The notes under the pieces were generated by a model. It searched no databases. It saw only the letters and a program-made list of their open reading frames with translations, and was not told the DNA's origin. Position numbers and translations under genes: made by a program. 64,000 nucleotides of DNA from Octopus vulgaris. Taxonomy: Eukaryota. The stretch's first letter is position 1. Every line of letters starts with the position of its first letter. Location of the stretch: positions 2,294,001 through 2,358,000 of the forward strand of contig OX597828.1 in assembly GCA_951406725.2 (NCBI GenBank), written 5' to 3'. This document shows positions 1 through 64,000 of the stretch, one piece after another.

Positions 1-302
1 CGTGATTTTAAGCTGAAGGATAATGGAAGAAGATCGCATTAAAACAGCATACAGCAGTTTGGAGTTTCCTGCTAACGTTGTTAGCATGTTAAGACAGATT
101 ATAGGTGAAGTTTGTAGAACGTATGTCACATCCAATTATATTTGCATCATAGTACAAACAGTCCAGTCTTGGCAAGTTCTTCCCATGCACTTAACTATGC
201 TTTCGTTGTTGTCAACTGAAACACTAGCAACACAAACAGAAGCAACCTAATCTGCCAATTGCTCATATAGATGAATGGTTGTGTATGAGTGTGGTGCGTG
301 AA

Positions 303-602
303 GGCGCATGGCTCAGTGGTTAGAGCGTCAGGCTCACAATCATGCGGTAGTGAGTTCGATTCCCGGATCGGGACGTGTGTTGCGTTCTTGAGCAAGACAC
401 TTTATTTCATGTTGCTCCAATTCACTCAGCTGTAGAAGTACGTGTCACTGGTACAAGCTGTATTGGCCTTTGCTTTTCCCTTGGATGACATCGGTGGCGT
501 GGAACGGGTGGAGGCTGGTCTTCCATAAACAACTTTGCTTGGAGGGAAACTTACTAGGCGCAATCCCATGGTCTTTCATGACCGAAGGGGGTCTTTAGCC
601 TT
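303..602 (+). mobile_element. tRNA-derived SINE, family A
   Basis: Pol III A box TGGCTCAGTGGTTAG and B box GAGTTCGATTCC; CORE-like TTGAGCAAGACACTTT; ends in (TA)n; homologous to 5890-6268 and 13885-14166. Confidence 0.85.
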
Positions 603-662
603 ATATATATGTGTGAGTGTATGTGTGTATGTGTGTATTATATTATATTATAATATATTATA

Positions 663-710
<48 letters not shown>

Positions 711-1657
711 AAATGATGTGTTATAATACTATTCCACAACAATACCAACAATCCAACATACCTCCATCATCAGCTGCCCGACGGATATCATTTGGGTTTC
801 GACACCTGGGCAGTACCATTCAATCCGGCGGTATCACCAGCACTAAAATAAGTGTTGAAACCACAGCTTTCAAACACATTTACCCAGTGTTCAACCGTAT
901 CGATAAATAAATTCAATAAGTACATTACAACCAACTCCTAAATACGTGACTAAACAGCGACAAATCCATTTGGTCATACAAAAATTATAATCCCTGCCGT
1001 CTTCCGTAGTATAAAAGTGAAGGCCACATTCTTTCAATCTATCTATTTACAGGCAGGATTAAACACTAACTTTAATAAAACTACAAGAAAGAAACATATA
1101 AACAATGTACATTGTATCGGTATTAATAGTAAACTGCAATAACTTAAATTATATGCTAAATTGCGACCAATCTTTAAGTCTATACAGATAATAATCCCGC
1201 CACTCTTCCATAGATACTACTATAATGAAAGTTAAAGTTTTATATAAATCTCTCCAAAACAAAACAATTGTATATTTAGAAATCAGTGCAGATAAAGAAA
1301 GCTAACTCATCAGATCACTTGAACATCATGGTTACACCAATTCTTCAACTACACATATATGTATATAAATATATATATATGTATGTGTGTATACACACAC
1401 GTGCGCGCGCACGCTCACATGCACACATACACGCGCGTGAATACATATATATATATATATATAAATATCGTGTTAAGTTAATACGAGTAAATGCTCCACG
1501 GTACCATAATTTTAGGCTCCAGTCAATTAAAAGAAACTACTCCAAATGATTGTTAGAGTATCCACATAAGTGAAGTCAAGACGCTTAGTTTGGACTGACA
1601 TCGAGTCGTAATAATTGAGATAATGAAATCAACCCAAATAGTGATATTTTGAAATCA

Positions 1658-1732
1658 TTTAATACGTACGTTTCAGATGTACGATATATATAATGGGAAA
1701 TGTATCCATTATGTAAACCTTCCTCGGTTAAA
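1658..1732 (-). ncRNA. hammerhead ribozyme-like motif (type I, variant core)
   Basis: Minus strand: TTTAA-CCGAGGA-AGGTTTAC...GTACATCT-GAA-ACGTACGT-A-TTAAA; stems I and II pair, stem III is palindromic, core has U4->C. Confidence 0.55.
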
Positions 1733-1982
1733 GCAATTCAAAATACTTTGAACAACTTTAACTGATAAAGTCACCTAACACGTCAATATCTAAGTTATCT
1801 GTGTATATGTTTGTATGTAAATGTTTGTAGGGTATGTGGTTTTCTGTATGTGTGTATGAGTATGTGCATATATATTTATATGTGTGTGTATGTTGGTGTA
1901 TATATTTGTGTGTGTATATATATGTATGTATATAGATATGTAATATATACATATATGTATATGTGTGTATATATATATATGT

Positions 1983-2032
<50 letters not shown>

Positions 2033-4447
2033 CTGTGTGTAGGGGTGAATGTGTATGTTGGTGTGGATAGATACGTGTATTTATATTCTGAATGCTTATG
2101 TATGTATCAGTACGTTTTTTTCAAATTTGCAAATATTCAAGAGCTAACCGTCGTTTTGTAGAAAGTTAACCTCTGAGCTCGAATAATAGCACATCTCAAA
2201 AGTAAACTTCTCTCTAATAATATCAATTAAGTTTTATCGTTGAAATCAATGCGAAGGTAATCTCCAATAGATTAACCTTTCTCTAATAGTTTCAATTATA
2301 TCTACTGGTTTCTTAAATAAAAGATTAAGGGTTTCTCATAATTACACAAGTCTTAACAATAACTCATAATTACAATATATAAATCATTTAGATTTCAGGC
2401 GCTTATCACCTTATCCACGCACACACCCTTCTAAGGTGAAGATATTTTTATATAAACTGAAAATAATTTTCCTTCCATACAGTCGTAAACAGCTCAGGCC
2501 ATGTTGAAACTCTGAGTAGACTAAACTTTTGATATAATGCACACGCACGCGCGTATTTACCCAGTCTTACACCTTGGAGAGGCATTTCCAGGTGATGAAA
2601 TCTTGGTCAACCGAATTCGAAGGTGTTAACACTGTGCTTTATTAATATTTTTATTTGCTCACACGCGTACACGATCTCATCTCCTCACATATATCCCCCG
2701 CGTTATCCACCTTACGATTACACGCATATTTACTCTTACTAACTAACGCCAGCATACTTCTATACTTGCATACATCGCTAATCATAAATAGAATCTAAGC
2801 TAAAATGACATACACATTTCCCCTTTTCCTACTTCCGTACACAGATACACTTTGATACATGCATTTACCCGCAACTTTATGTACCAACTCCCCTCATCGA
2901 GCAGCATTCTTCAATGATTTCTAATCTTCCGCATTCTTCCTGTCTTTCCTCTTGCTTTTTTATTATATATTTCGTATTCTCACCCTCTCAATACTTTTCT
3001 CCTTCTTTTCGACTGATGAAGAACTAACGTCGAAAACGTTAACTCACATTTTACATTAAAATGTTAATAATATATTCCTTTAACTTCCTTACACTATATG
3101 TACGGAAACTATGGTTACTGACCAACAATACAACACAAATTTTATTCATTAGGAGTCCTTCACTCTTAATTAAGCCATTTTACATTTTCCTGAATCATTC
3201 GATTTCCTCAATTGCTGCAGAGCCTACCTCACCACCGGAAATTATATTTTCTATTCCATACGTATTTCTACATTGCCATAACCATATGTCACTAACTACG
3301 ATATTCTAGATGTTCTTATGCTCAGCTAGCTTGGCAAAAATATTTTGAATTTCTATACCACTAGCGTTGTTACCCCAGAATCTTTGACGGATAGATCACT
3401 TCTCCACTGCCTTCATCAGATTTCTGTCTTTTGCAATTCTCATGCTTCTTTGTGTCAACTGATGAAGGTTCAGAATTTGTGTCAGTTTCAAATTTCAACG
3501 AAGATGTAAATTTGCGTGTGTTGAAAACTCGCCAGCAAACCAGTAATCTTTAAGTTTGTTCTAAGTTCTAATTCCTGTCTCACTCATAGCCTCATGTATT
3601 TTCTTTAGATAATTGCTCTACCTTGAAGCGATGCTATAAAATAGAGTGGAATCTCAACGGCTATTAAGCGACATATTTAATAGCGGAGATTGCGGAGTGC
3701 TAGAAAGTATATATACTTCAATAAAGAAAGTACAAAACCTATTACAAACAGGTTGAGTGCAGCAAAATGTTGCTAGCCTTCCACCCTTATTTTTCTCTTT
3801 CTACCCATTTTCCTACCATCTACCCAATACATATCACGAGACAAGTAGTTGTGCAGCGTGAATTATATCACATAACAACTGATACAATATTTCATAAGAG
3901 GAAATAATTTCCTGATAGTTTCATAATGCAATCAACAATTATACTATGTATTATATTATCTTTGAGGTGTCCACACCCTAGGATGACACCCCGAGCCTCG
4001 TTGTGATCTCGCGCATGGCAAATGGATGCACGTGAGGTCTTGCTCCAGTCTCGGAGATAGCAATGGCTGCCGCGAGATCTCATCCAGTATGGCGCTGACT
4101 GCTTGTGCCGCTACATATCTTTTGTTGAGTTTGTGTGTATGTCAGTGAGTGAGTATGCGTGTGTGTATGTGTGTCAGTGAGTGAGTATGCGCGCGCGTGT
4201 GTGCGTCGTACGTGTGTGTGTCTGTGTGCGTTGCACTCCTGTACCGCAGCCGGAATATGCTCTCCAATAACATTGATACTCAAAGGTCGCGGTGGGAATC
4301 AACGCCAAGCGTTATTCTCTCAACTCAGATTTCGTCAGGTTAATATGATTTCCAGTTTAACCAGATACTATTTAAAAAGTGGTTGCCGTAAATATGATTT
4401 GTACATGCATGTTCACGTGTGTGTATGCGTGTGCGCGTCTGTGTAAC

Positions 4448-4484
<37 letters not shown>

Positions 4485-4674
4485 TTATGTGTATATATAA
4501 TACATACATATATATAGCATTATATGTGTATATATGTATATATGCGTATGTATATGTATGTGTGTCTATATATAAATATATATATATGCGTTTTTCAATA
4601 CACATATACATATCAATATGCATATTCAAGTAGATATTTGTGTGTGTATATGTTCGTGTATGTACGTGCGTGCG

Positions 4675-4737
<63 letters not shown>

Positions 4738-5442
4738 AAAGAAAATAGATTGGAAAAGGTTTTCATGTTTTAGTGGAGATAATAGGGGGTGGGGCGAAAG
4801 CAAAAGACGGTAAATGTGGCAGAGAAGCAGTATGAATACGATGAATCCTGTTGGGCCAAACATAGAAAAACATCCTACTGCAGTAGAAACTGAAGTTGAA
4901 AGCAGCAAGTGATTGTATACAGAATGTGTATATAGATATGTTTATACAGATGTATAAATGTAGGCTCGTAAATAATAAAATATAAAAATAAACCTGTTCA
5001 GAAATGTAAGAAGAAATGGAATAGAAGTTGTAGTGGATGAAAACGACAACGAAAGGTTGTTTCGGGGCGGGAAGAACAAGTGGGTGGAGCCTGCAATAAT
5101 AAAACATTGCGAAATTTGTCAACATAACCTAGACACATATATTTGTTGTCAATCAATGCATTTCAGATATATAAATTTTTGATTTAAAGTAGAAAATATT
5201 AGAAATCGTTATAATGGTTAATTAACTCTCCCCGAACCTATGCGCGCGCGCACAAACACACATCTGATGATTAAGATTCTGTCTGTAGCGGCCATTATCT
5301 TTATTCCCTTACATATACAATCCACTCTTAGATATACATAAAATAAAAACCAAATACCTTCACGAATTGGTGTGTACTTGTGCCAGCTTATTAATACATA
5401 TTTGGACAAATTCTGTAATATATATGCATCTATACTCCTACT

Positions 5443-5476
<34 letters not shown>

Positions 5477-5707
5477 TACATGTAATTTTTGGGACTGATG
5501 GGTATATGTCAGTTAGGAAAGCACAATTGAGTAAAGCACATCCACAACTTTCGCTACCTGGTGTCATCCACGGTTGGGGTATATCGACCCATCCCGCAAC
5601 TGTTCGTTATTTGTAGGATTTTGTGTGGCATCAATCTGTGCAGTTTGTGTCACATCAGGTACATACATAAAGAAGGGGAGTTCCGCTAGATATACTGAGA
5701 TGTTCGT

Positions 5708-5889
<182 letters not shown>

Positions 5890-6268
5890 GGCGGATGGCT
5901 CAGTGGTTAGAGCGTCGAGCTTACGATCGTGAGGTCGAGCTTACGATCGTGAGGTCGAGCTTACGATCGTGAGCTTGTGAGCTCGAATCCCGGACCGGGC
6001 TGCGTGTTGTGCTCTTGAGCAAAGCACTTTATTTCACGTTGCTCCAGTTCACTCAGCTGTAGAAATGAGTTGCGACGTCACTGGTGTCAAGCTGTATCGA
6101 CCTTTGTCTTTCCCTTGGATAACACTGGTGGCGTGGAGAGGGGAGACTGGTATGCATGGGCGACTGCTGGTCTTCCATAAACAACCTTGCCCGGACTTGT
6201 GTCTAGGAGGGTAACTTTCTAGGTGCAATCCCATGGTCATTCATGACCGAAGGGGGTCTTTACCCTTT
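5890..6268 (+). mobile_element. tRNA-derived SINE, family A (full length, triplicated 20-mer in head)
   Basis: A and B boxes; body matches 303-602 and 13885-14166; flanked by (TA)n. Confidence 0.88.
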
Positions 6269-6287
6269 ATATATATATATATATATG

Positions 6288-6540
6288 TCTGTAAAATAAT
6301 ATGTGACAATTATTCAATAGCCAAGATAAAACTGAGTTTCGGATGCCGAGGTGGAAATCCACACCATCTCTTCGAAGAGATGGTGGTGTGGATTTCCACC
6401 GTCGGCATCCGAAACTCAGAGTTTTATCTTGGCTATTGAATAATTGTCATATATTATTTTACAGATAAATTTCCTCTATTTACATAATATTGAGGTCTCT
6501 TTCTTTCTTTTGTTATTTTACCGTTTTTACCAATATAGAT
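6288..6540. repeat. palindromic derivative of a hammerhead-bearing short element
   Basis: 6288-6465 is a near-perfect palindrome centred on TTCGAA (6371-6376); right arm and tail match 62376-62535. Confidence 0.8.
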
Positions 6541-6551
6541 ATATATATATA

Positions 6552-7133
6552 TAAGTTTATCTCGACAGATTTTCTTTTCTTACAGAACTTAGACCCAGCA
6601 CTGAAAATTATGATGTTTTGTATACGAATATGTTTATGTAAACAATGCTATCGAAGACAGAGAAATATGTAATGGATGTATATGCATATTTTAAGATTTG
6701 TTGTTCCTTCTTCAGCACTACATCCAACCCATCAACTATCCACGAATACATTGCTTAAATAGGCACTACGTTTAGCAGTATAACACAATCTGAAAGATCA
6801 ATTTACGTATTAAACATTCCTAGCAACAGGTACGAAATAGCGGCACCCTACCAGCAATCAATATATACGTATCAGTTGCCAGGAATGTGTTTAATACATA
6901 AATTGGTCTATCACCGGAAAGTAAAGTGGCTATTTAAGCAATGTATTCGTGGATAGTTAATGGGTTAGATGTGGTGCTCAAGAAAGAGCAATAACTCTTG
7001 AAATATGCAAATACACTCTTTCCTATGTTGCTAGCTTCGATCGCATTGCTTACATAGAGGTATTTGTATACAAAATGTCATAACTTTTAGTGCTGGCTCT
7101 AAATGCTAAAGAAAATCTGTAGGGACAAACTTA
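6552..7133. mobile_element. foldback/MITE-like element (long imperfect inverted arms)
   Basis: ~280-bp arms are reverse complements (e.g. CTATCCACGAATACATTGCTTAAATAG / CTATTTAAGCAATGTATTCGTGGATAG); relative at ~56300-56920. Confidence 0.7.
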
Positions 7134-10100
7134 AAAATGAAAGCAACGCACTACTAACAGAAAAGTAGGACACAGTATTAACTTATAAAACTTTAATATA
7201 CCTAGTAACATATTATGGTTGCAAAACTACGTACGGTGTCCCTACCAGCAATTAATAGATATATAGCATTATATGAGTATATATGTGTATGAGTGTGTGT
7301 AATATTGGAAGAGTACAGATTAGTCTGAATTGTTTCATGCTTATGTATATACTATATTATTATATAGTATATAATAGGAACAACCAAAATTAGAACAAAC
7401 TCTTTCTGGTCAAAATCGGCAAAAATAAGTTTAAAAATAAAATTTCCTAAATAAAATATATTTATATGCCAAGAAGCGACGTGGATTCTGTTCAAAATGT
7501 TAGATTCTATCACTTCCCATTACATGTTCCATTTTGTAATTTTATACACAAGCTATGAAGAATAAAAAGAAAATGCGTTTTGCAGGTATATTGCTAACAG
7601 TCGGCGTAAAAATAGATATAGCCAAATCTATAGAACGTAGAATGAACTTATTTATATGCCTTGACGAGTTTAATTTAGCAATTAAATCCCTCCCAACAGA
7701 TTTGTTTGTTGGATCACAAATCTCACATCATAGAACTGCTAAGTTTGAGCCTGCGATTCTACTGATTCGCATCACTTAAAGGCTCAGTCATGCAATGATT
7801 GAGAGGAAGAATACAACACTGTTTTCTCATTGCTTCCTCCTATTATCCGATAAAGTAATTTGAACTTAGCAACGTAAATTAACGAAATGTCAGATTTAAA
7901 GTCTTTCCACTCCTACATCATAATATATTATTGTCGACAAAATACAAACTAATGATCTCTAGGTGTCACAATGGTGTTGACAAAATACAAATTAATGATC
8001 TCTAGGTGGTTTAGATTGTACTTTATTCACTTGACCGTTTCTCTTGTATTGCAAAATCACATTTATTATTGTGTACTGTGTCTCAACAATAGACTATAAC
8101 ATTGTGCCTGTTGTTATATCAACAGACTGAGAAAGACAAGCAAAATAATATATCTTCCCACCAAAATGTGACTTCGTAATCTATATTGCTTATCGCACTG
8201 TGTTCCGCTATATTTCTAGGATTGTCGCTATGTGACAGCCTGACAGAACGAAGAAAAATGCTTTGCTTAGCAGTTTATTCGATATCATAGTCAGTTCATT
8301 GGCTTTTATAGTAATTTAAACTAATAATAAATATAGTTTACAGAATAATCAATTTTAATCGAAATTATATTGCTTATCTAACAGACAGATATCTGTTAAG
8401 TGCTAACATTCATGTATTCTTACTTATTTATACTTGTTTCTTCATTCAATGCGGGTATGCCATTTCCTACTTTCCAAATCATGTTCCGTTTATTGCTGTG
8501 ATTAATTCCTTTCAGTACTTCTGCAAAACTGCTGCAAGTAGGTGAGTATGTATGTGTGTATAAGTATATATCACTTTACATACTACGAGAACTGTTTTAC
8601 TAGAAATCGAACAAGCCGATGCAGCGTACTCGTGACTGTAATGCTATGAGTGAGTTTAACACGCAATCTAATAAGAGCTGCATCACGCTACGTCACTTAA
8701 CCTCAATTCACTCTTGCTAGAAGGAACGTATGTTCAGCGCACTTTCTGACCCATCACAAACTGAATAACGAAAGATTCGAAAGACCAACCTGTTTGTATG
8801 AAATTCTGATTCAAATTGGAAGAAAAGTTTTACAGAAACTTGTCTAATGTTGCAACTGACTTGTAGGAAAGATTATTGGGCCGTAGACGACCTTCTATGA
8901 CAGCAGATGACGATCGCTTTCTGAAAGTGCCGGCTGTTGTCCGGGAAAATCGTTACTATATGTCTGTAGTTTCCGAACTACAGATAAACGTTTGTGCCAC
9001 ATGAGTATCAAAATAAGGTTGAAAATGGGTCGTGTAACAGCAAAACTAGTGCCGTATTTGCAGACATGAACCAAAGGAGAGAGAACCCAGTCAGGAATTA
9101 TTTGAATATTCGAATATTCATGAATATTTTCTAAAAGATGTTTTCGGCTAGTGCTTTGTTTGAAAAATATCACACCAAAAACATGAGATTCCCACAAATC
9201 CATTTCCTGCGAAGAACGTCTCCTTTGTGATCTCTGTTCACTGACGTTACCCAATGGAAGGCAGGAAATAGAACTTAAGGAACTCACCACTGAACTTGAA
9301 GTGGCGCTAAAACTATATCGATGAGGAAATCTATTCAGAAAATGTAACATTCTAATGAAAAGTTACAATAACAATGTTGCATCACGTATTATGCTGAATA
9401 GATAAAAGTATGAAACAGTGAACAAATTTAAATACCTTGTAAGACTCAACCTGGCCTCATCTGCCATTACGAAGCAAACAATCTGATTGTCCTCATAAAG
9501 TTTCCATTATTTGCCTATTCCTTCTCATGACCTCTAAATGTCAAACCACTTAAAATCTTTGTTACAGCTACAATTCTTTTCAGGAGTTTAAAATAGTACT
9601 ATATGTAATTCTTCTCATCTGTTCTTCTTGAAGTTTCTAATTCACAGTGTTTTATGAATGTATTCAAAGTTATGAATACTTTCTTCCAGGCAGAAAACTC
9701 ACCCGTTGTGAGTGACATTTGGTATTTAGAAGAGAATTTATGACATAAGGAAAGAAACTGTGTGGAAGCCCGACGTTTATGTGTGTACTTGTGGTTGTGT
9801 TTGTCCTCCCACAGTTTGAGATAAAAGAATAAAAGATAAAAGATATGTACATGCATATATATATATATATATATATACATATACACATATACATATATAG
9901 ACATGCACACATGCATATATGTATACACACATACATACGTATGTATATGCATGTATAGTTATACGTACATATATACACACATAGAAATAGATATAGGGAT
10001 AAGCAAGTTAGACAGATCAATGTATGAAGTTTTACTATATTAATACATGAAATCCCCCAAACTGTATATTTGTTTACATACAAAAAGGTCCGACTTACAC

Positions 10101-10211
10101 AGGATACAAATGATATAGAGGATTAAAGGGGTTGAAGAAATGTATTACAAATCAAACAGCTCAGCTGTTTCTGGGAGCTCCGAGGTCCAAAATATACATA
10201 TATGTATGTAT

Positions 10212-10264
<53 letters not shown>

Positions 10265-10306
10265 TTATACACACACACTCACACACACACACACACACAC
10301 ACTCAC

Positions 10307-10341
<35 letters not shown>

Positions 10342-10739
10342 CAATTTACTGTTCCGTTATAGATAGGATCAATATAAAAGTACTCCATCTAGTGTGAGGT
10401 AAATATAGTGCGTAGATAAGATCTATTCAGATAAGATCTACTAATATTTTCACACCATTGAAACATGATAATCCGGCAGATTTATATATCGTGTTTTGTG
10501 CCTTCGGGTTCGATCAACATGATTAGTCTTATTCGAAAATCAGGAGCTGGTCTATCAAAAAACACAAGAGAAAGGAGGTTGGGGCAAAAAGTGGAACGAG
10601 AAGACAAAGAATGAATAAAAACGAAAAAAGAAAAGAAAGAATCCCAAGTGTTGCGTACCTTATGTCCTTAGAAATCATAATTAATCTAACTGGGGTAGAA
10701 TTATTCAACGGGGAGAAGACCAAAGTTTGATAGACAGCC

Positions 10740-11128
10740 GCGCAAACCTCCAGTTCGACAGAAGAAATTTGTTCATACGCTTACGTTTGCAAGAAATTTC
10801 GCGGCTGGAATTAAATAGTGTGGTGGAATTCTTCGCTCAAAAGAGAATGTACATTCAGCTACACATAGCTTGAATCTCTTTGAACCATTTACGTATGATG
10901 TGGATTTCCCCACGATTCTCCAGTTGATTCTACGTGATGTGCAGTTGGTCTTCAGATCCTATACATTGATAGCCAACTTAGTCCCTGGCAGTTTACATAA
11001 CGTCTTTTAAAATTGCCTTCGCATAAACTGACATAATTTTTCTTTTCAGTTACGTTATCTTGGAGTACTGCGGTGATTTCGGTTTCACAAACGACTGAGT
11101 TTATGAAACATACCTGATCGAGTGGGCA
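10740..11128 (-). pseudogene. Penelope-like element GIY-YIG endonuclease remnant
   Basis: Manual translation CPLDQVCFINSVVCETEIT...NYVSLCEGNFKRRYVN / TKLAINV*DLK...INWRIVGKSTSYVNGSKRFKLC / LFNSSREISCKRKRMNKFLLSN matches the PLE EN C-terminal pattern; stops and frameshifts. Confidence 0.75.
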
Positions 11129-12784
11129 CGCTTCAGGATCTCGGAAAGCAAAACACTACTATATCTGAGAGTGCAAGAAAATTCATTCATCGAAATATAG
11201 TTGATTCTCGTACCCCTCCAGGGTTTGGGTCCCTGAAGCTTAAGTGTCATTACTTTTTTATTCACCACTGCGTTGACGTTCTCTGTGTTTCTATTTTCTT
11301 CTCTTTTTGTCATTGGTGTTTTTAGTTATATATTCTTTGTTTCACACACCCTGCTTCGGTTCTTAATATTCTTTTAGCCTTGAGAATTTTTTTATTTTAT
11401 ATCTTTTTCTTTTTCCCATCATTATACTGTGGCCATGCTGGGGTACTGCCTTGAATAATTTTAGTAGAAGAATCGACCCCAGAACGTTTATATTCTTAAA
11501 TTAGGTGCCCTGTTCGGAATCAACATTATATTAAGATCAAAGTTGCGTCTAAATTTTATAAAGGAATATCATGTTTGCGGCTGTTCATTTATGTATTTTC
11601 TATATTAGCTGTAAGATGAACGTTAGCAGTTAAGTCCGACTCTATAGTTAAGTTACCCTCATTTTCATTTGTTTCTTGTAATGCCTTCCTTTGCACATAC
11701 CTTTTTTTTTTCGTATTTTTGTACATCAAATTCCAAGTTCGAATTCTTTTTTTAAGCGTGGGATAAATTCTGCAGTTTATTATTTGCATTGTTTATCATT
11801 TTTGAAGGGAGACGACTGAAAATGTCTGACACTTTGTTAGCTATTTTCTTGTTGCCGTTTTTTTAATACATAGTTTGAATCGGTTTAACGATTTAATTTG
11901 TTTAAACGTGGTACCGTAAAGCTAGTGGGTATGAACATTTGCAATACATTAACTATATGAGATAACGATCAATAAATTTCAAAGTAAATAAATATATAAC
12001 GTAGTTTTCCTTCAGCCTTTTCTGAAAGAACCAGTCAAGTACTTCGATAATTTATTTACACGTGATATCCAGTTCGAACATTTGTAATAGATTAATTGTA
12101 TGTACTGATTATCAGCGTTGTGTCTCTCTTTCTTGGAATCCCAATAAACTATTCGTCAAATTCTTCTTATTCCACAATTGCAATCCCCTCAAATTCTCTT
12201 TTCCTAAAGACACTGTCCTCTATGTGTATGAATAAAGATCAATAATTTGAGAGGACAAGAAAATATTAATCATAATTTACCTTCCCAGAATCTAATTTCC
12301 TTTAAAGAGATCTAAACAAATTCATTTCTGCCCAAAATACTAACACGCGCACGCATACACAGATGCACGCGTGCGCAGTAATATACGTATTTCTATGTCC
12401 ACTCGGCTACCGTAGAGACTGTTAGGTATACACATTAACGGACATATATATGCATACACATATACGTAAAATAATATATATATGTGTATATTTTTTCTAA
12501 ATATATGTTTTCTGCCTTTTATCTTTTACTTCCTGCGTCATTAGAGTATTGCCTCTTTGGGACAACACCTTCAACGTTGAATCGAACCAATCTATGTTTG
12601 GTGCTTATTCTATCGAGTACCATTGCTAAGTTTTCTCAAAAGAACATAAACAAATCAATGCGGTGATTTCAAGCAGTGGCAGGGAATACAAAAGATAGGT
12701 TCTCTCTCTCTCTTCTCTCTCTTACTCTTCTCTCTCTCTCCTCTCTCTTCTCTCTCTTACTCTTCTCTCTCTCTCCTCTCTCTC

Positions 12785-12835
<51 letters not shown>

Positions 12836-13312
12836 TATATGATGTTATTACATGCTAGCCACTGATAAGATCATGAATTGATTTTATCCTTAATTATGTA
12901 TGCATATATATTTATTTATTCACCCGGTCCTGATATTTACTGCGGTATAATCTTGATCAAATATGCACGTTGTTGAGATGAATAATTGGGTTTGCCTCAT
13001 ATATAAGTGTGGATGTATGCATATATTTGTATACGTGCGGATGTATTTGTATGGGTATGTATATATATATATTTATATTTGGATACTTCCGGTATATTCT
13101 TTTGGAGACGGTTAAGTAATTTGTATTACTAAACCAGAAATCGGAGGATCTAGAATCAACGTCAACCTTTTACTAAATTCATTTTATTCATTTGCCCGCT
13201 TTCTACCTTGTGCTAATGGAGTGTAACTTTAAAATGGTGCTTTAGAGTCTTTTGGCGTTTACTTGTGTAGGTGCTGTTTCTCAGGACCCCTTATTATAAT
13301 TCTATCTATCTA

Positions 13313-13353
<41 letters not shown>

Positions 13354-13854
13354 ATTTTTTTTTTATTTTTCCAGTTTCAGCTTATGAGCTGTGGCCATGC
13401 TGGGGCACCGCCATATTTTGTGAAATAGAAAGATGAATAATCTTGTTGCAGATTAATCAAAAGTTTAACCGATACCTTGGTAGCAAAAATCACAGCAGAA
13501 GACAGCACGGTTGGAGGTACAACCATATGGTGTTGCAACCGTGCGTTGGTGCGGATAATTGAATTTCTTCAATTCACTAATAATATATATATATATATAT
13601 GCGGAATCACGAATCCTATTGACAAACCACCTACAGGCAAATAACGACATGCTTTACCATCGAACCAAGTGAAACCGACTTTATTGAACGAGGCACCTTT
13701 TAAAAAATCACCTAACGAGGCACATCTGTACCGAAGAATGTACCGGTTGTATAGTATGTCACCCGTGTGATATCGATGCGAGATGAGTCGAAATGATCGT
13801 TGTGATTAATGAAGAATCTCGCTAATTCCATTTTCCGTTTATCTCATTTATACA

Positions 13855-13884
<30 letters not shown>

Positions 13885-13886
<2 letters not shown>

Positions 13887-14166
13887 AAGGGTAAAGACCC
13901 CCTTCGGTCATGAATGACCATGGGATTGCACCTAGAAAGTTACCCTCCTAGACACAAGTCCGGGAAAGGTTGTTTATGGAAGGCCAGCAGTCGCCCATGC
14001 ATACCAGCCTCCCCTCTCCACGCCACCAGTGTTATCCAAGGGAAAGACAAAGGTCGATACAGCTTGGCACCTGTGACGTCGCAACTCATTTCTACAGCTG
14101 AGTGAACTGGAGCAACGTGAAATAAAGTGCCTTGCTCGAGAACACAACACGCAGCCCGGTCCGGGA
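13885..14166 (-). mobile_element. SINE family A, 5'-truncated
   Basis: Reverse complement of ~5988-6268 (ORF track gives near-identical 63-aa peptides for both copies). Confidence 0.88.
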
Positions 14167-15206
14167 TATATATATATATATATATATAATTTATATTACA
14201 AGATGAAATGAACAGGCTTTAAGCCAAAATCACAGCAATTCTTTCTGTGCATTAGCATTAGCTGTTAGTTGTTGAGTGTTTCACATATACATAGTCTTAT
14301 ACAGATATTATATAAGTATGATCCACAGTAGCTGTGTACTTGCACGTCATCAGGTGTGTGGCTCTGATAACACTGCAGTGCTCTCACAGTCACCCACCTA
14401 ATGGCATGCATATGTATATGAGACACTCAACAACTAATTCACAGAAATAATGGTTGTCATTTGGATGAAAGCGTGTGCATTAATTCTTCTCGTTTTATAA
14501 ATGTTTTTTTGTAAGAATTCTGCATACTTTAACGGATTTCCACATGTATATCCAGCAAAAGGCGCATTCCTGCTTTTTACTCTCCAAAAGTGCCACACAG
14601 GGGGACTGAACCCGTAATCATGTTGCAGCGAAGCGAGCTTCTTAACCATACACACACACACACACGTGCTGTATATTTATATGTGTACATAAAAAAATTG
14701 TACTGAAGTACTAACAAAATAGAGTATTAAGAAACCATTAAAAGAAATGTAACATTAAATAATTAGGAATTTGAAAAATATTCAATAATATATTATAATT
14801 ATAGTTTTATCTTTCGAATTAACAAATTGTAATCTGAATTAAATTGGATTTGAATTTGATAATTCGAAAAATGTAAGTACAGTAATTTTAATCATGAGTT
14901 TTTTTTTTCCCTGGTCATAAAAGTCTTTATATTCATAATGTAGGTGTGTGTAACTTCTTCTGAAAGTCCAAGTTTATCAAGACTATTAATTAGGTATTTA
15001 CTCACAAAACCAAGTGCACCAATTATTATTGGCATACATATAAATTTGTAATCCGGATAAGGAAGCTGGAGGTTACGAAGCAGTAGTCAATAGTTATCCT
15101 CTTTCTCTTTGATTTTCAGAGACAGTCACATCAAGCAGGACAGCTGACCTCTCTAACGGTACATACTTTTTTCTTGGTCTGTCTCAAACAACAATATCCT
15201 GCCTGT

Positions 15207-15812
15207 TACCTTTTACTTGTTTCAGTCATTTGACTGTAGCCATGTTGGGGTACCGCCTTGAGGGTTTTAGTTGAACAAGCTGCCAAGCGGTGGTGGGACT
15301 CTCTCTCTCTCTTTCACACATGCATATATATATACATACATACGCGCGCGCGCACACACACATACACACACCTGCATACATACATACATACATATATAGT
15401 TAATCCAAACAAGAAAGCACAAAAAAACACAACAACGCGAGGACGTGGAACAAATATAGTTTTAATTGAAGGCTCAGGAAAGAAGGAAAAAAGGAGGGTT
15501 TAACGTTTCGAGCGAAGCTCTTCGTCGAAAACATAGGAGAAGGAAAGATCCAGAGAAGGGAAGACAGAGGGAAAAAGATCGCCAACGGTACACACGAGGT
15601 CACATTTTATATATAAATATATACGTATATAAATATATACGTATATAAATATATACGATGGGTTTCTTCCAGTTTCCGTCTACCAAATCCACTGACAAGG
15701 CTTTAGTCAGCACAGGACTATATTAGAAGATCCTTGCTCAAGGTATCACGCAGTGGGACTGAACCAAAAACCATGTGGTTGAGAAGCAAGCTTTTTACCA
15801 CACAGCCACTAC
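15207..15812 (-). mobile_element. SINE family B, split by a short hammerhead-like element
   Basis: 3' part 15207-15290 and tRNA/CORE-like head 15655-15812 match 24853-25310; the middle is replaced by microsatellite plus 15397-15608. Confidence 0.7.
15397..15608 (-). mobile_element. ~210-bp short element (family D) with degenerate hammerhead motif, probable PLE pLTR derivative
   Basis: Homologous to 43349-43575 and 57868-58078; minus strand GTTT-TCGACGA-AGAGCTTCGCTC-GAAACGTT-AAAC; flanked by TA/CA repeats. Confidence 0.65.
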
Positions 15813-15987
15813 ACTTGACAGAAGTTTTGATGCGAATGTTCCACCAGTATCCTTTGTTCTCATGTTTGTGTACGAATAGTATAACAGGAGGATTACCAAT
15901 ATTTATTCCAAGACAATATCTTTTCCATATGACGTTGTATACTGTTTTAGTGACAACGTTGTATCGCATAGGGAGGTAGTAACTCAC

Positions 15988-16129
15988 ATGTATGTATGTA
16001 TGTATGTATGTATGTATGTATGTATGTATGTATGTATGTATGCATGCATGCATGCATGCATGCATGCATGTATGTATGTATGTATGTATGTATGTATGTA
16101 TGTATGTATGTATGTATGTATGTATGTAT
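15988..16129. repeat. (TATG)n/(CATG)n microsatellite
   Basis: Direct reading. Confidence 0.95.
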
Positions 16130-16792
16130 GGAGAGAATAAATACGTTGAATTGACAGCTTCAAAATGTAGAGGAGATTTAGTATATGAAGATTTAGTGGT
16201 TGGCACTTATTTCAAACAGTTTTACACAGGTGAATAAATTGAAATTACTCAGCCTCTATTTAGAAAACAATGTTTTGTTTGAAATCCTAAACTGCTATTT
16301 CTGTTGGCTCTCTACCCCAACGATCAGTACAGCATGAAATTTGATGATATATGACAATATTTCATCTGAAAATATAGAAATGCATATGACAAACCTAATA
16401 AATGGAGGCAGAAAAATAACCAAAGAAAATTGTTAGAGCATGAAAAAGAGCAGTGCACTTTTGACGTAAATATAGACAGATAGATGAGGACTCAGTTATT
16501 GATTTATAAATTAATTCTAGTTCTCACGATGTTAGGTTATATATAGAGGAATAAGTTAAACTTATGAGAATTGGAATTTTTAAGCGTGGGTGAAGAAAAT
16601 GAGAAAAAGATGTTTTTATTTTTCTCTATGGTCAGAACACTGGCTGAAAATATGTTTACTAAAAATACATGTCTTAATTTATTCCTCTATTTAACCTAAC
16701 ACGCTATCGCTCCAATTAATAATTCATGTTGGCAGAACTTTCACTGTTATGCAAATTTAGCTCAAACCGACTTCGTGTATACTTTAAATATT

Positions 16793-17510
16793 CTTTTCTA
16801 CTCTTGGCACAAGGCCTGAAATTTGGGGGAGGGGGGTCAGTACGCAACTGGTACTTAATTTATCGACCCCCGAAAGGATGAAAGGTAAAGTCGACCTCGG
16901 CGGAATTTGAACTCAGAACATAAAGACAGACGAAATACCTATTTCTTTACTGCCCACAAGGGACTAGACACAGAGGGAAAAACAAGGACAGACAAACGGA
17001 TTAAGTCGATTATATCGACCCCAGTGCGTAACTGGTACGTAACTGGCAGACGAAATACCGCTAAGCATTTCGCCCGGCGCGCTAACGTTTCTTATTTCTT
17101 TATTTCCTACAAGGGGCTAAACATAGAGTGGACAAACAAGGACAGACAAACGGATTAAGTCGATTACACCGCCCCCAGTGCATAACTGGTACTTAATTTA
17201 TCGACCCCGAAAGGATGACAGGCAAAGTTGACCTCGGCGGAATTTGAACTCAGAACGTAGCGGCAGACGAAATACCTATTTCTTTACTACCCACAAGGGA
17301 CTAAACATAGAGGAGACAAACAAGGACAGACAAACGGATTAAGTCGATTACATCGACCCCAGTGCGTAACTGGTACTTAATTTATCGACCCCGAAAGGAT
17401 GAAAGGCAAAGTCGACCATGGCGGAATTTGAACTCAGAACGTAGTGACAGACGAATTACTGCTAAGCATTTCGCCCGGCGTGCTAACGTTTCTGCCAGCT
17501 CGCCGCCTTC
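16793..17510 (-). mobile_element. SINE family C concatemer with 15-bp TSD
   Basis: Head GGCGGCGAGCTGGCAGAAACGTTAGC... and B box GAGTTCAAATTCC; body+tail unit repeated about 3x; TATACTTTAAATATT at 16778-16792 and 17511-17525. Confidence 0.85.
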
Positions 17511-17761
17511 TATACTTTAAATATTGAGAAACTATTATTTCTACTGTAGACAGGAATATGAATAACCGATCTCCAATGAAACGGTAAAAGAATGCTGAAA
17601 CTAGTAATAAATATTTCTATTATTTAGTTATAGAGAGAAAATCAACTGGTTAAATCCCAGCCTGTACTTTTTCTAACGAGGCATAAGATGTGTTTCCTAA
17701 AAACGCCAGCTTGTATGTTTAGCGTATATATATCATATCATATCATATCATATGTATACGC

Positions 17762-17822
<61 letters not shown>

Positions 17823-17922
17823 ATTTATTTATTTATTTTATTTATTTTATTTAATTTATATTAAAATTTTATGTATTGATTAAGTCTTTTCTTGTTTGGT
17901 TTTAAAATAGTGGTTTTGTCTC

Positions 17923-17973
<51 letters not shown>

Positions 17974-17978
17974 ATATA

Positions 17979-18870
17979 CAGGTGCCCCAAAATATGTATA
18001 CGCACTTTAACAGCTGATTACTGATTTAAATTACATTTCTTCTTAAATTTAACCTGATTACTTCTGTAATCAAGGAAGCCAGACCAAGCTTTGAGCGAAG
18101 GAAATTTGTTCTAAAATGCTACTAGAAAATTTGAAAACGCAGTTGAAGTGCAACGACATGGCTTACCATCACTATTATTCCAGATAGATTTGAAATAGAT
18201 GGAACTGGTCTGAATGTTCACAAAAATATGTTCCGGAAGACTGCCGTCATCGACAATTTCCACATGGCATGAAATGATACGGAAAACATATTGCTAGAAT
18301 TCAAGAAAATCCGAGCTGCGTGTCATGAGATGAGAATTACAGAGCTGTCATTGAAGTGCGGTCATTGGGAAAGTTACATTCTAAAAACAACCCATGTTCT
18401 TAATGAAGACGATCCGAACCGAAGGTTGGGATATTACAAGTGATACTTGGAAAAATGTCTAAAAGATGCATATTTTCCAACAATGAATGTCTGGAGTGAT
18501 GAAATTACATTTTAATTAAATGTCTCAACCACCAAAATTGCACTTACTAGAGACATGAAAATCTGCAGATCACGGAAGAATGTAATATTTATTCATCATG
18601 AGATACAGTTTGGTGTGGCTTATCTTCAAAAGGGATCATTCTTCTTTCAATTTAGTGTGACTGGTTCCATTTACTTGAACTTGCTGCAACATTCTGTCAG
18701 GAGGACTTCGAAGATGTAGAGCTTTATTTTCAGCAAGATAAGGCACCCCCACACTACTAGGTAAGAGAATTTCTGCCGCCTTCAACTGACCAAATACCAC
18801 TAGTTTTCTTTTTTAATGGTGATACTCAGAAGATAAAAAAATATGGTTCAAAACCGACAACAGACGACGA
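17979..18870 (+). pseudogene. decayed Tc1/mariner-superfamily transposase remnant
   Basis: Starts TA-CAGGTG; fragments translate to WSDEITF, HQNCTY, VWCGLSSKGII, YFQQDKAPPHY; many stops. Confidence 0.65.
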
Positions 18871-18879
18871 ACCATAGGT

Positions 18880-19360
18880 AAGGGACCATTTTCAACAGAC
18901 GCAGCGTTAGAGTCTCGTTCAGCTGTGCCCCCAATATTAAGAGCATCTTAGCGCCGCTAGGACACGGGAAGAGGCACGATGTTCATGCAGGGACGGCAAC
19001 AGATGCCCCTGCGAAACCAAAGGGGTCGTCTATGAAGGCGAAGTACGAGCAAACCCTAGCAATACTACCGGTAGAATCAGTAGCAACCGTAGATACGAGA
19101 ACGGAACCAGTAACACCGCCACCATCGTTACAGTTAACAACATTAGCAGCAATAACAACAACAGCACCAGTTACAACACTGGCAGTTCCGCGACGGCTCG
19201 ACAGCAGTAACAACAACAGCAGCTTCGCCATCAGCAGCAGCATTACCAACAACTTCCCTATCGTCCACAGCAACAAACCTGGCAGCCCCTACAGCAGCAG
19301 CAACAGGTCCAGTGCCATCGCCAGCAATAACGGCAATAATGGCAGCAATAGCAACAGCAT

Positions 19361-19391
<31 letters not shown>

Positions 19392-20180
19392 GGCGACGGT
19401 GGCCCTAGCAGAAACACCAGCGGAACCACAGCTAATGGCACCCCTTGCAGCAATTGCAACTCTCCCACTAGTGACGAGGACCACAATAGCAACAACGTAA
19501 GGTGCCTTCCCCATAACCGGCAGTGACGATACCATTACCGACGCCACCAGCACCTCCAGCGCCGTCGACACTAGCATTCCCAGCTCCAACAACAACGATG
19601 TCGGTGGCAGCACCGACAACACACGCCCACAGAGATACACTCGAATTTCCGAGAACTCTTTCAAGCAGCGTCACTCCAACCTCAAGTTGCTTCTTTAGAG
19701 TTCAGGAAAGGAGATACGTAGCATCACTGGCCAACCACATCTGGCAACTAAGAAACGATGGGATTCCATACTAGATCGCATGGAAAATCCTCGAGAACTC
19801 AGGCCCCTAGATCAACGGGACGAAACGTTGCAAGTTATGCATAGCTGAACGCGCGAGAATCCTAAAGGACTCACTCGAAGCAGGAAACTTCCTTAACTCC
19901 AGAACGGAGATATTCGGGCCATGTTTATATTTCAAGAAGTTTCTGCTAGCTTTTTGGAGCCCACAAGATAGCGGCACAGCCGGAAGACGATGGCCAATAG
20001 CAAAAAGAGATAATCCCTAAATTCTACCTTTGAGTTGTGAGGCATTTCTTCCTCCGTATTTTTGATAAGTTATGGGCTAACAGGGTTTTGGCATCTGACG
20101 ATACGCCATAAAGCTAAACACTTTATGGGCGGGAAACCTAAGTTAATCCCAGAAACCAGCCTTCTCTATTTTTAATATAT
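18880..20180 (+). mobile_element. Penelope-like element remnant (low-complexity region, GIY-YIG C-terminus and pLTR with hammerhead)
   Basis: 19690-20019 reads SLANHIWQLRNDGIPY*IAWKILENSGP*INGTKRCKLCIAERARIL...LNSRTEIFGPCLYFKKFLL; CTGACGA...GAAA motif at 20095-20136; ends in (TA)n; left boundary approximate. Confidence 0.75.
20083..20157 (+). ncRNA. hammerhead ribozyme-like motif in PLE 3' end
   Basis: CTGACGA, stem II CCATAAAG/CTTTATGG, GAAA, imperfect stem I GGGTTTTGGCAT/ATCCCAGAAACC; stem III degenerate. Confidence 0.6.
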
Positions 20181-20187
20181 ATATATA

Positions 20188-20600
20188 CTAGCAGAGTTAC
20201 CCGGCGTTGCCCGATTTACATTCAATTGAAGAATTAGACTTTTCTGTTATATTTTCTGTAATGAATTGGAATATCTATGTTTCGAATTTCATCAATATAT
20301 GTTCACTGGGTTTGTAAAAGAGTGCAAAGCTACAGGAAACCAAAAGACGAATGATCACAGTAAGCAGTCAGCTACAGTACCCTAGTCGTTACCACTCCCA
20401 ATGTAGTATTCCTCGCCATCCAGGTGACAGGCACAGCCGTAAGATGCATTACGAATCTATAGCAATTGGAAGGGCGTAGCCCAACTGAAATAAACATTAA
20501 CAACTGTGTGACGTGAGGGCTAAGGAGAAATGAAAGCTGGAGTTTGCAAATGACCACTATAAAATGTACTCTCCTTGTACAGTTTCATATAGTTGGATTT
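20188..20600 (-). mobile_element. Helitron 3' end fragment
   Basis: Minus strand hairpin CGGGCAACGCCGGG then TAACTCTG-CTAG|T; same terminus as 28122; upstream extent uncertain. Confidence 0.6.
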
Positions 20601-21369
20601 TTCCATGCTTTAGGTGGGTTTCGTAGATAAAGACCATGGTTAAATGGACTTCGTATATGTGTGTGTAACCACGTGTGTTGCTTGAGTAATAAATTTTTAA
20701 CCTCATTTAATAAGACATAGAATTGATCTGTGATATACTCTCTAGTACGGTCACCCGGAATTTATCACAAATACAAGGTTGGAGTCCTCTGGGAGGAACT
20801 GTTTTCTTTCTATATTTTCAAAGTTCCTAGTTTTGTCCCCATGTCGAAGTAAATTGTGCTGTTTTACAAATAACTAGAAAGATAAAAGAAAAACAAGCAA
20901 CAGACAAACTACTCGTAGTTTTCCTCCTGGAAAAGACAGATATGGTATTGTCTTCCAGCTTCATAGGCGAAAGGTGACACGCTTAATTAATATCCTTCAA
21001 ACATTTAAAAAAAAACTAGAAGTTATTGTACAACTATACTGTCTCAGTAAAAGTTCTTTTTATCTAAACCATCTTTTCCTTCTTTTTCTCTCTGTGGCTT
21101 TCTCTCTCTTTCTCTCTCCCTCTCTCTTTCCCTCTCTATCTGTCTCACTATCTTTGACTGTTTGTCTATATACATTTGTGTGTGTGTGCATGTGTGTCTT
21201 TCCCTCTTTCACCATTCTCACATCCGATGCTGGAAATAGCTTTGTCAAAGTAATTTTACATCGTTGCATTAGGAACTATGATGCTCATGCTATTCTCTCA
21301 TGTTTCTGGGTCAAGTCAAATGCTAAACAGTTCAACTACTGTTCAACGTGTGTGTGTATACATACATAG

Positions 21370-21401
<32 letters not shown>

Positions 21402-21402
21402 G

Positions 21403-21446
<44 letters not shown>

Positions 21447-21515
21447 TATAATATATGAATATATAAAATATATACACATGTATATACATATACACACACA
21501 CATGTATATATATAT

Positions 21516-21566
<51 letters not shown>

Positions 21567-22279
21567 TGAATGTGTAAATATATATGAATTTTATATATAC
21601 GTATATATATAGGTGTGTGTGTGTATGTAATATATACACATGTATATACATACATATAAACATATATAAGCGCGCGAATATGTATGTATATGTATGTGTT
21701 TGTATGTATGTGTTCTAGAATGCTTACAACATGTCTGGACCAAGCGGGCGCACCATAGATACACTACATGATGTCAAATGTCTCTAGTGTATCAAATTTA
21801 ATATTTCACAACTTATACTGAGATGCTTTGTTCTTATACTTTCTACTCCGAACTTTTCATCTTTACTCAACAGTAACAATATTAAGCTATTTTATTCTTA
21901 CGGGAGAACTTATAATCTTTCTCCGTCAAACCAACACACTACATCTGTTTCCAATTCGTTCTTTATTCTTATCCGCATGAGATTGCTTTCAGTGCTTCGT
22001 CCAGAATAGAACTCAGCGTTAGCGACCTAACAGGAACTATTAATTCAATGGGTTTAACTTTTATAACTTTTATTCATATAGGAACTCTAAATCTGTCAAA
22101 ATTACAAATATGTTAATGCACTCAGTGAAGAAACCATCCCCATGACGGTCAATTAGTTCCTGATGATAAGCCTCTGAAAAGTTTCCTGTTGCTTTTTGAT
22201 GTAAAGTTTTTGTTGGTGGTGTTCTGGAAACTGGGGTCAGTTGTTCTTTTTAGTTGAGTTTAGTTTTTCCTTCTCACAC

Positions 22280-22735
22280 CTCATCAAAAGCGCACCAGGC
22301 TAATCGCATCATGAGAAAATCTTACATTGTTTCAGGCAGATCCAGCTGGTTTCGTTAAACATTTCCTAGTCTGAGATGAAAGTTTGCTTCACCAATTTGA
22401 GCCAGGGGCAAAGAGACAATCCATGCAATGGAAATACAACTCTTCACCTGCTCCAAAGAAGGCCAAAGTCGTTTCATTTGCAGGGGAGGTGATGGCCTCA
22501 CTTTTTGAGGATGCAAAAAGTATTGTGTTTATTCACTATCTTCAAAAGGGCCACGCCATCAAAGGAAAGTACGGTGCCAACTTGCTGAGACAAGTACGAA
22601 GGGCTATTAAGACTAAATGTCCAAGAAAACCGGCGAAAGAGGTCTTGTTTCATCAGGTCAGTGCTTCAGCACACAAGTCATTGGCTTCCATGGCTGCTGT
22701 GCGTGACTGTGGCTTTGAACTGGTTTAGCTCCATC
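22280..22735 (+). pseudogene. mariner transposase fragment
   Basis: ORF 22384-22728 KRQSMQWK..PAPKKAK..AGEVMASLFEDAKSIVFIHYLQKG..LFHQVSASAH is mariner catalytic-domain-like and degenerate. Confidence 0.8.
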
Positions 22736-23754
22736 CTATTATCATTTGTTGTGTTTTGGTATCATTGCAGCATAATTTCATGTTGTGTTTAGTGTCATTG
22801 GAGTATAATTGCGTGTGGTAGCCATTTTGGATATGAAAAGGCAAAATCGACCTCGGCGGGATTTGAAGATGTAAAAGACTGTAACTATAACGGAAGGCAT
22901 TCTGTCTGGCGATAGCAAAACACATAAGTATTGTGGACAGATACGTTTATACATACCATTACAATGTATGAATTTGAGTAAGAATCACTGACTTGTTCTA
23001 ATTGCGTTGAAAGTGACTTCGCATTTCTTTGGTCAATAAAGTATGAGACAGCCATATATTTGATACACAAATGTATGGCTGTCGTTGACTGCCAAAAAGA
23101 ATTATGAAAATTGTGTCTGTTAAGCAGATTGTTTATAATTTCACAGCACTAAAGACTATGCTAGTTTTATTCTCATTCATCATAAACAGCTACATATGCC
23201 CGCAGAAGGGGAGCAACAAATTGAATGGACGACAACAGTTTCGCAGGATTAATTATTCTGACAGTGGAAAAATAGCGTTACACAGATTTCAATGCTGTTA
23301 TATTCAGGAATGAATAAATCAATTTTGATAGCTTTACATGTTACGTGCATGTAAACAATCTTTTTGATTGTTTTTGCATGAAACCCAAGTTAATGAGTGC
23401 ATGTGGAACAATACATTGCAATTTTGAGTCTATTCTTATCTGGTATAATTGTAACGTGCTTTCTAAATTAAATGTAAAAACTTATAAGCCTCGTTAGTTA
23501 CTGGACGGACATACGATTTAGCATTGGGTGATATAAATTACTCCTTTTACAATTCGATATAAGACGTAATCAATTTATTTTTGATCTTGCACTTTTATGT
23601 TTCAAGACAAAACAATATTCATATCAAGACTAAGTATGCCGCTTATAAACACAGAATAAATTATATGCAATGAAGTGTGTGTACAGATATGTGTGTATGT
23701 TAACTGTAGGCATATAGTTATACATATATATAAAACTGTGTATGCATTTTTCTA

Positions 23755-24050
<296 letters not shown>

Positions 24051-24852
24051 GTCTTATACAAGAATGTTGTTAACAGTGTCTTCGGATTTTCGGCCAACTA
24101 CGGCGGACTACGATTCTTTGTATTTAGTTTTGTCTTTATACACTCTCTGTTTGAGTTAAAATCATCTTTGAGTGTGTAGGTTTGAGTGGGGTGGTATTGT
24201 TGAGCATCAATATTTTTCAACGAAACAAATCAAAAATGAGCGTATGTTTATCTGTAGAACTTAATAGTATGGATGTATATTGTATGTGATAACAATAATG
24301 AAATGAGTAGGTGCAAATTACATGCATGCGCCTGTCTTTCTGAAATTTAAACTATACTGCATGTGATTCAGTAATGTGAGAGGCTTCTAAAACTAATTTA
24401 CGCCTCAAGCTCAGTAGTACAGTATTACAGCAACAAACTTTGCCATGGGTTTGCTGATGTAATAAATAATGTTTATCATAACGAAGCAAATTAAATGCTT
24501 TACAATACATCATTTTACATGATGAGTAAACATTCCGATTTTAAACTTAACTGCGAGGGAGTGGGGCATATATCTTTCACCCCACGAATTCGAAACAATA
24601 ACTGCCACAAATGTTATTAAGAGTTCATGCAATCAACTGTAACACCGTTCTAAAAAGATTTATTCTAAAATGAATGATACTTTGTCAGACATTAAGGGGT
24701 ATGCTCAATTGGTCAAGCAACTGACAAACAAATCTGCGGTATTGGGCTGGATATTTGTCTTTTATACCAAGACAAAACAATGTACATGATAACACTTCCA
24801 ATCAGTTATGAACAGACTCATGAGAGCCACTGCCTGGTATCGCAATTATTAT

Positions 24853-25069
24853 TATTCTTTTATTCTTTTATTTGTTTCAGTCATTTGACTGCGGCTATGC
24901 TGGAGCACCGCCTTTAGTCGAACAATTCGACCCCAGGACTTATTCTTTGTAAGCCTAGTACTTATTCTACCGGTTCCTTTTGCCGAACCGCCAAGTGACG
25001 GGGACATAAACACATCAACATCGGTTGTCAAGCGATGATGGAGGACAAACACAGATACATAAACACACA

Positions 25070-25153
<84 letters not shown>

Positions 25154-25310
25154 CGACAGGCTTCTTTCAGTTTCCGTCTACCAAATCCAATCACAAGGCT
25201 TTGGTCGGCCCGAGGCTATAGTAGAAGACACTTGCCCAAGGTGTCACGCAATGGGACTGAACCCGGAACCATGTGGTTGGCAAGCAAACTACTTACCACA
25301 CAGCCACTGC
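24853..25310 (-). mobile_element. SINE family B (tRNA head, CORE-like domain, internal (TA)/(TG) microsatellite)
   Basis: Minus strand GTGGCTGTGTGGTAAG..GGTTCAGTCC..ACCTTGGGCAAGTGTCTT; 3' tail (AAAAGAAT)n; matches 50845-51289 and 63550-63941. Confidence 0.88.
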
Positions 25311-25334
25311 TTATTATCATATTTATCATCATCG

Positions 25335-25371
<37 letters not shown>

Positions 25372-25493
25372 TGTATCCATTTGTAAACTCCCATTAGAAT
25401 GCTTGACAAGCAAGATATATAGTGTTGTATGCAATGTAATTATTGCAGGAAATGTACTAAAATTAATAACTGAAACTACTTACCCATGTGCGT

Positions 25494-25581
<88 letters not shown>

Positions 25582-25654
25582 GTGTGCGTGTGCGTGTGTG
25601 TGCGTGTGCGTGTATGTGCGTGTGTGTGTGTGCGTGTGTGTGTGTGCGTGCGTG

Positions 25655-25694
<40 letters not shown>

Positions 25695-25712
25695 TATGCG
25701 AGTGTAATTAAC

Positions 25713-26195
25713 AGCGACAGAAGCAGTGTTAATAGTAAAAGGTAACATTTATCCCCCGCTTAACAGTGACTGTTGTATTAGAATAGCAAATACTGCATTA
25801 TTTGCCATGAGAGAACCTCTCATGTGGACGTTTGTGATTTCGGCTTCTTTCGCAATTAATTATTTTTTAATAAGCCCACTGGTTATTTGCAACGCCAGTG
25901 CCTAAATAGACACTGGGGTTCTATGTATATCTCTGACGGAGATATCGCTACTATCACTAGACACGAATGTCTACCATTTCGAGGAAGGTCGAAATCACAT
26001 GATCTGATAGCACAGGCGGCGGTAGTAGACGAGTATTTCCCGCGAGCGATATAAACACGAGTGCTTATATGCATGACAGATCCATATGAAAGGTTCACTC
26101 ATGGTAAATAATGCAGTATTTTATGACCTAACACAACATCCATTTTTAAGTGGGGATAAGCATTACCTTTTTGTTTTAATACTGCTTCGGTCGCT
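25713..26195. mobile_element. MITE with ~120-bp imperfect TIRs
   Basis: AGCGACAGAAGCAGTGTTAA...AAATACTGCATTATTTGCCATGAG vs CTCATGGTAAATAATGCAGTATTT...TTAATACTGCTTCGGTCGCT. Confidence 0.7.
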
Positions 26196-26819
26196 ATATG
26201 AATGCATTTTGTATTTTGTATGTATGCATGCACATATTTAAGCATGTGTGTGTGCATGTATGTATGTATGTATGTATGTATGTATGTATGTATGTGTGTA
26301 TGTATGCGTCTGTGGAATTCTTCATCAGTATTTGGATAAATGCGTATGTGTTATGACAGATTAGATGGCCAGTCATATAATCACTGAAGTAGGATATTGT
26401 TGGTATTGTTTTGTCACATCGATGATAATTGAGGTAAGCATCTTGTCTCTCACATTGAAATGGTGAAGGTGCCGAAGGAAAGTTTGTTTCTTGCTGTGAT
26501 GGGGCAAAAGAAGGCCATCTATCTTCACGTTAAAAGCATTCTTTTAACCCTGAGTCAATCTGGTCAAGGATAGAAGAATGTCTTTTGTCGTTTGCAATTG
26601 GAACACAAACTTCTGAACAAACTCTCTGACTTAGCTTATATTGTAAAGCTAAAAAGATTGTTTAATGAGACAGGGGTCGGTAGCGTAGAACAGATTTTTT
26701 TTGCTTGAGCGCATATGAGCAGTTGATAACAAATTGATATTAAGAACAGTGAGAAAACAAGCTGAGTTCTACAATATATGAAGATCAAATCTTAGCAGGG
26801 TTTCCATTTATACCACTCG

Positions 26820-27780
26820 GTCTATATTCTATAATATCGCATTCTATCATAAACTAATTTTCTAAGCAAAAATGTTTGGTCCGAAGCTATTGACGAAGCA
26901 TCTTTTACCTGGTTTGCAACCTACGGGTTGCTTATTCAAAAGAAAGCTTTGGATATAGCAAAACATCGATGCCACTCGGCTTTTTAGACCAGTATCACAT
27001 GTATGAGTCAATTTCGTGTTCGCTACGAGATAACAGTCCAAGCTTTCTATGGTGAAGTGGTTGAAGTTCAGTACAGAAAAAAAAACTGAGTGGAAATAAA
27101 AGTAAAAAAGAAAAAAGCGTTATTTCGTTTAAAAAAAAAACACATATGAGGCTAGTGTTTTTTTATCAGTAGTTACATCGCACTCTCTCACCCAAAAGAG
27201 ACAGAGAAGCAAAGGAGTTAAAACAACACTTGTTTGTAGCAGCGCGATGTGAACTGAGAAATTACGTTACTTTCTCAGAAGATCAAGAACGCCAAGATAC
27301 TTTTAAAATGTAAAGTGTTTTACAGTAGATATGACGGCAAAAAAATGTTGCATCATGAGAGTTATTTGCCACTTGGTTAACTAAACAGAGCAAGAAAATA
27401 AAGACAAAACGGAAAATCTTACTATTGCTAGACAATTGTTCAACACAGTATCATCCGTCAACTGTTGGATCCAGCAAAAGTTTTTTCTTAGTCCCATTAA
27501 ATCCATTATAGAAAAAAAACAACATGCGAAAAAGCTGCTTTTTTCTATGAAAAATGAGAGATGTTGATGTTAAACGAGTGATTCACGTGATAGCAGCAAC
27601 ATGGTAGAAAATGAAAAACAAAACAACTGAGGATGTTCGTGTCTTGGTTTTATAGAATGTGATTAAGAACTTCAGCTGTTGAGGAACTCAGTTACAGCTA
27701 TAAAATATGTTCAATAGGATGTAAGCTTTGAGACATTTATTACTGCAGATGACTGTTAGTTTCACAGTAGCGAGATAACG
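26820..27780 (+). pseudogene. highly decayed pogo/Tigger-like (CENP-B HTH/DDE_1) transposase
   Basis: Fragments EAIDEASFTWF, IQKKALDIA, LLLLDNCST. Confidence 0.45.
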
Positions 27781-27789
27781 AAAGCGTTG

Positions 27790-27945
27790 TTTGCAGACCC
27801 ACTAAGTTTTCTCGGTTGAATTTTTGCTTCTGTCACCAACTCGGAGTATCTTTGAGAAAAGCCGGTCAAGCTTCTATACGTGGTGTCCGATACTATGACT
27901 GTGACATCGTCCGCATATGCCAACACAGTTTTCACATCTAAACGG
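27790..27945 (-). pseudogene. non-LTR retrotransposon RT fragment
   Basis: Minus strand VLAYADDVTVI...KINREN. Confidence 0.65.
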
Positions 27946-28121
27946 TTCTGATAGATGGCCAGTCACCCTAACCACCAAGCAGATGGTTACCTAGAGGCTT
28001 CCAAACAAGACCAAACAAAATTTCAGACGGCCAACTTGTCTTGGAGGAATGGTTGGCTTTATAACAAAATGGTACCCCAAAGGCCAAAAGTCATTTTCTT
28101 CATGACAGCAAAATTTAACAA

Positions 28122-29400
28122 CTAGCTGAGTTACCCGGCGTTGCTCGGGATTAAAATGGCATGATCTGTATATATATTACAGTTATGTTGAAACATGTGT
28201 TACGGGAATGTGCAGCATTGCCGACAAAACATTGGTGAAGTAAATGATGCGCTAAGCGCTATGTCATTCGTTCCTTTGGAGTATTACAGGGCCTAACCTG
28301 TCATGGAAAATTGGAGGTGGGGTATGTGATTTTTGAACGCACCGAAGAGCTGTCAGCGGATATACTCTCCTTTGCGGCAGTCGGCGCTGCGTCTAACACA
28401 ACCCAATGTTACCGCCTTCGGGTTTGTTGTCCTACATCACTCATAAGGTAAATTTGGAGGAACTGTGGTTGTTCATTTGTGGGTAACAGGGAACCAATGA
28501 GGTAGTAGGCTTGCCCTTGAACATTGAACGTCGGCGTAAATCCATGTTCAACTATCTCCTTAGATGCACCAAACGATGTCATTTGAAATGCAGAGCTGCA
28601 TTGTTTGATATTGTTCAGAAAATCCTTTGACTGGATGGAGGTGCTTTCCAGAAGATCTATAAGAGGTTGAGGAGGTGCTGGTAGTGCTGGCTATCTTACC
28701 TTAGCGCCTGAGCAGCGCATGCCATTAGTTTCATTTAGACATTTTAAAGCTTTGCAGAAACGACAATTTTAGTTTAGCACAACGATTTGAACAAAATTAT
28801 CATTTTTATGAGAATGGGGTGGATCATATCCGAAAGCAGATCCAGGAGTTATGAAGAACGAATTTGTACGTAGTCTGTTTCTGAGAGCTATTCTATTGGA
28901 CCTCTGTCTAATCATTAAAACGTTGTTTTAATGATTGAACTGCAACATAGCTTTGCTGATCTTGGGGAGTCTCATCCCCCTTCTGTATTGAAATTCCATC
29001 TGACATGCTGCAGCATGCCTTTGCTGATCTTGGGAAAGTATCATCGCCCTTTTCTCTTGAAACTCCATTTGATGTGCTGCAGCATGCGTTTGCTGATCCT
29101 TAAATGTTATTTTAAAGGTAAATATGTAATTGCAAATACCTTGCAGCCTTGCAACTGCTGCGATAATGATTAACTGGTAATTGAACGGTAACTGTTTGTT
29201 TTCATTTACCTTGGACCTGCTACCTAATTGTTTTTTTGTCAAGAGTGTTCACCTCCAGCCGTTCGTTACGTCAGTCAACACATACACTGACACACACCAT
29301 TCTGCTGCCGTGGCCGTAAAGACGGAAAGTTGCCGATGCGTAATGTTGTTCACATTAGGATATAAGTTATTCATTTATTTCAGATATGATAGAAATAAGA
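28122..29400 (-). mobile_element. Helitron, internally deleted, with RepHel N-terminal remnant
   Basis: 3' end CCCGAGCAACGCCGGG hairpin + CTAG|T; translation FLNNIKQCSSAFQMTSFGASKEIVEHGFTPTFNVQGQAYYLIGSLLP...PQFLQIY and a CRFCKALK zinc-finger-like segment; 5' end approximate. Confidence 0.8.
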
Positions 29401-29408
29401 TGATTTTA

Positions 29409-29864
29409 GGATTAAGGTTTTAGGGTTAGGGTTGGGGTTTTAGGGTTAGAGTTACGGAAAAATGAAAACTGAAGAAATTGGAGGGGTAGGGTAGGGAGCA
29501 AAAAAGTCTTTCCGAAAATAGTAGCTGAAAAACAGGAAACAAAACTAAAAGCAGTAGAAATGCACGAACGATTATGGTGGTGCCATGAAGTAAACATGCT
29601 TCAGATACACTCGTTTATTCATGCAAACGTAACTGAGATGAAATACGTTTTAAATAACAGTGACTAACAAAATATACACCACCGAAAGTTGTTGTTGATA
29701 AACAGCAGTAATTGATTGGTTGAAATTACCGAAATACAACTTCTACACGAAATGACTTCGTAAAAATATGTTTTATATGACACATTCTACCAGTATACGA
29801 AGTTTGAAAGTGTTTAGTTACAAAAAATTATTTTCTAAATCTGCCGGTCAAGAGGTAAAGATCC
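29409..29864 (-). mobile_element. partial MITE related to 38268-42959, with (TTAGGG)-like tract
   Basis: CATTCTACCAGTATACGAAGTTTGAAAGTGTTTAGTTAC is the reverse complement of ~38310-38350; ends ...AAAGATCC. Confidence 0.6.
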
Positions 29865-29889
29865 TAAAATTTTTTTAACTAAGACTCAG

Positions 29890-30858
29890 AAAATAAAATT
29901 TGTGTCCATAAAATAACGTGAATATCAAGTTAGAATTGGATACAAGAAGTGATATCACGATAATTAATACAGACGCATGGAGAAAATAGGGAAACCTAGA
30001 TTAAAGGAAACTTCGAAAATTGTGCGAGGTGTTTCAGGAAAAAAATTGCATTTTAGGCACGAAATGTTAAATGATGTTTCATTTCGTGGAAAAACTTTGA
30101 AATCCAAAGTTTTTGTGTTGAAAAATACGACAAATTTATTTGGAACAGATTGGATTGAACTAGTTAACTTATGGGACCTACCCATAAATATTTTTTGTAC
30201 GAATGCGAATGGTTATTCTGCCAGTACAAATAAGGCGTCGGAGTATTTAAAAAAATAATTTTTTTAAAATTTTCCTGAAGTTCTTTCTGCGGAATTGGGT
30301 CTTGCACCAAAACAGAGGCAAAGTTTCAAGTGAAAGAAAACGCTATACCGGTGTTTAAACCAAAAAGAACAATACCTTTCGCAGCCTTGAAACAAGTGAA
30401 CGAAGAGATGGATAGACTTCAAAAGCTTAGCGTGATTGAAAAAATTGATTACACAAATTGGGCGTCCCCTACAGTCTATGTCAAGAAAATAAAATAATAA
30501 AATCCGAGTTTGCGCTGATTTCTCAACGGGATTAAACAAATGTTTGATGCCATATAATTAGCCGTTACCAAGTCTGGAAGAAAGTTTCGCGAAGTTGAAT
30601 GGAGGAAAATTATTTTCAAAGTTGGACCTACCTGAAGCATATTTGCAGGTAGAAGTCGATGAGGAATGTTCAAAATTATTGACAATAAATACCCATAAAG
30701 GGTTGTATAAATTTAATCAACGCCTTTGGTATAAAGGTAGTACCTGGCATTTTCTAACATTATGCTCGCAGGTTCGGATTTCGTTGTAGCTTACGTTGAC
30801 GACATATTCATAAAAAGTAAATCTCGAGGTCAGCATGCTAAACATGTTAAAAAGGTCA
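29890..30858 (+). pseudogene. Ty3/Gypsy (Mag-like) pol remnant: protease-RT
   Basis: LFGTDWI, PVFKPKRTIPFA, WASPTVYVKK, IRVCADFSTGLN, FSKLDLPEAYLQV..LLTINTHKGLY, AYVDDI; frameshifts and stops. Confidence 0.88.
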
Positions 30859-31118
30859 GGTCACTCTTGGACGTTACTGGTAAGGTGTAATCCAGTACAA
30901 TATGTCGCATTGGTCAGGTCGCTTTTTGGAGCGCTATTGGTAGCATGTAATCCAGTAGAACCCATTGCATGCACGGGGAGATCGAGAAATTGGTTAAAGT
31001 TGGTAGAAGTCGGCAGCCAAATTACCACCAGTAAGATACTTATCATGTCCTGTGAAAAGGCAGCAAATCGGCAGAAGTCGTTGAAGAGTTTTGCACTAAA
31101 GTAGGTTCGAGCGAAAAG

Positions 31119-34100
31119 CAAGAGTGCTAACAAGAGGGCTTAGTACAACGAAACACAAGAGTGCTAACAAGAGGGCTTAGTACAACGAAACACAAGAGTG
31201 CTAACAAGAGGGCTTAGTACATTGAAACACAAGAGTGCTAACAAGAGGGCTTAGTACAACGAAACACAAGAGTGCTAACAAGAGGGCTTAGTACATCGAA
31301 ACACAAGAGTGCTAACAAGAGGGCTTAGTACAACGAAACAGAAGAGTGCTAACAAGAGGGCTTAGTACAACGAAACACAAGAGTGCTAACAAGAGGGCTT
31401 AGTACATCGAAACACAAGAGTGCTAACAAGAGGGCTTAGTACATCGAAACACAAGAGTGCTAACAAGAGGGCTTAGTACAACGAAACACAAGAGTGCTAA
31501 CAAGAGGGCTTAGTACATCGAAACACAAGAGTGCTAACAAGAGGGCTTAGTACATCGAAACACAAGAGTGCTAACAAGAGGGCTTAGTACAACGAAACAC
31601 AAGAGTGCTAACAAGAGGGCTTAGTACAACGAAACACAAGAGTGCTAACAAGAGGGCTTAGTACATCGAAACACAAGAGTGCTAACAAGAGGGCTTAGTA
31701 CAACGAAACACAAGAGTGCTAACAAGAGGGCTTAGTACATCGAAACACAAGAGTGCTAACAAGAGGGCTTAGTACATCGAAACACAAGAGTGCTAACAAG
31801 AGGGCTTAGTACAACGAAACACAAGAGTGCTAACAAGAGGGCTTAGTACAACGAAACACAAGAGTGCTAACAAGAGGGCTTAGTACATCGAAACACAAGA
31901 GTGCTAACAAGAGGGCTTAGTACAACGAAACACAAGAGTGCTAACAAGAGGGCTTAGTACATCGAAACACAAGAGTGCTAACAAGAGGGCTTAGTACATC
32001 GAAACACAAGAGTGCTAACAAGAGGGCTTAGTACAACGAAACACAAGAGTGCTAACAAGAGGGCTTAGTACAACGAAACACAAGAGTGCTAACAAGAGGG
32101 CTTAGTACATCGAAACACAAGAGTGCTAACAAGAGGGCTTAGTACAACGAAACACAAGAGTGCTAACAAGAGGCTTAGTACATCGAAACACAAGAGTGCT
32201 AACAAGAGGGCTTAGTACATCGAAACACAAGAGTGCTAACAAGAGGGCTTAGTACAACGAAACACAAGAGTGCTAACAAGAGGGCTTAGTACATCGAAAC
32301 ACAAGAGTGCTAACAAGAGGGCTTAGTACATCGAAACACAAGAGTGCTAACAAGAGGGCTTAGTACAACGAAACACAAGAGTGCTAACAAGAGGGCTTAG
32401 TACATCGAAACACAAGAGTGCTAACACGAGGGCTTAGTACAACGAAACACAAGAGTGCTAACAAGAGGGCTTAGTACATTGAAACACAAGAGTGCTAACA
32501 AGAGGGCTTAGTACAACGAAACACAAGAGTGCTAACAAGAGGGCTTAGTACATTGAAACACAAGAGTGCTAACAAGAGGGCTTAGTACAACGAAACACAA
32601 GAGTGCTAACAAGAGGGCTTCGTACATCGAAACACAAGAGTGCTAACAAGAGGGCTTAGTACATCGAAACACAAGAGTGCTAACAAGAGGGCTTAGTACA
32701 ACGAAACACAAGAGTGCTAACAAGAGGGCTTAGTACATCGAAACACAAGAGTGCTAACACGAGGGCTTAGTACAACGAAACACAAGAGTGCTAACAAGAG
32801 GGCTTAGTACATTGAAACACAAGAGTGCTAACAAGAGGGCTTAGTACAACGAAACACAAGAGTGCTAACAAGAGGGCTTAGTACATTGAAACACAAGAGT
32901 GCTAACAAGAGGGCTTAGTACAACGAAACACAAGAGTGCTAACAAGAGGGCTTAGTACATCGAAACACAAGAGTGCTAACAAGAGGGCTTAGTACATCGA
33001 AACACAAGAGTGCTAACAAGAGGGCTTAGTACAACGAAACACAAGAGTGCTAACAAGAGGGCTTAGTACAACGAAACACAAGAGTGCTAACAAGAGGGCT
33101 TAGTACAACGAAACACAAGAGTGCTAACAAGAGGGCTTAGTACAACGAAACACAAGAGTGCTAACAAGAGGGCTTAGTACATCGAAACACAAGAGTGCTA
33201 ACAAGAGGGCTTAGTACATTGAAACACAAGAGTGCTAACAAGAGGGCTTAGTACAACGAAACACAAGAGTGCTAACAAGAGGGCTTAGTACAACGAAACA
33301 CAAGAGTGCTAACAAGAGGGCTTAGTACAACGAAACACAAGAGTGCTAACAAGAGGGCTTAGTACATCGAAACACAAGAGTGCTAACAAGAGGGCTTAGT
33401 ACAACGAAACACAAGAGTGCTAACAAGAGGGCTTAGTACATCGAAACACAAGAGTGCTAACAAGAGGGCTTAGTACAACGAAACACAAGAGTGCTAACAA
33501 GAGGGCTTAGTACATCGAAACACAAGAGTGCTAACACGAGGGCTTAGTACAACGAAACACAAGAGTGCTAACAAGAGGGCTTAGTACATTGAAACACAAG
33601 AGTGCTAACAAGAGGGCTTAGTACAACGAAACACAAGAGTGCTAACAAGAGGGCTTAGTACATTGAAACACAAGAGTGCTAACAAGAGGGCTTAGTACAA
33701 CGAAACACAAGAGTGCTAACAAGAGGGCTTAGTACATCGAAACACAAGAGTGCTAACAAGAGGGCTTAGTACATCGAAACACAAGAGTGCTAACAAGAGG
33801 GCTTAGTACAACGAAACACAAGAGTGCTAACAAGAGGGCTTAGTACATCGAAACACAAGAGTGCTAACACGAGGGCTTAGTACAACGAAACACAAGAGTG
33901 CTAACAAGAGGGCTTAGTACATTGAAACACAAGAGTGCTAACAAGAGGGCTTAGTACAACGAAACACAAGAGTGCTAACAAGAGGGCTTAGTACATTGAA
34001 ACACAAGAGTGCTAACAAGAGGGCTTAGTACAACGAAACACAAGAGTGCTAACAAGAGGGCTTAGTACATCGAAACACAAGAGTGCTAACAAGAGGGCTT

Positions 34101-35271
34101 AGTACATCGAAACACAAGAGTGCTAACAAGAGGGCTTAGTACAACGAAACACAAGAGTGCTAACAAGAGGGCTTAGTACAACGAAACACAAGAGTGCTAA
34201 CAAGAGGGCTTAGTACAACGAAACACAAGAGTGCTAACAAGAGGGCTTAGTACAACGAAACACAAGAGTGCTAACAAGAGGGCTTAGTACAACGAAACAC
34301 AAGAGTGCTAACAAGAGGGCTTAGTACAACGAAACACAAGAGTGCTAACAAGAGGGCTTAGTACAACGAAACACAAGAGTGCTAACAAGAGGGCTTAGTA
34401 CAACGAAACACAAGAGTGCTAACAAGAGGGCTTAGTACAACGAAACACAAGAGTGCTAACAAGAGGGCTTAGTACAACGAAACACAAGAGTGCTAACAAG
34501 AGGGCTTAGTACAACGAAACACAAGAGTGCTAACAAGAGGGCTTAGTACAACGAAACAGAAGAGTGCTAACAAGAGGGCTTAGTACATCGAAACACAAGA
34601 GTGCTAACAAGAGGGCTTAGTACATCGAAACACAAGAGTGCTAACAAGAGGGCTTAGTACAACGAAACAGAAGAGTGCTAACAAGAGGGCTTAGTACAAC
34701 GAAACAGAAGAGTGCTAACAAGAGGGCTTAGTACAACGAAACACAAGAGTGCTAACAAGAGGGCTTAGTACAACGAAACACAAGAGTGCTAACAAGAGGG
34801 CTTAGTACAACGAAACACAAGAGTGCTAACAAGAGGGCTTAGTACATCGAAACACAAGAGTGCTAACAAGAGGGCTTAGTACAACGAAACACAAGAGTGC
34901 TAACAAGAGGGCTTAGTACAACGAAACACAAGAGTGCTAACAGGAGGGCTTAGTACATCGAAACACAAGAGTGCTAACAAGAGGGCTTAGTACAACGAAA
35001 CACAAGAGTGCTAACAAGAGGGCTTAGTACAACGAAACACAAGTGTGCTAACAGGAGGGCTTAGTACAACGAAACACAAGAGTGCTAACAAGAGGGCTTA
35101 GTACAACGAAACACAAGAGTGCTAACAAGAGGGCTTAGTACATCGAAACACAAGAGTGCTAACAAGAGGGCTTAGTACAACGAAACACAAGAGTGCTAAC
35201 AAGAGGGCTTAGTACAACGAAACACAAGAGTGCTAACAAGAGGGCTTAGTACAACGAAACACAAGAGTGCT
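31119..35271. repeat. 37-bp tandem satellite, ~112 copies
   Basis: Unit CAAGAGTGCTAACAAGAGGGCTTAGTACA(A/T)(C/T)GAAACA, head-to-tail with no spacers. Confidence 0.98.
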
Positions 35272-36309
35272 GTGTGCAAACGAACAATACTACCTAAGTG
35301 TCGGGTAACAATTACGTTACAACATCTGGAAACGAGTCGTCAGGATATAAAAGTGACGATGTAAAAAAGAAATAAAAATTTCAAATTTCAAACTCCATGC
35401 CGTTACTGCGTGAAAAGTTCGATGTTCTGTAAAAATTCAAATTCTTAATTTCAAATTCCAGACGGATATTGTGTGAAAAGGCCGATATTGCGTAAAAGAT
35501 ACTAGAAAAATAAATAAATGAAAATAATAATAAATATTAACTTCAAACAGAAATCAATCTCAAAGGGGGAGATGTTGTAGCGAGCATTATTGACATCTCT
35601 TGGGGATTGGAAGAATGGACTAGCTGAACTCTTATATAGATTTGTGGTCGATATTAGTAGCAAAGGCAGTTTTGGTAAGTCGTCTTGTTGATTCCTATTG
35701 AACTGCTGTTTTTGTGTGGAACACGTGTGTTTTACTTGAGTGTAATGGAAAAAAGTTTGAAAAAATAACTTTAGATTCGTCTTTTTCTTGAGTAATAGGA
35801 AAAGGGTTTTAAAAAGATCCCATGTATCATGGTGAGAGAAACAAATTCATAAATATGGTGTTGAATATGGTTTCTCTATAGAAAAAAGTTTTAGGGCGAT
35901 TTTAGCATATCTCATGGCCAACTGATTTATTCCTTATTTGTTTAATATGTTCAGTTAATTACTACGAGTTCTCTCAGTCACCAATAAGCAAGTTAACAAA
36001 TCTAATTGGTGTAGGAAGATCTGTATTGAATGCTTTAAGGTATAAATCTAGTTGTGGGTAAGAAGAATGTTTTACAGTATAAAAAATGTGCCAACGGAGT
36101 TAATGGTGAACGACATCAAGAACCGGTATACATTCTTCCGTGTCATCAGGAACATGGGTATAGTCTTGCAGCCTCTAAAAGAAACTTATGAAGTCGCTGG
36201 GTTGGAGCTGAAATGGGCCATATGAAAAGTAACTAAGCGACATATTGTTTCAGTTAGCTAGGTCTCATTCCGGGTCGAACAATACACTTTTTAAGGCTTC
36301 GCTATAAAC

Positions 36310-36735
36310 GGCGACTGGCAGAAACGTTAGCACGCCGGGCGAAATGCGTAGCAGTATTTCGTCTGCCGTTACGTTCTGAGTTTAAATTCCACCGAGGTCG
36401 ACGATGCCTTTCATCTTTTCGGGATCGATAAATTAAGTACCAGTTATGCACTGGGGTCGATGTAATCGACTTAATTCGTTTGTCTGTCTTTGTTTGTCCC
36501 CTCTATGTCCCTTGTAGGTAGTAAAGAAATAGGTATTTCGCCTGCCGCTACGTTCTGAGTTCAAATTCCGCCGAGGTCAACTTTGCCTGTCATCCTTTCA
36601 GAGTCGATTAAATAAGTACCAGTTACGCACTGGGGTCGATATAATCGACTTAATCCGTTTGTCTGTCCTTGTTTGTCCTCTCTGTGTTTAGCCCCTTGTG
36701 GGTAGTAAAGAAATAGGTATTTCGTTTCCCCCGCC
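36310..36735 (+). mobile_element. SINE family C, tandem dimer
   Basis: Head GGCGACTGGCAGAAACGTTAGCACGCCGGGCG; body+tail repeated twice; matches 16793-17510. Confidence 0.85.
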
Positions 36736-37653
36736 CCCCTCGGAAAAGATTTTCCCCACAAATTTCTTTATAACCGTAATGCATGCCGCTTGAAAGGTAT
36801 TTATATAAAATTTCATCAAAAAAAAACCCATTTTCCTAAAAGTTATAAGGGGAAAACTCGGATTTTCCGAAGCCTTTTGCCCAACCCCCAACCCCGTTGT
36901 TTTGCGCGCATTTTTGTTTTCATATTCGTTTCATAAAAATTTTTTTACACCCGTTGCACTATTTTATTTTTGTTTTATTTTCATTTCCGGATAATATTGT
37001 AAACATTAACCCATATCCGGAATATTTTCTTGAGCATTTTATTACATACTTATTCAGATAAGTTTAAATAGTTTTTCATTCGCTTTGTTTTATTCTGAAA
37101 TGCTGTTAATAACGAAATCGTTGTCTGAATTCCTCGTTACACCGAAATACTTTTTATACCCAATGAATATCGTTGTTACGGAAATCGCCTCTGTGTGTGT
37201 GTGTGTGTGTGTGTGTTTCAGTTATTGGACTGCAGCCATGGTGTGACACAGTCTTCATAGGTTTCGACAATCATATCGACCACAGCGCTTGTCTGTTGTT
37301 GTTTTTTTTTTGTAGTTTTCGTGTGAGTAGGGGGTGGGTGGGGTTAGCGATGTCTCTTTGACGAGGTATTAGGTTACAAACATGAATCACAATTTTAAAG
37401 CGATATAAACATAAACATAAATACGTATAATCATACACTTACATACATGCACAGACACACACACGCGCGCGCCCACGCATACGCACACACATAATATATA
37501 CACAGTGAGAATGAAAAGACAAGACAGGCTGTTAAGGGCCGGTAGAGTTGAAAGTTGGAAAGTTGTGGTAAATGTCATTTGCCCAAGATGCTGTCTAGTG
37601 GAACCGAACCCCAAGCTACTTAGCTGCAAAGAGAAATGCCTAACCAAACAGTA

Positions 37654-37720
<67 letters not shown>

Positions 37721-38649
37721 TGTGTGTGTACGCGTGTCAGTGTCGGTGTGTACATACATTCATTTATGCTCGCGCGCACACACTCAGATACATACACGCA
37801 GAATCACGCACATACACGTGTGCGCGCGCACACACACACACACACACACATACACATACACACATGAGGCCGGAAGTACTTTTAGGAAATAAATTTGGGG
37901 CAAATTTGATTCCATATTATCCTATTGTGAATGAATAAAGATAAAGAATTTTAAAAGAAAAGGACTAGAGGCTGTTAGTGGCTGACAGAACAGTTAAACT
38001 GGTGGGGTGCCTTTTCACTGAACAAGAAGTTCTTTATATTCAGTGCTTCAAACGTCCAGTTGAAATATTTTTATTTGTCCCGTAAGCATTTACTAGTTTA
38101 GCGACGTCGAGTCGTCAGCGAGGCGGACGCTATGTGGCATTTCTTCTAGCGCTTTACGTTCTACCGAGATCGACTTTCTCTTTCATCCTTTCAGGATTTG
38201 AGTACAGTAGTCGATGTGAAATGCTCCATCCACTAAAATTGTTGCACTCGTGCCCAGAATTTGAAGCGGATCTTTTCGGTTTGAACGGCAGTTTTTAATA
38301 TAATTTCTAGGTAACTAAAACATTTTAAACTTCGTATACTGGTAGAATGTGTTTATAAAACATCTTTTTTCTCTTGGCTTTATTGAGAAAATTCTATAGT
38401 TTGTAAGATATTTGTTGTTTTTTTCTTCAATTTCTGAAATTTCAACCAATCAAATACGTCTATTGAGGTGAAAACATTCTGTGCCGTATGAATATATCCC
38501 TCGTTTAAACAGATTGGGTTTATTTACATTTGCGAAGAAAAAAAGATACCCTTCCCCCCCACCACTAACCCTAACCCTAACTAACCCTAATCCTAAAACA
38601 GATAGAAATGCAATAGATCAATACTAGGGTCATAATTATGTGTGACAAT

Positions 38650-38925
38650 TGTGGTGTGGTGATGAGGGAGTGTGACAGAGCGGGAGGGAGCGGAAGTGGG
38701 TCTTGCAGGTCTCGCAGGGCGCATGCGCCGGCGGAAGCGGAAGTGACAGACAGAACGCACGTGCGGCATCGACCAGGGCAGTCAGACTCGAGAACGACGC
38801 CAAGACGAGAAGACGCTAGCAAGTTGGCTCAAGGCGAATCCGGCTTCATCTCTGCAGGTAAGACCAAATTACACTTCTAATTCTTTTCCTTGTTCTGTTA
38901 CGCTCCTTTCACCACACGTATCACA
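38650..38925 (+). repeat. 5' LTR
   Basis: Matches 42631-42906 except one G/A (GTGCGGCATC vs GTGCAGCATC). Confidence 0.97.
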
Positions 38926-38937
38926 AGCTATTTCGGC
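38926..38937 (+). promoter_or_regulatory. non-canonical primer-binding site complementary to tRNA-Phe nt 1-12
   Basis: AGCTATTTCGGC abuts the LTR; reverse complement GCCGAAATAGCT is the 5' end of metazoan tRNA-Phe(GAA). Confidence 0.75.
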
Positions 38938-38977
38938 AAAATAATCACTCGGTTTCGTAAAAATTTTAAAAAAAATT

Positions 38978-39733
38978 ATGCAGACTGCTATGATTTCACG
39001 CGACCCTATAACACCGTTTTGCGGCGACACCGACGTGGTCGCTTGGTTGAGGACGGTGAAGTTGGTGGCGAAGCTACACGGCATAGCTGACCTGGCTAGT
39101 TTTATGCCGTTGTATTTGGATGGCCCGGCGTTGGCGTTATATCTGGAGATGGAGGAGACGGACCAACGCAGCGCGGACAAGGTGGAGATCCGACTTATGG
39201 AGGCCTTCGCGGAAGGAATGTTTGAAGCGTACACTCGACTGGGTAGGATGAGGTGGACAGGACAGCAGGTGGACGTGTTCGCCGGCGAGCTTAGAAGGTT
39301 GGCAAAACTTGCGGGATATGAGGGAGAGTCGCTAGAACGCACGGTCAGGTTAGCGTTCGTGACCGGCTTTCCCGACATCATGTCGGTCGAGCTACAGAAG
39401 CTCCCGAACGTGCGTTCGATGCCGATGGCCGAGATTATATCGCGGGCACGTGTACTGGTGTCGTGCAGCAGGTTGACGTCGGTAGCAGCGACTGCAACGT
39501 CGAAAAGTGGCCCAGCTAGGAGCAACGGAGAGGGGCTGGGGAAAGAACGCGTGCGATCGTTTAAGGGACAGTGTTTCCGGTGCCAGGGCCCACACATGGT
39601 CCGTGACTGCGCGTCGCCCAAGCCTGAGGTGATTTGCTACCGGTGTCGAGAGCCGGGGCATGTGGCCAGCGAGTGTCTGCGGGGAAACGGACCGCGGGAG
39701 ACTACTGCGCCGGTAGTTGTCCCTTTGGATTAG
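38978..39733 (+). CDS. gag: Gag polyprotein (251 aa) with two zinc knuckles
   Basis: ATG-initiated ORF 52 bp after the LTR; CFRCQGPHMVRDC and CYRCREPGHVASEC. Confidence 0.93.
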   Translation: MQTAMISRDPITPFCGDTDVVAWLRTVKLVAKLHGIADLASFMPLYLDGPALALYLEMEETDQRSADKVEIRLMEAFAEGMFEAYTRLGRMRWTGQQVDVFAGELRRLAKLAGYEGESLERTVRLAFVTGFPDIMSVELQKLPNVRSMPMAEIISRARVLVSCSRLTSVAATATSKSGPARSNGEGLGKERVRSFKGQCFRCQGPHMVRDCASPKPEVICYRCREPGHVASECLRGNGPRETTAPVVVPLD

Positions 39734-42594
39734 TAGCGGCGCGTTTCTCATCGTTACCTGTGGTCGACATTCTGGTGAAGGGGAAGATGTCGCGAGCCCT
39801 GGTGGACACGGGCTGTACGACGACCCTGATGACCACAGAAGTGGCAGAGACGTGGAGTGGAGGAAGCAGTGTCAGGGCAGTCGACGGAAGAGAAGTGCAC
39901 TGCGAAGGGGTTACGGATGCGCAGATTGTGGTGCAGGGACTGCAGCTGACGTTGCGAGCGATTGTGGTCGGTCACTTGGTGGACGAGATCGACGTGGTGA
40001 TGGGGATGGATGCGATCACCCGTCTGGGAGGTGTTACCGTCAACGAGGCTGGCGTAACGTTTGGGCTAGCAGGGAAGCCGTGTAGGGCGAGACCACGCAC
40101 CGACGACAACCGTGAGGAAATGGATGCGGCGCACACCATTGAAGACCAGGATTTTCGGGCTGTCTTTGATGGCGAGAGGTGGACAGTGGAGTGGCACTGG
40201 AAGGGAGAGCCCCCGATGTTAAAGAACAAAGTGGGCTGCTATCAGCATATTCTAAAAGGAGATGCCAGAAGTGAGTTCGAGGGGGAGGTGGAGCGGTGGA
40301 TTAAGGAGGGCATACTGATCCCCTGGGAAAAAGAAGAGAGCGGAGTCCTGCCACTGATGGCGGTGATACAGCCCACAAAGCGTAAGGTCAGGCCAGTGCT
40401 CGACTTCCGAGAGCTGAATGACCACGTGTCGTGTCATACAGGCGGCGAGGCCACGGATGTCTGCGGAGACACCTTGCGAGAGTGGAGGCAGACGGCGGGG
40501 GCCTCCACGATTGTCGATTTAAAGTCGGCATACCTTCAGGTTCATGTGGCTGAGAAACTATGGAGGTACCAGCTCGTCAGGTATAGGGGCCGGACGTACT
40601 GTCTGACCAGGTTGGGATTCGGGCTGAATTCAGCTCCGAAGATTATGGCAACAATTCTCAAGGCCGTCCTGGGGAAGGTGGACAGAGTAAAAAGGGCCAC
40701 CAATTCATACATCGACGACATTCTGGTGGATGAAACCGTGATACCAGCAACGGAGGTCATAGGCCACCTGAAGAGTTTTGGACTGATCGCCAAGCCGCCA
40801 GAGGCTATGGAGGGAGGTGCTGCACTGGGCCTCAAGCTATGGAGAGACAAAGCCGGCGCCTTGGTGTTCCGGCGAGGGAATGAGATCCCTGAACTGGGCG
40901 CCAGCATGAGTAGACGGGAGCTGTTCTCTGTGTGTGGGAAGCTGGTGGGACACTACCCGATTGCAGGCTGGCTCCGGACAGCATGCAGCTTCATCAAGAG
41001 ACGAGCCGAAGGAGTGAAGTGGAATGATAAAGTGGGGGAGAGGACGATCGACATGATGCAGGAAGTCCTGGTCAGGGTAGGAGCAGAGGACCCGGTGAGG
41101 GGCAGCTGGTACGTTCCCAAATCAAAGAGCGGGATCGTATGGTGTGACGCCAGTAGCATCGCAATAGGGGTTGTCTTGGAAGTGGGAGGTGTCACGGTGG
41201 AAGATGCAGCCTGGCTCAGGAAGATGGATGACTGCAGTCACATCAACGTGGCGGAGTTGGAAGCCGTGCTGAAGGGGGTGAACCTAGCCTTGAAGTGGGG
41301 GTTGCACACCATAGAAATCAGGACTGATTCAGCCACTGTACTTGGTTGGGCGACGGCAGTCATCACCGATGAGCGGAGGGTGCGGACCAAAGGGGCTGCA
41401 GAGATGCTGGTAAAGCGTCGATTGGGGATACTGCGTGAACTGACCACTGAGTTCAATCTGAAGCTGAGCGTGATCTTTGTGCCTTCCGAGAAGAACAGGG
41501 CAGACGTCCTGACCAGGGTTAAGCGAGCCTGGTTGCAAGTGCCAGAGGATACGAAGCAGGATGTAGCTGCAGTATGCCATCTGAGCAACTCGGAGTTGCG
41601 GAGACTGCACACCATGCATCACATGGGTGTGGACAGGACGTTGTTCCTGGCCAGAAAAGTCGACTCCGGCGTAACAAGACAGAGCGTGCGGAGAGTGGTT
41701 AGCAGTTGTGACAGGTGCCAGTCCATCGACCCTGCTCCGGTCGTGCATGAAGCGGGAAGTATTCCAGTGGACCAGGACTGGAGACGACTGGCGGTGGACA
41801 TAACACACTACCGGCAGGGGACATACCTCTCAATGGTTGACTGCGGACCGGGGCGGTTCGCCATATGGAGGGAGATGAGGTCAGGAACCGCAGAAGAAAT
41901 TGCGAAAGTGCTGAACGAGATATTCCTGGAACGAGGCCCCGTGGATGAACTGCTTCTGGACAACGGCACTGCATTTCGCTCGGAGGCGCTGAGAGAAATG
42001 CTTGATGAGTGGAAGGTCAACCGCTTCTTCAGGGCGGCATACCGGCCAAGTGGAAACGGGGTGGTGGAAAGGCATCATCGTACCATCAAGGCCATGGCAG
42101 AGAGGGGTCACATTTCACCAGTCAAGGCCGTGTTTTGGTACAACATGTCGCCCAGATCAGGACAGGCCGAGGAGTCGGTGCCACACAGGGCAATATTCAG
42201 GTACGAGTGGAGGCATCCGTGTACTACATCAATGCGACCCGGGGCAGAGGAAGAGCACACCTTCGTGCAGGTCGGGGAGGAAGTCTGGGTAAAACCCCCG
42301 AACGCACGGTGTACATCGCAATGGGGAAAGGGGACAATAACCTCCGTAAATTCAAAGAATAACATCTCGGTAGATGGTATGCCACGCCACGTTTTGGACA
42401 TACGGAGGATTGTCCATGCCCCGGAGGATGGGACAAGCAACAGTGGGCAGGACGATAACAACAGACAGGATGACGAGGTCGGCAGCAACACGCCAGAAAC
42501 AAGTCCTAGGGTCGCACTGCGACCACAGAGGGAGCGGCACCCTCCTCCCTGGTTGGCTGACTACGAAACCAGTTTCAGGTGCGGGAGCGAGTGA
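39634..42594 (+). CDS. pol: Pol polyprotein (protease, RT, RNase H, integrase), expressed by -1 frameshift
   Basis: ALVDTGCT; LDFRELN, VDLKSAYLQV, GFGLNSAP, YIDD; WCDAS, HINVAELEA, TDS, ADVLTR; HHCC, VDITH, LLDNG, NGVVER; no stops. Confidence 0.96.
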   Translation: MLPVSRAGACGQRVSAGKRTAGDYCAGSCPFGLVAARFSSLPVVDILVKGKMSRALVDTGCTTTLMTTEVAETWSGGSSVRAVDGREVHCEGVTDAQIVVQGLQLTLRAIVVGHLVDEIDVVMGMDAITRLGGVTVNEAGVTFGLAGKPCRARPRTDDNREEMDAAHTIEDQDFRAVFDGERWTVEWHWKGEPPMLKNKVGCYQHILKGDARSEFEGEVERWIKEGILIPWEKEESGVLPLMAVIQPTKRKVRPVLDFRELNDHVSCHTGGEATDVCGDTLREWRQTAGASTIVDLKSAYLQVHVAEKLWRYQLVRYRGRTYCLTRLGFGLNSAPKIMATILKAVLGKVDRVKRATNSYIDDILVDETVIPATEVIGHLKSFGLIAKPPEAMEGGAALGLKLWRDKAGALVFRRGNEIPELGASMSRRELFSVCGKLVGHYPIAGWLRTACSFIKRRAEGVKWNDKVGERTIDMMQEVLVRVGAEDPVRGSWYVPKSKSGIVWCDASSIAIGVVLEVGGVTVEDAAWLRKMDDCSHINVAELEAVLKGVNLALKWGLHTIEIRTDSATVLGWATAVITDERRVRTKGAAEMLVKRRLGILRELTTEFNLKLSVIFVPSEKNRADVLTRVKRAWLQVPEDTKQDVAAVCHLSNSELRRLHTMHHMGVDRTLFLARKVDSGVTRQSVRRVVSSCDRCQSIDPAPVVHEAGSIPVDQDWRRLAVDITHYRQGTYLSMVDCGPGRFAIWREMRSGTAEEIAKVLNEIFLERGPVDELLLDNGTAFRSEALREMLDEWKVNRFFRAAYRPSGNGVVERHHRTIKAMAERGHISPVKAVFWYNMSPRSGQAEESVPHRAIFRYEWRHPCTTSMRPGAEEEHTFVQVGEEVWVKPPNARCTSQWGKGTITSVNSKNNISVDGMPRHVLDIRRIVHAPEDGTSNSGQDDNNRQDDEVGSNTPETSPRVALRPQRERHPPPWLADYETSFRCGSE
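39682..39743 (+). promoter_or_regulatory. -1 ribosomal frameshift signal (slippery heptamer + H-type pseudoknot)
   Basis: G GGA AAC in gag frame, 7-nt spacer, stem GGGA-GACTAC/GTAGTT-G-TCCC, loop GCGCCG pairs with downstream CGGCGC. Confidence 0.85.
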
Positions 42595-42621
42595 GGAAGC
42601 CGGTTCAGTGATCTATAGATC

Positions 42622-42630
42622 AGGGGGGCG
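42622..42630 (+). promoter_or_regulatory. polypurine tract
   Basis: AGGGGGGCG directly before the 3' LTR. Confidence 0.8.
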
Positions 42631-42906
42631 TGTGGTGTGGTGATGAGGGAGTGTGACAGAGCGGGAGGGAGCGGAAGTGGGTCTTGCAGGTCTCGCAGGG
42701 CGCATGCGCCGGCGGAAGCGGAAGTGACAGACAGAACGCACGTGCAGCATCGACCAGGGCAGTCAGACTCGAGAACGACGCCAAGACGAGAAGACGCTAG
42801 CAAGTTGGCTCAAGGCGAATCCGGCTTCATCTCTGCAGGTAAGACCAAATTACACTTCTAATTCTTTTCCTTGTTCTGTTACGCTCCTTTCACCACACGT
42901 ATCACA
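42631..42906 (+). repeat. 3' LTR
   Basis: Matches 38650-38925. Confidence 0.97.
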
Positions 42907-42996
42907 ACAATTTCATATGACACCGCTAGAAAAAACTGCCGTTCAAACCGAAAAGATCTTTTAAAGCTATTATGCTTGTTAGTAATGGGGCGATGC

Positions 42997-43107
<111 letters not shown>

Positions 43108-43241
43108 GGAATCCTTATTTAGGAGCCCTTAATTACATTTCTACATGAATAATATTTTTCTATATGAATAATATTTTGTCTAATGACTAATTCGTCCTTT
43201 GTGCTGGGCCACTGGTAGTAATCTATATTATTACCCTTTTG

Positions 43242-43283
<42 letters not shown>

Positions 43284-43312
43284 TCGCTGTTGTCTATGTT
43301 GATTTTACACGC

Positions 43313-43348
<36 letters not shown>

Positions 43349-43353
<5 letters not shown>

Positions 43354-43575
43354 ATCCAAACAAGAAAACACAGAAAAAAGAAAAAAAAGAAAAAAACACA
43401 GCAACGCAGGACGTGGAACAATTAAAGTATTATTGACGCTCAGGAAAGAAGGGAAGGAGGGTTTAACGTTTCGAGCGGAGCTCTTCGTCGGAAACAAGGA
43501 GAAGGAAAGATCCCAAGAAGGGAAGACAGAGGAAAAAATATTTGAGCTGGTGGTGCTCAAGAGATCACATGTTGA
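43349..43575 (-). mobile_element. family D short element with hammerhead-like motif
   Basis: Minus strand GTTT-CCGACGA-AGAGCTCCGCTC-GAAACGTT-AAAC (43461-43495); within (TA)n. Confidence 0.65.
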
Positions 43576-43605
43576 AATATATATATATATATATATATAC
43601 GTGTG

Positions 43606-43645
<40 letters not shown>

Positions 43646-43934
43646 GTGTGTAAAATCAACATAGACAACAGCGACAGAGACAATAGTGAACCACAACACA
43701 GCGTGTGGTTATCATGGTAACAAGCTGCTAATACCACACTGTATTGTGTTGATTGACTAAAATTCCCAAATTTCCCAACTTTAATGCCAAATAATTTCAG
43801 ATTCTTTAATTTACGAGATAAAGTAATTGGTTGATCGTAATCAAAATTCACAGTTGCATCGATAGACCATAATTGAAATCAATCTGAGAAAACTTTATGT
43901 GGGGCTCATTTTGTGAATGAGAAAGTCTAGAGCC

Positions 43935-44105
43935 ATTATTTGATATGTACGTTTCCGGTTTGCGTAATATGTAAGAAGTACACCTATTACGTAAACTTTT
44001 ATCAGTTAAAGCATTCTGAAATGCTTTAACTAGAGAAAATTTACGTGGTGGATGCATTTCCTCTTATATATTACACAAACCAGAAACGTACGTAATAAAT
44101 TATTT
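43935..44105. repeat. head-to-head pair of degenerate hammerhead-like units
   Basis: Centre AGTTAAAGCATT..AATGCTTTAACT; each arm resembles 1658-1732 and ends GAAACGTAC(G/A)TA. Confidence 0.55.
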
Positions 44106-45099
44106 TGAATTATCATTATTTGGTTTCACTTCATTATTACAACTAATGTGTGCGTGTGTGTTCATACATACATACATACATACATACATATCACCCACAT
44201 CATAAGCAGTTGTCCGAAAATACCATCATGGTATTATCTACTGGTATTTTAGAAGTTATTTTGTGTTGCCATATTTGGATAATTTCAACCAATCAATGAC
44301 GTGTATTCAGTTGAAGAAAGTTATCGCCGTTTGCGACAGTAATCGAAGTGGAACAACTTCTGGGTCATCTCTACTAAATGTCACCACTCTGTTCTACTTT
44401 ATTTTTTGTTTGCTGCCTGTGTTGCATATTACACGCTTTTTTTTTTTGTATTTGTATTTTTTGGTTCTCGCGTCGGAGTAACCAGTAAACATCGAAGAAT
44501 CAACACCAAGAAGGAAGAAATATTATTTACATATATTTATTCGATTGCCCGACATCGGTCTTTAAAAGACCTATAGAGCTATGAATCCGCAGCTAGCTTT
44601 TTTTGTTGTTGACGTGTATGTAGTTTCAAAATGCCTTATTTTGCAACTACGAGATGTATGGTTATTGTCATGATTTTATCTTACCATAATCAGCAACAAA
44701 CACATTTCGTCAATATAAAAGTCTTTATTAGATTAAAAATAACATCAAAACATGAAGGTAAAACAAAACAAATAGCGGATTATACACCGGAAAATACGGA
44801 AATTGTAGCGGAAGTTACAAGTTCGCTCGCTGGTTGCTAGTTGATAGTGTAGAAGGAAGGGAAAGAGTAAGGAATGCGCGATGCTGACTAGAAAGGAAGA
44901 AAGGATAAAGGTGGCATCGTCTTCGCTCGACATACGAATAGAACAGAGTAGTGACATTTAATAGAGATGATTCGGAAGTTGTTTTTTTTTTCGATTACTA
45001 TCGCAAACAGCAGTAGCTTTCTTCAACTGAATGCAACTTTAACACGAAATGACTTCTAAAATACCAAATTTTGTCAAAAATGTTCAAAGTAAACCGTGT

Positions 45100-45610
45100 T
45101 CTGTGTGAGACATTCCAGCAGTATGCGAAGTTTAGTAAAAAAAAATTAATTAAAAAATCTGTGAGCCAAACTAAACAGATCCGAAATAAGAACCCACAGT
45201 AGGGTAGAAGCCATAGCCACTCATGATAAAAAGGAATATTGGCAGAATGTCCCAGCGAAAACCTCAATAAAATGTAAGCGCAACAGACCTGATATAACGA
45301 TTCTGGATAGAGAAGAGGAACTGTACAGTTGTGGAAATTAGCTGCCCAGTGGCAGCTCAAGATCAGTGAAAAAGAGAAAATCTATGCTGAACTATTCAGA
45401 AATCTGCAGTTACTCTATCCAGATTACAAGTTCGGGTTTATATTTGTAATTATTGGGGCCCTGAGATATGTAACACACTGCCTAAATACCAATCTTGAGA
45501 AATTAGGCTTTTCAAAACCAGAAAGGAGAAAGTTAATTCAAAGACTACAGATCGAGTCCTTCACTGGAACTGTAAATGTCTGTAAAACTGCTAAGAAGTT
45601 TATCATTTAA
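45100..45610 (+). pseudogene. 3' end of RLE-type (R4/NeSL-like) non-LTR retrotransposon
   Basis: RPDI...VEISCP...EKEKIYAEL...VIIGALRYV...LEKLGF restriction-like endonuclease pattern. Confidence 0.65.
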
Positions 45611-45615
45611 ATATA

Positions 45616-46858
45616 CGAGGGGCGTTCAATAAGTAATGCCCCTGACCCACTTCCCATAGCAGTAGAGCAACGACACTTGGCACAGTTATTAGTCTTTTCC
45701 TACATAGGAACCACCCAGAGTTATGCATTTCTCCCATCGTTTGATATAGCTCTGAAGACCGTTTTTGTAGAAGACCCCAGCTTGGTCCTCCAACCACGAC
45801 GTGACTTCAGAAATCAAGGCTGCATCATCTGGGAAACGCTTTCCTTTCAAAATCAACTTCATGGCTGGGAAGAGGTGAAAATCAGAGGGTGCAAGGGGAG
45901 GAGTTCATAGCCATACGCCTGTGCTTCTGATCTGGCGACACACGAGTTGTGGACCGGAGCGTTGTCCTGCAGGAGGAGGATGCCTTTGCTGATCTTGCCC
46001 CGCCTCTTGATTTTGATAGCTTCTCTTAATTTCCTCAAAAGTGAAGCATAATAGGCTCCTGTAATTGTGGTACCATTTGCCAGGAAATCTGTCTTCACTA
46101 CTCCGTTCTGGTCCCAGAAGACTGTGAGCATAACCTTGTCAGCGGAGGGCTGCACCCTTGCCTTCTTTGGAGGAGGTGAGTCACGGTGCTTTCACTGCAT
46201 TGACTGGGCTTTGGTCTATGGATCATTGTGATGGACCCAGGTTTTATTCTGTGTGATCAGTCTTTTGAAAAATTTTGACTCATCTTCTTGGCACATCTCC
46301 AAATTCATCCTCGAGCACTCAACGCGTTCTTGCTTCTGGAAAGGTGTGAGCAACCTGGAAATCCATCTGGCAGACACCTTTTGCATATGCAAATGGTCAT
46401 GAATGATAGTTTCCACAGACCCGGTACTAATCTTGACCTTATGGGCTATTTGGCGAATAGTTATGCGTTGACCTTCCAAAATGGCAGCCTCAACTTGACG
46501 GACAGACGTCTCATCAACGGCAGAAGAGGGCGACCAGATCTGGGAGCTGTTTCTACAGAGTTCCGACTATGTTTGAATTCACAATGCCAGCGTTTTACAA
46601 GGTCATATGATGGGGCATCATCACCATAAGTTACTTTCATTTCATCAAAAGTCTCCCGTGGTGTGCGTCCTTTCAAATACAAAAACCAGATCACTGCTCG
46701 ACACTCAACAGGCTCCATTTCACACTTGACTCAGTTCAAACACCTGTAAATCAGAAACCACAATTAGTTCAGAGCTGTAATTCACCACTTAATCTATAGA
46801 GGTACAAATAAGTGCACATGCAAGTGGGTCAGGGGCATTACTTATTGAACGCCCCTCG
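45616..46858 (-). mobile_element. full-length mariner transposon (defective)
   Basis: Perfect 37-bp TIRs CGAGGGGCGTTCAATAAGTAATGCCCCTGACCCACTT, TA on both sides. Confidence 0.95.
45690..46718 (-). pseudogene. mariner DD34D transposase pseudogene
   Basis: Three ORF pieces: MEPVECRAVIWFL..RSGRP; KVSARWISRLLT..ITQNKTWVHH (first D->N); KVMLTVFWD..LLQDNAPVH; frameshifts and stop. Confidence 0.9.
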
Positions 46859-47487
46859 TATATGAGCATGTTTAGATATGCAACTATGTGCATGAGAGTA
46901 CATACATAAAACAAAACATACAAATCTGCAGACAGATAGATAGATAGATAGATAGATAGATACATACATACATACATACATACATACATACATACATACA
47001 TACATACATACATACATACATACATACATACATACATACTGAAGCTTCTCTGCTACTACTTTGGATTTCACTTTCGGAGGCTCAGGTATCATTAGCCAAC
47101 AATTCAGGAACGGAATCATGGAATAGTAAAAACGAAGCTTCGGCATTCACTAAATATTAATACAACTGTACTGAGAGCTTTTTCTTCGTATATCAATACA
47201 TCCCTTCGTAGATATGCATATGCATATATTTATCAACTACTTTTGTCGTTTTCGATTATACTTTATTTTTCATCTGTCGTCGTTTATAGCCAGTTTATGT
47301 TTTCGTCACCGACCGTACATTTATCTCAGCAGATTTTTGCAATTGACGCTTTCAAAATGAGCATTCGTATCCATAATAGCGCGAAATTGTGATGATTTTT
47401 GGCCGATAACTGATGAGGGACGAGCATGTTCGCGTCTCACGAGTGATTTTTCCGTGCATTCCTTTGTCGCCTTTCTCTGCAATTTTC

Positions 47488-47520
<33 letters not shown>

Positions 47521-47521
<1 letters not shown>

Positions 47522-47680
47522 AGAGAGAGTGAAAGAAAATGAAATTCAGGAACGTCTTTATTATTTCACTACGATCGTTTCGACCCAACGTGCACCGGTA
47601 TCTCGCAGGTTGTGCACTATGGGGTGAAACGATTGTAGTGAATGATAAAGAATCTCGTGAATTTTATTTTTCTCTCTCTC
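47521..47680. repeat. imperfect palindrome built from hammerhead 3'-half-like arms
   Basis: TTCACTACGATCGTTTC ... GAAACGATTGTAGTGAA arms ending in (GA)n/(TC)n. Confidence 0.6.
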
Positions 47681-47891
47681 ATATTTTTACATCCTCTACA
47701 GACACGAAAAAATTCCTGAAGTAAATCAAGTTGCATTTACCTCCATACTGTTGATGACATCAGGTTGCCGAATACTGTGAATGAGCATTCCACCAGGTGT
47801 ATACTCGAATATAAAATTATTACTTACACACACACACATACATACATATGTGTGTGCGTATGCATTTTAATGTATGCGTGTATGTGTGTGT

Positions 47892-47956
<65 letters not shown>

Positions 47957-49656
47957 AGCTTAGAGAAGAAGAAGAAACGAAACGAAACGAATCGAATCGA
48001 ATCGACGCGAGGGCGCTCAGTCATACAATAGTGTAACAAATAAAATATATGCATACATACAAACATATATGTACGTACCTACATCTACATGTATATATAC
48101 ATGCATATATAAATATATATACGTGCGTACAGGACACCACAAATAGACGTAGAACTCAACGAGAAACGAAAAAGTAAAAACAGCATGGAACGGACCATAT
48201 ATTATATATATATATATATATATATAGGTATGAATAAATGCATATGCATGATACACACACACATATCCATGCGTACATATATAATCGCACACACATACAA
48301 ACAACGAAGGAGAAAGACGATGAGAGTGGGAGAACAGCTGACGCAGCCAGTTACACACATACTCCCCTACACACACATGCACATGTACTTACATAATTGC
48401 ATTTATCCACATATGCATATAAAATACAAACATGAAAACATGCATACAAACATCAATTTATCTGAGTATATCATTCATTGTTATTAGTAATTGTTTTGTG
48501 TTGATGATTGCTTCCCAAGCACAGGCACCGCACATCACTACAGCAACCACTGCCATTGCTATACTTATGTAAACTCTTTCCCCTCCTTTGCTGAAAATGT
48601 TACCATGTTGAGCTCAGGAGTAATCGAGATAATACCTCTAATCATCTCCAGATGACGGCATAAAATAAAGCAATTTATTAAATTGAAGTGGTATTACAGC
48701 AATTTGAAATGAAGCAGCCAAAACAAGCTAGGGAACAAAAACGGAAAATTTGGCTTTCACAAGAGAGTTATTTTAATTTAGTCTTGGAGAAATCCGGAAA
48801 CATTCATGCTCAGTCATGCTAACAACATCGTTTTCATCATCATTATCATCATTATCAGCAGCAGTAGCAAAACCTCCTCCACAACCACTACCATCACTGT
48901 ATCATCATCGTCATCATCATCATCATCATCATCATCATTACTTTCTCAGTTGTCTTATATTTTATTGGTCATTTTCACTGCATTACCGAGTGCCGAGTGC
49001 TGTACTGGCTACAGTTAATAGGCTGGCAATCCCTTGTAATACTGTTTCCAACATCTGATTCTTTTATTATGTGTGTCTGCATGTTTTTCTTTTTTTATTA
49101 TTATCCTTTCCGTGTACCAATAGCCCATCTCTATTTCTAGATGTCAATATTTGAATAATTACTCTAATTTCTTTTAGAGACACATTGTCGTCTTCGGAGA
49201 CTGATTAGACGTTTGAGGAGTTCTTCGTTTGCTGCTGACATAGCAATAATATCCGGTGATTAGCTTTTATCTCCCTGCCTATGTGGTTTGGCTTATCCTG
49301 AAGGCATTATCATTGTCTGACTCCTTTTTCAGTCTTTTCTATTGATATTTAATATTCTATTAATGTTTCTACTGATATTTCCTTTTACTAACATTAATTC
49401 CACTGTCTCTATACCCTCACATCTGCCATCACTGGGTATATTCTTTCCTGTCTAAGAGTGGTTGGACAGAAATAATATCGTTAATTGTTTTCTTTTCTTT
49501 TTTTTCTTTTCTCATTTTCTCCAATCACTTTATATTTCGGCAGCTGCTTAATGTATTCTGGTTCATTTCGTGATTTTGTGGTTTGTGGTAGAAAGGTTTT
49601 AAACCTCTGTAGCAATCAATAATCCTTTAACCTCATGTTTAATAATCTTTTATCAC

Positions 49657-49830
49657 TTACCTGTTTCAGACATTAGACTGGGCCATGCTGGAGCACCGCC
49701 TTGGAGAATTTTAGTCGAATAAACCGACCTTAGTACTATTATTTTTTTTAAAGCCTGCTAATTATTCTACGGTCACCTCTAAGTTACAGAGACGTAAACA
49801 CACCTACACCGGTTGTCAATCAGAGACACA
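49657..49830 (-). mobile_element. SINE family B 3' fragment
   Basis: GGCCATGCTGGAGCACCGCC...GACGTAAACACACC..CCGGTTGTCAA. Confidence 0.7.
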
Positions 49831-50844
49831 CATGTGTATATATATATAATTTTTTTGTTATATATTTTTTTACTTTCATGTTTTTTTACTTTCATATTTA
49901 TTTTCATTTTGTTCATTAATATTTCTTTACCTTCTTTTTCGCCTCTATCCCCCCTCTAGTTTTTAACTTCTTAATCTCTATTCATTCAAGCTTGTGTTCA
50001 ATTTACTGTTCCCTATTTTTATTTCTGTTTTTATCTTTTCTCTAATTTTGCCGCATCATTACTTTTTTCTTTTTCTTTCTTTTCTGATTTACCCTTACAC
50101 TTCTTTAACTTGCTAATTATTCACTAATAATTTATTTATTCATAATTGTTTATAATAGTTACACCACCGTATTTGAGACAGACATTTAGAACATGTGGGT
50201 TCCTTTTGCGTGTGTGCAGGAATGCATAGGTGTGGAGACCTGTATATTTCGGGAGTTACACGTACCCTTGCGTGGAAGTATGTACCTGCGCAGGCGCACT
50301 CACATTAGTGCACGCGCGTGTATATGCGTATATGGGCATATATGTGCATATGAGTATGTCCATGTGTGTGCGTGTAGTGGTGGGCGTATATACACGTTTG
50401 TATGGATGTGTACGTAGGTATATATATATGTGTGTATATGTATATGTGTGTATATATATATGTGTGTATGTTTGTACACTTATGTGTATGTGTGTGTATG
50501 TGTATGTGTATGTATACATGTATATACATTTCTAGTACCTCTTTGTTCGAGTGCATAAGGATACATATGCACGTGCGTAGATATAGGAATGGGTATACCT
50601 GTTTCTGTGCCTGTGGGGATATATGTACATATGTCTATGTTCTTGAATCTGGGTGTGTTTGTATATATGTATTTATGTGCACTCGTGCACGCGTGAGGAC
50701 GGGTGTATGTATGCATATATAAACAGGTGTGTGTACGCATGAACTTGAATGAACCTCTATGGACGCATATATGTCGATGTATGCATGTGTTTGTTTGTGT
50801 ATGGGTTTCATTGTATATCTTTACACATGTACTTATACATATCT

Positions 50845-51051
50845 TTTTTACTATTTTACTTGTTTCAGTCATTTGACTGCGGCCATGCTGGAGCACCGCC
50901 TTTAGTCGAGCAAATCGACCCCAGGAGTTATTCTTTGTAAGCCCAGTACTTATTCTATCGGTCTGTTTTGCCGAACTGCTAAATGACGGCGACGTAAACA
51001 CACCAGCATCGGTTGTCAAGCAATGCTAGGGGGACAAACACAGACACACAA

Positions 51052-51114
<63 letters not shown>

Positions 51115-51289
51115 CATACATATATACGACGGGCTTCTTTCAATTTCCGTCACCAAATCCACTCACAAGGCTTTGGTCGACCCGAGGCTATAGTAGAAGA
51201 CACTTGCCCAAGGTGCCACGCAGTGGGACTGAACCCGGAACCATGTGGTTGGTAAACAAGCTACTTACCACACAGTCACTCCTGCACCT
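50845..51289 (-). mobile_element. SINE family B, full length
   Basis: Matches 24853-25310 and 63550-63941. Confidence 0.9.
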
Positions 51290-51389
51290 ATGTATATGTA
51301 TAAATATATAACGGGAAGCTTACGAAAATAAACAAAAGACGAAGGCAGGTGGAGTACAAACAAACAATTGTATTAGTATGGCGCTCAAG

Positions 51390-51427
51390 TCTTTTACGTT
51401 TCGAGCCTACGCTCTTCAACAGAAAGA
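51390..51427 (-). ncRNA. minimal type I hammerhead-like motif
   Basis: TCTTT-CTGTTGA-A-GAGC-GTAG-GCTC-GAA-ACGT-A-AAAGA: perfect stems I and II, palindromic stem III, GUA site, A6->U in core. Confidence 0.6.
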
Positions 51428-51526
51428 TACACAGAAAAGAAACACGGAGAGAAACAAGGAGAGAGAAAAAAATGTATGTGTGTATGTATGTGTACATATG
51501 GGTACAAGGATGGGTATATATATGTG

Positions 51527-51629
<103 letters not shown>

Positions 51630-52305
51630 AGAATATAATATAATATAAAATATAAATTACAAAGTGGGACAAGAACGCAAAAACACACAAGGAGACGACA
51701 CAAAAAACCGACGGGTCACTCGAAGCCTCTAATCTTCAGTCGGGAACCGGATCATCTTAGTAATTTCGGCTGTTGTATATGTATATATAGATGTATGTAT
51801 GTGTATACGTATGTATATATACATGCCCGTGTGTGTATCTATGTGTGCGGGTATATATGTTTTTTGGGGGTGTATGTGTGAGTGTACATGTATATATGCG
51901 TATATGCATATGTGTGTATATGCATAGCGATTTGCTTACTTATGTATGTGTGTATGTACGTGTGTGTGCATAGGTACGTATGTGCGTGGGTTCTTGTACC
52001 TAGCTGCATGCACATTTTTCCATGTGTGTATATGCGTACCTATGTGCTTGTGTATGTATGTGTATATTGAGATATATATGTATGTACGTATACGAGTTTG
52101 TATATGTGCGGGCACGTATATATGTGTGTGTGTGTGAATGTATCTGTATGTATATATGTATTTAGTTATGTGCGGGTTTAGGTATCTGTGTGTAGCGGTA
52201 TGTATGTATATGTGTATCTGTATCGGTACTTTTATACGGGTGTATATGTATGTGTACGTCTGTATATATATGCATGCATATGTGTGTGTATGTGTGTGCG
52301 TGGAC

Positions 52306-52400
<95 letters not shown>

Positions 52401-53164
52401 GGCGGTGAGCTGGCAGAGACGTTAGCACGCCGAGCGAAATGCGTAGCCGTATTTTTTTATCCCTTTATATTTTTATTTTTCGTCTTTATTTTTTCGCTTC
52501 TTTATCTTTATTTATTTATATTTCCATGTTATTTTTCACGTCTACACTGTCACAAATACAGCTCTAGAACTTTAAACCAGTCACACGACATCCTTTGTAT
52601 CTTTATATACTTATATACTTATTTTTTTACATTTTTACTCTTTTTTTTACATTTTTACTCTTTTATTACATTTTGCACTTACTATTATCCTGTATAATCT
52701 TGTTTAGATTTATACATATACTTTTTCCTCTTTGTAATCCCAAATTCATTAAAGATTCACCCCCTTCCACTCCTTCCCTCTTTATCTCAACATCCAACCT
52801 CCTCATTCTATATCGAGTGAAAAAACGGTATGGACGTTTTGTTTTGGTGTCTCGCTTTGCCATATACGACTATGAGGATTTGTATTCCCAACGAAACTCG
52901 TCCTTTTCCCAAACTTCTCAAACCTGCTATAATGTAATACATGTCTTTGGTGTGGTAATTGTGCGCGGCTGAAAAAAGGCTATTGACATACATGTTACAT
53001 CAATTATGCATTGATATAAACTGTCCAATAAAGCCAGAAACATATGTACCGCTAAATCCTTTGCATCCTGTTTTTCTTTTGATAAATATACCCTATCACC
53101 TACACCACTAACTGGCATATACAGGTGCTTACAGTTATCAAGTATTCACCCTGAATTTTTTGTA

Positions 53165-53207
<43 letters not shown>

Positions 53208-53211
<4 letters not shown>

Positions 53212-53372
53212 CGGGATTCTTTCAGTTTCCGTCTACCAAATTCATTCACAAGGCTTTGGTCGGCCCAAGGCTATAATAGAAGATATTTGCCTGAGGTGCC
53301 ACGCAGTGGGACTGAATCCGGGACCATGTTGTTGAGAAGCAAACTTCTTACCACACAACCACTCCTGCATCT
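53208..53372 (-). mobile_element. SINE family B 5' half
   Basis: GACGGG..TTTCAGTTTCCGTCTACCAAA...CCACTCCTGCA. Confidence 0.8.
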
Positions 53373-53699
53373 ATGCTAAGCTTTTCGGCCAATTTTTCTA
53401 TTTCACTATGCTTCGTTCCATCCGGTTCAGTTTTATCGTGTATTGGCTGCGTAGGGAACATTTCTTACATGTTATGGAAAGCTGTAACATTTTTTTTCTT
53501 AGTTTTTAGCTTTGACACAAAATTTCTTGCTGCTTCTCTTCACAGTTGTTATTCATTCCAGCTTCTGTTTTTATAGTTTAGCTTCTCTAAAATTGTAAAA
53601 TAGATTTTTTTTGCTCTCATTTTGAGAGCTCTTTGTATTAATTTTCAATTAATTTTCTTTATAAGGAAGGTTACTAAAACCATCATTTTCGGTATGTTC

Positions 53700-55060
53700 T
53701 TTCACATACCCCACTCAGCAACATTTTAATGTCCCAATTCAGCTTGAATGGTTTACTCAGAACTTTACTTCAGCTGTTCGGAGACAGAATATGACCTACA
53801 AGACCTAGAGACTCACTCGCTCTGCAAAACTAGATGGCATTCTCCAAGCAGCGCACCACCTGTAAGACCATTATTTAGCATGCAAACGATGCCTTTGTGC
53901 ATCGTACAGCTCCCATGCTTTCCTTACTCCCAAGTTATAATCAAACATCCGAGTTACCAAAAGAATATCCATCAAAGTTATGAAGTTGTCTTTATTTTTA
54001 CCTCTTCTTCAAAGCAATGATGGCTTTGTAAACAATTACTCCATGGAAAAAGCCTCCATGTTGGCTTCCCGCTTTGCATTCAGCTCCATGCTACCCCTGA
54101 GTGACCAATACCTATCCTACTCAAATCCTATCCTGGATACTCAAATGCAAAGTGTGAAAACACCTCAAGTTGTTTCAAGAGAACAAAGCCACCGTTTTTG
54201 AAAGAATCCATTTCATTTCACACAGGCGTGGTACCTCAATACTCTTCAAACGCTCATTCACGGGGATATATCCTGACATTTGGAAGCACATCTTAGTGTG
54301 TTTCGTTCCAACGGATGGCAATTGCACAAAGCCAACCAAATATCATCCTTGTTTCCAACATCTCTAAGGTGATGGAAAAACTATTGACAATGACGTTCTC
54401 TATCACCTTGAATCTCTCTAAGTATTTCTCTCTCTGTCTCTGTCTCTCCCCCAACCCTAACCCCTCTCTGTCTGTCTGTCTCTCTCTCTCCCTCTCTCTC
54501 TCTCCCCTTTCCTCTCTCCCTCAGTGATTACCAGTACGGCTTCCGCAGAGCTAGATCCGCAAGTAACCTACTCTCTTATGTAAGTGACCTGTGGGGCCTC
54601 ACTTCAAAGAAGTTCGGGGAAAGCAATGTTGCTACTCTAAACGTCAAGCAAATCCTTCAACCCTAATTGATATGCAAATCTCCCTTTCCGCCTATGAGCT
54701 CCACACAACACTCATCTCTTAGATCGATAATTTCCTACTTGATTGCACCGTCGCAGCCATATGCTGACGGAACTCTTTCTTTTCCTTTCACTATCAGCTC
54801 TGGCACTTATTCAAGTTACTGTTTAGTGTGACTTATGACGTAAGTGCTTTTCAAAGAGTTTCTGACAATTATATCAAAGAAGTTCACGTTGTTATTGTCA
54901 TTGGCAAAATTATAGAGCATCATAGCGAGAACTTGGCCACATTTACTTCACTTACAACCAAACTAAATATTACATTTAACAGTCTCAAATATCTTCGCCA
55001 AACATTCATCTGTAACCTAGGATACAAAATAGACAATTATTCTCTTCTATGTGACTGACC
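53700..55060 (+). pseudogene. decayed LINE (CR1/Jockey-like) ORF2 RT remnant
   Basis: EKASMLASRFA, GIYPDIWKH, ISKVMEKL, SDYQYGFRRARS; many disruptions; boundaries approximate. Confidence 0.6.
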
Positions 55061-55585
55061 CAGAACCATTGAAACTCTTCATTAATTACGCAATGCTGAA
55101 TAATTCTAAAGACTACTGCTAGGTACTAGTTCAACCCCTACAAAGCCCAATATTCCATTGCAAAAAGCCTCCTAAATACTATTCTTCTTAAAACTTCAGT
55201 AAATCTCTCTCTCTCTCTCTCTCTCTCTCGCTTATCTTATCTTATTCATTGCATATTAAAACTGATTCTACTGGAACAGCAATTTCAGGATTCCTTTCAT
55301 AGAAATAAACTTGTCACTTTCTTCTCCAAAATTCTTTCTTGCCTTGAACAAAATCTCAAACTGTTAGGAAATGGCAATCTTTTGTACTGATCAACAAGCA
55401 ATCTCACACATAGTCACGAATGTATATGCAAATAATGATAAAAGTTTTCGTTATATCAAGTAATAATTATTCTACAATTATGACATTCGACAACGATAAC
55501 ACAGCTATTGATGTTCTTAACAGATACTACTCTATAAAATCTTCTCCTGGAATCGTATATTATGGCAATATGTCGAATCTAAGTA

Positions 55586-55820
55586 GGCGGCGAGCTGGCA
55601 GAATCATTAGCACGCCAGGCAAATACTTAGTAGTATTTCGTCCAGTTTTACGTTCTGAGTTCAAATTCAGAGTCGATAAATTAAGTACCAGTTGCATACT
55701 GGGGTCGATCTAATCGACTGCCCCCCCCCCCCCCAAAAAAAAATAAGTGCCACTGGGGTCGATGTAATCAACTTGCTCCCTCCCCGAAATTGCTCGCCTT
55801 CTGCCAAAATTTGAAACCAG
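55586..55820 (+). mobile_element. SINE family C, internally deleted
   Basis: GGCGGCGAGCTGGCAGAATCATTAGCACGCC...GAGTTCAAATTC...CCAAAATTTGAAACC. Confidence 0.75.
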
Positions 55821-56299
55821 TATGTCAGATCTAAGAACTTGTCATTTTCTTTGAAAGAGGTTTTAGTGCTTTAGTATTGACTTAAAAGGTCCTATACCCT
55901 CATCTAACACCGTAATTCATTTGTAGCGGAATGACGATCTTAATCTTACTTTATGCCTCGATATGCTTGTACACTTTTGGAGAACAATTATATTTTTCGA
56001 AGTAAAACAACTCTATGTCATCGTAGTGGAAACAGTCAGGTAGAACGTCTAAATGGAACTCTAGGATGAAATATCACACTTATCTACCCTACGTTCAAAA
56101 AAGATGCTAGAAAAACGATTGGTTAGCGTTTTATGGGAATCGCATTTTGTATTTAGATTTTTTCTTTACATGTACAAGTAAACTTATTTATTATATTATA
56201 ACATAAAATAATAGGCAAGAGCGGATATTATTACGAATATCAATCGGAATCAGGTTATCTCTATAAATATTCTATTGAATTCAGAAGTAAGTTATAAAT

Positions 56300-56920
56300 A
56301 ATCGAATATGTCTAGCGAAGATAGAAAAAACAGTGTATATGGATATTTCATGGATTATTGCCATTTCCTCGGCATTCCCTCGACACCTCATCTAACCCAT
56401 CGACTATCCACGAAAACATTGCTTAAATATCCACTACGTTTAGCAGTGTAACATAATTGGATAAGCTGATTTGCATATTGCACACTTTCCTGGCAATTGG
56501 TGCGTATATTTAACTACTGGCGAGACAATAGTATTTCGTTTTGTAACCTTAATATACTACTAAGAATATTATAGGTTTATAACTCAATACTGTGTCTAGA
56601 AAACAAATTACTGTTGCTCTGTTAGCAATTAAATAAATGTACCAGTTGCCAGGAATGTGCTTAATATGCAAATTGATCTATCCAATAATGTTACACCGCT
56701 AAACCTACTGGGTCTTTAAGCAGTTATTGTTCATGGATAATTGATGAGGTACTGATGAAAGGACAATGATCTTTGAAATATGCATATACTCACATTACCT
56801 ACATTTTCTATATTCGATTTGTATCGTATTGTTTACATAAACGTACTTGTTTACAAAAGGTCGTAACTTACAGTGCTGGCCTTGAATTCTACAGAAAGTC
56901 TATATAGATAATTTTAAGAA
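56300..56920. mobile_element. foldback/MITE-like element related to 6552-7133
   Basis: Shares AACCCATC.ACTATCCACGAA.ACATTGCTTAAATA..CACTACGTTTAGCAGT and CAGTTGCCAGGAATGTG. Confidence 0.65.
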
Positions 56921-57034
56921 AGGAGTATATAACACTCGCTAGACACAGTATTGGTTTATAAATCTATAATATACTTAGTAGTGCATTAAGATTACTAAAC
57001 AAAATACTGTTACTGCCAGCAATTATATAAATAT

Positions 57035-57115
<81 letters not shown>

Positions 57116-57867
57116 CATACACACACACAAATACTGTGGATGTAATTTTCTCGTAAGGGATTGTTAATAAGAATCCAGATATCCACTGGCGTTATCAAAT
57201 ATATTGAGATAAAGTTCTGCAAAATATATGTATAAACAGTCTAATAAATTATAAAGTTAACAAAAGAAAATGGAAAAGAAAAAATATAATAGAAACTTAG
57301 TTCATTTTATTTGTATCACAATGGAAAAGTAATGCAAGGTAAAAGTGATACATGTAAGAATAAGGATTAAAGAAACCGGATCAACACAACAAACAAAAAT
57401 ATAACCGAAAAAATCCTACACATGTTTCAATCTGACAGTATATTTGAATCATCAACATTCGAACGATTATAGATGTATCTTCGGGGTAAAGTAAATATAT
57501 TTTCCGGTCTTGAATTATGAAATAACTAATTTGAGGACGGTGTTTCGAAATTTTCGAATGTAAAAAACAACTTATTAGGACACGGGGTTCATGTGATTAG
57601 AAATTTATCGTTTTAAATTTAGCTAATATTAATCAATGAAATATTACTAAAATATCACAATACGTTTGAAAAATATATTTATAAATGTTTATGAGAGGAA
57701 AATGAGATAAAGACAAATGTAAGATACAAAGAAATAGATTGATATGTGTAAAGAAAGAAGGGCTGAAAAGTTTGATTATATTATACTACGATAAGGTTTT
57801 TTAGAAGTAATACAGAGAAATATTATAATATTGTTATTATTTAGGATTTAAATGGGTTATATATATA

Positions 57868-58077
57868 TGATTAATAAAAAACGAAGAAAAACACAAGAAA
57901 ATAACAACGCGTGCACATGGTGCATGCAAAGTATTAGCAGACGCTCAGGGAAGGAAGGAAAGGTAGTTTTACGTTTCTAGCAAAACTCATCTTCAGAGAC
58001 AGGAGACAGAGGAAAGTCCAAGAGAAAAGGAAGACGAAGGAAAAACTCGCCAACGATCCACATGTGGTTACCTTTTG

Positions 58078-58078
<1 letters not shown>
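57868..58078 (-). mobile_element. family D short element with canonical hammerhead core
   Basis: Minus strand CTGAAGA-TGAGTTTTGCTA-GAAACGTA-AAAC (57966-58000); homologous to 15397-15608. Confidence 0.65.
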
Positions 58079-58128
<50 letters not shown>

Positions 58129-58151
58129 ATTATATCTATGTATATATATGC

Positions 58152-58191
<40 letters not shown>

Positions 58192-58279
58192 AATATACAT
58201 CTATGTATATATACATATACATAAATATATATGTGTATGTGTGCTTGTGTGCGTGTGTATGTGTGTGAACGTATATATA

Positions 58280-59478
58280 CAGGGACAAATTGGGACAAAT
58301 TACAAATGGATATATTTCTAATTGTATAGATTTTGTTGGAATCTACATTTTAAATATTACCAACATGAATAATCACTATTTTGTATTTCAGATTGAACAA
58401 ATTGTGAATATTAATAAAGAATTAAACCGTTGAAGTGTAATTGCTGAATTATTCCGTGACAGCAAAAGTATTGGGGAGATTGTTAGTCACAAAGTATGCC
58501 AATTTGAAGAAAAGCCGGGATATTCTGAGAAAGACTCAGAGTCCTCCTGGTGACTGAAAATGCACACCTCGCTTCTTAAAAGATCGATGAGTCGAACCCA
58601 TCAAAATCGATGGCAAAGTTGGTTCAAGATCGAGGAATCAGTAAAATGACCATTTCTTGGGCTGTGAGACAAGACCTTCATATGAAATCATATGTGAGGA
58701 GATGCTGTAACATCCTAGCTACTCACCTCAAAGTTCTAAACTTCTTAGTTATCTGAAACATTGCGGAAGAGACGTGTGCATCTTCATACAGGAAAAGAAG
58801 TTCATGGTAGATGAAGTTGCAAACCGTCACACCTCACGAATGATAGTGTATGACACTTCCCAAGTTCCTTCAGTTATGCATAGCATGAATCCTGCTTCCA
58901 TTATGGACTTTGGAGCTATTGGAAATGATGGGAGATTGATGCCCCAACATTTTATTGAATAAGATCTTAATATCAACACAGCTGAGTATCTCGAAACCTT
59001 AGAAGTTTTGTTGCCTTGGATTAGGAAGCATTATGATGCAAGTCGAGTCATGTTCGTACAGGAATCTGTACCCACTCATTCTTCGAAAAGAGTGCAATAA
59101 TTTTTGAAGAAGGACTTGTCCATCTTTGTCCCAAAAGATATTTGGTCCTCTAGCTCACCAGATTTGAATCTGAGTAATTTTTTACTATGGGGCCCAGTTT
59201 TCAGAACTGTGTGTCTTCACTGAATGCTTTGTTGAAGTGAGCTTTTGGGAAAATGTAAAAAGGAAGAAATAATGATGGCATGCGCATAATTTCGTAAATA
59301 TATATGTGTATGTGTGCTTGGTAAAGAAAGCAAGTGGTATTCGCATTGAAGTAAAATAAGTGCTAAACACTCCACAATGAATTGGCATAAGCATAACATT
59401 TGCCGTGTTTGGCTTTTCTGAGTTTTACAAATTAGAATAAAAATATTTAAGTGGTCCCAATTTACCTGTTACACCATG
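58280..59478 (+). mobile_element. decayed DD37D (maT-like) transposon
   Basis: MFVQESVPTHSSKRVQ*FL..VPKDIWSSSSPDLNLS; terminal AAATTGGGAC / GTCCCAATTT; TA flanks. Confidence 0.65.
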
Positions 59479-59873
59479 TATGTATGTATGTATGTATGTA
59501 TGTATGTATGTATGTATGTATGTATGTATGTATGTATGTGTGTGTGTGTGTGTGTGCATACAATGACTATGGTTAAGAAACTAGCTTACAACCACGTTTG
59601 ACTCAATGTACGGTGAGTGAATTTGGTACATGGAAACTGAGTGGAACCTTGTTATATGTAAATATATGTGTGTATATGAGTTTTATTCCGCCTCCAACAT
59701 GTTCAATTATCGGTGTTAGTTTGTTTACGTCCCTGTAACTTATTGGGTCGGCGAAGAGACCGATAGAATAAATGCCCGACTTAAGAATATTAGTAATCAG
59801 GTCAGTTCGTTCGACTAAGTTTTATTTGCGGTGTCCCAACATGACCTCTGTACAAGGAAGGGAACGAGTGAAA

Positions 59874-59913
<40 letters not shown>

Positions 59914-60138
59914 TCTCACAGAAGTATGTACACCCCTAAGCACTTTCAGTGAAATTGCAACCACTCTGATAATATCGAAGGAAATCAAACGAAATATATA
60001 CTGAATAAAATATATTATACATGCAAACATTATACAAATTTGGAACACAAAACAATAAATATTTTTAAAGATATGAACGAAATGTCAATTTTCAAATGAT
60101 ACAAAAATATGTACACCCTAAAGGGTTATTTGCTATAT

Positions 60139-61321
60139 TCAATATTTGGTGTGATCGCACTTGCTTTCAATGACTGCATTAAGTTTTCGGGGCATACAGT
60201 CGACTAAATTTCGGCATATAACCGATGAAATCGGCCTCAATTCATCCTGAATGATGTCTGCCTGCTGTGTTACATTGCTGGGTTTTTTCTCCCCACCCTT
60301 TCTTTTTAAAACACCCTATAGATGTTCTATTGGATTTAAATCAGGTGACATGGTAGGCTAAGGCAATATACTTTTACCTTTTTCTTTTTCTTTTATTCTA
60401 GGCACAAGAACCCGAAATTTGGGTGGGTGGGCAATCGATTAGATCGGCCCCAATACGCAACTGGTACTTAATTTATCGACCCTGAAAGGATGAAAGGCAA
60501 GGTCGACCTCGGTGGAATTTGAACTCAGAACGTAAAGACAGACGAAATACCGCTAAGCATTTCGACCGGCGTGCTAACGTTTCTGCCAACTCACCGCCTT
60601 AATACCTTTAACTATTTATCTGATAAAAAATTAGTCGTCATCTTTGAAGTGTATTTAGGATCATTCCTTGATGTTCCTTGATGCTTTTCAACGTTGTTTT
60701 CTGCAACATGTCACAATAAAGCCTTGAATCCATTGTTCTCTCACTAAATGTGAGTCCTCCCACACAAGTCACATTTATACATCCCCAAAATATTACTCTT
60801 CTGCCGCTGTGTTTCACGGTAGATGCGGTGCATTTGTCGCTATTATCTTCACCTGGTCGTCGCCATACTCGTTTAATTCCATCTGACCCAAACAAGTTGA
60901 TTTTAGTCTCGTTAGAAAAAAGAATTTTATTCCAAAACTTCCGCTTACTCACATAGGTTTCGGCAACAGAAAAACTACTTGATTTATGCCTAGTAGTGAG
61001 GAAAGGCTTCCTGCGACCAGTGCGTCCATGAAGACCACACTGGTTCAAACTATGGCGGATACGCTCTTTCCACTTACATAGGGCCAAAGATGAAACGGCA
61101 CGACGCCGGACATCCAACACGCAACGTTGGATGTGGCGAATGTCACGCACGGGGTGACCTGGACGATGTTTATTGCTTTGTGCTTCTGAATTACTTTGGC
61201 AACTGTATTTACGCTAATATGTATTCATTTGCTGATTAACTTGTATCCTAAACCATTCTTGTGCAAATTAAAAATAATTTTCTTCAAATCTTCAGACAAT
61301 TCTTTTCCTTTTTGGTGCCAT
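60139..61321 (-). pseudogene. Tc1 transposase pseudogene
   Basis: MAPK.KELSEDLKKIIFNLHKNGLGYK; GLHGRTGRRKPFL; WNKILFSNETKINLFG; TVKHSG..IFWGC; SPDLNPIEHL; ..HTKY*; interrupted by a SINE. Confidence 0.88.
60395..60598 (-). mobile_element. SINE family C monomer inserted in Tc1
   Basis: Matches head/body of 16793-17510 and its terminal tail. Confidence 0.85.
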
Positions 61322-62287
61322 TTTAATCACAATGAAGATTTTCACCACGGTACACAAATCAGAATTCCTGCAGATGCAATAACAAAGACTGGTGCAAAAA
61401 TGTCAGTGTAAATAATTTATCAGAATTGAAATTATCGGCAATATCTGAATTTAGTAAAAAAAAAAGTGGATAGAATATTGAATATAGCAAATTTCCTTTA
61501 CGGTGTACATATTTTTGTATCGTTTTAAAATTAATATTTCTTCATATGTTTGAAAATGTTTATTGTTTTATGTTCCAAATTTGTATAATGTTTGCATGTA
61601 TAATATATTTTATTCAGTATAAATTTCGTTTGATTTCCTTCGATATTATCAGAGTAATGATAATTTTTTACTGAAATCTTTTTGGGGTGTACATACTTCT
61701 GTGAGATACTGTGTATATATATATATATATTTAAACTAAGCTAAGAGCATTAGACTCCTTGGAAGAAAGCAGCGAATGTATACGAAAACAAGGATGGAAA
61801 AAAACGGAGAATGTTACACAAATACAAATAACAGGACATACAACAGGTGACTTTCGACAAAGGACGGATTAAATTAATCTGGCGTGTGTGGAAGTAAAGC
61901 CTTACGGCAGGGATACAGGATTTCACAGGCACAGGAAGGAAAAGAGATGTTGCACGGACAGCGGTCGAACCAAGAAAGAAAGGTCAGGCTTGGCCGAACA
62001 CTGGTCACGGGGAAAGAGAAGAGAGAGAGAGGTAGAGGCAGAGAGACAGATGAAATAACGAGGGGCGAGAAAAAGGACAGGGACACAGTGAAGTGAAAAG
62101 AGGAGGGAAAGTAAGCATGAAGAGAAAGAAAGCAAATGTGAGAGAGAGGGAACGAAAGAACGAAGAGTGGAATGAACGAAGTAAACGTGAAAGGGCTGAT
62201 AGAAAGAAGGAAAGAATAAAAAATAGAGTCGTACAAGATTTAGATAAATATAAGCTTACATATAAGAGACCAAAGTGTACTGCGCCG

Positions 62288-62346
<59 letters not shown>

Positions 62347-62349
62347 GTA

Positions 62350-62448
62350 ACAATTATTCGGTAGCCATGATAACTGAAGAGATGGTGGTGTGAATTTCCA
62401 CCTCGGCATCCGAAACTCAGAGTTTTATCTTGGCTACCGTATAATTGT
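62350..62448 (+). ncRNA. type I hammerhead ribozyme with long stem I
   Basis: 22/24-bp stem I, CTGAAGA (62374-62380), stem II GATG..GGTGG/CCACC..CATC, GAAA (62412-62415), stem III ACTC-A-GAGT, GUU site. Confidence 0.7.
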
Positions 62449-62531
62449 CACCTATTACATTTACAGATAAATTCCTCTATTTACATAATATTGAGGCCTC
62501 TCTCTTTCTTTTGCTATCTTACCGTTTTTAT

Positions 62532-62566
<35 letters not shown>

Positions 62567-62800
62567 ACAAAATGGGACAAGAACGCAAAACATCCAGACA
62601 GGTGATAAAAAAAAGGGACAGCAAAACATCCAGATAGACGATACAAAGAAGGACGGGTCATTCGGAGTTTTCTTTGCCCAGTTGAGTTCCAGATTATCGT
62701 TGCAATTTCGATCACTGTCTGGATATTTTGCGTTCTTGTCCCATTTTCTATTTTTTATATATAAAGCTTATAGCGGCGTACCTATATATATATATATATA

Positions 62801-63240
62801 CATGGTGCGGTGAATATATTGTCGTCTAAATTACGCAAAAATGCAAATAACATTGACATCTCTTTTTAACAGATATATTTATCAAAATTACATAAAAATA
62901 TCTTGAAATAATAAAGAATAAATTTATTCAATAAAATCGCCATTGGTTTCGGCTGCTGCCTCCAGACGACTTCGAAATCTCCTGCAAATCTTCTGAGCGG
63001 TCTCCTTGTTTAAGTTGGTGAATGCTGCTATAATCCTTGCCTTCAGTTCATCATTGGTGTTACAAAGCGTTTTATTGGTCTCTCGCTCAACTGCGCCCCA
63101 CAAATTATAATTAAGAGGGATGCAGTCTGGGGAGTTAGGTGGGTAGATGTTAGAGGTCGCAGAATTTGTCTGACAACCATGACTGGATTATCATGTTTGT
63201 GTGGTATGAGGCAGAGTCCTGTTGCCAGACAGGTTTCTGG
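62801..63240 (-). pseudogene. DD37D (maT-like) transposase C-terminal fragment
   Basis: PPNSPDCIPL..WGAVERETNKTLCNTNDELKARIIAAFTNLNKETAQKICRRFRSRLEAAAETNGDFIE*. Confidence 0.75.
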
Positions 63241-63471
63241 GTAAATTCCCTTCGTCAGTACAGAACAATGGCCGGTTAGAGATGGCAGCCACTTGCTCTT
63301 GCTCACATCATATATTTTTAAAGCGATACACAGTCGCTGATCTCGTGGAGAGAAAAACAACTAGTTTTATTTTAAATCTCTGAACGAGAAATATCTAGTA
63401 ACAGCACCGTACAATGTATTTACCACCGCAGCATGGCAGTCGTACGTAGGACGACGTTACTACTTTTGAGC

Positions 63472-63540
<69 letters not shown>

Positions 63541-63549
63541 TACATACTC

Positions 63550-63941
63550 GTTACTCTCTTTTACTCTTTTACTTGTTTCAGCCATTTGACTGCGGCCATG
63601 CTGGAGCACCACCTTTAGTCGAGCAAATCGACCCCAGGACTTATTCTTTGTAAGCCTAGTACTTATTCTATCGGTCTCTTTTGCCGAAACACTAGCATCG
63701 GTTGTCAAGCGATGTTGAGGGGACCAACAGAGACACACAAACACACACACATATATATATATACTTATACATATATACGAAGGGATTCTTTTAGTTTCCG
63801 TCTACCAAATCCACTCACAAGGCTTTGGTCGGCCCGAGGCTATAGTAGAAGACACTTGCCCAAGGTGCCACGCAGTGGGACTGAACCTGGAACCATGTGG
63901 TTGGTAAGCAAGCTACTTACCATACAGCCACTCCTACGCCT
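63550..63941 (-). mobile_element. SINE family B, near full length
   Basis: Matches 50845-51289. Confidence 0.9.
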
Positions 63942-64000
63942 AATACATATATATATATATATATATATATTTAAAATAATAAGGGTGAAAAATTAAATAT

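Follow-up and report, generated by a model that had tools for sequence, protein, structure and literature searches.

A survey of plant elements distinguishes three types of primer, namely a whole tRNA, a half tRNA and a self-primer, and reports half-tRNA primers only from Copia (PMC6317226); the relevant text of PMC10886601 agrees. In the self-priming element Tf1, RNase H is described as cutting an RNA duplex between bases 11 and 12 to yield the primer (PMC7175516). As for tRNA-Phe, its 3' ends are used by some errantiviruses (PMC13524379). No description of a primer-binding site (PBS) for a tRNA 5' end was found in the titles, abstracts and selected texts searched, also when the site and variant sequences given below served as queries; Repbase, most subscription journals and bioRxiv supplements lay outside this search. 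The available sections of PMC13524379, PMC8556966 and PMC12859917 likewise describe no such site, and we regard an earlier description as unlikely, if conceivable. Here we describe an octopus element whose predicted PBS complements precisely the 5' end of a host tRNA.

The element and its predicted primer-binding site

The window (the whole 64,000-nt stretch of Octopus vulgaris DNA analysed here) contains an intact LTR element of 4,257 nt, the features of which are collected in Table 1. The full complement of an LTR retrotransposon is present: two TG...CA LTRs, a target-site duplication (TSD), a polypurine tract (PPT), gag, and a pol with protease, reverse transcriptase (RT), RNase H and DDE integrase. 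The contigs of 4/4 public runs carry the empty site as a joint of 38644 to 42907 that skips 4,262 nt, and thus the element ends and the 5-bp TSD are fixed independently. The insertion target is a high-copy host repeat (about 38560-38649 and 42907-42958), with a flank depth in the thousands and a common empty site.

Table 1. Features of the LTR element at 38650-42906 of the window
Feature	Position	Strand	Basis
Left TSD, ACAAT	38645..38649	+	sequence and empty-site joint
5' LTR, 276 nt, TG...CA	38650..38925	+	LTR comparison
Primer-binding site (predicted): exact complement of host tRNA-Phe(GAA) nt 1-12, adjoining the CA of the LTR	38926..38937	+	
Leader, short, A/T-rich, unconserved between families	38938..38977	+	
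gag ORF, two zinc knuckles	38978..39733	+	Pfam zf-CCHC scored on one
Slippery heptamer G GGA AAC in the gag/pol overlap	39682..39688	+	sequence
pol ORF, stop to stop, 988 aa, without env	39628..42594	+	ORF and domain search
Polypurine tract adjoining the 3' LTR	42622..42630	+	sequence
3' LTR, 276 nt, TG...CA, one mismatch to the 5' LTR	42631..42906	+	LTR comparison
Right TSD, ACAAT	42907..42911	+	sequence and empty-site joint

The two Gag knuckles have the patterns CX2CX3HX4C and CX2CX4HX4C. The Pol polyprotein displays, in order, a protease (LVDTG at 39799), the RT (YIDD at 40708), a DUF7047 domain, an RNase H (WCDAS at 41140, HINVAELE at 41239, TDS at 41323 and NRAD at 41494) and an integrase with the HHCC and DDE motifs. 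Its reading frame is -1 relative to gag, and we infer expression by frameshifting. The + strand of the 5' LTR has neither AATAAA nor TATAAA; its segment 38691-38745 carries two copies of CGGAAGTG and one of GCGCATGCGC, which we take to be ETS-like and NRF1-like motifs, respectively. At 38855-38927, a donor-like CAG|GTAAG is followed by a pyrimidine tract that ends at the AG beginning the PBS; a 70-nt intron between these points would delete U5 and part of the PBS, and no joint for it is found among those listed from the contigs of the 4 public runs. Elsewhere in the window, a 37-bp satellite array begins at 30989 (at least 112 overlapping 300-nt copies), and about 45600-46500 on the - strand lies what, by eye, is presumably a remnant of a mariner-type transposase.

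The 12-mer flush with the 5' LTR, AGCTATTTCGGC, has a single occurrence in the window. The 5'-terminal 15-mer of tRNA-Phe is found 94 times in the host genome (2.8 Gb) against 0 for the control, and in 10/10 places fetched of these 94, ARAGORN called a tRNA-Phe(GAA) starting exactly at the 15-mer. The site is the exact 12/12 complement of nt 1-12 of this tRNA, and the pairing is bounded on both sides: tRNA C13 faces the terminal A of the LTR, and at the other end the base after the site is A, as is the base before tRNA G1 in 10/10 genes. The base after the site is hence unable to pair with the leader A, by which we rejected the pre-tRNA as primer. With an assumed set of 100 tRNA 5' ends, a match at a fixed place is expected by chance at about 6e-6. 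The longest Watson-Crick complement of the site within the 400 nt upstream is 5 nt, the same as in shuffled sequences. The earlier note on this DNA had claimed an intact element with near-identical LTRs (we find one mismatch in 276 nt), a 12-mer lying directly after the 5' LTR with no TGG, an exact fit of that 12-mer to a tRNA-Phe 5' end that stops at nt 1, and the lack of a complement in the LTR; all of this stands.

In the host genome, the tRNA-Phe 5' 15-mer also forms a tandem array of about 46 units with a 200-bp period (C18:30147732-30157146), and further clusters of it lie on host contigs C6 and C18.

Conservation and variation of the site

Within the host genome, 30 near copies of the element were fetched of 40 listed, and the exact 12-mer follows ACA in 29 of them, the remaining one having a single change. 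The sister families, detected by their RT alone, provide the stronger test because the query for the near copies included the site. Among 20 such copies picked from the 72-78% tier (Pol 61-74% identical overall), 17 have the exact site, two are changed at one and at two bases, respectively, and the last is without an LTR pair or site. Directly beyond the site the likeness is lost: in seven sister-family copies, the 30 nt that follow are identical to the window at 3-8/30 positions, which is the level of chance. As controls, we used ordinary PF17917-type Gypsy elements of the same genome; 9/10 have a TGG site, and the tenth is without a clear LTR pair. A CTA-type query (see below) revealed no additional, more divergent lineage in this genome.

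A metagenome scan extended the sample to 72 loci, of which 30 are without a gag N-terminus and one lies at a contig edge, leaving 41 with an anchored gag N-terminus. In these, we took the best 12-mer match upstream of the gag anchor with no further condition. The site was found with 0-2 mismatches in 37/41 relatives, whose Pol proteins are about 39-55% identical to that of the octopus element; among control windows, 0/38 reached this level. It follows ACA in 36 and TCA in one of the 37 fitted sites. These are invariant opposite tRNA nt 12-7, 3 and 1, and nt 2 varies once; the remaining variation falls opposite nt 4-6, where TTC (12), CTA (13), CGC (8), CCC (3) and CAC (1) are seen, and at the first base beyond the site conservation drops to background. 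The 41 rows are non-independent, with the 13 CTA rows forming one clade and two of the CCC rows being near copies. A TGG-type PBS is seen in 0/37 fitted relatives and in none of the host copies inspected. At loci L036, L038, L108 and L110, copies of the element or of its relatives lie close together or head to tail; some of the metagenome cases may be assembly effects.

Four of the 41 relatives do not fit. At L123, the site is broken near a contig end. L141 has AGCTAACACGGC at 302-313, with three changes (including one opposite tRNA nt 7) and still after ACA; it may read a different tRNA. At L154 (2017-2028) and L158 (467-478), ACA is followed by another 12-mer, CGCTATCTGTGC, the complement of which resembles a tRNA 5' end with G12, possibly reflecting a switch to another tRNA, or decay. 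Sibling copies keep the site, as expected from the earlier note, among the near copies, the sister families and the distant relatives alike. At the level of sequence, the comparison shows that what occupies the PBS position is, lineage-wide, a conserved complement to the 5' end of mature tRNA-Phe and is under selection.

The bases outside the LTR ends bear on the length of the pairing. In 37 junctions, the dinucleotide outside the left LTR end is AG in 10, GA in 9, CG in 8, GG in 7 and AA in 3, whereas the AG outside the right LTR end is fixed (14 loci gave no match). This contrast would favor a primer paired up to and including nt 12, rather than one of 10 nt with a trimmed spacer.

At E<=0.001, 3,261 cluster representatives match. 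Among named Pol relatives, the top-ranked one belongs to Argonauta hians (67%), and others are from Sycon, Trichinella, Trichuris, crustaceans, Aplysia and Plakobranchus. Some relatives (P0195, P0198, P0199, P0205 and P0212) are longer, at 1,340-1,420 aa, one of these clusters being named from Sycon ciliatum; they are probably fused Gag-Pol proteins. The viral contigs searched contain no relatives of the element.

We then asked how the site variants are distributed on a quick tree of 27 rows, after exclusion of 16 of 43 rows that were near-identical, half filled or carried a mutated site. The site labels need 7 changes on this tree against a minimum of 4. A single clade is rejected for TTC (p-AU 3e-82) and for CGC (p-AU 1e-8), such that at least one state recurs; for CCC, a single clade is not rejected (p 0.37). 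The sisters L111 (TTC) and L116 (CGC) are 69% identical and differ at two bases of the site, while three CGC elements of the same assembly are 49-51% identical to each other. The viral collection contains a eukaryote-type tRNA-Phe(GAA) (L196, the same as L299) whose 5' end is exactly complementary to the CTA site; it is one of 76 tRNA hits there and lies on an unrelated viral contig, between two tRNA-Ser genes. None of the 76 hits matches CGC, CCC or CAC, 50 metagenome loci scanned contain no tRNA genes, and among the tRNA-Phe 3' ends in the accessible supplement of PMC13524379 no variant matches the sites. TTC is the commonest form among the matches listed for the host genome (100 of 628 pattern matches). 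Taken as sequence, the variant pattern is consistent with the tracking of host tRNAs.

A putative tRNA 5'-fragment primer and its alternatives

We consider it probable that the 12-mer is the minus-strand PBS in a lineage of small LTR retrotransposons that is widespread and deeply diverged, with a short piece from the 5' end of the host tRNA-Phe serving as primer. The Gag zinc knuckles would assist the element RNA in invading the acceptor and D stems of the tRNA; cleavage where the 12-bp duplex ends would leave a 3'-OH at or beside U12, from which the RT would extend the fragment into U5. We infer nt 12, as against 10-11 or 13, as the exact 3' end of the primer. Energetically, the duplex is worth -20.7 kcal/mol compared to 14.7 for opening both stems (for unmodified RNA, with tertiary structure ignored). 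Given priming of this kind, the likeliest cutter is the element's own RNase H acting on an RNA duplex, at a probability a little short of even; we rank it at the head because the RNase H of Tf1 cuts an RNA duplex and because the four acidic residues of the octopus enzyme are conserved, the D-E-D-D set being invariant in both alignments.

A primer derived from a tRNA 5' end would have two consequences: plus-strand copying would stop naturally at tRNA nt 1, and the copied primer could convert the PBS to the tRNA of a new host in a single event. The latter would account for switches of several bases between sister lineages. In known systems, Tf1 cDNA is reported often to retain the copied PBS at its 3' end (PMC11042837), and retroviruses are described as inheriting a copy of the primer (PMC7472051). 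The full scenario is more tentative: an unnamed, superfamily-deep lineage (sponge, nematodes, crustaceans, molluscs) might be defined by a fourth priming mode. The element RNA would open tRNA-Phe starting at the 5' end, and the element-encoded RNase H would cleave it in trans behind nt 12; the released 12-mer would then act as primer and be written back into the PBS, so that the element is adjusted to the tRNA-Phe of every host that it enters.

The same primer could instead be made by the host, a version to which we allot a substantial minority share of the preferred explanation. Here, a 5' tRNA-Phe fragment of 13-16 nt from a D-loop cut would be trimmed to its paired end, or a host tRNA-processing nuclease would cut the hybrid. 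No unfolding of the tRNA would be necessary, and a 12-bp helix has the length of the stacked acceptor and T stems that RNase Z and RNase P measure. A paired 3'-OH would nevertheless need the extra trimming, stress RNases leave cyclic phosphates, and an end fixed at nt 12 across the lineage better suits a ruler encoded by the element. In favor of the host version, D-loop cleavage is reported to yield 5' fragments of 13-26 nt, and copia to prime with a 5' tRNA half (PMC10275265); that the reported fragments are not of 12 nt counts against the preferred explanation. Other RNAs share much of the same 5' end, since GCC...UAGCU also starts Lys, Thr and Val tRNAs in the fetched sets, and the primer might thus be another tRNA isotype in the variant hosts or a tRNA-derived SINE RNA. 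The aberrant 12-mers of L141 and L154/L158, which differ opposite nt 7 or nt 12, are still like tRNA 5' ends. Yet, all 10 host 5' matches checked are tRNA-Phe genes, the five variant 5' ends checked (followed by CAG) are absent from the host genome, and a SINE RNA is an unlikely source because relatives at about 40% Pol identity have the same 12-mer, which makes it too old. We hold this reading to be improbable.

It is slightly harder still to credit that tRNA-Phe is bound for packaging, dimerisation or as part of a bipartite PBS, and that a protein or some other end does the priming. Bipartite tRNA binding is known from Ty3. It is also described for gypsy (PMC1635307), but in the lineage considered here the 12-mer lies exactly where a primer must end, flush with CA in 37/41 relatives, with no TGG after the LTR and no longer complement of tRNA-Phe elsewhere in any TTC-site relative. 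The length and flush position of the site do recall the 11-nt primer of Tf1 (PMC7175516), and self-priming by the transcript 5' end would render the tRNA match incidental. Across 44 junctions, however, the longest upstream Watson-Crick complement averages 5.2 nt (maximum 8) against 5.4 in shuffles, there is no tRNA gene in the window, and the flanks differ between copies; self-priming appears already close to refuted and is very improbable. The last two observations also led us to reject read-through from an upstream tRNA gene. Least probable of all is a chance match, or an integrase or packaging motif unrelated to tRNA. Twelve nucleotides are admittedly few, and if any 12-nt stretch within about 100 tRNAs is allowed to match, p rises to about 4e-4; against this, the match is to the terminal window and bounded at nt 1, conservation is at background from the very next base, and the CTA variant equals another real tRNA-Phe 5' end.

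Affinities of the lineage and of its priming mode

The earlier note had called the element Gypsy, a label that we find doubtful: the integrase is Gypsy-like by profile, but the RT-RNase H is far from Ty3. The PR-RT-RH-IN order of Pol fits Ty3/Gypsy and is common also to BEL, Troyka and retroviruses. With Metaviridae (Ty3/Gypsy), the element further shares its TG...CA ends, 5-bp TSD and CCHC Gag and, by profile, its integrase is Gypsy-like. Profile searches of the integrase against ordinary host Gypsy integrases gave E-values of 1e-25 to 1e-37, compared to about 1e-9 to 1e-11 for the RT; the integrase translation has no literal GPF/Y. In contrast to Metaviridae, the RT-RNase H has no Ty3 or CaMV match at E<=1, where an ordinary host Gypsy control reaches 2.6e-66 (Ty3) and 3.6e-47 (CaMV), and DUF7047 is present instead of any PF17917 or PF17919 match. 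The structural model of the RT-RNase H (pLDDT 93) has a retroviral/caulimoviral fold, with the best structural matches at <=21% identity. This region may mark a lineage outside Gypsy proper. Its HIN..EL RNase H motif looks DIRS-like to us. Among prospective outgroups, the host BEL and Copia matches are broken, and tyrosine-recombinase loci gave no RT match. Cigr-1, which we considered on account of its size, is filed under Mag in the supplement of PMC6238403; the octopus element could correspond to a MolGy clade of that paper, the main text of which holds no tRNA or primer data.

Among other lineages, Troyka/Kuafuorterviruses are likewise animal LTR elements outside Gypsy proper with the same domain order and no env (PMC12440569, PMC11673190). 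As described in the same papers, however, they have CG...CG ends, a 3-bp TSD, a CX2CX8-10HX4C knuckle and an (I/V/L)ADD motif, unlike the TG...CA ends, 5-bp TSD, ordinary knuckles and YIDD seen here. Thus ends, TSD and motifs all fail, and we excluded this group; the main text of the Troyka paper makes no mention of primer, PBS or tRNA. BEL/Pao was rejected as there is no Pfam match to Peptidase_A17 (PF05380), the only likeness being one of 0.90 at the level of features in the Atlas, and Ty1/Copia as the integrase is not upstream of the RT and RVT_2 is absent.

If the preferred reading is true, it adds a fourth primer type, one that belongs to an entire lineage and not to a single aberrant copy. 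It would also make it possible to ask directly whether the RNase H of a retroelement is able to cleave a host tRNA duplex in trans, and by what route very short tRNA 5' fragments are made. Pipelines that look for PBSs using only tRNA 3' ends, as does that of PMC13524379, would score such elements as being without a PBS, and the site would presumably be blind to the 3' tRNA fragments that silence ordinary PBSs.

Compared to canonical 3'-CCA priming (retroviruses and most Gypsy, BEL and Copia elements), the octopus element shares the use of a host tRNA, a site adjoining the 5' LTR and a PPT before the 3' LTR, but it has no TGG, on which ground we rejected that mode; it is predicted to bind the opposite strand of the acceptor stem and to require a cut. 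A 3'-truncated tRNA primer would be shared with the half-tRNA users, namely Drosophila copia, Ty5, Osser, Bianca and fungal Copia/Helenus (PMC6317226, PMC10886601, PMC10275265). The PBS of these elements pairs with the anticodon arm, whereas the complement here is to nt 1-12, ending in the D stem, which excludes copia/Ty5-type priming; the PR-RT-RH-IN order sets the octopus element apart as well. With Tf1/Sushi elements (fission yeast Tf1; the plant elements Tcn1 and TAR, as predicted), it would have in common a short primer from an RNA 5' end (11 nt in their case), a site flush with the LTR and release by RNase H (PMC7175516, PMC6317226). It differs from them in having no complement in its LTR, a partner predicted to be a host tRNA in trans, and an RT-RNase H far from the Ty3 group. 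We file the site as a variant of truncated-tRNA priming that would work most like a Tf1 primer in trans, a mode lying between that of copia, which uses a host tRNA, and that of Tf1, with its short 5'-terminal primer.
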